DNA of 64,000 nt from Andalucia godoyi And28. Lineage: Eukaryota; Protista; Jakobida. Shown piece after piece: positions 1-64,000 of the stretch; position 1 is the first letter of the stretch, and each line of letters starts with the position of its first letter. The position numbers and the translations under genes are program-made. The notes beneath the pieces were generated by a model. It was not told where the DNA came from and did not search any database. It worked only from the letters and a program-made list of their open reading frames with translations. Location: the NCBI GenBank assembly GCA_009859145.1, contig VRVR01000037.1, positions 181,885 to 245,884 of the forward strand, given 5' to 3'.

Positions 1-444
1 AGCGTTTTGGATTTCGTTTCAAGATTCGTCAAGGAAGTGATGGACGAGTCGCAGTGTGCTCTGATGTTCACTTCCTTTGTGGACAAACACTGCCAAGTGG
101 ATCATACAGGCGTGGCGTCGTCGACGCCGAGGATCTTTGATGTTGAAGGGCTGTTTGTGGCATTGCATCTGCTCATTTCAAAGATGGCTTGGCCGGCGCC
201 AGAGCAGGTGGATGCGGGAGGCAAGACTGCCGAAGTTGCTGCCGTTTCCAAATTGTTGCAGGTGCTGACGTCCGTGGCAGAGAAGCACACCAAAAGCGTC
301 AAGTTTGGGACGCTTCTTGTAGCAATTGGATCAAGGTCCTTTCTTGTGCTTGATGATGCAGGAAGACGCATGTTCCAGCAGTGCATATCTGCACACTCGT
401 CCATGATGAAGCGGGCGTGCTCCAAGTTCTTGGCACCCGTTTGA
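1..444 (+). CDS. 3' end of a gene entering from the left edge; helical C-terminus resembling the FANCE C-terminal domain
   Basis: Frame is open from base 1 to TGA at 442-444. The C-terminal KSVKFGTLLVAIGSRSFLVLDDAGRRMFQQCISAHSSMMKRACSKFL follows the pattern of the FANCE C-terminus (S-x-x-F/Y-x-x-L-L...T-F-L/M-K-x-x-x-x-x-L). Coding is likely; the identity is tentative. Confidence 0.45.
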   Translation, partial: SVLDFVSRFVKEVMDESQCALMFTSFVDKHCQVDHTGVASSTPRIFDVEGLFVALHLLISKMAWPAPEQVDAGGKTAEVAAVSKLLQVLTSVAEKHTKSVKFGTLLVAIGSRSFLVLDDAGRRMFQQCISAHSSMMKRACSKFLAPV

Positions 445-776
445 CGGATCACCCGAGCGTTTTGAGCATGATTCAGTTGCCGCCTGACTCGATGTCCTCC
501 GTCCCGACTTCCGAGTTGTCCGTTCCTTGCATGCGGTTCCTTGACTGCAGATCTCAAGATTGGTTTTCCGGTTTTTTTTTTTTTCTGGGCGAAGCTTGCA
601 ATGGAAGACGAATGATTTTGGTTTGACGATGATTTTTCTTCTTTTCTTCTTTTATATGTATTTGTTTTTGTTGTGAGCATTTTTACGCGTTTCAGCGTCA
701 CACAGCACATTCTCACACGGAAAGCAACAGTATGTGAGGATCCCTGTCGTGAGAGCCTTATCCAGTAAACCGTCAG

Positions 777-806
777 GAGCCGCGAGCCGTGAGCCGCGAG
801 CCGTGA
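777..806. repeat. Short tandem repeat (GAGCCGC/GAGCCGT), four 7-bp units
   Basis: gagccgc gagccgt gagccgc gagccgt ga read directly. Confidence 0.9.
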
Positions 807-1090
807 TCAAGACTCAGTAGGTGCTTTACTTGCGTTAGTGCGTCCCATGATTTATTATTATTATTCTTCTTCCTTGGCTCGAATGCCGAAGCTTCCGTAG
901 TACAACGTCACATGCGGATATAACCCTCCAACCCCAAACGTCTGGTGGACGGCTGTGACGTTATCGGATAGTATGGCTGAAGGTGTGCAGGTCAAGGGAC
1001 AACCGATTCCTTGTAATCGCTGGTGGGCGCTGATGCTGACTGTAAAAATAAATAAAAAGTCACTTTATGCCGAAAAATCTGTTTGAGGCT

Positions 1091-1157
1091 GCCATGTCAG
1101 CAGAAAGAATTTGATGTTTCTAGTGTCTCAGTGTCAGTCCTCTGACATAGCACATTT
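1091..1157 (+). ncRNA. Candidate H/ACA-type guide RNA hairpin ending in an ACA box
   Basis: Stem gccatgtc(ag)/(ct)gacatagc is followed directly by ACA (1152-1154) and ttt. The internal-loop strands aagaattt and cctct are complementary to the conserved eukaryotic SSU rRNA segment AGAGG-UG-AAAUUCUU. Confidence 0.3.
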
Positions 1158-1419
1158 TCCCTTGTTATTTGTTATCGAGTTCGCTTTGCAATGACAGGGC
1201 GCCACCACCAAGTCATTCGCGAAAGTGACTCTTACCAATGACTGCTCGATAGCCGGAAGTCCACTACCTGTCTCTCTACCCTCTTTTCTCTCTCTCCTTT
1301 TCTTTTCTTCTGTGTATGTCTGTCCGATTTGCCTTTTTCTCTCGTGGTTCCTCTTTCACTCTCTGGGGTTTTTCTTTCTTCTGAATTGTTGAGAACTTTC
1401 ATCCACCGGAGCTGAAGAA

Positions 1420-2700
1420 ATGACTGACGACTCAATGGTTGTGGAGGCTACAAGGCTTCTCGAGCACTACTTGTCTCCGCAGAATCTTGCAGCCGATTCT
1501 TTTTTGGTCTCACATTTGGATTCCGAGAATTTCGTTCCTTTGTCAGTGCTTTCGACATTCCCCCTTCTGAAGGAGCTGAATGCGTCGAGTGAGCTGCTTG
1601 TGAAGGCAACTCGTGCATCGTCTCATCTCGAACTCTCAGCTTCGGAATCGGGTGTCCGTCAAAAGGAGTTCCAAAAGCCCAAGCGAACTACCATCATTTT
1701 GCGCGATGTTCCTTCAGAAGTGAGTGCAGAAAAGATGGAAATAAGAAACGTCTTTGGAGATGCAAAGGACGAAATCACGTCAATCCGGGACGAAGTTGGA
1801 GGAAATGTGTTTGTCACCTTTGGAAACGCAACCGAGCAGAGAGTTTGCGAAATCTTCTTTTCTATTCGTGAAAAGCAACTTGGCGGAAAGCCAGTTCAGG
1901 CGCGCATTAAAAACGAGACAATTGTCAGAGTCTCGCACTCCGTTGGTGGAAATTCGACGAATGTTTCCCCTGTCAACAACAGCACGTCCAGTGGCTCGAT
2001 TCCCACTGGTTTTGGAATGAGCATTGGTGCAGGGCAATCGAATGCGAACACTGCACCTCGGTTTGCGTATTCTGGGAATGCGCAGCCCTCTGGTAGCAGG
2101 CGTGGAAACCGCGGCGGAAGTAGCAGCAGCAGCAACAGCAGCAGCAGTAGTGGTGGTGTCGCAGTGCCCACCACCAGCTCAGCAGCTGGTGTTGTCTCCA
2201 GCACTTCTGCGATCGGTGTTTCGCAGTCCAATACCAATGGTACAAATGCGAACAATCCTTCAAGAAGTTCCCATGCTCGCACACATCGTAACAACAACTC
2301 GACTGCACACGGATCAAGCAGTCAAGGCAGTTCGCAAGTCGTTGTACCCGTGACCTCGACTGTTCCAATGGCGCCTGTACAGAGCGACAAGCCGTCTGCA
2401 CAAGATGTACAGTCCCTGAACACCGGAAGCAGCCAGTCCCAAGGAGGAAAGCGCGAGAAGCGAAGAAGAGGATCGTCCGCGGACAAGAAGGACGGCACTG
2501 CTGCTTTGGGAGCTGTTGCTCCTTCGGGAGGAAATGCTGGCCGTGGACGTGCTGGATCTTCCAACAATCGCGGATTCTTGTCAACGGACTTTCCCCCGCT
2601 GAACCAAAATGGCACCGCTGCCGTTCCTAGTGCAGCGTCTGTGGTATCGTCTTCTGCTGCACCTTCCGCTCAAAGAGGTTCTGCCAATGTTTCTTCTGGC

Positions 2701-2741
<41 letters not shown>

Positions 2742-3324
2742 TTCTTCTTCTGCGTCATCATTGACACCCTCTTCAGCTGTGGGTGCTCAGGAACCGACTG
2801 TCCAGGAGACATCCGAATCAGCAGCCGCAGCTGTTCCGAAGATCCATCACTTGTCTTTCGCTGCGGTTGCGAACGCTCCGTTTTCCGAGTCGCATTCAAC
2901 GGCAGGTGTGTCGTCCAATGCTCCATCGCTGTCGTCCTCGAGTGGATCACGAGCGGTCGCAAGCAAGGAGAAGGATCGAAAGAAACCCGCATCCAGCGAG
3001 CAGAAGAAACCAGAGGAGAAGGATAAGTCTGAGAAGAAGGACGAGGGTGTGAAGGGTGGTAAGCGAGATGAGCGTAGAAGGCGACGTCCCAGTCGCAAGA
3101 ATGAAGGTGAGGGTGATGTCTCCGCCTCCACCGCTGCCACTTCCGGTTCCGACGACGCTACTGCACCTGCTGGAGTTCCTGTTGTTTCGTCGTCGTCGTC
3201 GAATGTACCAACTTCCGGGAAGATTTCGTACGCTTCCATCTTGAAGCAACAGCAGGAGGAGAAGCAACGAAAGGCCGCCGCCGCCGCAGCAGCAGCTTCC
3301 AAATCTGCCGAAGAATCTGCTTAG
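1420..3324 (+). CDS. LARP4: La-related RNA-binding protein, LARP4-like (La motif + RRM, long Ser/Gly-rich disordered tail)
   Basis: La motif LEHYLSPQNLAADSFLVSHLDSENFVPLSVLSTFPLLKEL; RRM RTTIILRDVP...NVFVTF...GKPVQARIK as in LARP4; DFPPL and SYASIL motifs in the tail. Confidence 0.85.
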
Positions 3325-3885
3325 TGTTCTTATGATTCCGTTATCTGCTCCAGGTTACGCGTTTTGTCGTTTTGGATTTTGCCAACAACAAGTCGCATTG
3401 TGGAAAGGAATATGAAGAAGAGAAATCGAACACAGTGGAAGAGGAGCAGGAGCAGGAGCAGGTGAAGGAGAAGGAGAAAGGAGAAGGAGAAGGAGTGGTA
3501 CGCAACTATCTAGAGTCGTCAATGACGAGGGTACTATGTGAAAGATCAATATGTGTGAGGAAGAGAAAGGATTTTTTTTTGTTTTTTTTTTGTTTTGGGG
3601 AAGAGCAAGATCGGCGACATCGTTTTACTTCGAGAATGTGGAAGAGAATTGAGAACCAAAAAAAAAAAAAAAAAAGAGAAAAGAGAAAAAAGAAGAAGAA
3701 GGAAAGGAATGCCTTTACTATTGTCTAGAATGCGAAAAAGAAAAAAATATTTACAACATAAAGTAAAATGAAAAAAAAACGGGCGTCAGTCTCCAAGTCA
3801 TTTGACACGAGCGATGAGGTACGCTTAAATGACTATTCGACGATCACGGTCTTCATTGCACCGTGCACGTTTGCTTCATGATCCT

Positions 3886-5373
3886 TCATGACGGATCGGT
3901 GGTTCGGAAGTGGTCTCCTGTTACCTGGTGCCATTTCAAGGGATCTTCGCTTGAGAACGGAGTCCTGGGAGTGGCTCGTCGATCTGCACCAGACTTTGCA
4001 GTCTCAGAATCGATCATCACAAACGCTGTGCCTGATGCAACAGTTTCGTACGCCGGAACGCTAAAGGACCTATCTGCACTTGCAGACCGGTTCGCAGGGA
4101 CAACAGGTACGCTTTCAGACTCGGAAGGCCTGCTGCAATCCTGGGTGCTCAAAGATGCTTGCGAGGCTTCCGAAATCCGTTCTTGTGCAAGCGACTCGTT
4201 CGACCGCTTTCGCAACCGCTGTCGCTGAGAGACTTCTGGACCTTCTGGAGCCTGGACCAACGCTGCTGGACTGCTTTGAACCTGCGGATTTTGCAAAGGC
4301 ATCTGCAGCGTGGCAGAAAAGTTTGCAAACCTCGCTAGAGGTCCAGTGAGTGGAGGCGCGGACACCGGTCCAAGACGGGCATCCAGCGACGAGAAATCCC
4401 CAGTATCATTTCGACTTTCTCGCGATGCCTGTCGAGACCGCTTTCTGTCTCGCAGCGGCGGGGCACTCGAGCTCCTTGAGGAGCTGCACGGAGAGCTCAA
4501 GCCCCTTGGAGAATGGTGGACGTTTGCTGCAACAGACTCGGCAACAGGCTGTCCAGTCGAAAATGCTCGGGGACAGTCTAATTTCAAGAAGTAGTCGTCA
4601 GAGCTCTGCCAAAACCGTTTGCAGCAAAGAACCGAGACAGCAATCGAGAAATCCCTCAGCGGACGAAACTGGGAGTGACCGTTTGCGAGCGACCAGATCA
4701 AGTGATGCGCCCTCGGAGGCCGCAGCACAAATTCATCAACAATCGGATTTATGTACAAGGGCTCTTGGAATGGTGGGAATCTCCACTGCTGACGAAGATG
4801 CTGTTCGTGATAGTGATGGTGCAGCTGCTGGCGATGATGATGGTATTGTTGAAGAAGATACTGTTGCTGTAGCAGAAGCGCATTTTCGTCTCGCTCGTCT
4901 GCCAGAAAGCGCTTCAAGGCATTGCACGGGCGCCCCACTGCTACAATTAAATTTCTTGCGTCAGTGGCATGCAGTGATTGCAGAGGCTCCGACGACAAAG
5001 TTCTATACACAAGAGGATAGGTGGGCATTCCGTGCAGCGCACCATCAACATGCTCACGAGGAATGGTGAGCGCCGATCTGCTGTTTCGAGAACCCGAAGC
5101 TGGTGCTGCATCACGTACGGAGAGCACAGGAACCGGCAAGCCTCCAGGCCACGGGCTGCCTCGAGGTGGATGGGGATTAACGGCAGCGAACGGATCTACT
5201 GTTCTAGAGAACGCAGAGGCGGTGACATAGTAAGATTCTCGGTTGTGGATGCCTTCGGGACGAGGCTCCTGACCTGCATCTGTGGCACGTTCGTCCACCA
5301 AACTCGCTTCTCTCGGTTGGACATATCCAGAGGCCTGTTCTTTCTGAAGAACGGTTTGTCGGCGCTTCGGCAT
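3886..5373 (-). CDS. Hypothetical low-complexity protein with a Gln/His-rich tract
   Basis: About 1.5 kb open frame with first ATG at 5373 (the track start is a TTG). Ser/Pro/Arg-rich like neighbouring genes; no recognisable domain. Confidence 0.6.
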   Translation of the reverse strand: MPKRRQTVLQKEQASGYVQPREASLVDERATDAGQEPRPEGIHNRESYYVTASAFSRTVDPFAAVNPHPPRGSPWPGGLPVPVLSVRDAAPASGSRNSRSALTIPREHVDGALHGMPTYPLVYRTLSSEPLQSLHATDARNLIVAVGRPCNALKRFLADERDENALLLQQQYLLQQYHHHRQQLHHHYHEQHLRQQWRFPPFQEPLYINPIVDEFVLRPPRAHHLIWSLANGHSQFRPLRDFSIAVSVLCCKRFWQSSDDYFLKLDCPRAFSTGQPVAESVAANVHHSPRGLSSPCSSSRSSSAPPLRDRKRSRQASRESRNDTGDFSSLDARLGPVSAPPLTGPLARFANFSATLQMPLQNPQVQSSPAALVQAPEGPEVSQRQRLRKRSNESLAQERISEASQASLSTQDCSRPSESESVPVVPANRSASADRSFSVPAYETVASGTAFVMIDSETAKSGADRRATPRTPFSSEDPLKWHQVTGDHFRTTDPS

Positions 5374-5599
5374 AGAGTCAGGAGGGGATGCTTCTAGACC
5401 TACACTTTCCTGCCTTGTCTTGGCACAAATACACACAAAACGACCGGACTGAAACCCCGCAGACTGTTGACGAAATCGGCACAATGATGATACAACAACG
5501 CAGTGCAGAAGGATACCAAAGTGAGCACACTAGCACACAGAAGAGAGATATCTGACAGCAGAAAGGCGGATCAAAACGTTAAAAAAAGACAGCGAGGCC

Positions 5600-6870
5600 A
5601 GTTTGTACTCTGTTCGAAGATGCATTGGTAGTAGAAAAGCAGCTCCTAAGTAAACAACTTGCAGGGTCTTCCACTTACAAACTGCTTGCTAGTTACGTCT
5701 GCAGGCCCGAGGGGGGACGTCGTGGGCACAACGATGAGAAGCGGCTGATTATGTCTGGGTCCAGGGGGAGGAAATTCGTGTCGCGCAAAAACAATCCTTT
5801 TCGTGGCACGCTGTCTGGAACGGCACTGCAGCAGCAGCATCTCAGGGCGAGAAGGGTGCTCTCTCGGTCCTCGGATCTGCAAGGCTTGAAGGCTGAAAGC
5901 CACTCAAAAGACACTGTTGTGACGTGCGGTGCAACCTGGAATACCCCAACCCTCAGCTCATTCAGCTGGTGTTGCTGTCAGATCCCATCGAGCCAGCTCC
6001 GGAAAGTCGTGAGAGCACATCTTGCATCAGCAGCAATTCCAACATTTGCGAGGGTTCACGGGAAATCGGCGAATGGTGATTGGCGACTGGAGATGGTGCG
6101 ACCGACATTCGGCGTCATTTTGCTCTGTCGCGACAGGTGCATTGCCAACACAGCTCGTGGTCAGCGGTGGTGTGGTATTGGTCGTCTTTCTGCCTGAAAC
6201 TGTCATGATGTTGCCGTCGCCTATCTTTAGTTTCTCCGTGTCTGCTACGTCGCCCATCTCCGTGTCATGAAAGAACTTGACAAGTGTCGAATTTTGCTCA
6301 TACACCCGCGGTCTTGCTCCACTTCTTGGGAGCAGATATCCGATTGTAACTTGACAGGTTGGAGAGGTCAGAAAGTCCCAAGCCCCTGATCGTCACCACC
6401 ACTTGACGCATGAGCCGGCCGGGTGGGAACTGGGGAGACCAGCTGTGGGGCTCCGGAGTCAGCTCCGTGCAATTCAGCAAACAGCCAGCGGTCTGGCTCA
6501 AGTCTGCGCAGCTGCCCTTCTCAAAGCTTCGTGAAACCCAGAAGAGCTTGTATGGGCTCACCGAATGGCCAGTAGGCAACTCCCGGTTGCTACCAAGCCT
6601 TTCCGCCCTTGGAGACGGGGAGGGGTGGGGTGGTGTGTATGGCTGACGCAAAAGTGCTTGCCGTTTGAGAGAGCAGGGACACCCCCGGGGTGCAAGCCCC
6701 TGCCATTCCACACAGCTCGGTGTCATGTAGACCACGACCTGCAAATGCACGTCTGACTGTACCGCCTCGTTCAAAGCGGCGACACGAACGAAGCATTTTG
6801 GTAAGGCCGGGCCGCTGGGTGGGTCCTCCGTCCCTTCTCCCCAGAATAAAAAGGCTGCTTTCACACATGT
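5600..6870. other. Unresolved GC-normal/GC-rich region: short overlapping ORFs, possible pseudogene or structured RNA
   Basis: No frame longer than about 190 codons; several local hairpins in 6300-6600; flanked by AT-rich spacer-like sequence on both sides. Confidence 0.3.
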
Positions 6871-6968
6871 TCGTTTTTTTGTGCTGCTTCTTCGCTTTCT
6901 TTCTGTTGCTGCTTGCTGTTCTCTTCTGTCAGTTATCCTTTTTCATTGTTTTTTCCCCCCTCCAACTT

Positions 6969-8801
6969 TTACGCCACTTTTCTTTTCTTTGCATCCGCGT
7001 TCCTCCGGCGTTGCATGATCTCCTGAACACCCTCTGACTTTTTCATCTTCTTGAATTGTGGTGCTGTGGGATCCATCGCAAAGTCCGGATCGTGGATGAG
7101 CCCTGCAAAACGCTCATCCGCTGCATTGAGCGGCTTTGCCAACACTGCCCTTTCCCGTGCTTCTTCTTCGTCGTCATCGTCCTCGTCCATCGCACCTCTC
7201 TTCTTACTACTCTTCTTGTTCTTGTCCTTCTTGGACGACGATTTGGACTTCGCGGCGTTCTTCAGTCGATTCTGTTCTTCAATCTCTTCAAAGTCCTCCA
7301 TGTCCAAGTCGTCGTCATCGTTGTCCGACCCGGACGCATCGCTGCTGCTGAGAAGATCGCTCTTCCGGGCACCCTTCTTGAACTCTTTCGCCTGTTTCTT
7401 GGCTCCCTTTTTCTTTTCGTTGCGTTCACGAAGGTAGGTCTCCCACGTGGATTCTGCAGCCTTCTTTTCCTTGTCAACCATCTTTTTGGCAAGCCTGTCG
7501 CCAACGTCCTTCAGTCCCGACTGGAAAGTGACTTGCATGTCTCCCATCTTGTCTTCCTGCGCAGCCTCCTTGTCCAACGCCTTGATCAAGTCTCGGTACT
7601 TTGCTTTTCGAGTTTTTTTCCTTCCACCGGCGGCTGAGCCTGAGTCTGAGTCTGAGTCTGAGTTGGAACTCGAGTTGGAGGAAGAATCGCTGTCGTTTGC
7701 CGATTGCCCCCCGTCGTCGTCGTCGTCGTCGTCGTCGGATCCAGAGCCGATAAATGCGTTCAAGTCGTCTTCGATTTCCTTTTCCTTGGACCATTTTCGC
7801 CGCACCGCTTCCGTCATCACAGCAGTTCGCTTCGGATCCGTGCGCTCCCAAGTAAGCTCGACTTTGCTCGACTGCAGCGCCTTCGTAGCGAACTTGGGGG
7901 CCTTGTACTTACTCGGATCCATTTCTCGCAAATCGTCATACACACTCACATCTCGAGGCTTCTTCTTGTTGAACTTGACATCATCCGGCACAAACCGCAG
8001 ATCAAGCACATTGGACGATGCCTCGACTTCAAGACCATCGCATTCGTCATAGATCTTGGACCCAGTCTCTACAGAATCACACTCGGCAATTGCGTAGTAG
8101 TACCGGAGTTTCTGCACCTCGTACTTTCTCAATGCTGTTTGGTCCACCTCATTCTCGTCCGCACCGTCGGCCAAATCAGCTGCGGCTGCTGACACACCGA
8201 GCTGGGGTCCTTTTCGGGCTTCGAGCTCCATCATCTTTTCACCAAAGTCGGAAGGGTATACACTCACTCGCAATACATGGCCAGTGGAGGGCACAAAGGA
8301 CTCCAGAATGACATGGATATCTCGCGCCGACATGTTTTCCCAGTCCAGATTCTCAACTGCAAGTCTCCGAGTTTCGCAATTCTTCTTCACCACAAGATCG
8401 CCGTACAGCACCGCATATGAATCGTCTTCAAACTCTACATCGTCCAATGGATCATCGGAATCGGACGACTCGTGAGAACTCTCACTGCTGCCCTGGGACT
8501 TCTCCCCTTCCTCTGGCTCTTGATTCACCTTCCTTTGAACACTCTCACTCTCACTGTCACTGTCGCTGTCACTGTCGCTATCATCCTCGGATGCATGACG
8601 CGGCACAGCAACAGCAGTAGCACCATTCAGTGACCTTTGTACATCACGCACATGTTTTTGCGGCCTTTCCAACGGCTTTAGATCAACGAGCTTCTTCGAT
8701 GAAAAGCGCGAATCATCCGTTTTGTGGTTTTCCGACGAAGACTTGGTCTTGCGGAACCGCGGATCTGTCGCAATCTTTGAAAACCGAGCGTCAGGAAGCA
8801 T
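6969..8801 (-). CDS. ESF1: Pre-rRNA processing protein ESF1
   Basis: N-terminal DARFSKIATDPRF; core ETRRLAVENLDWENMSARDI...VSVYPSDFG...LRKYEVQKLRYYYA...SNVLDLRFVPDD...SKVELTWERTD; NUC153-type DERFAGLIHDPDFAMDPTAPQFKK. True ATG is at 8801; the track start reads through a repeat. Confidence 0.95.
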   Translation of the reverse strand: MLPDARFSKIATDPRFRKTKSSSENHKTDDSRFSSKKLVDLKPLERPQKHVRDVQRSLNGATAVAVPRHASEDDSDSDSDSDSESESVQRKVNQEPEEGEKSQGSSESSHESSDSDDPLDDVEFEDDSYAVLYGDLVVKKNCETRRLAVENLDWENMSARDIHVILESFVPSTGHVLRVSVYPSDFGEKMMELEARKGPQLGVSAAAADLADGADENEVDQTALRKYEVQKLRYYYAIAECDSVETGSKIYDECDGLEVEASSNVLDLRFVPDDVKFNKKKPRDVSVYDDLREMDPSKYKAPKFATKALQSSKVELTWERTDPKRTAVMTEAVRRKWSKEKEIEDDLNAFIGSGSDDDDDDDDGGQSANDSDSSSNSSSNSDSDSDSGSAAGGRKKTRKAKYRDLIKALDKEAAQEDKMGDMQVTFQSGLKDVGDRLAKKMVDKEKKAAESTWETYLRERNEKKKGAKKQAKEFKKGARKSDLLSSSDASGSDNDDDDLDMEDFEEIEEQNRLKNAAKSKSSSKKDKNKKSSKKRGAMDEDDDDEEEARERAVLAKPLNAADERFAGLIHDPDFAMDPTAPQFKKMKKSEGVQEIMQRRRNADAKKRKVA

Positions 8802-8810
8802 CTGCAAAAA

Positions 8811-8862
8811 ACAATAACAATAACAATAGCAATAACAATAACAATAACAATAATAATAATAA
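8811..8862. repeat. (AATAAC)n/(AAT)n microsatellite just upstream of ESF1
   Basis: acaataacaataacaatagcaataacaataacaataacaataataataat. Confidence 0.9.
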
Positions 8863-9465
8863 CCTATCCTCTTAATCCTGCACTCTTTCAAAAAGTACAA
8901 TCCTAATAATCAAACCATAAATCAGCAGACACACACATTATGCAGAAAAGGGCGAAAGAAAATGTGCATGGGCTCAATTGATGCTACGTTTCCCCTTTAA
9001 TTTCATCCGGAATTGCGGGGCATTGCCTGAAATGGAAATATGCTTACAAGTTTGATGGGCCGTTACTGATTGGGGAATGCGACGTGTTCATTATGCGGCG
9101 GTATGAGCAGACGAAGCCGAAGCAACGGCTTTCATAGGCTTTTACTTAGCGTGGCCCAAAGGAACAGAAGCGCAGCGAATGAGCTGAAAGAATCTTTGCA
9201 ACTGCATAACAGACGCTGAAAAGGATTCGTCGAAAGGGGAGGAAAAAAAAGAAGAAAAAGAGAAAACTTAGAAGATAATTCGTCCGTCCATTCGTACTAT
9301 CCGCATCATCATCATCATCGTCGTCGTCATCTAGCTTCCAACACAGCAGCAACTCTCTTCATTTTTTTCTCCCTTCGCTAATTTTGATTTGCATAGTTCC
9401 TGGGATAGTGGTCTGGTTAGCGGGTTTGTGGAGTGTGTGGTTGTCGATTCCGGACGGGTGTAAGT

Positions 9466-12012
9466 ATGGGGTGGGGCGAGAAAGTCGAGGTTCTTATTAC
9501 ATATTTGCAGTACCTTGCGGTGATTTTCACGGTGCAAGGGGTTTCGTGGCCGGCGACGATTAGCGTGCCGTTCGACTGGATTGATACGTTCGTGCTCAAC
9601 TTGGGATTCAGTCTCATTGTGCCCGACTATGACTTTCCGATGCGGTTTACGCTGATTTGCGTTGTTGTTCCGCTGTGCTTTACGTTTTTGCTGTTGCTTG
9701 TGTTCAAGCCATTGTCGGTGACGCTGTGGTTTGTGGCGCTGCTGTTCGGAATGGCGCTTGTGTTAATTGGTGTTGTTCCGCTGTATCTCATGAGTTCAAA
9801 CGAGCTCACAACGTATGAGCCCCAAACAGAGTACGCGGTCACTGGTGCCATTATTATTGGCGTTTGCTTCTTTATCGGCCTTGCAAACTACATGAACGAG
9901 AGACGGAAAGGAGATGTGCAAGTCAAGGAGCTGTCTGCCGAGCAGCTTGAAGACTACCTTCACTATGCACCTCCAGTAAGTACAGCGACGCAAGTGGTGC
10001 GCTTTGTGTTTGGAATCCTGCTGATTCTTGCTGGTCTGTGGATTGGCCAGTTTGTATATCCAGACCCAGCCGGAGTCGTCAAATATATTCCATTTCCACA
10101 GGTCGTGGCAGGGTTCCTGTTCGCACTCGGCTCGTTCCTCCTGATTCTGGGCATCCTGTGCACGTTTTACAAGGGTCGATTGTTCGTGAACAATGCATCG
10201 CACTTTCTAAAGTCAAAGTTCACCGAGCTTTTGCTGTTCGTGCTCATTTGCTTGTACTTGCCCATCCTCACCACACTCTTCTCAGCCTTCAATTGCTGGC
10301 CGGAATCGTGTTCGGCAACCACCGAGTTTGCAGAGCGGTCCATTTTCAAAGGCGTTTCTGCGCGACCCCTCTTTTCAAGCTCGGATTCGAACCCGGTGTG
10401 CACGAACTGCCAGTTCCAGAATCTGAACTCGTCTTTCCTGTACCTTGCGCCCTCTGCAACTTCGTGGTGTCCGATCATGGCAACCGATCTTTGCTCGAAA
10501 ACGACAGACTGGCGACTGATCATCGACGCGACGATTTCTTGCAGCAGCGACATGTGGCCGCTCTACATCATTGCTTCTTTTCTCGTTCTGTTCGCGTTTG
10601 TGTGCGGAGTGCCCTTCTTTTTTTACCGACTTACAAAAATGTGCACCACGATGATGGAAGAGATCCCTGTTATGAAGCTCACGGATGCCGGCGATATTTC
10701 CACGGATGCTATATCCTCGGAGGAGCTTTGGGAGGAGCGAACTGCGATTTCTAGGAACTCCGCAAAGATGCTCTTCGCGTCTTTTGAGCGATCGTGGAGG
10801 TTTTACAAGCTGTTCCAGATCGTTCTTCGGATTCTCTTGGTCGCAGTCGTCGTGTTCTTCGGTCGCTTTGTGTACGTTGCAATGGGCGGAATTCTGGTGG
10901 TCCACTTGCTGAACCTTTCAGTATCGCTGATATCTCGCCCGTTTATCAGTTCTGCAGAAGACGTTCTTGCGTCGGTCTGCGCTTTCTGCGCGGCTGCCAC
11001 GGCTGCTCTCGGCCTTGGGCTTGCCACATTCAGCGATGTGCCATCTGAAATCGTCGTTGCCGTTCTGGCGGGCGATCTCGCATTGCCCATCGTTGCACTG
11101 TTTCTTTCCATGATCGTTCTGATGTTTCGTGAATCGCAAAAGGAGAAGGAACAGAAACGCAAGCAATTGCAAGCCAAAGCTCAACTTGCGTATGATCAGT
11201 ACGCTGCCGAGGCTGCTGTCGTGTGGAGCCAAAATGGGCAGGGCCATGCAGCGCACGGCTCCAAAGGCAGCAGCCTGGTTCCCCTCTCGTACGAAGAAGC
11301 ACTGGCAATGTGTGCAGTTCAGCAGAACCATTCGATGAAGAATGCAGATGGCGAAAGCAAAGCCCCAGTGAATCCTTACTTTGCAAAGACAGCAACCGTA
11401 ACTCCAATGCCTCCAGCGCAGGACATGCAGAGCATGAAGCAGCAGCCCGCTCGATCGGCGTCTCGCGAGGACACGGCAGTCGAAGAGCTCACTCCTGTGG
11501 AAAAGGAAATGCGTAGATGCCGCCTGGCTCTCGTGCTCGTGGACAGAAAGATCAATGCGAGGATTATTTCGGTCCTCAGTACCACGTTCATTGTCATCGG
11601 TGTTCTCTTGTTCATGGCCCTTGTAGTCTGCGGCATTGCCATCCTCTTCCAGACGAATCCAGAAGTCATTCCTGGAAGGCAGCTCCGGTCCGTCTCTTCT
11701 TGTTCCTACTCGAGAGATTTTGAGTTTGCCACCTACAAGACATGGACCGAGTTCACCCAGAATTGCTGCTGTGAACCTGCTCCCACCTATGGCACGTACA
11801 ACTCAGTCGAAATGTGGCATTGCAAGAACGGGTACTACAAGGAACGCATCCGCGCAGAGAGCGGGTACGGAGACGGGTTTGCAATCCGTAGCTTCTGTTC
11901 TCCTCTTTTCAACTCGAATTCCATGACGCCTGTCTGTACCAACAACCATTTCCAGGTGCCACAGTATACTGCACCGACGTCAACGTCGTATGCTCGAGAA
12001 AAATTGTGGTAG
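9466..12012 (+). CDS. Multi-pass membrane protein with Cys-rich extracellular loop and Cys-rich C-terminal module
   Basis: About 850 aa frame with many hydrophobic segments; YLQ...YLPIL...AFNC and RILL...SRPF pattern; C-terminal WTEFTQNCCC...EMWHCKNGYYKERIR...RSFC. Confidence 0.85.
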   Translation: MGWGEKVEVLITYLQYLAVIFTVQGVSWPATISVPFDWIDTFVLNLGFSLIVPDYDFPMRFTLICVVVPLCFTFLLLLVFKPLSVTLWFVALLFGMALVLIGVVPLYLMSSNELTTYEPQTEYAVTGAIIIGVCFFIGLANYMNERRKGDVQVKELSAEQLEDYLHYAPPVSTATQVVRFVFGILLILAGLWIGQFVYPDPAGVVKYIPFPQVVAGFLFALGSFLLILGILCTFYKGRLFVNNASHFLKSKFTELLLFVLICLYLPILTTLFSAFNCWPESCSATTEFAERSIFKGVSARPLFSSSDSNPVCTNCQFQNLNSSFLYLAPSATSWCPIMATDLCSKTTDWRLIIDATISCSSDMWPLYIIASFLVLFAFVCGVPFFFYRLTKMCTTMMEEIPVMKLTDAGDISTDAISSEELWEERTAISRNSAKMLFASFERSWRFYKLFQIVLRILLVAVVVFFGRFVYVAMGGILVVHLLNLSVSLISRPFISSAEDVLASVCAFCAAATAALGLGLATFSDVPSEIVVAVLAGDLALPIVALFLSMIVLMFRESQKEKEQKRKQLQAKAQLAYDQYAAEAAVVWSQNGQGHAAHGSKGSSLVPLSYEEALAMCAVQQNHSMKNADGESKAPVNPYFAKTATVTPMPPAQDMQSMKQQPARSASREDTAVEELTPVEKEMRRCRLALVLVDRKINARIISVLSTTFIVIGVLLFMALVVCGIAILFQTNPEVIPGRQLRSVSSCSYSRDFEFATYKTWTEFTQNCCCEPAPTYGTYNSVEMWHCKNGYYKERIRAESGYGDGFAIRSFCSPLFNSNSMTPVCTNNHFQVPQYTAPTSTSYAREKLW

Positions 12013-12314
12013 CGAGGACAAACAAAAAAATAGTAATAAATCATCTCTTTGCCTGAAACACGAAACGTCCAGCTTTGCTCTGTGCTCTTTTGCAGAGGTT
12101 TTTAACGGCAGAGCAACCAAAAAACCAATAACAAAAAAGAAAGGACAAATAATAATAAATTAATAAATAAATACATGAATAAAAATTAGTCAATCATAAT
12201 ATCTTTATGTACATCAAACACAACCAATGGTAACAAAGAGGAAGGGCGAAGGCGACCGCGTGGGGGAGGAGAACAGATCAAATGCCCAGACTGGCGATTT
12301 CCACGACCGAATGA

Positions 12315-14783
12315 CTAGCTGATTTGCAGCATTCTGCGGTTTCCAACATCCTGCAATGCCGCAGTGAATCCTTGGCTCTCGAGAGCGCTGACAACAAGAT
12401 TTACGAGGCCATCGCAATGGGTCGCTTCGGTCACATCAACATCCACGCGGTTCTGCAACGAAAAAGAGACCAGGGCATGGGAAACTTTCTTCATCGTCTG
12501 GTCAAACACTTTGCGCAGTGACGTCTGATACTCGATCCATTCGGTCCGAGAGGAAAAGGGAAGTTGACGAAGAGTATCGTCCAGAGAAACGGAACCGATT
12601 CGTTGGGCATTGACGACATCTGCAGAAGTTGCGGAATTCGCAACATCTTGCATCCTCTTCACAGATTCGGGAGGGGTCGGCTTTTGCGGGGAAATGTAGA
12701 ACAACGTCAGTCGGCACGAAGCAGCAGCCGATGCCTCATTGTCCGTATATTTGGGAGTTCTGAAGAATGCATGAAAGCGAAAAGCGGAGTCGTCAAAGCT
12801 CATGCAGCGGGTTGCAAGATATGTCTCAATCCGCTCCACGGACGATAGCGACTTTGGAACTGTGGACTTGGAAGTGAGCGCATTGAATATCGTCTCGACG
12901 GACACTGCAGTCTCGTCGTTCACTGCATCGAGAGACCTGAGGACAGAGTACAGTTTGTCGTCCAGTGCTTGCGAAGGGGAAATCCACATCTTGTTGCTCA
13001 GGTGCTTGGTTGTGTTCAGAGGTCGGTCGTCCACGGCGGTCAACGTTTTCCCATCTTTTCCCGGATGCGGTTCGACGCTCCCGTCGAGGGAAGTGCACGA
13101 CGACGAATGGGCTGGAGAAGCCACGGATTCGGAGCCTGAACTGGAATCTGAGCAATACCAAACGGGATCTGGGACAGAATTGCCGTTCATTTGCGAAATG
13201 AGCATCCCAATTCTTCGATTTTGAACTTCAAAACCCCGGGCTGCAAGCGCAGACCCGATTTCATCCAGCAACGCCTTTCTGCGAATAGTCTTCCCTGGGT
13301 TGGTGTAGCCATTCGACACCATCACATTCCGACCAATCGTCTCCAGATCTGTTCGGGTGGGAACACGGAACGGCAGCTTGCTTGCATTTCCTGCAGCCGG
13401 GGTCGACACGGCAGCGGAGGTCTCTGCGTCTTTGACGTGGTCTGTCGTTTTTGACCTTGTTAATTCTGCGTTTGACGGACTTGGGGGACACACGTCTTTC
13501 GAAACAGCAGCCTGGCGATCGTTTTGGGGTGTTGGTGGCAAGTATGACTTTTCAGCTAGAGAGGCACCACCGACCCTGCCCTGGGAGGACCTTGTTGAAA
13601 CGGATGGAGCCAAGGACTTGTCCACCTCGAGAGTCGGTTTCGATGTATCGGCGAGAGACTGGGAGGACGAACTCGTGGTCCGAACGACGCGCAGACGAAC
13701 CACGGAAGCGAGTCCTTGTTGGGTGGTGCCCGACCCAGAGCTCGAGGCAGATGATGTAGCATGACTGCTGCTTGCTTTGCTCTTGGAAACGTCTGCACCA
13801 TCTACCGAGTCTGCGGGTGACGATGACGATGACGATGACGATGAGGGGCCTGTTCCAGACGAAAGAGTCGGCCACGGCGAAAGGAGAGAAAGTGGTTCTT
13901 CGGGAACAAGAGATGAAGGGGCTGATGCTTGTTTCCGGCTAATTGCAGACGAAACGGACGGTGCAGCTTGTGCCGGCTGTGCAATTCGTCGTGGAGACCG
14001 AAACTTTCTCAACAATGCTGTCTTTGGTACAACATTCTGACGCAGCAGCTCACCGCTATCCTGGTTCTTCTCTTCCGTTTCAACCGACTGCTGAGGCTGC
14101 TGAGTGAGAGTGTGTGGATGATGAGAAAGGGCAGCAGCACGCGGAGGCGACACGTGATTCGCCTCCGTCAATGATTTTCGAAGTTCGCCGCGTTTTTGCC
14201 TGGTAGAGCTGTCCTTGGATGTCGAAGAGGAAGAACCGGAGCTTACTGCGCAGTCCGGATCCATATTTTCCACATCTTCTGTCAAGTCATCCTCTGTTGG
14301 CTTTGCCCTTTTCCGGCTCCTAGTTCGCTGCGACACTTCGTCCATCACCAGTTCCTGTCCTTGCGTTCGTTCACTGTCTGCGACCTCCTGATCACCCTCC
14401 TGTTCATCGTCTGCCTTCCTGCCCCCCTCGTGCTGCTCTTGTGCTGGCGGCTGCAGAGCCCTGGCATGAGGCTGTGACGCTGAGGACGCCGACGCCGACG
14501 CCGACGCCGCCGCATAGATCATCGCGGAGCCTCGCAGGACTGACGACGCGAGCTTGAAGCGATCGTTCTTCCTGTCGTGTTTGATAAAGAACCCACCCGG
14601 AAGCGACACTCCAACGACACTCATCAGCACCTGTCTGAGGTCCTCCACAGTTGAAAACACCCCAGAGGGCTTCATTACATCCAGAATCGAGCTCGCCGCA
14701 ACTCCACTCGATGAATCCAACGCTCGTAGCTTTCGAAGCGCGGCTGTAATGCTCGTCACCTGGTGCGAAAACACGTCCGACAT
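12315..14783 (-). CDS. Hypothetical protein, largely disordered, with small helical/winged-helix-like islands
   Basis: 822 aa ATG-started frame. N-terminal ITAALRKL...SGVAASSILDVM...LRQVLMSVV...DRFKL resembles an H15-type winged helix; long Ser/Pro/Ala linkers. Confidence 0.8.
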   Translation of the reverse strand: MSDVFSHQVTSITAALRKLRALDSSSGVAASSILDVMKPSGVFSTVEDLRQVLMSVVGVSLPGGFFIKHDRKNDRFKLASSVLRGSAMIYAAASASASASSASQPHARALQPPAQEQHEGGRKADDEQEGDQEVADSERTQGQELVMDEVSQRTRSRKRAKPTEDDLTEDVENMDPDCAVSSGSSSSTSKDSSTRQKRGELRKSLTEANHVSPPRAAALSHHPHTLTQQPQQSVETEEKNQDSGELLRQNVVPKTALLRKFRSPRRIAQPAQAAPSVSSAISRKQASAPSSLVPEEPLSLLSPWPTLSSGTGPSSSSSSSSSPADSVDGADVSKSKASSSHATSSASSSGSGTTQQGLASVVRLRVVRTTSSSSQSLADTSKPTLEVDKSLAPSVSTRSSQGRVGGASLAEKSYLPPTPQNDRQAAVSKDVCPPSPSNAELTRSKTTDHVKDAETSAAVSTPAAGNASKLPFRVPTRTDLETIGRNVMVSNGYTNPGKTIRRKALLDEIGSALAARGFEVQNRRIGMLISQMNGNSVPDPVWYCSDSSSGSESVASPAHSSSCTSLDGSVEPHPGKDGKTLTAVDDRPLNTTKHLSNKMWISPSQALDDKLYSVLRSLDAVNDETAVSVETIFNALTSKSTVPKSLSSVERIETYLATRCMSFDDSAFRFHAFFRTPKYTDNEASAAASCRLTLFYISPQKPTPPESVKRMQDVANSATSADVVNAQRIGSVSLDDTLRQLPFSSRTEWIEYQTSLRKVFDQTMKKVSHALVSFSLQNRVDVDVTEATHCDGLVNLVVSALESQGFTAALQDVGNRRMLQIS

Positions 14784-15347
14784 CGCTGCTCAACAACACC
14801 CCTCCGCACCCCTCCAAGCGCTCTCCTTGTTTGTTACGGAACACCACGGCGACAGCGACGAGTTACTTTGTACTATAGCTACAGCCGCTGATGTGAATTG
14901 TCTCTTGCCGGAACGCAGACACAGGCGTCGAAAGCATGCAAGACGGACGGACGACCAAAACAAAACCAAAACGAAACCAAAAAAAAAATAAATAATAAAA
15001 ATAATAAAAATAATTTAAAAAAATAATAAAATAAATAGAAAAGGAAAAATCTAATGAGAATCAATGAAGTTAATACGGAAAAACAAAAGGAAAAACAAAA
15101 GCAAAAAGAGAATGAATGGAGTGAAGAAGAAAGATGGAAAACCAGTGGAAATTGGAGAATTCGGGGAAGTTTGTGTCCTCGTTTTTCACGCTCTATTGAG
15201 TCTGTTCCCGCCATGGCGGGTTGAAGCCTCGGGAAAGGTGTCGAGGAAAAGGATGGAAAAAGGAAAAGGAAAAACGGAGAGTTGAGACAACAGTCAAAAA
15301 AAAAAGCCCTCATTTTATCTACAGCAGATAGGATCTCGATTGCTTGG

Positions 15348-18300
15348 CTATAGCGTGGAGTCGTTGCTGGCGGAGCGGTCGAGCAGGGGATTGTGGACTG
15401 TGGACGCATGGGCAGCGAAGAGATTGGAGCGGAGAAACGTTCTGAATTTTGAGGAGGCTCGATGGAGGAAAGCCCATGCAAGAAATGCAAAGAGCGTCGC
15501 TACGAAGGACGCGTTGAGGACAAACAGAACTGCTCCGGCAGAGTCCACATTCGAGGCTCCAAGAATCTGAGACTGCATCGAGCAAGCTATATTCACGATG
15601 AGCAGCGCAAGCGAGGTGATTTCCGCGATGTTTTCAAAGCGGGACTCGAACGGAGACGCAGTCGCTTGAAAGACGCCGGATGCGGTGAGAACCAGGCAGA
15701 CCATCAACGGCATAAACACCGAAAGACGCGGAAGCGTAACGAACGCACCGATGAAGAGAATTCTGCGAAAAGTCACCACCAGCTCCCACCAACGACATCC
15801 TGGACGGTAGGAGCTGAAGAGAAGCGAAAATATGTACATGGAACGCAGGTCTTTGCCGGCCAGGGCACGACTTCTGATTACAGCAAAGGACAACAGTCCA
15901 GGAATCGCAGCGATGTAGAGGACGAGCAAGATAGCGGAAACAGTTTGGAGCGCGGTGGAGCATTCGACATCTGGAAAATACCGGATGTAATACCGACCGT
16001 CACCGGCATCTTGCGCACAGGACAGTGGAGAAAGGATCGCACGGATGGCAGGCATGAACAGAAACATCAGTAGAAAGATGCAGGCACGCAGACACCGGTC
16101 CAGCCATCGCTGCTCCAATGATCGACGTCGCTCTGACTGCCGTTTTCCAACCCGAAAAGCCGTTCCAGTTCCCCAGATGGCAAGCACAAGCAGGCATGCA
16201 GCGACTGGGCAGACCACGGCGACGGTGTAGGACTCCTTGAATCCCCATCCGCGAAAGAAGCACTCTGGCCCGGCAAAGGAAAAGCTAGCAATCGATGCGC
16301 CACTGTGTGTGAAGACATACAAATTTGACGGCATGGGAGTCCGAACAAAGAATAAGGACTGCAAGAAAAAGGTGAGCACCTTCACGATTCCGGAGGAAGA
16401 GCTTCCGACGAAGAAGGACCAAACGATCCAGCCAACAATGCATGCACAAATGAAGATCCCAAAGACAATGAGTGTGCCGTTTTCCGGACATGACACACAC
16501 CGATCACCAGTTCGAAAATATCGTTGTGAGCACGATGCGCAAAGTCGCCCTGTGTATCCTTCCGCGCAGTTGCTGCCCGTCTCCGGAGACGGCTTGCACG
16601 GTGTTAGGTCGGTTCCTGCCAAGAGACAAAGCTCGATTGCATGCGGATACGCGGTGTTGCTTTCCATTTCCGAAAGAGAGACTGGCGGAGACGCATAGTA
16701 GCCTTCCAATGGCACGACATTTCCGCTGTCGTTCCACGCGGTAGTCGCATCCAGCCGCAAGATCACGTCTTCATCCGGGAAGGAGCACTCCGCATTGGAA
16801 GACAGGCATCGGCTACAATTAGGAGGCTTCCCGAAAAATCCTGGTCTGCACACGCAGTATCGGTAGTTGTAAAACTCCGGATCGGTCTGCACCGTAACCC
16901 CTCGTGCCTCTGCGACAAAACACGACAAACTCTGACTGAAGATGTACGCAGACGAAGCATTGAACACAAACAACCGCTGGTTGGATTCGGTTAGTGACGT
17001 CTCAAAACGAGCATTGGGATTTCCGCGGAAATCAACAGTCGACAACAACGGTAGGCTGTCCAGTACGGAATCGAGATCGGAGTTGAGGTCGTTGTTGGAG
17101 AGGTCCACATTTCGCAAGCCAGGAAGGAATTTCAAAAGAAATGTCGCGGGATACGCCGGGGCTGGACAGGGACCTTTGGCGGAGGGAAGCAAAGACGGTG
17201 GGAATTTGGAAGGAAGGGAGGTGCGGGAGAGCGACAGGGACGACAGGCTGTAGTACAACGCAGAGGATGGGCACGACGTGCACGTTTGATAGTCCAAAAT
17301 CCCAGGGATTCCCGTAATGATGTTTCCAGAAAGATCAAGGTTGATGAGGCCTCCCGAAAAGTCCACCTCGGTCACGTTCGGTTTCCCCCGTATTGGAATA
17401 CCGCAAGGATAAATCGGAAATGAGCCGTTGAATTGATTGTATGCAAGTGACAGGGAGCGAAGAGAGACTCGCCCTGAAAACAGCGGCAATGGAAAAGGCC
17501 CCATCAGCGCATTGTGAGACAAATCCAGGGAAAGCAGGTTAGAGAAATTCGCTATCATGAGAAAGGGAAAGCTGGTCAGCTGGTTCGAAGACAGGTCAAT
17601 GTTCACGAGCGACGCTACCGAGCAATTTGGAAAAGTAGTAAATGCGTTTGCGGACAAGTACAGAAACCTCAGTGCTTGCAGTGCACACAAGCGTCCGGGA
17701 AGCGGCCCTGCAAGCTTGTTGGCTTGCAAATTCAACGAAAGAAGGGACATCGACAAGCTAAGCTCGGGGATTGTACCATTCAAAAAGTTGTTTTGCAGCT
17801 GTAATGTTTGCAGCTGGGGCAGAGCACCGAGAGACTCTGGTAGACTCCCACTCAGTTGGTTCGCTCCCAACATCAGCGTCTGCAGGTTTGCAAGCGATCC
17901 GTTAAAGCTCTGGGGGACCGGTCCATTCAACCTGTTTGCAGACAAGTCGAGTGTCTGCAGATTCGAAAGCACCCCGATTGATTCTGGAATTGGGCCGTCG
18001 AAGCCATTTTCAAAGAGCTGCAGCGCATTGAGGAGCGGCAGCCTCTCGAACACACCATCTGGAAGCCGCCCATGAAATCCGTTTGATCCCAAGTTGATGT
18101 AGGACAGCCTTGTCAGGTTCCCGATCCACTCAGGAAACGGTCCGGACAGGTCATTGTACGCGAGATCGAGCACCTCGAGTTGCGTAAGCGTCGAAAGCGA
18201 CGCAGGCACGGAGCCCCGGAGCAGGTTTGACACGAGTTGCAGCTCGGTGACGCGGCCGTATGCGTTGCAGTAGACGCGGTACACGGTTGGATCACAGCAG

Positions 18301-18809
18301 CTTTCCAAAATGAATTCCTTGCCGTTTGCCCAGCCGTCTCCCGAGGCCCAGCTCGGACCATCCGTCGCTTCGTACAAGTCCCACAGTGCCGCACAGTCCG
18401 GCGCATACGACGCCACAGCCTTGTCGGACGCACGTCTCTCACCAACATCAGCAGCAACGTCCGTATTCACGTACAACGACACCGGTGCATCGGGCATTGT
18501 TTGCTCGTCAACATCACGCTGCAGCAGCTGCGCACAGGTCTCCTCCACAGTGTGCAACACTGCGTTTGCGAGGCGTATCCTAAACTCTACCGATCGATGG
18601 TCCTCATGATGATGTGCCAATACAGAGTCCCACCATGTTGCATTCTGGAGATAGCGGGCCACCGGATCAGCGCCGCGGTCAACATGCATTGCAGGACTGG
18701 ATGGCGCACAGGTGACACAACCACACATAACCATCACCATCACCACCACCACCACCACCACCAACACAACCTTCAATGACAACACATGCGTACAATACGA
18801 TACGCGCAT
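15348..18809 (-). CDS. Leucine-rich-repeat receptor-like multi-pass membrane protein
   Basis: Hydrophobic N-terminus; LRR N-cap (ALWDLYEATDGPSW...CC...VYC); many plant-type LxxLxxLDLSxNxLxGxIP repeats; Cys-rich CVCRPGFFGKPPNCSRC and CAEGYTGRLCASC; about nine hydrophobic C-terminal segments. Confidence 0.92.
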   Translation of the reverse strand: MRVSYCTHVLSLKVVLVVVVVVVMVMVMCGCVTCAPSSPAMHVDRGADPVARYLQNATWWDSVLAHHHEDHRSVEFRIRLANAVLHTVEETCAQLLQRDVDEQTMPDAPVSLYVNTDVAADVGERRASDKAVASYAPDCAALWDLYEATDGPSWASGDGWANGKEFILESCCDPTVYRVYCNAYGRVTELQLVSNLLRGSVPASLSTLTQLEVLDLAYNDLSGPFPEWIGNLTRLSYINLGSNGFHGRLPDGVFERLPLLNALQLFENGFDGPIPESIGVLSNLQTLDLSANRLNGPVPQSFNGSLANLQTLMLGANQLSGSLPESLGALPQLQTLQLQNNFLNGTIPELSLSMSLLSLNLQANKLAGPLPGRLCALQALRFLYLSANAFTTFPNCSVASLVNIDLSSNQLTSFPFLMIANFSNLLSLDLSHNALMGPFPLPLFSGRVSLRSLSLAYNQFNGSFPIYPCGIPIRGKPNVTEVDFSGGLINLDLSGNIITGIPGILDYQTCTSCPSSALYYSLSSLSLSRTSLPSKFPPSLLPSAKGPCPAPAYPATFLLKFLPGLRNVDLSNNDLNSDLDSVLDSLPLLSTVDFRGNPNARFETSLTESNQRLFVFNASSAYIFSQSLSCFVAEARGVTVQTDPEFYNYRYCVCRPGFFGKPPNCSRCLSSNAECSFPDEDVILRLDATTAWNDSGNVVPLEGYYASPPVSLSEMESNTAYPHAIELCLLAGTDLTPCKPSPETGSNCAEGYTGRLCASCSQRYFRTGDRCVSCPENGTLIVFGIFICACIVGWIVWSFFVGSSSSGIVKVLTFFLQSLFFVRTPMPSNLYVFTHSGASIASFSFAGPECFFRGWGFKESYTVAVVCPVAACLLVLAIWGTGTAFRVGKRQSERRRSLEQRWLDRCLRACIFLLMFLFMPAIRAILSPLSCAQDAGDGRYYIRYFPDVECSTALQTVSAILLVLYIAAIPGLLSFAVIRSRALAGKDLRSMYIFSLLFSSYRPGCRWWELVVTFRRILFIGAFVTLPRLSVFMPLMVCLVLTASGVFQATASPFESRFENIAEITSLALLIVNIACSMQSQILGASNVDSAGAVLFVLNASFVATLFAFLAWAFLHRASSKFRTFLRSNLFAAHASTVHNPLLDRSASNDSTL

Positions 18810-19100
18810 CTTTGTTTTCTCCTCGTCTCTCGAAACTCGATATACTGTCGGGAATTCAAAAAAACGCGCGTTCTTTTTTCCTTTTTCTTTTTGGTCGGGA
18901 ATTTCCGCGGACCCCCTTCCCGCTCGCGAGGAGTCGACAGATTTCGACTACTGACCGTTTCTTTCCCCCCATCTGTTTTACCTTTTCCCTCCTTCTGTCT
19001 TGGTTGGTTGGAAGTGGAAATACGAATCGTGTGTTCTTCGGAAGGGTCCAAGGGAAATTAAAAAAAAAAAAAAGTAAAAAAATAATAAAAAATATAAAAA

Positions 19101-20396
19101 ATGGGAGATAGAGCGAATATCCCGCCATTATCAGATCTTCAGGAGGACAACTACTCTCTTCCGGAGCTGAAGCAGTTCTGCCGAACACTGAATCTCCCAG
19201 TTTCCGGTCGTAAATCGGTGCTTGTTGAGCGGCTCAAAGATCACTTGGTGCAACAGGCAGGCCCGTCGACGGCTACGGACGTTGTACCTAGTGTTCCCGC
19301 CAAGTCTCGCAAGCGGGGTCTGGCCGCCATTCAACAGCCGGACGATGACGCTGACGCTGAGGCTGAGGATGCTGATGCTGATGCTGATGCTGATGCTGAT
19401 GCTGATGCGGATGCGGATGCCGCGGACGGCAATGGGCATAATGAACAAGAGGAGGAAGAGCAAGACGAAAAACGGGGGAAAAGGGGCGCAAAGGGAAAGA
19501 AACCAGCAAAGCAAGAAAAGAAGCCAAAAAAGACGGTAAAGAGGGAAGCAGCAGCAGACAATGATCGCGATGGCCGACATCGAGCGATAACGCAAGTGAT
19601 CAGGGACAGGATCGTCCGAGCGTTTGAGCATCGATTGCTGCTGATTGACACGCCGGTGGTCGACCACGAGACCCCGCAGTATGAGTATCGTATGCTGGGC
19701 CATTCGGGGAATGTGTACACGGTGCATATCAACAACCGCCCGCGATGTGAGTGCCCCGACGGCCGCCGTGGAAACGTGTGCAAGCATCTACTGTACATTC
19801 TCATTCGGATCCTGCGCATCCCGTCCACCAACTCCGTCATTGCGCAGCGCAGTCTTACGCGGGCCGAGCTGGACACCTACATTGTCCCTCGCATGCGTGA
19901 AATAGAGGCCAAGGCCATCGATGCTTCTCTCTGCGCCTCGGACCGTGTTCGCGCCTTCCTCTCCTCCCCCTCGTCGTCTTCTTCGACTGCCGGAGCGACT
20001 ACGGCAGCAGCCGCGGATGCGACACTCAAAGTGGCGATGCGCAAGTCTGACGAATGTCCTGTGTGTTACGAGCCGTTCCACGAGTCCGAGCCAATCGTCT
20101 ACTGCGAGCACTCGTGCGGAAACACATTCCACAAGTCTTGCATGGACCTCGTTATCCGCTCGGCTCCGTCTCACGAGTCTGCAAAGTGCCCTATGTGCCG
20201 AGTCAACTGGCTGCCGCCCTCCTCCTCCGCTGCCTCTCGCTCTACCGGCAGCGGCAGCGGCAGCGGGTCCGGATATTACGGAACACAGTATGTGAATGTC
20301 GCCGCGGTCTCCGAGCAGCACCGAAACCCCGTGTCGCTGCGGGAGTCGTATCCCAACAGCTACCGCTTCATGCAGCGCCAGCGATACTACCGGTAG
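19101..20396 (+). CDS. SAP domain + SWIM zinc finger + RING finger protein (putative E3 ubiquitin ligase)
   Basis: SAP: SLPELKQFCRTLNLPVSGRKSVLVERL; SWIM: GHSGNVYTVHINNRPRCECPDGRRGNVCKHLLYIL; RING: CPVCYE...YCEHSCGNTFHKSC...CPMCR. Confidence 0.9.
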   Translation: MGDRANIPPLSDLQEDNYSLPELKQFCRTLNLPVSGRKSVLVERLKDHLVQQAGPSTATDVVPSVPAKSRKRGLAAIQQPDDDADAEAEDADADADADADADADADAADGNGHNEQEEEEQDEKRGKRGAKGKKPAKQEKKPKKTVKREAAADNDRDGRHRAITQVIRDRIVRAFEHRLLLIDTPVVDHETPQYEYRMLGHSGNVYTVHINNRPRCECPDGRRGNVCKHLLYILIRILRIPSTNSVIAQRSLTRAELDTYIVPRMREIEAKAIDASLCASDRVRAFLSSPSSSSSTAGATTAAAADATLKVAMRKSDECPVCYEPFHESEPIVYCEHSCGNTFHKSCMDLVIRSAPSHESAKCPMCRVNWLPPSSSAASRSTGSGSGSGSGYYGTQYVNVAAVSEQHRNPVSLRESYPNSYRFMQRQRYYR

Positions 20397-20607
20397 GTCC
20401 CCGAGCACCAAATCACGCTTCGTGTATACTGCTGCTATCATCATACTTCAACGAATACAATCCAGCTGCTGTAGTTTTACTGTAGTTTCCTCCTCTCCCC
20501 CCCAAAAAAAGAAAAAGAACTCCGGGAAGCCGCCGTGTCTCGAACTCTGCGCTTGCTTTTTTCTTTCGTTGGAAACTTGAACAACTGGAGGAAAGCATAG
20601 CAAAGAC

Positions 20608-23100
20608 ATGGGGGCATTCACATATGCTCCGTATTGGTTGTTGGCGGCTTCGTGTTGCGTTGCGGTGGGCTTCGTGTCGGGATGCGGGATCACGACGCAC
20701 ACGGCCATCTCGCATCGAGCACTTCGACAATGGTCGTCTGGATACGCGCCGTTGGTCCGTGAAGAGCTAGCATCTCTTGAGGCTGGGTCGCCGTACCCGG
20801 ATACGTACTACGACGGCTTGTGCATGCATGGGGAATTACACCAGGTGTCTGAAGACGTGCATTGGCTTCCGTACACGATTACTGCCGTGGAGTATATGCG
20901 AGATTTGTATCCACCCCCGCTTGCGTCGCATGGTGTGGATGCACGGCGGCTGTTTTCGTTTCTTCTTGGAGTAGCGTCGCATCAGATGGCAGATGTTGTG
21001 TGGCATGCGTCGCTTACATCGGTGCCAAACGGACTGATTGACGCAGATGCGTTCACGGATTACTTTAGCGATCGCCAGGATGCGCACTCGTCTGTGGACA
21101 CCGGCGGCGATGTGCTGATTGACTATGAAACAGTCGATACACGCGCCATGTACGTGACGGAATGGTACACTCCGTACGCCCATCTGCAAAACATCTTTGA
21201 AAAGTATGCGCAGGACTGGAAATCCGAGATTGAGAGAAATGCCACGGTTGCGGTGATCAAGATATGCACGGACATCATGTGGATTGGAAGACAGGCGGAT
21301 GCTGCATTTTTGGAAATCGAGTACAATAAGCTCGCTGCCAACAACTCTTGGTTTCTCGAGTCCTTCTATGATTATTATCTCGGGGGTATGCATAACATGG
21401 TGGCGGAGACAGTGCGCTACTGGGACTGGATCGTGGAAATGTACGAGCACGGAACGCAGGCGTGTGCGTATCCAAACAACAATCCCTTTTACATGTCCTG
21501 CCCATCCTCCTCGCGAAGGAGTCTGGACAGCGGGAGGGACAGTCACAACAGGAATCAGAGTAATCGCAGTGCTATTGATGATGCTGCGAATGGAGCAGGA
21601 AAAGGAGAGGCACTTCGGGCTGTGGGGAGTAATGTATCGTATGCAGACGTCGGCCATGTGATCATCCACCAGGACGTGAATGGCGACGGGGTGGGCGACG
21701 TGGTGATTGGGGTCCCGAATTCGCTGGACCACGGCTGTCTTTCGCGTGGATTCGCGTTTGTAAAGTTTGGTAGCAGCAGCCACGGCTTCGAAGGTTTGTC
21801 GGACGTCGTGACGGTGGAGGACTGGGCCGATGCAGCACTTGCACCACCACCACCACCTCCACCATCGCCCCAACCCCCTCCACGTTCTCCGACTGGATCT
21901 CATTGCGATGCAAACCGATTTGGCTGGGCGATGGCAACCGTAGACTTGAACAAGGACGGGATTCCAGATCTAGTAGTTGGTGCACCATCCGAGGGCTTCG
22001 CAGCCAATGTCTTCACCGGCGCCGTGTACTTGTACTCTGTTTCCACTCGCGGCGGTCGAGATTTGACACCGTATCTGAGGATTTCAGGTGTCAGTGCGCA
22101 CGACTCGGCAGGATTTCGGGTTGTCGGTGGTGATTTGGACGGCGATGGGTTTGCCGATCTTGTTATTTCGTCTCCGTACGCACAGCTTTCCGACGATGCT
22201 GCACAGACTGGAGCCGTGTGGATATTCCTGTCTTCGCGAATGACCTTTTCCAGCGGAGGAGAACAGACGCTGAACGATGCGCACATTGTGATTCGTGGTT
22301 CTAGCCTCCATGGCAGGTTTGGGTACTTTACCCAAATTGTGGAGCCCCGCGACGGTTCGAGCTCGTTTCTTTCGTCCGCTCTGCTGCTGGTTGGTTCTCC
22401 GAATGCACTTCGTCCCGATGCTGGAGCGCACGTGCAAGGTACCGGAAGCATCCATGGCTACTTCATCGACAAGACCACCACTTCTGGCTCTCTAGCTCCG
22501 CTGTTCATCATCGACGGCGCTCAATCCCTTGATGCCCTCGGTCATTCCTTTGATGTCTCCTACGCACCTTACCCGCTCATGTTTGCTTCCATCCCCACGC
22601 ACTCTCTCTCGGATTCCAGTTTCGTCGGTGGCGTGTTCGCATTTGATCTCTCTGCGCTGGTCTCTATTTCGGTGGCTGCAGCACTTAAACCGTGTCGATT
22701 CGATGCGACCGATCCAAGAATCGTGTTCGTATCCATGGTCGGAGATCGCCAGTTCGGCAGACTCGGGTACACCGTTACGGCAAGCGATGACTTGCAGACG
22801 CTGTTCCTGTCTGCGCCGCTGGCTCGTCCTATTCTTGTATCTTCCGGACGAGTGTATGCGGTGCCCTATGCCCAGATTTCCGCAAAGCACCAGTCGCAGC
22901 CGCAGTCTCAGCCACTCGTCGTGGGAGATTCGACCTTTTCTCACCGCACCGGATCCCCTCTCGACCACTTCGGCACACATGCATGCCTCGTCAACGACGG
23001 CGCGTCATCGTCACTTTGGATTGCGGCTTCGTTAGGCGCAATCAACCAGGACCACGCTCCACACACCGGGCTCATCCATGTTCTTCCAGCCCCATTTTGA
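20608..23100 (+). CDS. GPLD1: Glycosylphosphatidylinositol-specific phospholipase D
   Basis: Signal peptide then CGITTHTAISHRA, GSPYPDTYY...EDVHW, GVASHQMADVVWH and HSSVDTGGDV, matching the GPLD1 catalytic domain; followed by FG-GAP repeats (DLNKDGIPDLVVGAP, DLDGDGFADLVISSP). Confidence 0.92.
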   Translation: MGAFTYAPYWLLAASCCVAVGFVSGCGITTHTAISHRALRQWSSGYAPLVREELASLEAGSPYPDTYYDGLCMHGELHQVSEDVHWLPYTITAVEYMRDLYPPPLASHGVDARRLFSFLLGVASHQMADVVWHASLTSVPNGLIDADAFTDYFSDRQDAHSSVDTGGDVLIDYETVDTRAMYVTEWYTPYAHLQNIFEKYAQDWKSEIERNATVAVIKICTDIMWIGRQADAAFLEIEYNKLAANNSWFLESFYDYYLGGMHNMVAETVRYWDWIVEMYEHGTQACAYPNNNPFYMSCPSSSRRSLDSGRDSHNRNQSNRSAIDDAANGAGKGEALRAVGSNVSYADVGHVIIHQDVNGDGVGDVVIGVPNSLDHGCLSRGFAFVKFGSSSHGFEGLSDVVTVEDWADAALAPPPPPPPSPQPPPRSPTGSHCDANRFGWAMATVDLNKDGIPDLVVGAPSEGFAANVFTGAVYLYSVSTRGGRDLTPYLRISGVSAHDSAGFRVVGGDLDGDGFADLVISSPYAQLSDDAAQTGAVWIFLSSRMTFSSGGEQTLNDAHIVIRGSSLHGRFGYFTQIVEPRDGSSSFLSSALLLVGSPNALRPDAGAHVQGTGSIHGYFIDKTTTSGSLAPLFIIDGAQSLDALGHSFDVSYAPYPLMFASIPTHSLSDSSFVGGVFAFDLSALVSISVAAALKPCRFDATDPRIVFVSMVGDRQFGRLGYTVTASDDLQTLFLSAPLARPILVSSGRVYAVPYAQISAKHQSQPQSQPLVVGDSTFSHRTGSPLDHFGTHACLVNDGASSSLWIAASLGAINQDHAPHTGLIHVLPAPF

Positions 23101-23343
23101 AAAATGAGCATCTGCTTCCTGCTGTAGTGAAAAAAGAAGAAAGAAAAAAGAAAAAAGCCTTTAAGAATCAAGTGATGCTAGATTGATGCAACCGCCTCTT
23201 TTTTTTTTTAACTCTCTCTTTTGGAAGGCTTTCCGCTTCATCATCACCATCACCATCATAATAGAATCATCCAATCCGTGCAATCCAATTAATCAAAAGA
23301 GAAGAGAAAGAAGGCGCTTTTCAAAAAAAAAGAATACAGGAGG

Positions 23344-26300
23344 ATGAGTGTTCCGATTACATATAGCCTTGATAGTGGGCAGCCGATCGCTTCGCTGCGC
23401 ATCGTTTCGCCGTCCTCCACCTCGGCAACGACGGCCAAGCTGTCGATTGAAGGGACGCAGACGCTGTTGGTTCCTTCTGAGTGGTCGACAATTGTCGTCC
23501 TTAACGAGTTATTGAACACGACGGTTGTGGTGACGCTAGCGGACTCGACAGCTGTCGACACCCGTCTAGTCTCGCTTGTCTCGGCTCTGCTAGGCTCAAG
23601 CGATGCGCCGCCGGCTGCAGCATCACCCACACGTGTGCAAGTGCAGGTTGCGCCGGGCATTACGGCTGCGGTGACTTCTTCTGAGGTTCTGCTTCCGCGC
23701 CCAGCTGACGCCGTACGATTGCTGACGATTTTGCTTCCTGCTGCCTCGGCACTTATGCTGCCGCCGCCGCACAACGAGTCGCTTTTCACATGGTCCTTTT
23801 CTCTTACTTTTCCGGACTCGCCGAGCACCGAGCGCGAGTATGATGTCATTTCCACTGCGGCGGGAAACACATTTGCGGTTTCTCAGGAGCTTTCGTCTGC
23901 ATTCTTGGCGAAGCTTGATGCAGACGCGAATGCAGTTTCGGTGAAGCTGTCACTGAAGCGATCTGTGCTGCCCGCAATCAGGTCCCAAGGGTTTGAGGAT
24001 TACAACGCCGCACGGTTCGTTGCTGCGGCCTATATTCCGCTGTCCTTCCTTTCGATGCCTGGCTCGCGGACCTTTACGTCTTCCAAGCCTCTTCCGTTTG
24101 CGAGAGAAAAGCCGTCGTCAACTGGTGGTCCTGGGTCTGCACCTGCTGGGAATGTAAAGCCGCCAAAGGGATGTCCCCCGGACTTGCTTCCGGACTCGTC
24201 GACGCCTGCTGACTCCGATGCGTTTGCGATCACAGGCACGAATGTTCCGTCGTTTTCAGTGTTGATTTCGGCGCCGTTGATTCCGCTCCCAAGCGACCGA
24301 CCGCGGCCTTCGGCAGCTGCGATTGCTCAAGTGATTCCGGCTGCAGTGGACCCCGCGACGCTGATTGGGAGTGCGTCGGCCCAGGACGAGTTTCAAGAGG
24401 AAGTCGTCCTTCTTGCGCGAGAACTTGCAGCAAGACTCTCCGCAGTCGATCTTGCGGGGGATGCGGACAGTGCGAAGCGCGCGCTGCTGCGAGAAATGCA
24501 GCAGACAGGAAGGACAGTCGAAGTCAGAGAACGACTGCGAAGAGTCGTGGCAAGAGTCGTCAAGGATGAGATGAATGTCCCCCCGTCTTTTGAAAATGAA
24601 GATGACAAGGCGCGCTTCTTGGCAGACGTCTATCTTCATGTCGTCAATCTCCTCCACTCTGCACTTTCGAACAAGCAGCACAGCAGCAACAAAAGTGGCA
24701 GTGGTGGAAGAAGAGAAGGAGGAGGAATGGTCGACTGGGCGCAGATTTCAGCAATGTACGAAGTTGAAGGGGATATGGGCTCTCAAGTGCAATTTGCAGC
24801 AGAGCAGATCGTTCGGTTCCCTACAGGTACTGCGCCGCTTGTTTCCGCTGCGTACGCACTCCTTCGGGCCGATCCGCACTCGATTCCGTCGCTTCCAAAC
24901 ATCACCACGGCCCCTAATGGCTCACAGAAGGGGATCGAACGAATCGCAAGAGCGGTGGATTTGCTGCAGCGTGCACTCGCACTCGATGCCAAGTGCGTTG
25001 ATGCGCTTTGTCTGATGGGGCTTCTGCACCTTGAACGCGAAGAATACCGACAGGCTACCGTCTTGCTTGAATGTGCGGTGGATGCTGCAGCCTCCGGAAC
25101 ATCCGCGAGCACACGGGTAGACAAGAAGGATGTGCAGGTGCGAACTTGGGGACTGCTATTTGCATGCCACGAACAGGCCGAGCGATCGGATCTGTCGTCT
25201 GCAGTCATGCGATACTTGCTGCCGGTAACAGGGGCTTCGAAGATCGAGACGTTGCGAATGGTGGTGCTTGGAGTGCTCGAGGAGCTGTTTGATTTGCGGC
25301 TGCTGGTTTTTGCAGAGCGATGGATGCTGTCTACGCACGCAGTTGCGGTTCTTACACCGGCGGAACGGGCCTTGTTTGATGCCAGACTTGCGCTGATTCA
25401 AGACGATGCGCACCGTGCGTTGTCCATTGCTGCGTCTGGGAACACGGCCGCAAAGGCGAGCGATACTGCCCCGGCTGCTGCAGCAATTGCGGCGATTGCT
25501 GCTTCCTGCCTTGGAAAGCATGCAGAAGCAATTGCATCGCTCACGTTTGCATTCTCAAAAATGCCAGTTGCGTCCCCCACTTCTGCTGGTGCTGCAGGTT
25601 GTTGCTCGAACTTCTTGATATGGAGGAACTCGACTGTGCAGCCCGTTTCCGCTTCATCGCTGTATTTTGCACTCCCTGGACGAAGTTGGGCGCTGCGAAT
25701 GCTGATGGGCCGTCTGCTGATGGGTTCTGGATCGCCTGTGCACGCCGCAGAAGTGTTTGTCGAAATGTTCCGTTCTGTTTCGCCATCGGCAGACAGCAGC
25801 GTCCAGACAACGAGCTCGGATGCCCCAACAAAGGTAACTGGAGCGGGTGGAGCCGGACTGAAGTGGGCGGGCATTGCGCTGTACCAGTACTGTGCAGAAA
25901 ACCCGTCGAGCGACGAGTACGTGTCTGCATGCAGAGGGCTATTGGATGCTGCCAATCGGTTCAATCCGTACGACGCGCTTGTGTGGCTGCATCTTGTGCT
26001 GCTCAGCTTGCGCGATGGTGGTGCTTTCCAAGTGGCGGATGCGTGTTTGTTCCAGGCTCGCAAATGTCTTGCGGCCGGCAGCTCATTTGCAGTCTTTTCT
26101 GGTGTTTCGGGATACATGTTGTCGGAGCAGCGGATGATGACTGAGATCTCGAGACTGTGGGTTTCCGAAGCTGTACGAAAGGGTGACAAGGACCAGCTGG
26201 GAACGCCGGAAGCTCTTGTGTCTAGTCTGGGACTCTTGGAAGGCGTCGACGAAGCTATCAATGCGCAGGTGCCGATCGAGCAAGACCAGCTTGCTGCTCT

Positions 26301-26406
26301 CCAAGTCCTGGCTGCAGTGCGCCGCGCAAAGGGTGACGACGAACAAGCAGATCGCATTGATCACTATCTGGATATTGTGTCGCGTCAAGATGTAATTGCA
26401 AAATAA
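23344..26406 (+). CDS. CFAP70: Cilia/flagella-associated protein 70-like TPR protein
   Basis: 1020 aa; N-terminal beta-rich region; central QDEFQEEV...ERLRRVVARVVKDE...FLADVYLHVVNLLHSAL helix bundle and TPR repeats in the CFAP70/TTC18 arrangement. Confidence 0.7.
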   Translation: MSVPITYSLDSGQPIASLRIVSPSSTSATTAKLSIEGTQTLLVPSEWSTIVVLNELLNTTVVVTLADSTAVDTRLVSLVSALLGSSDAPPAAASPTRVQVQVAPGITAAVTSSEVLLPRPADAVRLLTILLPAASALMLPPPHNESLFTWSFSLTFPDSPSTEREYDVISTAAGNTFAVSQELSSAFLAKLDADANAVSVKLSLKRSVLPAIRSQGFEDYNAARFVAAAYIPLSFLSMPGSRTFTSSKPLPFAREKPSSTGGPGSAPAGNVKPPKGCPPDLLPDSSTPADSDAFAITGTNVPSFSVLISAPLIPLPSDRPRPSAAAIAQVIPAAVDPATLIGSASAQDEFQEEVVLLARELAARLSAVDLAGDADSAKRALLREMQQTGRTVEVRERLRRVVARVVKDEMNVPPSFENEDDKARFLADVYLHVVNLLHSALSNKQHSSNKSGSGGRREGGGMVDWAQISAMYEVEGDMGSQVQFAAEQIVRFPTGTAPLVSAAYALLRADPHSIPSLPNITTAPNGSQKGIERIARAVDLLQRALALDAKCVDALCLMGLLHLEREEYRQATVLLECAVDAAASGTSASTRVDKKDVQVRTWGLLFACHEQAERSDLSSAVMRYLLPVTGASKIETLRMVVLGVLEELFDLRLLVFAERWMLSTHAVAVLTPAERALFDARLALIQDDAHRALSIAASGNTAAKASDTAPAAAAIAAIAASCLGKHAEAIASLTFAFSKMPVASPTSAGAAGCCSNFLIWRNSTVQPVSASSLYFALPGRSWALRMLMGRLLMGSGSPVHAAEVFVEMFRSVSPSADSSVQTTSSDAPTKVTGAGGAGLKWAGIALYQYCAENPSSDEYVSACRGLLDAANRFNPYDALVWLHLVLLSLRDGGAFQVADACLFQARKCLAAGSSFAVFSGVSGYMLSEQRMMTEISRLWVSEAVRKGDKDQLGTPEALVSSLGLLEGVDEAINAQVPIEQDQLAALQVLAAVRRAKGDDEQADRIDHYLDIVSRQDVIAK

Positions 26407-26814
26407 GGAATAAAAGAAAAATGAAAAAGAACTCCCTTGTTGTCTGGTCGCCTTATTTGATTCACACCAATTAGCATCATCGTCATGCCCTGCGTGCACG
26501 TCATGTCCGATACGTGTGGATCGAGATTGGAATGGTGCGCACCATATCTATCTGAAGACTGCTTCGGCGTACTGAGGCCTGCCCCTCCCCGCTCTTCTGG
26601 ATTGAATTCACATTCGGTTCCGATGCAAGACTGACGGCCAGCAATGATTCGTCATGCTCAGCGTGCAAAATGCAGGCGTGGGGAAGATTTGATGTTTTTA
26701 TTCGTCGTTCTTTAAAATCTCGCGATTTCTCATGCACAGCTCGGACAGACAACATACTCACACAGCTAGGCAGTTGCACAGCCACAGAGCCACAAAGAAC
26801 ACCAGGAATACTGT

Positions 26815-28536
26815 TTAGAGCATGTTGAATCCAAACGCAAAGTGCCATTCCTTGGAGCGGTCGCCAGGATGCAGCGTGCTTGCAACAGGCATGGACCAGT
26901 TGAGCTCGATAGCACCGATGGGAGTGGGCAGCGCAAAGCCGACGCCCCCGACTAGACGGGAAGAGCGAGCCGCCTCGCAAGCCGCAGTTTTCCAAGACGA
27001 CCCCAGAGACAACGGCGCGGCAGAGAGCGACACAGCTTGCCCAAACACATGTCCGCGGATTCGCAGCGAATGGCAAATGTCGCCTGGAAGCAAGAAATGA
27101 GCACCGGCAGTCAGCACAGCTCCCAGCGAGGCTCCAGGAAGCCCGGTAGCCCCCACATCTTCTTGCAGCGCAAGGCCACGCACACGGTGTGCAAGGGCAA
27201 TTCGCTCACACAGCGGCACACGAGAGACGAATTCGTTTGCTTGTGGAACGTACACAGAAGCAGAAGAAGCAGCAGGAGACGACGAGGGTGAAGAAAGCGA
27301 GGAAGTAGAAAGCGAGGCGACGACACCCAACGAGGCGTCGAGAGAAAGAGAGACGCCGGGCCAGATGTTGAGCCATGATTGCGAATGAACACTGGTCTTT
27401 GCAAACGGGGTGGAAAACTCACGAGAGTGCGTGTGCTGCGCAATCGGAACACCAAGCTCACAGTCGGTTCGCACGGCGAATCCAGAAAAGGGAACAACGG
27501 GGTCATCGCGGCCATCTGACATGAACGAGTGCAGCAGTGACAGCTTTGTGTACTCGCCACACTCCTGTCGCAGAGCCAGCGGTGCGTCCGCGGAGACTTC
27601 CGAAACGTCTCTGCGGACAACTTCCACGGTGTAAGCATGCTTGGTGCAGTCCAAAAGGAACTCAGAGGCCCTTGCAAGCAGCGATGCAGAAGGAAGCAGC
27701 TTTCCCTTTGCCGCCTTTTCGGCCAGCTTGTACGACCTGCGCGCAGAAAACACACCTCCAAAAGGATCGATCCCAACAGAAGCCGACAGATCTCTCTGCA
27801 CAAACGAGTTCTTCGCCGACGACACAAAAGGCGAATGAATAGTTCCGTGTCCAATCGCAACTTTCCATGGCAGCGTCAGCAGTCCGCTCCGTGCCGCATC
27901 AGGATCATTCGCAAACGACAGCGAGAACTGGTTCGATTTATACTGCCCCATCGACCCATCCAGAAGCATGCGCTCTCCTTGACCAAGCAAGTTATGTGTC
28001 CCTGCCGAAACCGAAACCGCACGTTCTCCACGACCGGAAACCGACGTTTCTACTTTCAGTCTCGACGGCGCGGCCTCCTTCACCTGCACACTCACCGCCG
28101 CCTCCATCGTTCCCGGGACAACCACCGCAGCCGCCGTCTTCAACCCGCTACTCGGAGCAACCAGCACGTCAACTGCCGAAAACAGCGACTTTTGCCGGAA
28201 CGCATTCTGTACATTCACCATGTCAAATACCAGCGTCTCAAGGCTGTTCCGTCCCGCGTCCCCGCCCTCTGACGCGCCACCAGCATCTGCTGCATTAGAA
28301 TACTTCTGCAGCGGCGCGAGCAGAGTCTCCAGAATCACCCCGGATGTCCGCGACACTCCAGAAACCGCAATCCCAGACAAGACGACCTTGTCGCGCCGAT
28401 GTGCCGCAACCGCACGAACTACGCGAGAAGCACGCGCGCTCTCCTCCGCGACCTCGCCACCACCGCTGTCGTAGTCGGAACCTCTCGATGAAAACAAAGG
28501 TGCAATCGTCGGATCAACTGCTGCGTGCCGCTCCAT
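26815..28536 (-). CDS. SAMM50: Mitochondrial outer-membrane beta-barrel assembly protein Sam50 (Omp85 family)
   Basis: POTRA-like N-terminus (VVLSGIAVSGVSRT...FRQKSLFSAVDV); HNLLGQGE; DGRDDPVVPFSG; C-terminal GVGFALPTPIGAIELNWSMP...GDRSKEWHFAFG. Confidence 0.9.
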   Translation of the reverse strand: MERHAAVDPTIAPLFSSRGSDYDSGGGEVAEESARASRVVRAVAAHRRDKVVLSGIAVSGVSRTSGVILETLLAPLQKYSNAADAGGASEGGDAGRNSLETLVFDMVNVQNAFRQKSLFSAVDVLVAPSSGLKTAAAVVVPGTMEAAVSVQVKEAAPSRLKVETSVSGRGERAVSVSAGTHNLLGQGERMLLDGSMGQYKSNQFSLSFANDPDAARSGLLTLPWKVAIGHGTIHSPFVSSAKNSFVQRDLSASVGIDPFGGVFSARRSYKLAEKAAKGKLLPSASLLARASEFLLDCTKHAYTVEVVRRDVSEVSADAPLALRQECGEYTKLSLLHSFMSDGRDDPVVPFSGFAVRTDCELGVPIAQHTHSREFSTPFAKTSVHSQSWLNIWPGVSLSLDASLGVVASLSTSSLSSPSSSPAASSASVYVPQANEFVSRVPLCERIALAHRVRGLALQEDVGATGLPGASLGAVLTAGAHFLLPGDICHSLRIRGHVFGQAVSLSAAPLSLGSSWKTAACEAARSSRLVGGVGFALPTPIGAIELNWSMPVASTLHPGDRSKEWHFAFGFNML

Positions 28537-28824
28537 CTTTCTTGGACCTGCTCACTCGGTAAACGTAACCTCAGGATTTATAATTTTTTAATTTTAAAAA
28601 AAAGGGGTTTAAAAGAATTCTAAAAAAAATAATTATACCGGAAAAAAAATATGGAAATAAAGAGAAAAAACAGAGAAAACAGAAAATATAAAAGAGCTGA
28701 AATACGAAAGAAAAGAAAAGAGAACGATTGGAGGAGGACAGCTACGTGCGTTAGTGTTTTTTAAAAATTAAAAATGACAGGTCACTACGAAAGATGTTTG
28801 GAGAATGCGGGGACGCTGGAGGGG

Positions 28825-31512
28825 TCATGCGTCGAATTCATAGTCGATGGTGGAGTGCAGCATGAAGTCTTCTGCGTCGACTTTGGACTGGCGACGGGAA
28901 GCAAGGGGGCTGGAGGACAGATTGTTCTGTTTGGGAGTGTAGCGAGCGACGGCGGTCTTTTTTGGCGAGGTCCAGCCGGTGACCATCCGCTGGACTTCTA
29001 AATAGTCCTTTTCGAAGTCCTTGTTGCTGAGGAATCCTTTTCGGGCGGCTGTTCTTCTTCGTCGATCGTCCAGAGATTCTGTGTTGCTGCAGCGGCTTGC
29101 AGAGGAGGAAGAACGATCTGGTGAAGTTGCGCGCTTCGATTCATGGGAGAGTAAGTCTTGGCGATGCTGGACTTTTTCTCGCGAGAGCACCTTGTACGCA
29201 CTGCGGCCAAGGTCGTGGCGACAGTACTGACTCACGTGGTTTCCGAAAGACCCAAGCAGCTCCCATCGTTCTGCTGCATCAAGCACAGAAAGAACACGAT
29301 GAAGCAGCATCTCATCATCTGAATTCGACGCAGATCCGCCCTCCCAAACGAGCCTGCGCACTTCGAGCGACGTGGGTGGCTCGCCGGAAATAAGTATGCG
29401 AACGAGTGGACTGAGGTTTCGCTTTGTACGATTTTCTGCCGAAACAAGGAATATGTCCTTGTGCATCAGCAAACGGACAAAGTTGTCAACATCGCTCAGC
29501 GTGTGAGCAGCACCGTTTGAAGATGCCCAGGCCGGAAACGACTGGATCAAGATCTGCTGAACCGCAAGACGAACACGAGAAAACAACTCTGTGTTGTCAT
29601 TCAGGGTCTTGGCAGGAGGACTCGTGCGACCGGATAACGACGACGACGAGAATGACAACGGTGGCGGTGGCGGGGGCAGCGGTGAGGAAGAAGGAGCAGA
29701 AACAGACGCAGAATGGCCTGGAGAGGACGGAGAACCAGACGCAGAAGCAGAGCTGCTGCACCTTGACGGAATGTTCATGGCTCTTCTTGCAATCTTCATT
29801 TGCTTTGCTACAAATACCAGACAGTCTGAAAGAAGGGTCTTGAGACGCTGAGGAAGATTAAGGGATGCCTCTGATGCTTCTTCGTCGTCTTCGCCAAGAC
29901 CGCTCGTTTGTCGACTGTGTGACCCATGGAAGCTGGAGTCATTCGGGGACCGAGACTTTGATCTGGAAGTGTATGAAGAAGGCGAGAGATAAGCGGGGGA
30001 GTCCATCGACGACGACCCCGATTTGAACGAATTTGCAAGTGACGGGATCTGGAAGTACGCATACCGCGGATTTCCGACTTCAACGCTCCTAGCCGCTTGT
30101 GCCACACGCTCCTCGTGCAACAGGTGGAACTGCTCCGCAGTTTCAAAGTCAAAGTCGTCGTCGGTTGAGTGGGGAGGCACAATGGAGTCTGCCAAGGGCG
30201 AGCGCTGATCCAAGAACGTTCGCACAATAAAGCTGGTGATTCCGTGCACAAACTTTGCGGTTTCAATGTCCTGATCTGCACCTAACATACTCAAAATATC
30301 CATCAGACTCACCGTGGTATCGCCCATTAGTTCCCTGGCAATCTTGTGAGGATGCACTGCTTCACGCAGCGCCACATGCGGCTTGAGGCTCGGTAGCACG
30401 TGGGTTCCGCGAGTAGGAGAAGTGAGCTCCGTCGAGAACACTTCGTTTCTCTTTGCTCGAGTTGCGCCGCCGCGATAGGGCGACTGTTGTGGAGAGGTAC
30501 TTTTCTTCTGCTCTCGCAGCGGGCGGACAGGCGAGCCGGCCGACGCCGAGAGTCTTTGAAGCAGCGAGTCTGAGCCCATGGAAGATCTGCGCTCAGACTT
30601 CAGTCTCGACGACGCGGGTCCGACTTCATTCAGCAGGTCAACCGGCGAAACCTGGAGTAGCGACACCAGTTCATGCTTGTTAATCTTTGGCTTCGTTGAG
30701 GCTGGCATCGCTCCATGAAGCTCGGCAGCAGATGCCTTGGATACCGTTCCGACTCGCATTGGCTGGAGCCCAGAAGCGCTTACAGAGACATAATGCTTGT
30801 TGCCTCCCTTTGACGCGGTTCTTCGTTCCACAGCCTGCGAAAGCCGAAAATCCTCTGGAATGAACGACTGTTCAAGAATCTTGATGTTCTCCCGAGATGG
30901 CGCCACACCGATTTTTGTGAGCACTCTTGAAGCATACTCTTGCGAAAAGTTGCGTTCGTCAGCAAGCTGCATCAGCGACACCTTCTCCATTTGCGTGTCT
31001 GCCGAAAACCGCACTTCAAACACATCGTCGTCGATCGAAGACGCCTGTCTTGAAAACGACCCCATGTGCGTTGCCGGTCTCGAGACGTGCTGGTTTTGCT
31101 GTGCAAGCTCCTCTTTGTGGCTGCCTTCATTCTTGGATGGGTTCCAAACCTTGTGGGTCGTCAGGAACTTCATCGTCCTCTCATCCGTAGACATCGTATA
31201 CAGGTCGTTCTTCTGGATCCCCCGAGGAGGAGGAACCAGCAGATCCAATGCACTCGGCGTCTGGAACGCCGTCCATGACGACCCACTCTGATACTGCTCA
31301 TTCTGATCATGTCGACGATGATTATGATGGTTATGATGCCCGCTACCATTACTGCTGTTACTGCTGTTCAATGCGCGTTTCAGCGCAGAGTTGTTCACTC
31401 GAGGTTCAAATGCAGGCTCATACAGCGAGTTTGCGCCGGATGCATTTCCAAACAGAAACGACGACGGCGCAACAGTCGATGGCCGACGAGAATGCACAGG
31501 AGATGGACCCAT
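28825..31512 (-). CDS. Hypothetical Ser/Pro-rich protein
   Basis: About 2.7 kb open frame; first ATG after the (TTA)n tract is at 31512; no recognisable domain. Confidence 0.75.
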   Translation of the reverse strand: MGPSPVHSRRPSTVAPSSFLFGNASGANSLYEPAFEPRVNNSALKRALNSSNSSNGSGHHNHHNHRRHDQNEQYQSGSSWTAFQTPSALDLLVPPPRGIQKNDLYTMSTDERTMKFLTTHKVWNPSKNEGSHKEELAQQNQHVSRPATHMGSFSRQASSIDDDVFEVRFSADTQMEKVSLMQLADERNFSQEYASRVLTKIGVAPSRENIKILEQSFIPEDFRLSQAVERRTASKGGNKHYVSVSASGLQPMRVGTVSKASAAELHGAMPASTKPKINKHELVSLLQVSPVDLLNEVGPASSRLKSERRSSMGSDSLLQRLSASAGSPVRPLREQKKSTSPQQSPYRGGATRAKRNEVFSTELTSPTRGTHVLPSLKPHVALREAVHPHKIARELMGDTTVSLMDILSMLGADQDIETAKFVHGITSFIVRTFLDQRSPLADSIVPPHSTDDDFDFETAEQFHLLHEERVAQAARSVEVGNPRYAYFQIPSLANSFKSGSSSMDSPAYLSPSSYTSRSKSRSPNDSSFHGSHSRQTSGLGEDDEEASEASLNLPQRLKTLLSDCLVFVAKQMKIARRAMNIPSRCSSSASASGSPSSPGHSASVSAPSSSPLPPPPPPLSFSSSSLSGRTSPPAKTLNDNTELFSRVRLAVQQILIQSFPAWASSNGAAHTLSDVDNFVRLLMHKDIFLVSAENRTKRNLSPLVRILISGEPPTSLEVRRLVWEGGSASNSDDEMLLHRVLSVLDAAERWELLGSFGNHVSQYCRHDLGRSAYKVLSREKVQHRQDLLSHESKRATSPDRSSSSASRCSNTESLDDRRRRTAARKGFLSNKDFEKDYLEVQRMVTGWTSPKKTAVARYTPKQNNLSSSPLASRRQSKVDAEDFMLHSTIDYEFDA

Positions 31513-31531
31513 ACGCAAAAAACAATAAAGC

Positions 31532-31565
<34 letters not shown>

Positions 31566-31955
31566 CACCAAGCCCAGTCCAAGCCCAGTCCAAGCCCAAC
31601 TCGAAGATCCAAAAGAAATGTTAAAGAAAAAGGAATAAGTATATATCGTAAATAGATGGAAATGAAATAACCAAGAATCACTCTATTGCGACGCTGTTCA
31701 AAAATCCAAAAGTAACATTCAAAATTTGCGTCGTGAAAACGCAGAACGTAGTGGTCTTATGAGATTGCAGACGTTGGTAGGACGAGAAGGAGGAGGGGGA
31801 AAAACCAGCTGTGCATCAATTGACACTGCGCAGAAAAACTGAACTGTAGTCTGCGAGCTCGATGCGGACCGATGGGAAGCGGGATCGAGCCGTCTTGCTT
31901 AGAAAGACAGATACGGGCCGGTAGGAGAGACGCGGACGGTACGCATAGGAAGAAA

Positions 31956-31985
31956 AGAGAGAGGGAGAGGGAGAGAGAGAGAGAG

Positions 31986-32030
<45 letters not shown>

Positions 32031-32050
32031 GAGAGAGGGAGAGAGAGAGA
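31956..32050. repeat. (GA)n microsatellite ending just upstream of the BLOC1S1 start
   Basis: About 95 bp of mostly GA dinucleotide repeat. Confidence 0.95.
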
Positions 32051-32055
32051 AAAGG

Positions 32056-32430
32056 ATGTTTTCTGGGGTGTTGCGAGAGCACCAAGCAGAGCAGCAGAAG
32101 CGACACGAATCGATTGAGAGTCTGCGGAAGACGATTCTGAAGACGACTGCGCCGCAGCTTTCGGACGTTCTTTGCGATTCTGTCAATGAGCGCATTTCAG
32201 TGCTGTTTCTTACGCAGCGCGAGATTGAGTTCCAGGCCAAGACCCTCGCGGCTGCGTCCTCCAAGTTTGCAAAGAATGCACAACAGTGGGCGAACCTTGT
32301 GGACCAGTTCTCGGATGCTCTGAAGGAGCTCGGCGACGTCGACAGCTGGACCGAGTCCGTCGAGAAGGAGCTCGCTGGGCTCTTTGAAATTCTTGGGCAA
32401 ATCAACGAGGCGGAAAAACAAGAATCATAG
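32056..32430 (+). CDS. BLOC1S1: BLOC-1 subunit 1 (GCN5L1)
   Basis: REHQAEQ...LCDSVNERISVLFLTQREIE...QWANLVDQFSDALKELGDVDSWTESVEKEL matches the family pattern. Confidence 0.92.
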   Translation: MFSGVLREHQAEQQKRHESIESLRKTILKTTAPQLSDVLCDSVNERISVLFLTQREIEFQAKTLAAASSKFAKNAQQWANLVDQFSDALKELGDVDSWTESVEKELAGLFEILGQINEAEKQES

Positions 32431-32561
32431 CAGCCGACTCTGTGTGTGTGTGTGTATGCGTGTGTGTGTGTGCGTGTGTGTGTGTGCGTCGGTATGCAAG
32501 TAGAAATAAAGTTTAAAAAAAAAGTTGTGTTGCGACGTTTGGGCTTTCTAGTTAACAGTTT

Positions 32562-32898
32562 TTACTTGTGCACAGTGTCTGTGTCCTGCTGCTGCAGCAC
32601 GAGGCGGGAAAGACCGTCAATCAATGCTTGGAGCTCCTTCTTTGAGGTTCCCACGGCGAGAGTGGTTGCGATTTCCGGGTTTGGTTCGCGGAGAGTCCAG
32701 GTCCCCGAGGAGCTGACGGCATCCAACAAAGCTTCGGCCACAAGCACCGGGTTTTTGGGAACTTTCAGCAATGTCACAATCGAAGTTACGTCCTTCTGCT
32801 CGGTGTCGGCAAACTTGGAACCTGATTTTGAAGACTCTGAGAACGAAAACGACGCGCCTGCCATCGACGAACCAGACGCGGCAGAAGAAGAAGAGGAA

Positions 32899-32930
<32 letters not shown>

Positions 32931-35312
32931 AGAGCCTCCGACCTTGTTCACATTGGTGGAGCCATGGCCAACGACGTTCATCTGCTGCGTTCCATCCATT
33001 GCAGCATACACGGCCTCAACTGCTTCTTGGATACGATTCGCTTTCTGCAGCAGCCGAGCTCGCAACACGTGCACTGCGGGCTCTCTGCAAACGAATGTGC
33101 ACAGTCTGTTTGCCTCCAAAAGTGCAGTAGCATTCAGGCCGAGCGCTTCAAGAGCTTGTATGCGTTGGAAAAGCGCAACGACATTCACTTGGTCCTTTGC
33201 AGGATCTGTGAGCATTTGGGCAACTTCGAGATACGCAAGTGCAAGACGCGGATATTTCAGAGCCAGTGCAACATGCCCAAGGTAAGTGAAGATGACTGGC
33301 GAGTGCTTCATTCTGCGTGCAGACTGCGTAAGATAGTTGTGAGCTTCTTGCGGACGATCCTGGCGCAAGTGAACCTGTGCAAGCCCGAATATAACCCTCG
33401 AATCGCCCGGAGCAAGCTCGAGCCCCTTGAAGAAGGACTTTTCTGCTGCTGCGTAATCTTCCTTGGCAAGGAATTCATGGCCTTGCAACACCAGTGGATA
33501 CGGATCGGCAGGACGAGCGAGATGGGCCTTTGCAAATGACTTGATGGCCTTGTCGTGCTGCTTTTGCAGAGAATGCATGTTTCCGACAACGACAAACAGC
33601 GCATACTCGTACACTGCATCGCGATTGCATCGTTTGGGAACCCGTCGACATATCGTGGAGAGCAGATCCGTCAGCTCTGCTTCTTTTCGCAGATGCCACA
33701 GGCAGCTTGAATGTACATCCGCGACGGACAAGTGCATCCATGGTGCTCGTTTGCTCAGTTCCTCACATAATGCGAGAGCTTGCATATACCGATGCAGGAC
33801 GTAGTGGCATCGGATGGCGACGACGAGGACGTACGGATCTCGGGCATTCAGCAGCGAAGCCGGCAGACAAGACAATGCTTTGGGAGGATCACAAAACGCA
33901 ACGAGATTCTTCACTGCGTTTCCAAGCATCACAAGCGAAGAATCTGGGGCCCCACTGCCGTTGCCGCCACAACTACCACCACCACAATTCTCTGTGTCGG
34001 ATTTCTCATCCTCCTCGTCATCCGTGGCGTTCGGGTCGGCGTCTCCCATTGCCGGGGAAGTGAGAAGCACACGCTTCGATGCGTTCGCAGGCGGCTTTCG
34101 CGCAGGTCTTGCAGGTCTTTTCGGGGCAACAGCCGCAGGGGGATGCGATGCCGCCGTTGGAAACCCGACAGGAGTCGTCGACATGTCACCTGCATTCTGC
34201 GGGGACGGAGTGACCATGGAAAATGCGCTCGTCGAGCCAGACCTCTTCTTTACCTGGCTGCCGACGGAAGCCGAAGATACAGCAGCGGGCGTTCGTAGAT
34301 CAGACTCGTCTAGGCTTCCGGCGGCTGGTGTCGTCGCAAACACTGAGGTTGCCGTTTGCTGTTGTTGCTGCTGTTGCTGGTGTCGGTGTTGTTGTTCGTG
34401 TTGCTGCTGCTGTTGAACCGGAGATACGGTAGGGGGTGAGTATGGCGGCCAGTTTGGCATTCCAATCGACCGACTGCTCCGATTTCCGTTGTCGATCGGT
34501 GTGCAGAACGAAGATTGTGGAGGTGCATGAATTCCAAAGCCAACTGGAGTGACAATGGTCTCGGACGGTGGATGCGAATACTTGAGCGCCTGTGAAAACT
34601 GGAAACCCTGCTGCGGAGGTTGGAACCCAAATCCGACGGGAGATATGCTTGCCGATTCTCTCTGCCTCTGCCTCTGCCTCTCCTCGTCCCCAATCGGTTT
34701 ATGCTCTTGAGCATGCTCATGCTGCTGTCGGTGGTGATCCCCTGCGTGAGAACCAGCGTCGTCTGGTGGCGAAGAGGGAAGTTCTTTAGCACCAAACGAC
34801 AAGTCATCGAGTTCGTTGCTTGGCCCCATCTCGCACAGGCGTTCAAAAGCACACCAAATCCCCATATTGGACTGGACAGCAAGCGTGAAGAATTGTCGCG
34901 CCTTGTCGTGCCGAAACGTCTTGTACATGAGCTCGCCGACCCAGTAGTATCCAAACGGCACCATGGGGATATCAGGCAGCAAGAGCTTCTCTGCCTGGTC
35001 GTAGTCTTCCAAGTTCACCGATGCAATCGCAGCATGATACCGCAGTTCCTCTGATATCTTTGCAGAACTCGTAAACAGAAAGTTCTCGGTCTTGCATGAA
35101 TCCGCAAACTCCTTGAACAGGATCCAGGTCTGCGCAAACTGGTTTGTATTGTTCAGCAATCTAAGAAGCGGCACAAGAGTCGCAGAAGACGGACATTCAT
35201 AAAACTTGGAACGAAGCAGAAACAGCGAGCTCGATGACAAACAGTGCTGTTGCAGCAGCTCAGGAACGGTCAACAACGCAGAAGATGCACAAACAGACGA
35301 CAAAGAGGACAT
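32562..35312 (-). CDS. CDC27: Anaphase-promoting complex subunit 3 / Cdc27-like TPR protein (divergent)
   Basis: N-terminal TPRs ending in IWCAFERLCEMG; long Gln/Ser/Pro-rich linker; then SSCLWHLRKEAEL, VGNMHSLQKQHDKAIKSF and LQGHEFLAKEDY. ATG at 35312. Confidence 0.85.
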
Positions 35313-35570
35313 CGAGTCGCTTGGAGAAGGCGGAACCAGTCTTTTTCGAGACACTTTCAAAACCCAGCAATTCCACACAACCGCAATCTCACAATAACGG
35401 CAAATCCAATATTATTTAATTAATTAAGAAAATGCACTCTGAGAATGCAACGAAGCGAATACAGTCCGTTAAAAAACTCCTAATTCTACTGTACAAAGAT
35501 AGTATCAATGAACCCGTGTGGAGGACGGTGATCGAAGCAAAGAAGCAAGGATAAAAAGAATAATCTGAAA

Positions 35571-35622
35571 AACAATAACAATAACAATAACAATAACAAT
35601 AACAATAACAATAACAATAACA
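35571..35622. repeat. (AATAAC)n microsatellite
   Basis: About eight perfect hexamer units. Confidence 0.95.
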
Positions 35623-36000
35623 AAAAAAACCAAATTAAAAACACAGAGTACAAAGAGAATAGAGAACAGAGAGCAGAGAAAAAGTCTGGAAAACACTGAA
35701 CCCTTAACATCTGCGAAAAATCAGCCGTTATCAAATGAGCGTCTGTAGTGCAATGTAGAGGAACAAAACAAACGAGAAAAAAAAAAAGGCTGCGCAAAAG
35801 CCAAAAGAAGAGAATGTCCGATTTCGAATTCCCGTCTCCGCATCGTTTGGGTCGTTGAATCTTGCAAAAGGTGCGTACAGTATACGTGTCCTACATATCC
35901 GTATTATTATTATTTCTCACTGTCATTTCCACGGTTTATTTTTCAGTTTGCTACTGTCTCTTCTGTGCTGGGTATACTGCTGCCTGTCGAGATTAGTTTG

Positions 36001-36083
36001 TGATTTGTGATTTGTGATTTGTGATTTGTGATTTGTGATTTGTGATTTGTGATTTGGTTTGGTTTGGTTTGGTTTGGTTTGGT
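36001..36083. repeat. Compound satellite (TGATTTG)8 + (GTTTG)5
   Basis: Read directly; ends a few bases before the kelch-gene ATG at 36091. Confidence 0.95.
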
Positions 36084-36090
36084 TAGGAGA

Positions 36091-38478
36091 ATGCCTCTGA
36101 CGTGGTCTCTGCAAAAGCCGCCCGGCATTGGAGGAGGAGAAGGGAGGTGCGTAGCGTGGCCGAGTGCGCGATTCGGCCATTGCTTGATCCCAGCTGTGGA
36201 CGGGGTGTACATGATTGGCGGATGGGATGGCGCAAGTCTTCTTGGCGATGTATGGGTCTTGCGACATCCATCACTCACGAACACAACGTCCACTTATTCA
36301 TGGGAGCTGCTGCATGCCGGGCTTCAAGCGACTTCTGGACCAAACAGCACTTCAGCCTCTGCTGTGCTTGCGACGTTTGGGAAAGGCGCAGACTCCGCGA
36401 TTATGACTCCGCGATTCAAGCATGTTGCATGCATGTTTTCAACGCACATATGGGTTTGGGGCGGGCAGACAACGAATCCCCGCGCAGAGAATCAGGCGCA
36501 CTGCTTTGATCTAGTTTCCAAACGGTGGATTCGAGCCGTTGTGCTCCGCAGTCTGCTTGGAGTGACTCTGGAGTCCCGAACGGATTGCTGCCTTGTCAAC
36601 GTTCCTATTGACGCGAGTGCAGGCTCGGAGAACGGATTTGCATCCAACTTTGCAGCCTCGACGAGCTCAGAAATTGCGTTGGTCTGGGGCGGTACCTTGT
36701 CGTCTCACTTTGCTTCCGTACTGGCAGTTTCGTTCCAAAAGGCAATGTATGATGTGTTCGTGCAGTGTCCTTCTTCTCTCGCGCAGGAAGCAGAGGCCGC
36801 GCCGCAAGGATCGTGCTCGATGGTTGCCGTCGGAGGCCTTGTGGTGTTCCTCGTTGGGTCTATTATGCAGTCCAAAGTATACGTCCTGGACATTGGAACA
36901 AAAGCCTGGTCTGTGCTGGCTTGCTCGGTCAATGGCCTGAACCTTCGCATCAACCGCGTGCACTATGGCGTGACGCCACTGGTTCCGGATGCCATCTACG
37001 TATTGGGGGGCTGTGCGGTCTCGAATCCGCAGCCCGGGCTCTTCTTCACCTCTCCAACACCATCCAACGAGTGCTTCATGCTGAAGTTGAACCAGGAAAA
37101 TATGCTTCGAATCCCTGAAGAGGGTGAGGGCGACGGTGACGGTGACGGTGACGATGAAGGTGGAACTGTGGCTCCTTCCACGTCGCGTTCGAGAACATCC
37201 AGCAATCCAGTGACAGGTGCCGTGTGGTCGACTGTGGACCCGGATCCGCTGTGGTATCCAGTGCCACCGATATACAATTGTCGAGCATGCACAATTTCGT
37301 TTCCGTCCCGCCTCTTGTTCATTGGAGGACGGACAGGTGTCACTGGAAAGGTCACTGATCACTTTATTGTTTACCGGACAAACATGAAGTGGGAACGAAT
37401 ACGTATGCGGTTCCGCGTTCTGGCTCGGTTTATCGGAGCATCGCGGCTGGCGAGAAAGCGAATGCGGCCGATTCAGATGGACAAAGTCCACCAAACGGAC
37501 GTCAAATCTGCAGCGACGGCAGCGGCGGCAGCAGCAGCTCCGATGAAGCGAGCAGAGCGAAGGGCGGCGGATGCAGCCGATGAAGCGAATTTAGCTCGTC
37601 TGCGTGTCACGGACGGAAGAGCGGGCACGTTTTTATATGGATTTGAAAAGATACGTGCCAAGCACGCACCTCCTACGCGGGACGATCCAAAAGAGCTCGA
37701 TCTGGGTGAAAAGGGGACGCTTTCCACATCGACTGCGGGATCGTCGCATTTGGGATCGTCGAAATCGCAGCCTTCCTTGTTTCTTCAACGGCAATCATCG
37801 ATGGCTGCCGTGCTGCGAGCCCCACTTCCCGTTCCTGAAAAGACTGCGAAAGGATATGAGAAGCCCACATTGTCTCGACTTTCCACAGTGTCTTCCATTC
37901 AAGTTCCTTCTCCGCAGCCTGCGGCCTTTGGGAACCGGCTTCCGTCGCTTAGTCCACCAGGTGGATCGCAGTCATCCGTATCTCCTGCGAGCAGCATCCT
38001 CTCTTCTGGACCGAACTCTGTGTCATCGGATGGACAGTATTTCAGTCCAACGAACAGCGTGTCTCCGGCATCGGCGGCGGTGAGCACGCCTGGCAGTGGT
38101 ACTACTCCCATTCTGCTCAAGCAAGGCTCGAAGCCGCATCTGCACAAGCAAACGAGCGCAAAGAAACTCGATCCGCTGTATTCACAGATCAGCGAGTCCA
38201 TTCGCAACATCACGAACTATCAAGTGCGCGTTGCATCGCAGGAAATGGGACAGGTGATCCAGTCCAAAGAACAGATTTCACAGCGCAACGCCATGCTGTC
38301 CTCTGGTCGATCGACCCCTATCGATCAACTGTTTGGGGTTGACGATGATGGCGCCACTGCCCCGGTTCCCAGTTTGCAACGAGGAAAGTCGCAAGGATAC
38401 GGGATTGGTGCTCGCATTCCTACCGGATCTTCTCGTAGCGCCAACAGCAGCCCCACGCGCATGATGCGTCGATATTAA
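36091..38478 (+). CDS. Kelch-repeat beta-propeller protein with disordered C-terminal tail
   Basis: Kelch repeats ARFGHCL...VYMIGGWDG, PRFKHVAC...IWVWGG, RVHYGV...IYVLGG, RLLFIGG; Ser/Pro-rich C-terminal half. Confidence 0.85.
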   Translation: MPLTWSLQKPPGIGGGEGRCVAWPSARFGHCLIPAVDGVYMIGGWDGASLLGDVWVLRHPSLTNTTSTYSWELLHAGLQATSGPNSTSASAVLATFGKGADSAIMTPRFKHVACMFSTHIWVWGGQTTNPRAENQAHCFDLVSKRWIRAVVLRSLLGVTLESRTDCCLVNVPIDASAGSENGFASNFAASTSSEIALVWGGTLSSHFASVLAVSFQKAMYDVFVQCPSSLAQEAEAAPQGSCSMVAVGGLVVFLVGSIMQSKVYVLDIGTKAWSVLACSVNGLNLRINRVHYGVTPLVPDAIYVLGGCAVSNPQPGLFFTSPTPSNECFMLKLNQENMLRIPEEGEGDGDGDGDDEGGTVAPSTSRSRTSSNPVTGAVWSTVDPDPLWYPVPPIYNCRACTISFPSRLLFIGGRTGVTGKVTDHFIVYRTNMKWERIRMRFRVLARFIGASRLARKRMRPIQMDKVHQTDVKSAATAAAAAAAPMKRAERRAADAADEANLARLRVTDGRAGTFLYGFEKIRAKHAPPTRDDPKELDLGEKGTLSTSTAGSSHLGSSKSQPSLFLQRQSSMAAVLRAPLPVPEKTAKGYEKPTLSRLSTVSSIQVPSPQPAAFGNRLPSLSPPGGSQSSVSPASSILSSGPNSVSSDGQYFSPTNSVSPASAAVSTPGSGTTPILLKQGSKPHLHKQTSAKKLDPLYSQISESIRNITNYQVRVASQEMGQVIQSKEQISQRNAMLSSGRSTPIDQLFGVDDDGATAPVPSLQRGKSQGYGIGARIPTGSSRSANSSPTRMMRRY

Positions 38479-38777
38479 GCAAGAGTCCTTCTTTAGTTTC
38501 GTGCTTACTCTTGCTTGTTTGGTGGGCTTTAAAGCGCATCCATTCGTCTCGGTCTGTTCAATTCCACAACAGCATCACCCGGCAGCGGAAGTCGGCATGA
38601 GGGAGCATGAACATGAGCAGGAATTGTTTTCCACAGTCCCCTCTTTTCATTCTTTGAAAGTGTTTGTACACATTCGCTGCTATTTTTTTATATTACTGTT
38701 TCATATATTGTTTTCTCTCGCCGACGACTTCTTTTCACCCACTCTCGCATGCGGGTGCTACTGCGGTTGATTGGACA

Positions 38778-40945
38778 TCATAACGGGGAAAGGTGGTCCA
38801 TTTCTTGTTCTCTCTGAAGAAGAGAGATTTTGCTGAAAACACACCGGGTTTCCGGATCCCAGCGGTCATGGGTCCAGAACTCGGGGAAGCACGGGGGAGT
38901 GAGTGCTTGGGGGCCGTACCGCTTCACAAAATCCGTCGATTCTTCTTCATACAAGAAGCACGGAGATGTCACCCTGTTGAGGACCAGCGGCGAAAGAATT
39001 CCAGTAACAGGAGAGGGCGTCGCTGTTCCCGGCATCGTATTCCATAGATTTCCCGTAACTCCTGGCTGCACTGAAGACGCCGCAGTTTCGGAACGCAAGT
39101 CGGATAAGGAAGAAAAGCTCAGTGCAGGAGGCCGATTCGCCGAGGTTCTTCCGGAAGTGTTTGAATTCGATCCAAACGGAGCGTTGGATGACGGCTGTTG
39201 TGGACTGGGGGCCAGCGCCGATGGTAGTCCTGAAGCTTGTCCACCACGCAATACTCCAACGTCTTGGAGCTGTGACAGGTTCTGCAATCCCGCAGCCTGT
39301 GAAATCAGCGAAGTATACGGATTGAATGGTTGTGCCGCAGGCAGCATGTGCTGCTGAGACTGGGCCATCAGCTGGGCCATCGCAGCTGCGGCCGCGAGAT
39401 TTTGTGGCGACTGCAGCGGCATTTGGAGAGAAGACATTCCTGCACTGCCGTTCTGCTGTTGCTGCTGCTGCTTTCCAAGCTCCGCGCTTCTTGAGGATGC
39501 ATTTGCGATAGACTGCATGCCATTCCCGATCACAGTTTGATGCTGTTTCTGCTGTTGCTGACGTTGCTGCTGACGTTGCGCAGATGAAGGGGCAGAAGCA
39601 GAAGCAGAAGCAGAAACAGGAGCAGCAACAGAGCCGTTCCGGTTGGCAGACGTCAAACTGGGAGCGGACGTCGCCCATGGTGTTCTGTGAAACGTGTATC
39701 CAATCGCGTCGAGCTGCAGAATGAATTCATGGAGTCTCGCGGTGGTTGCCAGCCTGCGGAGTTCGACGTAAAACTGGTTACTTTCTGCGCTCTCAATCGC
39801 AAGCCACTTGCTTCGAATCTGCGCATCTGTTCTTCCGGACAGCTGCTTTGCAATCTGTGAGAAGTTTCGGTTCCCGAGTTTTCGGACCAGCCATGCTAGC
39901 TTGTACATTTCCTCTTGTGAAAACGGTGCTCGCGAGATCGATCCTTTGATAACACGGTTCCAGCGTTGGTAGCATGATGCAGAGTCTCTGGTGCCGACCA
40001 TGGCGCTAATCTCTGGCCAATTCTTTTCTCCGAGAACCGAGATCGCATGTCGGAGCCGTGCGTCCTCCTCTGCAGTCCATGCAGGCCGATTGCTCGACGG
40101 TGCATTCGATGCCGTTCCCGTCGAGAGGCGTTGGAGGCAGACGAGTTTGATGCGGTCCGCTGCGTTTGCAACTGCGATGACATCGATTGACGTGTACTCG
40201 CTGACCCTTTGATGCGGCTCTTGCTCTCTGCAGTCTCGGACGAGGACGAGGACGAGGACACGGAAGCCGAAGCAGGCGCAGGTCCTGTTGCAGACGATGA
40301 ATTTCCCCATCGATGACCATTGGTCGACGACATCTTTCTCTCTTTTGTGCTCTCCTTGAATTCTTTTTCACCGCGGGTGGCATGCGTCCCTCCCTGAGCA
40401 TGGTGGTTGGACTTGATTCCGGCTTCGGAGTCCGAGCTTGCTTTGCGCACGGATCGCGTAGTGGAAGGCCGCAGGTGATACGGCAAAGGCGGGTCACTCT
40501 GGTGATGCGTGCCCAGCGATGATGACTTGGACGACGCCAGCTCGAGCTCCGCCAACTGCTGCTGCTTCTGGATCGCAGATCGCCTGCGTTTCCTCGATGC
40601 AGCCTCGTCCAGTACCATCTGACTCGGCTCTTCCACCAGCACAAAGTCTGGACTCATACTCATGCTCATGCTCATACTCATTGGACTCGGAACAACCACC
40701 TGCTCCGCCAAAATATCACTAAACTCATCACCACCAACCCCACCACCAATATCACCATTGATGCCACTGATGCCGTCATACTCACCACTGCTGCCGTGGG
40801 GGGCAGCAAGCTCGGCTTGAATTGCGCTGGTTGAGGGTAAAGCTGCCAATGCGCTCTCAAAGTCTGTCGGCTCTGAGTCCATGATCAGCAAACCTTCCTT
40901 GCTCGGCTGCTGAGCACCGTCGCTGTTGCTGCCATACATTCGCAT
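38778..40945 (-). CDS. Myb-domain transcription factor (two repeats); CDS split by a frame change near 40120-40200
   Basis: Myb repeats AWTAEEDARL...GEKNWPEISAMVGTRDSASCYQRW and PFSQEEMYKL...GNRNFSQIAKQLSGRTDAQIRSKW lie in ORF 38778-40310. The plausible N-terminus lies in ORF 39896-40945, in another frame. Confidence 0.75.
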
Positions 40946-41134
40946 GCAAGAACGTGATAGGACTGGGCAAATAAATAAAAAGGAAGAGGAAGGGGGATAT
41001 TAAAATAATATACGGATATATGTACGTATGTGTGCGTGTGTGTGTGTGTGTGCGTGTATATGTATAATTAAAGAGAATGCAGGATAAAAAAAATAAGAGT
41101 GTGAGTACACCTCCCAATGGGGTGCTCTTGTTGT

Positions 41135-41545
41135 TTAAGTGTTGGAGAACAGCCTAAGAAAACGATCTTGGAGGAAGTTCGATGAAACTTGTTCCTTGGA
41201 CGTTTGCAGCGGAGCGTAACGGACTCTTCTTGTATTGCAGTTTCGTTTGCTACTGTGGTATGATGCATCGTCGACTTCGATTGCATGTTCAAGATGCATG
41301 CACCGACTTGCCCCGGCATGTTCCACTCCGCTACCTGTGAAACAAGTCGAACTCGGCGCCCGTCTGCGCCATTGCGACCACCGCATTTCTAGTAACTCTT
41401 TTCTCCCCTCTCCGTCCTCCCGCTGTAATCGAACTGCATCCTGTCGACATATGTCGTCACTCGCTTCATCAAAACTCGGGGGGAATTTCCAACTCGCTTC
41501 AAGGAAAGCGGGCACGGACAAAACGGACGGGTCGGCGCAGAACAT
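41135..41545 (-). CDS. Possible small hypothetical protein (136 aa)
   Basis: ATG-started frame filling a GC-normal island between AT-rich spacers; no motif. Confidence 0.3.
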   Translation of the reverse strand: MFCADPSVLSVPAFLEASWKFPPSFDEASDDICRQDAVRLQREDGEGRKELLEMRWSQWRRRAPSSTCFTGSGVEHAGASRCMHLEHAIEVDDASYHSSKRNCNTRRVRYAPLQTSKEQVSSNFLQDRFLRLFSNT

Positions 41546-41749
41546 CCGACCTCGGTAGCCCGATTAGGCCACGTCGATCGCCGCTCAGCCCACATTCAAA
41601 AGCCCAAACACCCCCCGCACGTGCTATTTATTCCCCTCATTTGAACTGTACACTTGCACTCTCCGATGCGCCCAATGCACACATACCTCCTTGATTCCCT
41701 TACCATTTCTCACCTTCGCGTTTTTCCTACTCGGCCACCACCCTCTTTG

Positions 41750-41884
41750 TCTCTCTCTCTCTCTCTCTCCCCGCTCAACTCCGCACTCACTCTTTATTAT
41801 CTCTCTTTGTGATTTTTTCTTCTCTTTATTTTTCTCTTCTCTTTATTTTTCTCTTCTCTTTATTTTCTCTTCTCTTTATTTTTC
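41750..41884. repeat. (CT)n tract followed by about four copies of an 18-19 bp pyrimidine-rich unit (ttttctcttctctttatt)
   Basis: Read directly. Confidence 0.85.
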
Positions 41885-42126
41885 CCCCCTTGTCGAATAG
41901 GCCTTATTTATCCCGAGAGGTGTACAAGAAGAAATCGCCCATTCCCCGAACGTCAAGAGAATCCCGTAACGAAGTCATTGCATTATTTCCGTTATTTCCG
42001 TTATCATTACCGTAATCATCATCGTTTCTTTAATTGTTATTGATTTTTTTTATTTAAATTTTCTTCTTCTTCCATAATTTTTGCTTTATTTGTTTGTTGT
42101 TCGCTGTTCATTGTTTCGGGTTTTCA

Positions 42127-43149
42127 ATGTTTCCCATTCACCATCCGTGTCCTGTACGGCTCTTACCGTCTTCTGCTTTTCATCCATATGTGCGCCATCC
42201 TCATCCCCACCTTCATCCTCACCCTCATACGCATGCCTATTCTCACCCTCACCCTCACCCTCATCCTCACCCTCACCCTCATGCTCACTCACTTTCCCAC
42301 TCCCATTCTCAGGCGTACTCTCACTCGACGCTGCACGCAAGTCCGCACGCGTTTGTGGCACCTCCATCGCTGTTTCTGCCTCCTATCTACCACATCTCTC
42401 CGTCCTCTGCGACACCTACGTCGTCTTTGACCTCGATCTCGAGTGCCAAGGACTCGTCAGCACACGCTTTGTCTGTGCCGGTCGGCATAGGCCTTGCGAC
42501 AACCGCTGGACATGGAAACGGAAACGGAAACGGAAGCGGAAACGGAAACGGAAACGTGCATGGGGTGGAGAAGAAGAGTGCGAGCGAGGATGAGGGTGCC
42601 GGGAGCGGTGGATTGTACAAGAGGAAAGAAGCGTGCCAGGCATGCCGCGCGTCGCATCGCCGGTGTGATGGATCTGCGCCGTGCACGCGGTGTCGCAAGC
42701 TCGGTTTCAAGTGCGAGTACCCAGCCAAGTGTGTCCTTGGGGGCGGTGTCAGTGCAGGTGTGAGTGTCCGTGGCAGTATCGGCGAGAAGGAGAGGAAGCG
42801 AGAGTCGAGTGGGGTCGGGAGCGGGCGGAATGCAGCGGGAAAGAGAGAGCGCCAAGAGTCGGCGTCCGGGTCGTCTGTGCACTCGTCGTCCACCGAGGAT
42901 CTCGCAGCCATGGGTTCTGCTGCCGAGGATGCCGCACTCCATTGCCGCGGCCCGTCTGCGATTCCCAGCGCAGGCGGCATCAGCGCAAAAGGAGAAAGAG
43001 AGCGAGAGAGCGAGTCCGAATCCGAATCCGAGCCCGGGTCCGAGTGTGAACACGAGTCCGAGTCCAAGAAGCCGCGCATCGCCCTCAACGAACAGCGCCC
43101 GTGCATCGTCGTCCACTCAGAATCCTGCGACTCTTTGTACAGACCGTAG
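42127..43149 (+). CDS. Zn(II)2Cys6 binuclear-cluster transcription factor with His-Pro repeat N-terminus
   Basis: KEACQACRASHRRCDGSAPCTRCRKLGFKCEY gives C-x2-C-x6-C-x5-C-x2-C-x6-C; ATG at 42127. Confidence 0.85.
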   Translation: MFPIHHPCPVRLLPSSAFHPYVRHPHPHLHPHPHTHAYSHPHPHPHPHPHPHAHSLSHSHSQAYSHSTLHASPHAFVAPPSLFLPPIYHISPSSATPTSSLTSISSAKDSSAHALSVPVGIGLATTAGHGNGNGNGSGNGNGNVHGVEKKSASEDEGAGSGGLYKRKEACQACRASHRRCDGSAPCTRCRKLGFKCEYPAKCVLGGGVSAGVSVRGSIGEKERKRESSGVGSGRNAAGKRERQESASGSSVHSSSTEDLAAMGSAAEDAALHCRGPSAIPSAGGISAKGERERESESESESEPGSECEHESESKKPRIALNEQRPCIVVHSESCDSLYRP

Positions 43150-43321
43150 TTCAAAAGTTAAATGTAGACATTTGTAGACCCCATCGACAGCTCCTTCCTC
43201 TCAAGAAGCGTCATCTGCCATAGCAGAACACGAAGGTTTTTGTTTTGCAATGGAGTTTCTTCTTTTTCCCTTTATTTAAATTTCCGATAATGTCCACAGA
43301 GTGCAAAAGACGGAGGACGGA

Positions 43322-44089
43322 ATGTCGAGTCGGCGTCGCAGTCAGTCGTTTTCACAGCCGCCGACGTCTGTCGCCCGCCACTCCCTATCGGTTCCACACA
43401 ATCATCTTCACGTCGATGGCGATGGCGATGGCGATGGCGATGGCGATGCTGCAGCCCGAGTTGGAGTTGGAGTTGGAGTTGGAGTTGGAGTGAGCGGGGA
43501 TAAGGGAAGGATAGTTGGAGGGAAAAAGAGTGTAGCAACGGATCGTGTTATTTCGAAACGGACGTCGTACTTTCATGCGTCGGCGTCACCGACTGGGACT
43601 TCTGCGTTCGGGATACGACGGCCTCGAATGACGCTTGTTGGACTGCTGAGAAGAGAGCTCTCCACGCATCACAGGGCCTCACAAGCCACCACCGCGGCAG
43701 TACCAACGACAGCGGCAATGACGGCGACAAAGAGCGTAGAGGTGCTGTTGAATATGTACATGGTTCCAATGCGGTTTGAGCAGCTTGTGGCGTACGGGTT
43801 TCTGTCGTGTGTGGACTCGTTGCTGTATTTGCCGACGATCTTCCCGCTCGTGCTCGTGTCTCGAGTGCTGTGCATGTCGCGTCAGGTGCTGCACGATGCA
43901 TGCCTTGTGGGACTGACATCACTGTCGTTTGCGCTGCTTGGTTACCTGGACTTCTCACACTCCTACCATCTGGTCCGCGGGGAGTCCATGCTCAAGCTGT
44001 ATGTGCTGTACAATGCTCTGGAGCTTTTTGGAAGGCTACTTGCTGCATGGGGCCATGACTGCCTCGACGCCCTCGATGCGTCCATCGGA

Positions 44090-44120
<31 letters not shown>

Positions 44121-44887
44121 GCAACAGTGGCGGCGGGGGGTCGACGGCAGAGCAAAGACTGGTGGCGCTGACATCGTGTGTCATCTACGTCATTCTGCAT
44201 ACTTCTGTGGTGTTCTTTCAGGTCGTGACGCTGAACGTGAGCATCAACTCGTCCAACTATGCGTTGCTCACGCTGCTCATCTCGAGCAATTTTGCGGAAA
44301 TCAAAGGAAGCGTGTTTAAAAAGTTCGACGAAAAGTTTGTATTTCAGCTTGCGTGCGCAGATGTGGCCGAGCGCGTCGAACTGCTTGTGTTTTGCATCAC
44401 TATCGGCATGCTGCAGGCACAAGTATCTGGATCATGGGTCGTTGCTGTGTTGTTCTCCGAGATCCTTGTCGACTGGATCAAGCACGCATTTGTTACACGG
44501 TTCAATCGCAAGCCGGCAACACTTTTCACTACAGGCCTCTACACGCTCTGTCGAGACACGCTGGCTGCTCCGTCATTTCTGCACTCGTCGGCCTGGACCG
44601 AAAAAAGAGTCGGAATCGTCCGACTACCCTTGTTCGCTCTGCTGCTGCGGGTTGCCTGGGACGTTTCGTACGACATCTCATTCATCGAGTTCTCGTCGGT
44701 GTACACCCACGCAGCATTCATCGCCCTGGTGTGGTGCGTGCTGTGCTCCCTCAAGATCTTTGTGTCGGTTCTCATGTATGCAATCGCCGCATTTACCTCT
44801 GCAAAACTCAAGGCCCAGTGCGATGCTCAGTACAGCGACTTTTGCGGATGCTATCGGTATGTGATGGTCGAAAAGCGCATCCCGTGA
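43322..44887 (+). CDS. TAPT1: TAPT1/Emp65-family ER membrane protein
   Basis: VPMRFEQLVAYGFLSCVDSLLYLPTIFP; YHLVRGESMLKLYVLYNALE; QVVTLNVSINS...LLISSNFAEIKGSVFKKF; SEILVDWIKHAFVTRFN. Confidence 0.9.
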
Positions 44888-45016
44888 TTTCCTGCAGTTG
44901 TGGAGACGAATGGAAAATCACGCGCTGTCCAGTGCTTGACAATCCAGTGCTTGACAGGTGCATGGCAAGGGGCCGTGCTTCCGTCACCAGTATTGCTATT
45001 AGAACTGTTTGTTAAT

Positions 45017-47260
45017 TTACAATGCCTTACGAACAGTGTACAGCATAGCAGGCTTTCGCAGGACCAGCTCGGGAAGGTGTGCCGCGTCGAAATCCGCCAC
45101 ACATGGGCACACTTGAACCAGGACATCCGGCATCTTCAGTGCTGATGGGAGCGCGAATTCCCGGTGTGTTTGCAACGAGGACTGCAGCGGAGACGGGGAC
45201 TTGTCAGCCAAGGAACTGAGTTGCATGACCAACACAAAAATTCCGTTTCGACGCAACAACTCCTCCGGGATCCTTCGTTCGCGCAGAATCACTGCCGTGT
45301 CCTCTTCGCTTGCAGGTGTGGCTCCCGCGTATGATTCCAGTAAAATCCTTGAAAACTCGGAAATTGAGATGGACTCCCACACTCTCTGCACGTAAATCGC
45401 GCCGTTCAAGTGTCCCGACGACTTTCCATAGTACGCCACCAGCGCATACAAGCTGGAGGAGATGTTGTCGCCAAACAATGCGCCACTGTTGCTCCGTCGA
45501 AACGACGCCACCGATGAGGAACCCGGTGAACTGTTGCGTGGCGAACCCACCGCACCACCGGCAGCACCAGGACCGCCAGCAGACGTAGGAGATGCAGTTC
45601 GAACGGGGGAAATTGAGAACGCTGTCGCCATTTTCGACGTCTCCTGCGCCGCAGCAATATCACCAGTCGACTTGTGGATTTGGGCAAGCTGGTTGAGTGA
45701 CCGCAGTGCTCGAAGCGAGGAATCCGAGTTCCAAGACGGCTGCGTCACGGACAAACTCTCGGTTCCCGCCGCGACAGCGGCGACTGAGGCAGATGCAAAA
45801 CTCCCGGATCGGACTTTAAGTTTCGTGCTGACAATCGTGTCGATCCGACTTTGAACATTGGCAGCCTCGAGGCGACCTGCAAAACGATGTAGATCTCGCA
45901 GCCGTGTCAAGTATGTGACACAGTGATCAAAGCACTTCCAAGACCAGAAAAAGGCAGCAATGCTGAGACAAGCATCTGACGCTTCTAGCTCGGCGACCAA
46001 GTGCCGTCTCTTTGAATGCTTGAAGCGCAGCTGCTCAAGCATTGCGATTCGCGAGAACCAGGAAGCGAGCATCAGCGGCTGATACTTGAGAAGCCTTTTC
46101 GTATTTTTGTACACCGCTTGCATGTCGCATTTTGGGTCGTACGATGCAACGACATGCAGCTGAAGTGCAAACTGCAGAAGCAAAATTCGATCTGCTGGAT
46201 CTGTCGAGCTAACGACGTCCACGACTCGAAAAGAAGCAGCGGGTGGCTCCGGCAGCGCCAGCAGTGCGATCGGCGTATCCAAAGACTGCTTGGAAAGATG
46301 TACGCCTGTTTTTGCAGTGTAGTCCACAAACGAGTTCCAAAACGCAACCAAACTCGATGCGCTCTCGAAGACTTGCGGATTCTTGTTCTTCCCTTCCTCG
46401 TCACATTTTGCACCAACAATGCAGGCCAACGCATTGCAAGTGGACGACATCCACGCAGCAAGCGGTGCGATGCTATCGACTTCCCTAATGTACGCATGAA
46501 ACATCGGAACACAAGCTCCAAAGACGTGAATGCCCTTGGTGACAAAAAGCGAAGGGTTGTGCGACGATGCACACTCCACAAAATGCAGCAGCTGACTTGC
46601 AGTGTCCAACACACCGCCATCCGTCAATCCAGGCGTCCCCCTCAGACTCTCGACAAATGCGTTTGAAAACTTCTCTGGAGGAACCAACTCAAATATTGCA
46701 TACGCCAGTGAATGAATGGCTGCGCGCAGCTCTCGAAACACGCAGACCACCGGGACTACCAGCGCCATTGCAAGCCGAGAATACGTGTCGGTGGTCAGCA
46801 GCCCGATCAGCAGCACGGAAATACGAGTCTGCAGATCTGCATCAAACACTCGGAATTCGTAGATGCACGAAGCAAGCGCATCGGCGAGAAACTCACAGCT
46901 GCTACTACTGGTGGTGGGGGCGGTGCCGGATGCATCTGTGGAGAAGAGTGCGCACAGTGCGCTGTAGGTCGGCGACGCAGAGCTAGCGAGCCATGCGCAG
47001 GCGACCAATCCGGCAATTTCGTAGAGTTCAGGAGGACTCTCCACGAGGCTGGACCACAGCGGAGACACATGGGCAGGCGCACTGCGAGACAGAATAGCCT
47101 CGCAGGCTTGCACGATGTCCTTCACTATGGAATCCAGGACGCCGCCAGCAACAACCTGGGACGAGCCGTCGTAATCCCGCGTCGCAGAAGAAAAGATCAT
47201 GCTCTTTGCTTGGCGCTTGATCTCATCTGGATTGTCAACTGCCCATGACTCGTTGAGCAT
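45017..47260 (-). CDS. Helical-repeat protein with partial DOCK DHR-2-like motifs
   Basis: About 750 aa. YLTRLRDLHRFAGRLEAAN resembles DOCK lobe A; YALVAYYGK...LNGAIYVQR...ISEFSRIL resembles lobe B. ATG at 47260. CDS is secure; the family call is tentative. Confidence 0.6.
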   Translation of the reverse strand: MLNESWAVDNPDEIKRQAKSMIFSSATRDYDGSSQVVAGGVLDSIVKDIVQACEAILSRSAPAHVSPLWSSLVESPPELYEIAGLVACAWLASSASPTYSALCALFSTDASGTAPTTSSSSCEFLADALASCIYEFRVFDADLQTRISVLLIGLLTTDTYSRLAMALVVPVVCVFRELRAAIHSLAYAIFELVPPEKFSNAFVESLRGTPGLTDGGVLDTASQLLHFVECASSHNPSLFVTKGIHVFGACVPMFHAYIREVDSIAPLAAWMSSTCNALACIVGAKCDEEGKNKNPQVFESASSLVAFWNSFVDYTAKTGVHLSKQSLDTPIALLALPEPPAASFRVVDVVSSTDPADRILLLQFALQLHVVASYDPKCDMQAVYKNTKRLLKYQPLMLASWFSRIAMLEQLRFKHSKRRHLVAELEASDACLSIAAFFWSWKCFDHCVTYLTRLRDLHRFAGRLEAANVQSRIDTIVSTKLKVRSGSFASASVAAVAAGTESLSVTQPSWNSDSSLRALRSLNQLAQIHKSTGDIAAAQETSKMATAFSISPVRTASPTSAGGPGAAGGAVGSPRNSSPGSSSVASFRRSNSGALFGDNISSSLYALVAYYGKSSGHLNGAIYVQRVWESISISEFSRILLESYAGATPASEEDTAVILRERRIPEELLRRNGIFVLVMQLSSLADKSPSPLQSSLQTHREFALPSALKMPDVLVQVCPCVADFDAAHLPELVLRKPAMLYTVRKAL

Positions 47261-47563
47261 TCTATGCACGAAATTACCGAACCTTTAAAACTTTGAAACT
47301 TTCAAAAAAATAATAATAATAAAATAAATAAATATAATAATAATAATAACAAGCCAAAATAATAAATTAAATAAAACATATTAAATTAATTATAATAAAT
47401 AGTGCTAATAACTGTTCTTTGTCCTGGTTTCTCAAAACAAGACTCGCTAGCATCAAGCCGAACAGGGAATCCAAAACAAAAAATACAGCAGATGGAAAAC
47501 AAAAGATACGTATGAGTTTTCAGACGAGCTTTCTGACTTTCGAGGGTTGCAAGACGGAGGGGT

Positions 47564-48670
47564 TCATCGCTGGTTCCAGCACGCCACCCACGCGTCCAGC
47601 ACACCTGCGTGCTTGAGTGCGAATGCTTTCTCCAGGATGCTGTACATCCCTTTCAGATTGGCGATTGCGAGCAATGTGATGCCCAGCATTTCGTGAGCAG
47701 AGAACAAGTGGTACACGTAGGCTTTTGAATGCGGAATTGCAGAATCGATTGGCGACTTGTCGAATCGAAATTCCGTGCTTCGCAGATTAAGAAACTCTTC
47801 AAGCCCGCGCATGTCCATCGGTTGGTTTCCTTGTTCAAACCGCGCCATGTGACCTAGAATGCAGTCTGCATTCAGCAGATATCCCATCTCTGCGAAACTG
47901 AACCCAAAGACGCACTCGATCAGGAGCTTCCCGTCCAGCACAGCTGCAAACAGCTGGTCCACACTCTGCACAGACGACTCGTAAACAGATGAGTTGACAG
48001 CGCCGTTGCTGTTGTTGGACATGGATGTCGTGGAGAGTGCGGAAGTGAACTTGGAATCCTCTTCGATCCACTGGACATTGGCAATTTCCGGGTTGTAAAC
48101 GCTGTGTTTTCTCCACAGTTCGTTTCGCTTTGCACACTTCTCCTTTTTTTTCTTTGTGGCGCACATGTACATAGAGCGGTCAAACGGCACAATCGCAGCG
48201 TCTGGCTTCCAGATGCTCATCAGCCTTGAAAACTCGGACGGTATCTCAATCTTCATACGACCTGCCGCAGTTTCTGCAAAGATTGCATTGTCTGAGTGCG
48301 AAAGCGCGGGAATCGGAACATCAAATTCGTAGCATGTAAGCACAATTGGAATGTCGCGGTACCGATCCAGGGTCGTAAACTGCCCAATCGACGGAACCAC
48401 CGTCGTTGGTTTGCTCTTCATGTCACCGTCTCCGTGCTTGGTGTGGTTCCTGTGATGATAGCGGTTGGATACTTGCTTGAACAAGGAAAAGTACAGAAAA
48501 TAAGCGTCGGAGGCAGAAACACCAAACGCGAAGGAAACCGCTTGTGAAGACGTCGACTGCAGTGACAAGACGTACTTTTCAAACATGTCGTGCGAGATAT
48601 GCGGGATCACACATTGCTTGCACGGAATGAGCAGGCGCGGATGATCTGTTATCATCGACATCACAACCAT
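47564..48670 (-). CDS. QTRT2: Queuine tRNA-ribosyltransferase accessory subunit (QTRT2/QTRTD1-like)
   Basis: TGT-family layout: G-x-I-P-H N-terminus, WKPDAAIVPFD, KKCAKRNELW, LFAAVLDGKLLIEC, LNLRSTEFRFDKSPI...HSKAYVYHLFSAHEML. Catalytic motifs of QTRT1 are absent. Confidence 0.8.
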   Translation of the reverse strand: MVVMSMITDHPRLLIPCKQCVIPHISHDMFEKYVLSLQSTSSQAVSFAFGVSASDAYFLYFSLFKQVSNRYHHRNHTKHGDGDMKSKPTTVVPSIGQFTTLDRYRDIPIVLTCYEFDVPIPALSHSDNAIFAETAAGRMKIEIPSEFSRLMSIWKPDAAIVPFDRSMYMCATKKKKEKCAKRNELWRKHSVYNPEIANVQWIEEDSKFTSALSTTSMSNNSNGAVNSSVYESSVQSVDQLFAAVLDGKLLIECVFGFSFAEMGYLLNADCILGHMARFEQGNQPMDMRGLEEFLNLRSTEFRFDKSPIDSAIPHSKAYVYHLFSAHEMLGITLLAIANLKGMYSILEKAFALKHAGVLDAWVACWNQR

Positions 48671-49316
48671 ATCTCCTCAAAAAACCAAAAAAACCGACTA
48701 AACGAAGACGAAGACAAAACCAACAGGCAAACAGACTAGCAAACAATCAAGCAGAAAGGCTCGAGCTCTCCCGTCATTTGGAAACATCTTGCACTTGGAC
48801 TCCTGAGTACAGCTGTTGGTGGGTTTTCTAAAATAGCAAAAGCACGCTGGAGTGCAGGAGAAAAAAGGTACGAGGAGTCGTCGGGTCGGGTGCGATGGTG
48901 CCAGTATGGCGGCGGACGCTGGTGAAAGCGGCCATCTGGCTTCTGCTACAACCCGACGGTGTCTGTAGGCTTTGCTCCATCCAACACCGATTTGCCGCGG
49001 GTTTGCTTGGACACGTTCGGTCAAGTACCATCTTCGCTCGTCCGCTGTGCCGTCGTTCTTGCCGCCTTTGTGCCCTCACGCAAGCGAACAACAGCGCAAA
49101 TCAAGCACGAGTTGCTGCTGGTGCTGGTGCAGCACTCGCTTTGTGCGCCTTAGTCCCTAGTCCTAAGTCCTTGGTTCCTAGTCTGCACAAGCTCACCTCT
49201 TCCGTTGATTGCATCTCCTCTGATTACCGAGTCTTCTGTTCTGTCCGGTGCCTCAGTTATTTACTGATTTTAAAAAAAAGAAAGAAAGAAGAAAGAAGAA
49301 ATAAATAAATAAATAA

Positions 49317-49319
<3 letters not shown>

Positions 49320-49358
<39 letters not shown>
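49320..49358. repeat. (AG)n microsatellite
   Basis: About 19 perfect units. Confidence 0.95.
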
Positions 49359-49361
<3 letters not shown>

Positions 49362-49415
49362 AACGGGCGACGATTTCCCGCACCACGGTCTTATTAGCGT
49401 GCTTGTACTTGATTG

Positions 49416-51047
49416 ATGCGCGTGCTTGGGCGTGCGAATACTGAAAAGGCGCTTTGCATGAGGAAGGCTATCGACGAGGAAGAACGCGATCGCTCGACTG
49501 TCCGTGAACGGTCTCCGATTGACTTTCGAGAAGACAAAAGCGGTGTCGGGTCATCCAGCAACCCCATCAGCGCCTCGTCATCCTCCGCTGCGCTAGAGGC
49601 AGAAGATGATAGGGGAGAAACCATAGAGGAACCGAAGAAGAAGCGCGCGATGGTCCGCAAAGCTTGTGCCTCATGCAGACGGGCACACGCGTCGTGTTGT
49701 CCCGACAGACCGTGTCGCCGATGCGAATCACGCGGATTGATCTGCACGGACGAGGACCAGGTTTCCGACGCGACGTCCGGGGCTCCTTTGTACACTCCTT
49801 CGTTCATTCTCCCTTCTCATTCTGTCCACGGGCCGCTGGATCCTTTATTTGGCTACATGCAACATAGGCAACGCTCTTTCGCAGATCTATCAAAATGGCA
49901 ATCGATGTCGTCCGTGCCGATGCTCCGCGCGGCTGCATCTGCCGATCGAGGATGCGACTCCCACGACGCGCCTTCAACGGGCTCTCTGCAATCACAGCTG
50001 TTTTCAATTCTGCAAAACACCTTCGGGCCGCCCTTGAGAAACCACGTCGAGAATCCATTTCCGGATGCTCAGAAGAGGCCAGGCTTTCCGACCACACATG
50101 CATCAGCAGCAACACCAACGACAATGGCAAAGTCGCATCCTCTCATGGCGACCCAGTCTGCCACGGAAGAAAAGATGCGTGTTCTGCAATCTATGATTGG
50201 GGGAAATGGGTCTTCAGGGTTCCTCTCGAACCTGTGCCCGGAGATCGATGCGATGCTTTCTTCGTCTGTTGAACGCGGGATTGTGGAGTCCCTGTCGTTT
50301 GCCGTGGGAACGTGCATGTGGGAGCAGTTTCTGCTGAACAATCTGGACATCTTTGGACGGAGACATAGTACCAGTGTGCTGCCAGATAAGACATCATCTT
50401 TAGAGAGTGTCGCGGATGCGCAGTCGAGCAGCAGCAGTGACGGCCCTTCGATGATACAAAGCATGATCCCGGGGATCATCACCGCGACAGCATCCAGTTC
50501 CGTACAAGCGGGTCCCCTTCATTCCACGGTGGCGCCAAATCTTGCCGATCACCCGAGTTACTTTTCTTCTCACGTCGAGCGTTCACTGTCTTTTCTGCAG
50601 CTAGAGCGCGTGTGCAGGTATGCGAGCACCATGGTGGTCTGCTGGGAAGCGGACATGCGAACCACATATGTGAACGAAGTCGTCGAGAGCATCACTGGTC
50701 GGTCTCGCGCGGACTTTGTGAACGAGGCAATGTTGCTTGCAAAGTATCTTCCGGAATCCGCAATCGACGAAGCGTTTCGGATTTCGTTCAAGTGCTCTGT
50801 AGATCCTGCTGTCTCGATGCTGTTTTCTGTGAGCCGCGGGTTTCTCGATCGCTACTGGGTGTCCATTGTGGCATTCTGTCGGGACGGGACAACGGGCCTT
50901 TGTCTGTGTGGCATCGCGTGCATGTTCCCCCTGGATGACCGGCAATTCGACAGCGATGATTTGCGCAAGTCGTGGGAGAAAACCCTTCCCGTTTACAGCA
51001 TTGTGAAGTTCTCGGATCTGCCATTGCGAATGATGGGACTGGTCTGA
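49416..51047 (+). CDS. Zn(II)2Cys6 transcription factor with C-terminal PAS-like domain (Rds2/Ert1/AcuM-type architecture)
   Basis: KACASCRRAHASCCPDRPCRRCESRGLIC zinc cluster; PAS-like MVVCWEADMRTTYVNEVVESITGRSRADFV near the C-terminus. Confidence 0.85.
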   Translation: MRVLGRANTEKALCMRKAIDEEERDRSTVRERSPIDFREDKSGVGSSSNPISASSSSAALEAEDDRGETIEEPKKKRAMVRKACASCRRAHASCCPDRPCRRCESRGLICTDEDQVSDATSGAPLYTPSFILPSHSVHGPLDPLFGYMQHRQRSFADLSKWQSMSSVPMLRAAASADRGCDSHDAPSTGSLQSQLFSILQNTFGPPLRNHVENPFPDAQKRPGFPTTHASAATPTTMAKSHPLMATQSATEEKMRVLQSMIGGNGSSGFLSNLCPEIDAMLSSSVERGIVESLSFAVGTCMWEQFLLNNLDIFGRRHSTSVLPDKTSSLESVADAQSSSSSDGPSMIQSMIPGIITATASSSVQAGPLHSTVAPNLADHPSYFSSHVERSLSFLQLERVCRYASTMVVCWEADMRTTYVNEVVESITGRSRADFVNEAMLLAKYLPESAIDEAFRISFKCSVDPAVSMLFSVSRGFLDRYWVSIVAFCRDGTTGLCLCGIACMFPLDDRQFDSDDLRKSWEKTLPVYSIVKFSDLPLRMMGLV

Positions 51048-51347
51048 CCTTTCCCCTCTCCCCCTCCAAAAAGCAAACACACAAACAAACGAACACCGCA
51101 CTCTCACCAACGATGGTGAAAGCACATGTACATACCTTTCATTTACATCTCCGCGTGTCGTAAATGCAACTTTGCAATAGAAAATCGATAGAGAAAGAAG
51201 GAAAGAAAGAAAGAAAGAAAGAAAGAAAGGGAGAACAAAACCAGCGTCATTTTACTGAAATGCGGACGCTGAATGACAAGCCAAAAACAATGCACTGCAG
51301 AAACCGAGTTTTTTTTAATTTTCTTTTTTCTCGCGATCCTCTTTTTC

Positions 51348-51575
51348 CTAGTGCTTAGCCGATTGTTGGATTGCGATTTGCTTGCGGCGCTCGTGGTCTT
51401 GGTATTGGCATGCTTCGTATTCGTGAAGCAAGTCGTGGCACGTCGAACGGCCGCCTAAATGGAAGGTTTCGCGGCGGCACTTGTTGAGAGCGATCAGGAG
51501 CCCTGCGCACCCGTCTCGAAATGCAGGGTCAACGCGAGCAGCAGAAAGCTCAGCGGAAGATGCGCCCGTTGTCAT
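51348..51575 (-). CDS. NDUFB7: Mitochondrial complex I accessory subunit NDUFB7 (B18)
   Basis: ARVDPAFRDGCAGLLIALNKCRRETF...CHDLLHEYEACQYQD twin CX9C pattern typical of NDUFB7. Confidence 0.88.
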   Translation of the reverse strand: MTTGASSAELSAARVDPAFRDGCAGLLIALNKCRRETFHLGGRSTCHDLLHEYEACQYQDHERRKQIAIQQSAKH

Positions 51576-51754
51576 TGATTCCTATCGTCGTATCTCTTTC
51601 CGCAACGAATACTAAACCAAAGAAGGAAAAACAAAACAAAAAAGAAAAAAAAACTGTAATTCCCAAAAAATCCCCAATTCTGTGGTTGTCTGTTGATGAT
51701 GATGCACGAGACTACAGTCGACCGGGTTAATTTCTTATTAATTTAATTTAATTA

Positions 51755-52660
51755 TTATTTCTTCATTGCAAAGTAGACGACGATTCCTACGACGGCGCAG
51801 ACGAGTATCATGCCGATGATGCAGCACATTTTCTTTCTTGCCTTTTTCTGGAGCTCTCTGGATTTCTTGAGTTCGTCGATACCCTTTTCGACAGATGCGC
51901 TTGTCTTTGAAACATTGTTTTCGATGAGGTCGATGTCTTTTGACTGTTCATTGACCATAACCGCCATATCGACGTACATGGATGACAGCTCGTTGAGATC
52001 TTCTTCAAGTCTCATAATGTCGTTATTTTGCTCGCGGATCATCTGGTGCTCAAGAGCCACCGTCGATCTGTCGAATCGGGAGTTCCTGTCCTGGACCTGC
52101 ACTTCAATGTCGTTCGGATCCTCAATGTCGCGACTGTCTCCAAAGTCATTCCTCCGGGCACCACCACCAGACAAGTGGGACTCCGGCCCAGACTTTGCCT
52201 GTGACGACGACATGGTCGCCACCAGCTCCTTTTCCTTGCGCTGGGCATTGCGATTCACACTCTCAAACTTCTGCAACACCGTATTAAACTGCGCTCGCAC
52301 CTTGTCATACTGCGCCTTTTCCGACGCACTGACCTGGAATGCCTGCAGCCCATTCGAAATTTCCTTTGCAAGCCCCTGTGTACCTTGTCTCTCCTTCTCA
52401 AACAGCTTCCGAAACTCCCGATTGTCATTCGGTCCACCAAGCGTATTGCACATGTTTTCGATCTTCACAACCTTGCCTGAAAACTTTTGCACATTCCGCG
52501 AGATGTCGTCCAGCGATCCACTTCCTCCACTCCCACCGGCGTTTCCATTGGCGTTGGTGCTCCCATTCGCATTGCCATTGGCATTTCCTGGAGCTGCAGA
52601 CTGCGGTCGTGCGCGTTGTGGTCGAGCGCCGTACGTCGATGTATCACCCCACCCAGACAT
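51755..52660 (-). CDS. Qa-SNARE syntaxin, STX7/STX12/Pep12 group
   Basis: Habc region (LGGPNDNREFR...KVRAQFNTVLQKF); SNARE motif IREQNNDIMRLEEDLNELSSMYVDMAVMVNEQSKDIDLIENNV; C-terminal TM anchor. Confidence 0.93.
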   Translation of the reverse strand: MSGWGDTSTYGARPQRARPQSAAPGNANGNANGSTNANGNAGGSGGSGSLDDISRNVQKFSGKVVKIENMCNTLGGPNDNREFRKLFEKERQGTQGLAKEISNGLQAFQVSASEKAQYDKVRAQFNTVLQKFESVNRNAQRKEKELVATMSSSQAKSGPESHLSGGGARRNDFGDSRDIEDPNDIEVQVQDRNSRFDRSTVALEHQMIREQNNDIMRLEEDLNELSSMYVDMAVMVNEQSKDIDLIENNVSKTSASVEKGIDELKKSRELQKKARKKMCCIIGMILVCAVVGIVVYFAMKK

Positions 52661-53212
52661 GTTTCTCCGCCGTCCCTCTTCTTACCAACAAACAAGCAAA
52701 CCAAACAAGTTTTAAAAAATAAAATAAAAATTTAAAAAGAAGAAGAAGAAGAAGGAAAAAAATAATAATATAATAAACCGAGACGAACGAGAGGCGGAGA
52801 AATAGTGGCTCAAATCACAAAGAAACATAAAAGATCCAAACGCAAAGCCAAAAAGCCCTTTTGGAGTAAGGATGATCACACACACATAAACACGGGCGGA
52901 GTGCAGCGGAGAGAATCGCGACACCCTACTCTTCAAAGCGATGGAGAGGAACGGCAGACAACTGCAAAAGGTTTTTTGATTGCAAGGGAAGTGGGGGCAG
53001 GAGCTGAGCAGCATCACTTGATGCATGATTCCTCTGCAGCAGCCGTCCTTTCTCCGACACCTTTGCTCCTTCAGCCGAGTGTGTGTGCGTGTGTGCGTGC
53101 GTGTGTATTTTATATATTCGCTGACGGCGTGTGTGCGGTTTGTTCAATCCCATTGCCTCAACTTACTTTTTCCACTGACACTTGCTGTGCTGTAGAACCC
53201 GAGAAAGACACG

Positions 53213-53629
53213 ATGATGCTCCGCCGGTTGTTTTCGACGTCATCCAAGGCTGTAGAAGCAGTGATTGCAAAGAACGCGCCTGCCGCAATTGGACCGTACT
53301 CGGCTGCAGTGAAGGCGAATGGGTTTGTGTTTGTGTCTGGGCAGCTGCCGATTGTTCCGTCGACAGGATCGTTTGTGCATCCCACGGACGTTGCGCAGCA
53401 GGCTGACCAGTGTCTCAAGAACCTTGGCGAGATTCTGGTTGCGGGCGGTTCGTCGTACTCCAAGGTCGTCAAGGCTACGGTATACCTTGTCGATATGGAG
53501 GACTTTGCAGCAGTCAACGAGGTGTATGCAAAGTACTTTGGCGATGTCAAGCCCGCCCGTGCTTGTTTTGCAGTCAAGGAACTTCCCAAGAAGGCTCGAG
53601 TCGAAATCGAATGCATTGCTGTCGCATAA
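53213..53629 (+). CDS. RIDA: RidA/YjgF/UK114 enamine-imine deaminase, probably mitochondrial
   Basis: APAAIGPYSAAV...FVSGQLP...QCLKNL...VVKATVYL...FAAVNEVYAKYF...PARACFAVKELPKKARVEIE; presequence-like MMLRRLFSTSS. Confidence 0.95.
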   Translation: MMLRRLFSTSSKAVEAVIAKNAPAAIGPYSAAVKANGFVFVSGQLPIVPSTGSFVHPTDVAQQADQCLKNLGEILVAGGSSYSKVVKATVYLVDMEDFAAVNEVYAKYFGDVKPARACFAVKELPKKARVEIECIAVA

Positions 53630-53892
53630 AAGGTTCTTCCAAGGAGAAGCGGGAAAAATAAATCAAGCCAAAACTATCAAAATAAACAATGCAAACAAAT
53701 AATAACCAAGATACATGAAATGAAAAACAGGAAGAACCAGAAGAACAAGAAGAACAAGAATGAGGAGAGGAGAAAAGAAAACAAGCAAATAGTAAAGAAT
53801 AATCAATCATAAATTCTCTTCTTTCATTCCGTGCGAGAGGCAGAGTAGTGGGGAAAACACGCCCAGTGAAGATGCACTTTTGGAATCGATCT

Positions 53893-56166
53893 TTAAGAAA
53901 TTGGGAGCGTGAAAATCAAGACCGTGGAGATGAGCATCAGAATGGGGTAGACGATAATCATCAGCCGCGAGACCTGCAGGACACAGACCTTGTTTTCGTC
54001 CCAGCGAATCGGGAAGATGGAGCCGACAAACCACAACTGCTTTTTAGGTGGTGACTTGGCAGAGGGGAATGAAGCAACGGCCAGCGGCACAGCAGCAGGG
54101 GCAGGGGCAGGGGCAGGGGCAGGGGCAGGGGCAGGCTTCGCATCCGGTTTTGGTCGCAGCGGAGCAGATTCATCCTCAAAACGGTATCGAACCCACTTCT
54201 GAATGACAACGGTTAGGATAGAATACAGGAACGCCATCAGGATGAACAGCATGATCCTCGTGACGTACGAAACAGGAGGCGAGGTATTTGCAAATGTGAC
54301 GGTAATGGTTGCAGTCAAAAGCAAAGCGGCGCAGGCAACATTGATGCGTCCGTCGGACTTTGTAGGCAGAACAAACGTGGTCCACAGCAGAATGTGCACA
54401 ATCAGCAGTGGGAGCAGAACCACAACAGCATTGAACGTGGGCCGCCGATCCGCGCTGACGTTCACTTTGAGATTGCGGAAGTTCTTGTAGGGGCCTGATG
54501 AATACGTCCCAGTGCTCGTGCGATAATCGTAAAAGCTGAATCCGCCGTTGGGGATGTTCTCCACAAAATGCCGCAGATCCATGGTTACTGGTCCAGTAAA
54601 GACCAAGTTGGATTCATCGTACTGGCTTGACCGGATCTCAAACGGCAGTGTCTGCGTGTCAAACGGGAAATTGCGCACGTTGATATCTGCCGAGAAGGAC
54701 TGCACATATCGCTGAACGTAGGTCACAATTCCACGGTTGGTGACGGTGGCGGACTCGTCGAATGGATTCGGCTTTTCACGGACGTTCTGGAAAGTGACCA
54801 TGGGACGCCAGATGCCATTCAGAACATTCGACGTGAGGAATGTAAGGTTTGCAAGTCCTGATCCTTTGAAACGAGAATCGAACCACTGGGTAATGATGGT
54901 AATGTCAGACTTGTGCAATGACGCCTTTTCCTGAACTTCAAGCACGTTGTTGACGTACACAATGCAGCTCACCACAGTTGGTTTCGTCTGGTTTATTCCG
55001 GACGCCCGGACGGAAATTCTGCTGCCGGAGGATTTGTATTCCGTCTGAAGTTCGGCTGGGAGGAAATCCGCAAAGTCGAGACCAAGACCCTTATGAAACG
55101 GAACGAACTGGCCGTATCTGGTTTCTGCGTCTTCTTCCTCATGCTCGTTGAATGCAGTAATTTGGCTGAGCAAGGAGTTGGATTCCTCATCAGCATCTCC
55201 CGGGCGATCGGCCGGATCGTACAGCAATGGCGGGAACTTCTGGCCAGACAAGACAATCGAGATGTTCACGGATGCCCGCAGCGACTGTGCGTACTGCGTC
55301 GTTCCTGGGAAGGTTCCAACTGGGAGGGAACCCACGGCGGCCACAATTCCGTTGTTCGCATCGTAGATGACGGATCCCTGCAGGAAGAGGGATGAGTTGG
55401 AAGCGACGTCCAGAACGGAAACAGATTCTCCTGTGCCGACCGTGTAGATGAAAACCACTTCTGTTGCACCATTCTCGGCAGCAGAAGGAATGAATGATCC
55501 CTTGTAGTATGCGATTCCGCCGGAATTGAGAACAATGTAAGGTGGTGACGTGGTGGAAGCAATCGAAACGATCACTTTCGACGAGAATCGGAGTACAAGG
55601 GGGATTACTGCGCCAACCGCGTACTTACCAGAACCGACAGTCGTGGAAATCTGGAGGATTGCAGGTGCCTTGGTGGACACTCCTGTTTGCGGGAGAATGG
55701 TCTCCATGCCGACAAGAGAGCTGTTGAAAACGTAGCCCGCAGGAGCAGGACAACCAGACAGTAACAGAGCATCTGCCGAGGGCAGAGCAACCGCAATCTG
55801 ATTCGTGAAAAGGTTGTACTGTGTAATGGTGAACATGAAAGGAATGCACGTGCTGTCGCACACCGTGTCGTCTCCGAATGCCACTTCGTCGATGAATGTC
55901 TGTCGAGGAACATAGATGGCGCTTTGGTTTACAGAACCGATGGCGATCACCAGCCTCGGGTTGCACGAGCCGGTGAAGGCGCTGTCGTCGAAACTCGCGT
56001 CAAAAGTCACTGTCAGGTACACGACGTCGTTCAGACCAGCAATGTTGTTCGAGAATGCTGAATAGACCTGAACTGGGGTCGGGAACTGCGGTGCAATCGT
56101 CGTCTGCGCAAGAACTGTTGACACCAATGCCAACAAGGCAATGACAAGAATGCGGCCGTCTCCCAT
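53893..56166 (-). CDS. Pentameric ligand-gated ion channel without the Cys-loop disulfide, with two N-terminal Ig-like repeats
   Basis: Signal peptide; IWRPMVTFQN; Pro-loop ADINVRNFPFDTQTL with no cysteines; M1 VLLPLLIV; M2 RINVACAALLL...SPPVSY with 9' Leu and 23' Pro; PA-repeat loop; M4. Confidence 0.9.
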   Translation of the reverse strand: MGDGRILVIALLALVSTVLAQTTIAPQFPTPVQVYSAFSNNIAGLNDVVYLTVTFDASFDDSAFTGSCNPRLVIAIGSVNQSAIYVPRQTFIDEVAFGDDTVCDSTCIPFMFTITQYNLFTNQIAVALPSADALLLSGCPAPAGYVFNSSLVGMETILPQTGVSTKAPAILQISTTVGSGKYAVGAVIPLVLRFSSKVIVSIASTTSPPYIVLNSGGIAYYKGSFIPSAAENGATEVVFIYTVGTGESVSVLDVASNSSLFLQGSVIYDANNGIVAAVGSLPVGTFPGTTQYAQSLRASVNISIVLSGQKFPPLLYDPADRPGDADEESNSLLSQITAFNEHEEEDAETRYGQFVPFHKGLGLDFADFLPAELQTEYKSSGSRISVRASGINQTKPTVVSCIVYVNNVLEVQEKASLHKSDITIITQWFDSRFKGSGLANLTFLTSNVLNGIWRPMVTFQNVREKPNPFDESATVTNRGIVTYVQRYVQSFSADINVRNFPFDTQTLPFEIRSSQYDESNLVFTGPVTMDLRHFVENIPNGGFSFYDYRTSTGTYSSGPYKNFRNLKVNVSADRRPTFNAVVVLLPLLIVHILLWTTFVLPTKSDGRINVACAALLLTATITVTFANTSPPVSYVTRIMLFILMAFLYSILTVVIQKWVRYRFEDESAPLRPKPDAKPAPAPAPAPAPAPAAVPLAVASFPSAKSPPKKQLWFVGSIFPIRWDENKVCVLQVSRLMIIVYPILMLISTVLIFTLPIS

Positions 56167-57922
56167 GCTTCGTCGAACCCACTACTTAATTTAAATGAAA
56201 AAAAAAAAAGAAGAGAAGGGAAGGAAAAAAAAAATTAATAACCAAAGTATTCATGATAAACAAAATTTGGCCGTTGGAGGGGAGTGTGCTATAAGGCAAG
56301 AACCCATATTGCATAAGAAAGCTCCAAGCCCGCCGACGCAGGACCGCTACTCAATTCGGCGGGTTAGGGGTTTTCGCTTGGTTTATATTTTACGTTTTGG
56401 GCCATATTCATGGTAGTCTCTATTTTGTTTTGTTTTGTTTTGTTTTTGCAAGTTACTGGGTCGCCTTTTCGCATCTTTGAGTTCCTTGGAAGACACGGAT
56501 ATTCCTGATTTCATGATGTCGTTGCCGCTATCGAGCCAAGTTGTGAATCACGCGGCTCTTGCACTTCCGCCGTTTCTGCTGTGCTCGCAAGATCAGTGAC
56601 CTGCAAGAGGCGCGCGCGAGAAGTGCAGCTGGAAGTGATGGGAGGCATTTTTCTAGTGAAGAATCGAGGTTTGCAGGAGTCTTATTATTCCACTCTGTGA
56701 TGGTCAAATGGACGTCGCGCACGCTGGTTCGCCTCGCGTGACGGAAACGCTGCGCTAAACATTCGTCTTTTTTGGGATGCAGAACTTTGCCCGGTCACAA
56801 ATGGTTGCGTTGGGGAGGAGGATGCGCCAGACCGGACGGATGACCATGAAGACATCGATGATGAAGAAGTAGGCGGAGAAGCACAAATCACAGTATTTTG
56901 ATTCCATCTGCTGCTTGTTTCGTGTTCGGCTGAATGGTACGTACTTAGGTGGAACGATATGAGAATCCAGACTCGTATAGTAAAAAGAGAGGAACTGGCG
57001 GAAAACAGTTCGTGGCCGCTCACCAAAACATGAATCATGATACAGTAGATCATCGGCTGAGCGACATGTTTCGCTTCTTTATTTGAGGGGCTGAGGGACG
57101 AGCACAAACTCTTTAATGCAGATTGCTCTGCATTAAAGGATCGTCGCAACCACGAGTTTCTTGGTTCTCGGCATCGTCGGGCATGCTCGGTTTCAGTTTG
57201 GTGGAAAGATCCCTCTTTGGAGCCATGCGATGTTTTGTCCTTGATGAAAGGTGCTGCTTGAGGGTTCGATAGGAAAAAGCAAGCGGGAGATAATAGAAAA
57301 GGGAAAAAAGTGAAAAAGAATGAAAGAAATTCTAGACTTGACTACGGTAAGAATAGTCAAAAGCTGTCAGCTGCTGTCACTTATTGCGATATGATGAAGC
57401 AATCTCAAGCGCACGCAAACAAGAAAACACTGCCACGCGCCACGCGCCGTGCACATGCTTTTGCTATGTTAACAACTCCGTCACACGATGCCCGATTCGT
57501 TTCGCCCCATTTTGATCATGAAATCCCTATGTAAACACGCCGCCGCGTTGCATTATGCATGTTGCTGGGTTGCAACAATTGATTACGGGTGATCAGCGAT
57601 GATTATCCGTGGTTAGCGTACAATGTACGCGCTCTAATAAACAAGACTCGCAACAGCTGGACTCTTTGAAAGGGAAACGTCCGAGATGACTGCGGATGTC
57701 TAGGCATTGTTTTCATCCGCTTTGGTGCGAAGACGAGCAGAGGGTTTGATTGTCTATGCAGACGCGGCAAACCAGCTGTCGAATGGGTTTTTTATTTTCC
57801 CCCTCCCACAAAAGGAGCTGCAGCAGTGGTTCGCAGTCTTGTTCATCTTAAATTGATGTTCTTGCATTTTCTTTCTCTTTCTCCTCTCCTCTGATTGTCC
57901 CCGATATTGAAAACTGTACAGA

Positions 57923-59224
57923 ATGCCTTCGAATTCTTTGCAGCATGTGTACTCCAACGGCACGGCGTATGGCACGACGACAATGATTCTGGGGCGTCCT
58001 CGGTCCGATGCAGCGTACTGGGCGGTGATGGCGATCAATCCATTCTCGCTTGATCTGGATGATGATGGGGTCACAGCTAACGATAACTCGCCTCTTCAAA
58101 CCAAAATTTGTGAAGTCATAGTTTTTGCCATTGAATCGAATCCGCAGAACTTTTCTGCTTTGAGAAGCTACGACACTGAAATTGGACGCAATGAAAACTA
58201 CATGGCTGTCCTTCATTCTCCGAACTCATTGGAAGCACCATGGCCCGCAGAAGATATTGAGGATCGCTTGCGTTGTAGTGTTGCAAATGAGATGGAGCGT
58301 CGAAGAGGATACCTGAAACGGTTGGTTAGTCCCGACGGTGTGCTATACGGTGAAAACGGGCGTGCACTTCACTGGAAAACCATGGAGAACGAAGATATTT
58401 CAAGTGCGGACGTTGATTTTTCTATCACGGTTTGGTTTCCTCCACGTTTTTTACATCCGCTTCCTTCCCTGCAGGATGTCGACCCTCTTTCCGTGTTTGT
58501 GCATCTGCTGTTGAACATGCATTGTCTATGCCAAGAGACACCCTGGGAGAAACGCACAAAGTCCGCGAGCGAGCTTCTTCGCATCGCTCGCCTTTATGAA
58601 GAGAAGAAGGGCTCTAATGCAGAAAGCCTGTTTCCAGCCAGCTTTCCCAAATTTCGTCTTCTCACGAGCATCAAGGGTCGACCGAACCCAGAGTCGAGGT
58701 ATTGGGCTTTGTTTTTGGTTGGTCCGGGATCTACTGGAAGAATTATTCTGATCGAAGCGAGTCTTCACAATGGAGCAGTCTGCAAAGAATATGTGGATTT
58801 CTTTGAAAGGAACGTCCTTGGCGGAGATAGCGGGTTCATCTTGACGCTCATTCACGAATTTGGTGACACTGGCGAAGAAAACACGTTTGGCATTGATGTG
58901 CTGGAATACGCGGCACGCGAAATAGCGCTGCAGCAGTACCTTGAGCAAAAGAAAGGCGACTATCCTATTGATGACATGGTAGATGACAAGCGAACCCGCA
59001 AACAGAAGGGCAAGGATGCCTGCTGGACTCGAGAAAGTATTGAGGATTTCATAGCGAATGATGGGGACATTAGCGAACTTCCTCTGGAGCGCATGAAGAA
59101 AACCATTACGGTCTCTGTTGTCATTTGCAATGGGTATTTGGAACCCTGCCCGAGCATTGCTGAGCACCAGAAAGGAGCACGCATGACGAAGTTCAAGCAC
59201 GTTATGCGTAACTTTGGTTTTTGA
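57923..59224 (+). CDS. Hypothetical protein with internal duplication
   Basis: 433 aa ATG-started frame; repeated GRP-x5-YWA motif; no family recognised. Confidence 0.75.
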   Translation: MPSNSLQHVYSNGTAYGTTTMILGRPRSDAAYWAVMAINPFSLDLDDDGVTANDNSPLQTKICEVIVFAIESNPQNFSALRSYDTEIGRNENYMAVLHSPNSLEAPWPAEDIEDRLRCSVANEMERRRGYLKRLVSPDGVLYGENGRALHWKTMENEDISSADVDFSITVWFPPRFLHPLPSLQDVDPLSVFVHLLLNMHCLCQETPWEKRTKSASELLRIARLYEEKKGSNAESLFPASFPKFRLLTSIKGRPNPESRYWALFLVGPGSTGRIILIEASLHNGAVCKEYVDFFERNVLGGDSGFILTLIHEFGDTGEENTFGIDVLEYAAREIALQQYLEQKKGDYPIDDMVDDKRTRKQKGKDACWTRESIEDFIANDGDISELPLERMKKTITVSVVICNGYLEPCPSIAEHQKGARMTKFKHVMRNFGF

Positions 59225-59740
59225 TGTGTTGGGCCAACTTTGCGAACTGTGGTCATAGGCTGTCCCAGGCCTCCGCTGCACAATGTTTTCAAACTATTCA
59301 GATAAACCACTATGGAGATCATTCCTGCCGGGTGTCCAATCGCGTCCAGCTGTCGTCGATTGTTCCCGAAGCATTCCTAGGACTGCACGTGGAAACTTGG
59401 AATGCCACAGCTTTTTGGAAGGTGCAAAAATCGATTGCCCAAATCGAGGAGAGGGGCATGTGCGTATGCATGCCATACCACCATCCGGCAAGCCTTTGTT
59501 CCAAATATGTAGTAAAAAAATAGGAAAATGAAGAAAACCAGTGATGAAGAACAGCTTCTCGATTACGATTCATAAGGGAGAAAATAAAAACTGCTGATGT
59601 TGATCGTTGGAACCTCGAGAAGGAGATTTCACTCCTTTTTTTTTTGAACCGGGCTCCTCGAATATGCAGCAGACCGCTGTCTTTGAACTTGCAAAACAAC
59701 TTTGAGGGCAAATGCATTCGTTGGCTCCACCTTCATCCTG

Positions 59741-61309
59741 ATGACACCATCCAGGAAGGCATTGTGCAAATCGATCAAACTTTTGCGGACGGATCGTTTT
59801 CGCCGGTTTGTGGACGTACTCAGGCTGCAGAGATCGCGATTTTTGCGAGAGGCCGTGGATCTTGCGTTTCAAACACGTGCCAAAGCGGACAGTCCATCTA
59901 GCGCACTGGCGACTCTCCAGCAGGAAATCCACGAACATGATTTGAATCCGTTGCCCAGGATCCAGCTGGAAATGACGAAGCGGATGCTCGAGGAAGACAA
60001 GGTACTTGTCGAGACCAATGAGTTTGTGGAAACGTGCGTGGAGGAGAACTGGACAGGGGATGCAGGAGTCAGTAGTACGCTTAGCACTTTGGAGTACGGT
60101 TGGGAACGGGGTGTGTTCGACACGCTGTTGCATGGAGAGACAGAGACTCCCGAAGGGGTTGTGCATCGCATTGCTCATGTGTCCAAAGAAGAGCTGGCGC
60201 CGCTCAATGCAGCAATTGATGCTTTTCGAGACCGGGACGCTGTTGCAGACTATCATCCAGGGTCCGGGAAGCACGTTCGCAATATCCTCCACCCCAGTTT
60301 GTTTCCGTACATCACAAAGGCGGAAACGGCAAGCGAGAAGCGAACGCATGAAGGACAGATGGAAGTCAAGCCCGGGACAATTTGCAGTCCTAAACGAGAA
60401 CACGGAGAAGAAAACGACGACTTTGGCCGTCTTTATCGAAGGTCGCGATACCAGTGGATGCCTTCTGAAGTGCAGGTAGACGACGACGGAGTGCCGAGGT
60501 TTGTTTCCCCCGTGAATGGAGTGCATCCCCAGCACGATGCCGACTTGCAGCGCTGTCTTGAGTCGGTTCTGTCCCTCGCCATTCCAGCTTGGGAGCATGT
60601 TCTTGGATACACAAAATCGATGCACTGGACCGACTACCAAACTGCCCGTGGAAGCTGGAAGGTCCGCAAACGAAGTAAGCTCGTCAGCAAGCCGGTGTCG
60701 CTGCGTGGCAAGCGGCTGCAAGTCATCCCGAAGATCGCCGATATTGAGCTCAAGGAAGATGGTGATACTCATGAAGGGGTCTGGCACGTTGAAGGTCTTT
60801 CGCACGAACGGATTGTTGCCACTGCGCTTGCATATCTGCGGAAGGACAGCACGGTTCAAGGAGGGTCTTTACTGTTTCGGCGCTCATTCAGCCCCGACGA
60901 GACGAGTTTTTTGGCTGCAAACACCCAGCAAAATGAAGCTGCCGAATCACCACTGCTGTCTGCAGGGCTTGTTCCATTAGGAAAGCTCACTCCGAGTGCC
61001 GGAGACCTCGTTGCATTTCCCAACAGCCATCAGCACAAATTGGAGCCCATTTTTGCAAATGCAAAAGCAGGCCTTGGCATGCCCAGAGCAAGTCATCAGC
61101 GAATCGCCATTCGACGGGTAGTGGTATTCTTCCTTGTTGATCCGTCCAGCCGGATTGTCTCCACCGCAGATGTCGTGCATCTGCCACACGCCTTGTTGAA
61201 CTACGAAGCAAGGTGCCGGATACGCCTTGCCATGATGGCAGAGCGGTCTGCCGCCAAAAAGGACCTGAACGGGGAACTGTCGCATAACTTTAACTTTTGC
61301 GAGCATTGA
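59741..61309 (+). CDS. DUF4246-family protein (predicted Fe(II)/2-oxoglutarate dioxygenase-like fold)
   Basis: YHPGS...VRNILHPSLFPY; YQWMPSEV; LQVIPKIADIEL...WHVEG...IVATA; AFPNSHQHK; RRVVVFFLVDP...IVSTADV; RLAMMAERS. The 5' end is uncertain. Confidence 0.85.
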   Translation: MTPSRKALCKSIKLLRTDRFRRFVDVLRLQRSRFLREAVDLAFQTRAKADSPSSALATLQQEIHEHDLNPLPRIQLEMTKRMLEEDKVLVETNEFVETCVEENWTGDAGVSSTLSTLEYGWERGVFDTLLHGETETPEGVVHRIAHVSKEELAPLNAAIDAFRDRDAVADYHPGSGKHVRNILHPSLFPYITKAETASEKRTHEGQMEVKPGTICSPKREHGEENDDFGRLYRRSRYQWMPSEVQVDDDGVPRFVSPVNGVHPQHDADLQRCLESVLSLAIPAWEHVLGYTKSMHWTDYQTARGSWKVRKRSKLVSKPVSLRGKRLQVIPKIADIELKEDGDTHEGVWHVEGLSHERIVATALAYLRKDSTVQGGSLLFRRSFSPDETSFLAANTQQNEAAESPLLSAGLVPLGKLTPSAGDLVAFPNSHQHKLEPIFANAKAGLGMPRASHQRIAIRRVVVFFLVDPSSRIVSTADVVHLPHALLNYEARCRIRLAMMAERSAAKKDLNGELSHNFNFCEH

Positions 61310-61969
61310 TAAGGAGTAAAACGAGCCAGAGGATGGGGGTGGGTTGGGAGCTCATCGTGACCGTTCGTTGAGTTTTGCTTGTCGCTCTGAACCCACACGT
61401 GTCAGCATATCGTCCTTATAAAGTAGGACTTCTTGCAGGAAGAATGAGAGGAGTATTTGGAAATGTACGAGGCTGCTCTCTTTTTGCTGAACCGAGGGTT
61501 TTGAACTTGCATTTGCAGCGTGTCGTCACTCCTCAAGTGTTTCCGATCGAAGCTGGATTGCCGCATTGTCTGGTTGGACAAATGCCGTTCTTGGTCGTGC
61601 GCATTTTTCAGTCGATGTTCCGGAACTGTCGGCCCCTGTAGCGGAGCGGTTCACGTTTGACAAATGGTGACGTTGAATGAGCTTTCTTCGGCTTTCATGG
61701 TTTGCTGCGGCACAGCTGCTTCGTTCAACTCTGATCCGATGGATGCAAGCAGATTCCAAAAGTCTCAAAGGAAACAGCCGCACACCGACGACACGCGCTC
61801 GCTCCCTGAGTTCGATCTTCCATTGCTTTTTGAGTCCGCTTGCGTTTTGCAGTTTCCCACCCGACCCTGCAATGGTTATCTCGTCCGATTTTTGATTTTG
61901 GAACATTATAACAACGAGCTTTCATCTGTGCAGTCAAATCACACTTGATACAAAAATTTCTTGAATAGT

Positions 61970-64000
61970 ATGTCTTCGAGCGGCGAAGAAAGTGATGGCC
62001 AGGACGTGAATTCGGCAGAGTCGACGTTCGCGCTGCTCAGCCCGTTCTATTCACACTTGTTTGTTTCGTGCTCCATGCTGAAGCGGTACCTTGTGCAGCC
62101 GGCGGTGTTTCAGCTGGCATGGTGCGCAAGCCTCACTGTTTTTGCACTGTCTTGGTTTTTCCGGAATGAGATGCGCACGCCAATCCGGGACTCTCTAACA
62201 GCCTCGGTCATCGTCTGGGTCTTTTTCGCAATCTCCTTCTTGACGCTGATAGGATTCCTGACCATGTTTTCGCGGTTCAGCTACGGGGACGCCGGCAACA
62301 CAGTCCTGACGATCGTGGTGCGGTGGATCGGGTGGTTCATGTTCGCGACCATCCCCATCCAGTACATGGTGCTTCGTGCGTACGCCCTGGAGGAGAACTC
62401 CATTCTGGGATCCCGGGTGGGCAGCGCAGAAAGCGTCATCCTCTTGGTGCATTTTTCTTGGACGCTGTTCATCGAGGGGCCCTTCTTGACCTTTTTCTGC
62501 AGCGACGTGGGCCCACTGGACCTCTCGCTTCAGGCAGTCTCCATGGGCATCTTCCCGTTCTCCGCGTTTGCCGTCCAAGTGCTGCTGCTTGTGATCGACT
62601 TCATTTCGATCGCAGTGAGCCTGCGCGTCGTCTTCTACATTTTTGCCTTTTTCTTTTCATTCTGCATCTTGGCCGCCTTTCTGTATGTTCTCCCGTGGCG
62701 CTTGCCCGAAGGAAATGTGCTCATGATGTATCCTTTTCTTGCCATCATTGTCGTCGCAGCGTTTGAAGTATCCGACACCCGCCAACCGGAAATTGTCGTG
62801 CCTGTGCTGCTGCTCTCCTTTCTGTTCTTGTGGGTCTGCACCGTGCTGTCGTTCACGCGGCATGCGACGAAGCGCAAACGTCTGGACCGCGCTCCGATGC
62901 AGAGCGGCCTTCCTCCGTCGGAGGCCGACGTGTTTGACCACGACCTGTTTCTGCTGTCGCAGTGTGCAGATCCGTTTGACTGTGATGTGGCATTGAGGGC
63001 CATTCTTCGATCGAGACTTGGGATGTCGAACGTACATTCGGTTCCGTTCTGCTTTGGTCTCTCGGGAACAAGCGATCTGACGATGGAGCATGGCCAGGAG
63101 ATTCTCCAGCTGTACTCGACCGCCCTCGACATCTTTCCGCTTTCGCCGTTTCTCGCCGGCCAGTTCTGTCTGCTGGGCTACCAGCTGAACATGGCTGCAG
63201 GCCGCACGTACGTCTGGACGCAGTCGGCAAGCATTGTCCGACTGGCGCTGATGCAAAAGGTGCGCTCCATCTGGAGCGCGTCGGCAACGTTTGAGTTTTA
63301 CCACGGCTTGCTTTCGCTGCGGTCGTCGACGGACACCGTGGGGGCGGACGGCAACTTGGGCCTTCGGCAGATTCGTGCAGAAATGGGAGCTCTCGATCGC
63401 ATCCGGAAGGAGATTGTGGTCGTTACGGCGATTTTCTGGAAGGAGATCATGTCGATGACGTCGCAGTCTCGAGTGGATCAGCAGACGCGGAATTTCGTTT
63501 CCAAGCGCGGTTTCTTCCGGAAGTGGACTGCGCGATCGTGGGAGTCTACGTTTGATCTCTCGCACCTGTGGTCCATCTTGTCGTACATGGAGGACCTTGA
63601 GAAGCGTGGATCCATGATCATCCTGCGCATGGAGGGCATGCCCATGGTGACCCCTGAAATGCTGCGGTGCCGCGCCCGATGGTTCAACGACGTGGAGCAC
63701 AATGGCGAGTTGTCTTCCAAGCTGCTGACCCAAGCCGACACCCTGGAAGACCACATGACGCGATTTTCTCGCCGTCCTGCAGCAGATGGTTTCCACAGCC
63801 GAGATTCCCGCAAGCCCCATGTCGCCATTGCGGCCAATCCTGTTCCGCGCCCCGCCTCGGGTGTGTCCAGCAGCGATCCGTCCATGCAGCGTAACATTGC
63901 CTTTGATTTGGCGGAGGATCAAAACCAGGATCGAGTCGTCGAGTCCCAGGTCTCCCAGAACAACAATCCCACGCCTGGGTCTGGAGTGGGGTTTGGCACC
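61970..64000 (+). CDS. Partial multi-pass membrane protein with TPR-like cytosolic region, TmcB/TmcC-like; runs off the window end
   Basis: I translated this by hand: 677 codons from ATG 61970 with no stop. Eight or more hydrophobic segments, then LYSTALDIFPLSPFL and AIFWKEIM motifs. Absent from the ORF track because it has no stop codon. Confidence 0.8.
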   Translation, partial: MSSSGEESDGQDVNSAESTFALLSPFYSHLFVSCSMLKRYLVQPAVFQLAWCASLTVFALSWFFRNEMRTPIRDSLTASVIVWVFFAISFLTLIGFLTMFSRFSYGDAGNTVLTIVVRWIGWFMFATIPIQYMVLRAYALEENSILGSRVGSAESVILLVHFSWTLFIEGPFLTFFCSDVGPLDLSLQAVSMGIFPFSAFAVQVLLLVIDFISIAVSLRVVFYIFAFFFSFCILAAFLYVLPWRLPEGNVLMMYPFLAIIVVAAFEVSDTRQPEIVVPVLLLSFLFLWVCTVLSFTRHATKRKRLDRAPMQSGLPPSEADVFDHDLFLLSQCADPFDCDVALRAILRSRLGMSNVHSVPFCFGLSGTSDLTMEHGQEILQLYSTALDIFPLSPFLAGQFCLLGYQLNMAAGRTYVWTQSASIVRLALMQKVRSIWSASATFEFYHGLLSLRSSTDTVGADGNLGLRQIRAEMGALDRIRKEIVVVTAIFWKEIMSMTSQSRVDQQTRNFVSKRGFFRKWTARSWESTFDLSHLWSILSYMEDLEKRGSMIILRMEGMPMVTPEMLRCRARWFNDVEHNGELSSKLLTQADTLEDHMTRFSRRPAADGFHSRDSRKPHVAIAANPVPRPASGVSSSDPSMQRNIAFDLAEDQNQDRVVESQVSQNNNPTPGSGVGFGT

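Follow-up and report, generated by a model that had tools for sequence, protein, structure and literature searches.

A predicted Cys-less pentameric ligand-gated ion channel subunit with a putative accessory head of two Ig-like domains, from a eukaryotic microbe

The window analysed here, by which is meant the whole 64-kb stretch of DNA (64,000 nucleotides), carries on its minus strand a single uninterrupted open reading frame (ORF) at 53893–56166, which begins with ATG and runs for 757 codons with no internal stop. [quoted passage not shown]

53893..56166, minus strand: whole coding sequence, 757 aa (ORF scan)
56104..56166, minus strand: signal peptide, aa 1–21 (MGDGRILVIALLALVSTVLAQ; hydropathy peak at aa 6–24; AF2 helix at aa 4–21, then a low-confidence break)
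55687..56085, minus strand: domain A, aa 28–160, a diverged Ig-like beta-sandwich with a Cys pair (family-profile hhalign, AF2)
55252..55686, minus strand: domain B, aa 161–305, an Ig-like beta-sandwich (BLASTP, HMM, hhalign, AF2)
55213..55245, minus strand: family-specific motif G-Q-K-F-P-P-L-L-Y-D-P, aa 308–318 (family alignment)
54988..55212, minus strand: acidic linker with predicted disorder, aa 319–393 (AF2 pLDDT; motif and HMM coordinates)
54436..54987, minus strand: pLGIC extracellular (ligand-binding) domain, aa 394–577 (Pfam PF02931, AF2, Foldseek)
54184..54435, minus strand: M1 (aa 578–599), M2 (aa 604–628), the M2–M3 segment SPPVSY and M3 (aa 637–661) (hydropathy, AF2, GABA-A gamma2 alignment)
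53965..54183, minus strand: short M3–M4 intracellular loop, aa 662–734 (ORF translation, repeat scan)
53908..53964, minus strand: M4, aa 735–753 (hydropathy; lines up with family members at their C-terminal helix)

The signal peptide cleavage site is placed by prediction. Within the M3–M4 loop there is a (Pro-Ala)n run, encoded by 6.8 copies of the hexamer GCAGGG at 54095–54135. The gene is surrounded by genes for a syntaxin/SNARE, La, ESF1, a Sam50-like Omp85 protein, Myb, Kelch and a GPI-PLD-like protein; such neighbours identify the host as a eukaryotic microbe, in agreement with the protist origin given in a preliminary description of this DNA. An exact look-up of the syntaxin sequence found no record. 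GC content is even across the window, and the genes in it alternate between strands. No further copies of the gene's domains were found elsewhere in the 64 kb, and Rfam and tRNA scans of the same stretch returned no match. A kinetoplastid host was considered and rejected, because the genes alternate between strands and because, according to the literature, pLGICs are absent from kinetoplastids.

The channel core is recognisable by several independent routes. Residues 392–524 match the Pfam model Neur_chan_LBD (PF02931) with an E-value of 1.8e-16 and 60.6 bits (cut-off 26), while the Pfam transmembrane model PF02932 stays below its cut-off (16.7 vs 28.1 bits). When the PDB was searched using phmmer, the GABA-A gamma2 subunit was found at 6e-20, in an alignment that is collinear through M3, and ELIC at ~1e-16; channel identity is far above chance. 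Hydropathy peaks mark M1 (581–599), M2 (608–626), M3 (638–656) and M4 (735–753), and the first three coincide with AF2 helices at 578–599, 604–628 and 637–661. The core of the AF2 monomer model is confident (pLDDT 78–94), and it superposes on GABA-A and GlyR chains in Foldseek (E ~1e-21, target-normalised TM-score 0.60–0.70), so that the pLGIC fold on which the preliminary description had staked its reading is indeed seen in the model. Sequence marks of the pLGIC superfamily are present, namely a PF02931 domain, four transmembrane helices after the extracellular domain, and an [FY]-P-x-D loop together with the M1 proline. The Pro-loop ADINVRNFPFDTQTL occupies aa 493–507 (window 54646–54690), and the positions of the two Cys-loop cysteines are taken by A493 and L507, which places the protein in the Cys-less subset and not among the metazoan-type Cys-loop receptors; with seven cysteines in the protein as a whole, ‘Cys-less’ is true of the loop only. 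The preliminary description had called a complete channel of this type, and the elements that it had listed (signal peptide, Pro-loop with Ala and Leu, M1 proline, M2 and the M2–M3 segment) all lie where it had put them. In an alignment of the family described below, F500-P501-F-D503 and the M1 proline P586 are invariant, as are W428, W453, P455, P501, D503 and the pre-M1 R574 in the extracellular domain, which also retains aromatics and an R512–S513 pair at the loop-B and loop-C positions. Assembly into a pentamer and ligand-gated ion flux would be expected of such a subunit.

The N-terminal head is of a different kind. Using aa 168–285 of domain B as the query, BLASTP found four tandem copies in large bacterial proteins (1e-11, 32–35% identity), an HMM built from 19 bacterial repeats matched the domain at E = 1.5e-13 (model positions 2–104 of 117), and hhalign of the domain B family profile against the bacterial repeats gave 98.2% with an E-value of 4.9e-14. 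Identity to 31 bacterial repeats ranges from 31 to 43%, and the shared positions can be written as G-x-Y-x-x-G-x-x-I-x-I-x-V-x-F-S ... P-x-L-x-L-N-S-G-G-x-A-x-Y ... L-x-F-x-Y-x-V ... L-D. Nine of those 31 repeats match Pfam Big_5 (PF13205) and three match Big_12 (PF19078); the head of the present protein has no match in Pfam or NCBIfam at E <= 10, Big_5 and Big_12 included, so the link between domain B and Big_5 is transitive, only its bacterial relatives reaching that family. Judged from sequence, domain B is homologous to the repeats that stand in tandem in giant surface proteins of bacteria, at the edge of Big_5 and Big_12. The proteins that carry these repeats are typically very large and extracellular, and include PA14-, Calx-beta- and dockerin-containing ones; the bacterial repeat relatives are themselves uncharacterised hypothetical proteins.

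Domain A follows the bacterial repeats in the same register when compared by hhalign. Its family profile matches that of domain B at 96.5% (E 1e-9) and the bacterial repeats at 93.4% (E 2.5e-7); no similarity between A and B is seen by pairwise BLAST, and domain A is also missed by single-sequence search. On this profile evidence domain A is a copy that has diverged, and profile comparison alone brings it to light. Two bacterial-type repeats had been proposed in the preliminary description: the second is borne out directly, and the kinship of the first is upheld by profiles but finds no echo in pairwise BLAST. In domain A, C139 is invariant (12/12) and C68 is present in 10 of the 12 relatives that have the region. 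Compared with the bacterial repeats, which form a stalk of 4–26 copies, there are here two mutually diverged copies, with a Cys pair gained in A, and they are joined to a channel instead.

Structural models of the head point the same way. AF2 gives domain A six strands at a pLDDT of mostly 65–91 (lower at aa 142–153), and domain B a core at 72–92 that falls below 60 near its C-terminal end; modelled alone, the head forms two all-beta domains (mean pLDDT 75.9). The top Foldseek matches of this model are Ig proteins of two domains, namely Fabs, ICAM-1 and a cohesin dyad (E 4e-5 to 5e-4, probability mostly 0.77–0.99), with TM-scores of only 0.15–0.29 over the two-domain model, which support only a generic Ig-like fold; the low scores may reflect a different interdomain angle between A and B in the model. 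A search of PDB sequences with the head profile returned nothing at E <= 10, and the profile of the bacterial repeat alignment gave only insignificant filamin-repeat matches. An Ig-like match of the head had been named beforehand as decisive, and it was found at both the profile and the fold level.

Neither a ligand-binding signature nor a Pfam family was detected in the head, and this is one of the points that favour a purely structural role, in which the head would act as an aid to assembly or trafficking, or as a protective spacer that raises or screens the ligand-binding domain within a thick cell coat, with no partner and no effect on gating. Ig-like repeats are commonly rigid spacers, and the number of A–B copies varies between relatives as it does in stalk-like proteins. 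Set against this, the fixed A–B order, the conserved Cys pair of domain A and a near-invariant motif suggest a tighter constraint than a spacer would be under, and in DeCLIC, a bacterial channel, the N-terminal domain alters gating kinetics (PMC9897478). Such a role is conceivable and, on balance, doubtful.

The preliminary description had treated the architecture as singular. This does not hold: an exhaustive HMMER scan recovered A-B-[pLGIC] proteins in at least 14 distant representatives (50% clustering), which include Andalucia godoyi, Colponema vietnamica, Cyanophora paradoxa with several members, an MMETSP transcript and environmental contigs. The number of A–B pairs differs between members (A-B, A-B-A-B or more), the A-B-A-B-[pLGIC] architecture occurring in Cyanophora, and the order A–B is fixed. 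In a neighbour-joining tree the channel cores that bear the N-terminal domains form one clade, and the ~330-aa proteins, whose size is prokaryote-like, fall outside it. Only the exhaustive scan brought the family to light. Queried with the full protein, a word-indexed search yielded five Calx-beta proteins of bacteria and nothing else, and the Pro-Ala run may have crowded out candidates; the same search without that run gave no match, and with the family alignment it gave only the protein P0002. Metagenome scans for related loci produced no confirmed relative. On sequence evidence, these proteins constitute a conserved eukaryotic pLGIC subfamily defined by collinear A, B, KFPPxxYDP and a Pro-loop channel whose core falls within the head-bearing clade.

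The recovery of relatives bears on whether the gene is what it seems. It might have been an artefact, in which two neighbouring genes, or one gene plus a pseudogene, were read as one, or else an unexpressed bacterial contaminant or recent transfer; the exact protein is absent from the large collections searched, and its closest relative (P0006, 47% identity) is recorded without a head. P0006 was considered as a head-less orthologue and rejected, as it is truncated by the end of its contig and its frame is open back to base 1; no synteny was found with that contig. Residues 4–660 align with residues 5–657 of the Colponema protein P0009 as one HMMER stretch, the collinear alignment extends to others, and the Colponema and MMETSP relatives each stand in the record as one ‘complete’ transcript, which speaks against the possibility, raised in advance, that head and channel are transcribed separately. 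A eukaryotic metagenome contig of 24 kb likewise carries the fusion as one ORF, the flanks in the present window are eukaryotic housekeeping genes of uniform GC, and chance does not produce an ORF of 757 codons in which a signal peptide and four transmembrane helices stand in the correct order. An artefact is therefore largely refuted, and we give it next to no weight.

Between the head and the channel lies the KFPPxxYDP motif, in which P312 and P313 do not vary across the family, with Y316 present in 12 of 13 members and D317 in 11 of 13. It is followed by a segment that, by motif and HMM coordinates, varies from 11 to 82 aa across the family and is longest in this protein, where AF2 gives a pLDDT of 28–47 over aa 335–393; the shortest linkers (11–15 aa) belong to P0014 and P0037. 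A long, variable tether, as modelled here, argues against rigid mechanical or allosteric coupling, and because the linker is variable and disordered in the model the head is taken to be a tethered accessory or anchoring module and not a gate. The near-invariant motif, together with the very short linkers of some members, may permit domain B to dock closely on top of the extracellular domain and be coupled to it directly.

These observations also weigh on the suggestion that the Ig-like head is the primary sensor, such that binding to a surface, a prey cell, a substrate or a matrix polymer would tug on the head or change its orientation and thereby open the pore of a contact- or adhesion-gated channel. 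The repeat family of domain B is typical of very large extracellular bacterial proteins, and the head has been kept across deep eukaryotic splits, from which it is argued that it has a selected function. Several of the hosts are phagotrophs or predators, Andalucia being a bacterivore. Colponemids are called predatory in the title of a preprint. The KFPPxxYDP motif, moreover, could serve as a joint that transmits force or movement. Yet the Ig-like repeats of giant bacterial adhesins are mostly spacers and not binding tips, a tether of 11–82 residues that is disordered in the model of this protein would convey a conformational change poorly, the intact canonical extracellular domain and coupling elements suggest conventional gating, and Cyanophora, a phototroph, has several members. 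A primary sensor is accordingly regarded as unlikely. The broader proposal built upon it, of an ancient pan-eukaryotic family of contact-gated pLGICs in which a bacterial-type Ig-like ectodomain, as the primary sensor of cues from macromolecules or surfaces such as prey, substrate or another cell, converts contact directly into cation flux, and which predated animal synapses, seems to us rather improbable.

The pore has features of its own. M2 reads SDGRINVACAALLL, with D605 at -2', the canonically invariant R607 at 0', L616 at 9' and V623 at 16'. A 9' Leu gate had been noted in the preliminary description; the residue is there, but it is not conserved across the family, so the gate may differ from that of textbook channels. 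The 16' position is F or Y in most family members. ELIC, too, carries Phe at 16'. This bulky hydrophobic 16' residue, the Cys-less loop and the short intracellular loop are points of likeness to GLIC and ELIC, both of which lack a head; the A-B-[pLGIC] family forms its own clade in the tree. GLIC also shares an acid at -2', where its Glu is the selectivity filter (PMC5760087). Because Asp605 occupies the same position, and an acid (D/E) is kept there in 10 of the 14 family members, cation selectivity is proposed: by analogy with GLIC, Asp605 points to a cation pore, and the earlier remark that cation selectivity was not implied was too cautious.

Cys-less pLGICs of unicellular eukaryotes have been inventoried before (Jaiteh, Taly and Henin 2016; PMC4795631). 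Like the present protein, those channels belong to microbial eukaryotes, have the loop cysteines replaced and the loop proline invariant, possess four transmembrane helices and are functionally uncharacterised. From both ends, N- and C-terminal, the inventory discarded what failed to align with the channel domains, and it has no discussion of N-terminal domains; for this reason neither the A–B head nor the subfamily is described there. No description of the A-B-[pLGIC] family was found in the literature searched, in keeping with the earlier opinion that the architecture is uncharacterised.

Extra extracellular modules are known from prokaryotic pLGICs. Fusions to sensor domains, either PBP-I or MCP-N plus Cache (Tasneem et al. 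2004; PMC549065), likewise insert a module after the signal peptide and ahead of the ligand-binding domain; those are prokaryotic small-molecule sensors, whereas the eukaryotic Ig-like pair lacks a small-molecule-binding signature. A closer parallel is offered by DeCLIC, a pLGIC of Desulfofustis with two N-terminal lobes, NTD1 and NTD2 (PMC9897478, PMC12664993). In both proteins two beta-rich extracellular domains precede a Pro-loop channel, and the head is dynamic in DeCLIC and predicted to be mobile here. DeCLIC differs in being bacterial and in having jelly-roll lobes, which have been compared to Ca-binding domains from a protease and a collagenase. That the head might be homologous to these lobes was considered and rejected, as no PDB sequence was found at E <= 10 and DeCLIC is not among the best 50 fold matches to the head model; for the full-length model it ranks 37th in Foldseek, with a poor superposition (rmsd 23.7). 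The DeCLIC N-terminal domain influences gating kinetics and is the only one characterised in the superfamily (PMC9897478); DeCLIC offers the best functional analogy, gating modulated by an accessory domain.

Taken together, the gene probably encodes a Pro-loop pLGIC subunit of a conserved eukaryotic subfamily, in which the A–B head is a tethered accessory module on a canonically gated cation pore. The host would be an intron-poor protist and the product one subunit of a Cys-less pentameric channel. Five subunits would assemble, so that five A–B heads crown the ligand-binding domain; the pore would pass cations, with an Asp605 ring at -2' as the selector, and would be shut by rings of hydrophobic residues, L9' in this protein and F/Y16' in most of its relatives. 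The stimulus for gating, a small ligand, an ion or pH, would act through the canonical extracellular domain. The head, held on its flexible tether past the KFPPxxYDP motif, would attach to a macromolecule outside the cell, for instance a cell coat, a glycan or a partner protein, and, once bound, would position or modulate the channel. An accessory part is preferred to a gate because the linker is 11–82 aa long and is disordered in the model of this protein, the number of A–B units varies and the loop-B and loop-C residues are kept.

The pLGICs are among the best-studied receptors, and the DeCLIC literature states that such N-terminal domains have not been observed among their eukaryotic members; this statement of the field needs correcting. 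A head-bearing eukaryotic subfamily is found in a jakobid, in a colponemid and in a glaucophyte, and its head is made of a repeat that is elsewhere characteristic of giant surface proteins in bacteria. The domain combination may be an old invention of eukaryotes, or may have been put together from a surface-protein repeat that came from bacteria by gene transfer. The subfamily provides a second independent natural system, beside DeCLIC, in which to ask how accessory ectodomains modulate gating, and a concrete handle on the roles of pLGICs in cells without nervous systems.

The gene at 53893-56166 on the reverse strand is one ATG-initiated ORF of 757 codons, and every motif that the preliminary description had quoted was found in its product where that description had placed it. 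A hydropathy scan revealed a signal-like N-terminal segment (aa 6-24) and four C-terminal hydrophobic helices (581-599, 608-626, 638-656 and 735-753). The channel motifs and pore positions of the protein are as follows:

54646-54690, reverse strand (aa 493-507): the loop ADINVRNFPFDTQTL, in which Ala and Leu replace the two cysteines of animal receptors
P586: the M1 proline
M2: reads S-D-G-R-I-N-V-A-C-A-A-L-L-L
M2-M3: the motif S-P-P-V-S-Y
D605, G606, R607, L616 and V623: pore positions -2', -1', 0', 9' and 16'

The Pfam model Neur_chan_LBD matches aa 392-524 (E 1.8e-16, with a score over double the curated cut-off), alongside a weak match to the Pfam transmembrane model, and a search of PDB sequences gave GABA-A gamma2 as the best match (6e-20, aligned over aa 394-695), with further matches to ELIC (~1e-16) and glycine receptors. 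An AlphaFold2 model built from an 11-sequence family alignment is confident across aa 394-661 (pLDDT 77-94 in 10-residue blocks), and Foldseek bore out the proposed channel fold, superposing the model on GABA-A and glycine receptor chains (E ~1e-21, target-normalised TM 0.60-0.70) with an rmsd of 3-4 Å across ~275 residues. The residues that define the superfamily (W428, W453-x-P455, P501-x-D503, the pre-M1 R574, M1 P586 and 0' R607) are invariant in the family alignment. [quoted passage not shown]

The M2 register follows an alignment to GABA-A gamma2 that has no gaps between the 0' Arg and the M2-M3 Pro-x-V-S-Y. Cation selectivity had earlier been considered not to be implied, on the grounds of a Gly at -1'; the acid lies instead at -2', the position of the selectivity-filter glutamate of GLIC (PMC5760087), and an acidic residue is found there in 10 of the 14 family members. 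On these grounds cation selectivity would be the better guess for this channel. The protein has the 9' Leu gate (L616), which the family does not conserve: across the M2 columns (aa 602-635) it is L8', L/I12' and F/Y16' that recur, so that the hydrophobic gate of the family may be atypical and lie higher in the pore, at 16', where ELIC carries Phe. Within the coding sequence, at 54095-54135, the hexamer (GCAGGG) x 6.8 forms a perfect microsatellite that encodes a Pro-Ala run in the M3-M4 loop; it likely varies in length among strains, and the first word-indexed protein search may have been skewed by this low-complexity run.

The surrounding 64 kb is gene-dense and intron-poor, with ~52% GC and genes on both strands, and is of eukaryotic nuclear type. 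It encodes La, ESF1, SAP-RING, GPI-PLD-like, Sam50-like Omp85, Kelch, Myb, DUF747 (a eukaryotic membrane-protein family) and syntaxin proteins, together with a TPR protein that weakly resembles APC3; the type of region and its gene content mark the host as a eukaryotic microbe. Neither a tRNA nor an Rfam family turned up across the whole 64 kb. The intergenic DNA flanking the channel gene (53640-53890 and 56170-56300) abounds in T and CT tracts and short repeats. Features of the region include:

53722-53760: intergenic repeat near the channel gene, (GAAGAACAA) x 4
56423-56446: intergenic repeat near the channel gene, (TTTTG) x 5
51755-52660, reverse strand: syntaxin/SNARE gene with Syntaxin_2 and SNARE domains and an Asn/Gly-rich N-terminus
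51810-52715, forward strand: 301-aa mirror-image ORF antisense to the syntaxin/SNARE gene, almost certainly spurious
52805-53629, forward strand: ORF that, if begun at its first GTG, extends far upstream; its C-terminal end, judged by eye, we take to resemble RidA/YjgF-family proteins, and its internal start MMLRRLFSTSS... presumably resembles a mitochondrial presequence
20608-23100, forward strand: zinc phospholipase C domain, then FG-GAP repeats, an order that we take to be the architecture of GPI-specific phospholipase D, which to our knowledge would be unusual in a protist genome
26815-28536, reverse strand: Omp85-superfamily protein, probably mitochondrial Sam50 or a plastid Toc75-like protein

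The N-terminal part of the channel protein (aa 1-390), when searched alone, gave no match in Pfam, NCBIfam or PDB sequences. The first word-indexed search returned five Calx-beta proteins of 1,190-1,315 aa, each with four tandem 117-residue repeats that are 32-35% identical to aa 163-279 (best BLASTP 1e-11), and an HMM of 19 bacterial repeats matches aa 165-277 (E 1.5e-13, HMM positions 2-104 of 117). Domain B (aa 161-305), the second of the two adhesin-like repeats originally proposed, is therefore truly homologous to the bacterial repeat. Domain A (aa 28-160), proposed as another copy, shows no BLAST similarity to B and only a sub-threshold match to the bacterial-repeat HMM, in the same register as B, but the two are related through family profiles (A versus B, 96.5%, E 1e-9; A versus bacterial repeats, 93.4%, E 2.5e-7; B versus bacterial repeats, 98.2%, E 4.9e-14). 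An AlphaFold2 model of aa 22-325 (14-sequence alignment, mean pLDDT 75.9) contains two all-beta domains, and Foldseek matched it, as the Ig-like assignment had anticipated, to two-domain Ig proteins (Fab chains, ICAM-1 and a cohesin dyad; E 4e-5 to 5e-4). Probabilities were mostly 0.77-0.99 and TM-scores were low, perhaps through an inter-domain angle unlike that of the targets; the model supports a head of two Ig-like sandwiches and no more specific identity. In the multiple alignment of the family, domain A carries a conserved cysteine pair, C68 and C139, that would form a disulfide, and a K-F-P-P-x-x-Y-D-P motif directly C-terminal to domain B is near-invariant.

Among the bacterial repeats, 9 of 31 match Pfam Big_5 and 3 of 31 match Big_12, which places this repeat family at the edge of Big_5; no solved structure with a sequence match to the head or the bacterial repeat was found in the PDB. 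Named carriers are a ‘PA14 domain-containing protein’ from a Clostridia MAG (26 copies) and a Planctomycetota protein, and one unnamed metagenome protein with the repeat has a dockerin match below cut-off. To call the B-type repeat one of large extracellular bacterial proteins is justified, whilst ‘adhesin’ is plausible as a putative label.

An exhaustive HMMER scan of 1.84 billion representatives returned 2,826 proteins at E <= 1e-3, and the best 150 of these were re-scanned, together with the five Calx-beta proteins and a single cluster member, using HMMs for the channel core and for domains A and B. They fall into two classes: ~100 repeat-only proteins, with 4-26 copies of B each, and 56 channels. 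The same fusion does occur elsewhere, the exact order A-B-[pLGIC] being found in at least 14 of these channels, and Cyanophora proteins read A-B-A-B-[pLGIC] or more. One Colponema vietnamica protein, from a transcript recorded ‘complete’, is collinear with the present protein over one stretch (query 4-660 to 5-657, 35% identity), and an MMETSP member is likewise recorded ‘complete’; further members are from Andalucia godoyi, Cyanophora paradoxa (four genes) and environmental assemblies of JGI and Logan, and a single ORF on a eukaryotic contig of 24 kb encodes one of the environmental members. That the architecture is an annotation artefact is scarcely credible. Cyanophora paradoxa has at least four family genes, with duplicated or expanded heads in the scanned proteins P0013, P0015, P0020, P0028 and P0048, and the largest of these five (2,611 aa) has Cys-rich N-terminal regions.

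The closest relative among the matches listed (P0006, 47% identity) lies at 1-1326 of contig L001 from JGI metagenome 3300042934. It was rejected as a head-less member, as the contig ends there with the frame open back to base 1. Like the window, L001 is compact and apparently intron-free, so its source is probably a related, unsampled protist. Fifty channel cores were placed in a neighbour-joining tree, built without support values, in which all head-bearing proteins cluster, together with several head-less entries, most of which start exactly with the channel domain and probably represent fragments that lack their N-terminus; the cluster is separate from ~330-aa proteins of prokaryote-like size and from Cys-loop proteins.

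The 2016 inventory of Cys-less protist pLGICs discarded non-aligning termini and did not discuss N-terminal domains (PMC4795631), and the extra domains known in the superfamily are prokaryotic: PBP-I, MCP-N plus Cache (PMC549065) and, likewise, the N-terminal jelly-roll lobes of DeCLIC. Those lobes are mobile and influence the kinetics of gating (PMC9897478), which makes DeCLIC the nearest analogy for the role of the head; the two are nevertheless unrelated by sequence, and DeCLIC was absent from the top Foldseek matches of the head model. A head with a purely structural role is unlikely. The literature searched yielded no account of protist pLGICs with Ig-like extensions or extensions at the N-terminus, and the family sequences are already public as hypothetical proteins, one named ‘gamma-aminobutyric acid receptor subunit beta’. 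The novelty lies in recognising this architecture and the family that shares it; the molecule itself is not of a new kind.

Between the K-F-P-P-x-x-Y-D-P motif and the ligand-binding domain's first strand lie 11-82 residues, depending on the family member; this segment is longest in the present protein, whose copy is acidic and disordered in the model (pLDDT ~30). The number of A-B pairs differs among members, and the canonical extracellular domain retains its coupling elements, with aromatics and the R512-S513 pair conserved at the loop-B and loop-C positions. A linker of variable length that is disordered in this protein's model, a variable A-B number and an intact extracellular domain favour, from sequence, modelling and analogy, what would be a conventional channel with tethered accessory Ig-like heads. 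Gating by contact, as first suggested, could draw on the near-invariant motif at the junction, together with the short linkers of some members, which would permit tight docking, but we regard it as distinctly improbable. In the favoured conventional channel, a probably cation-selective pore would be gated by ligand, ion or pH, whilst an extracellular macromolecule would be the target of its five tethered Ig-like heads, whose binding would position or modulate the channel.
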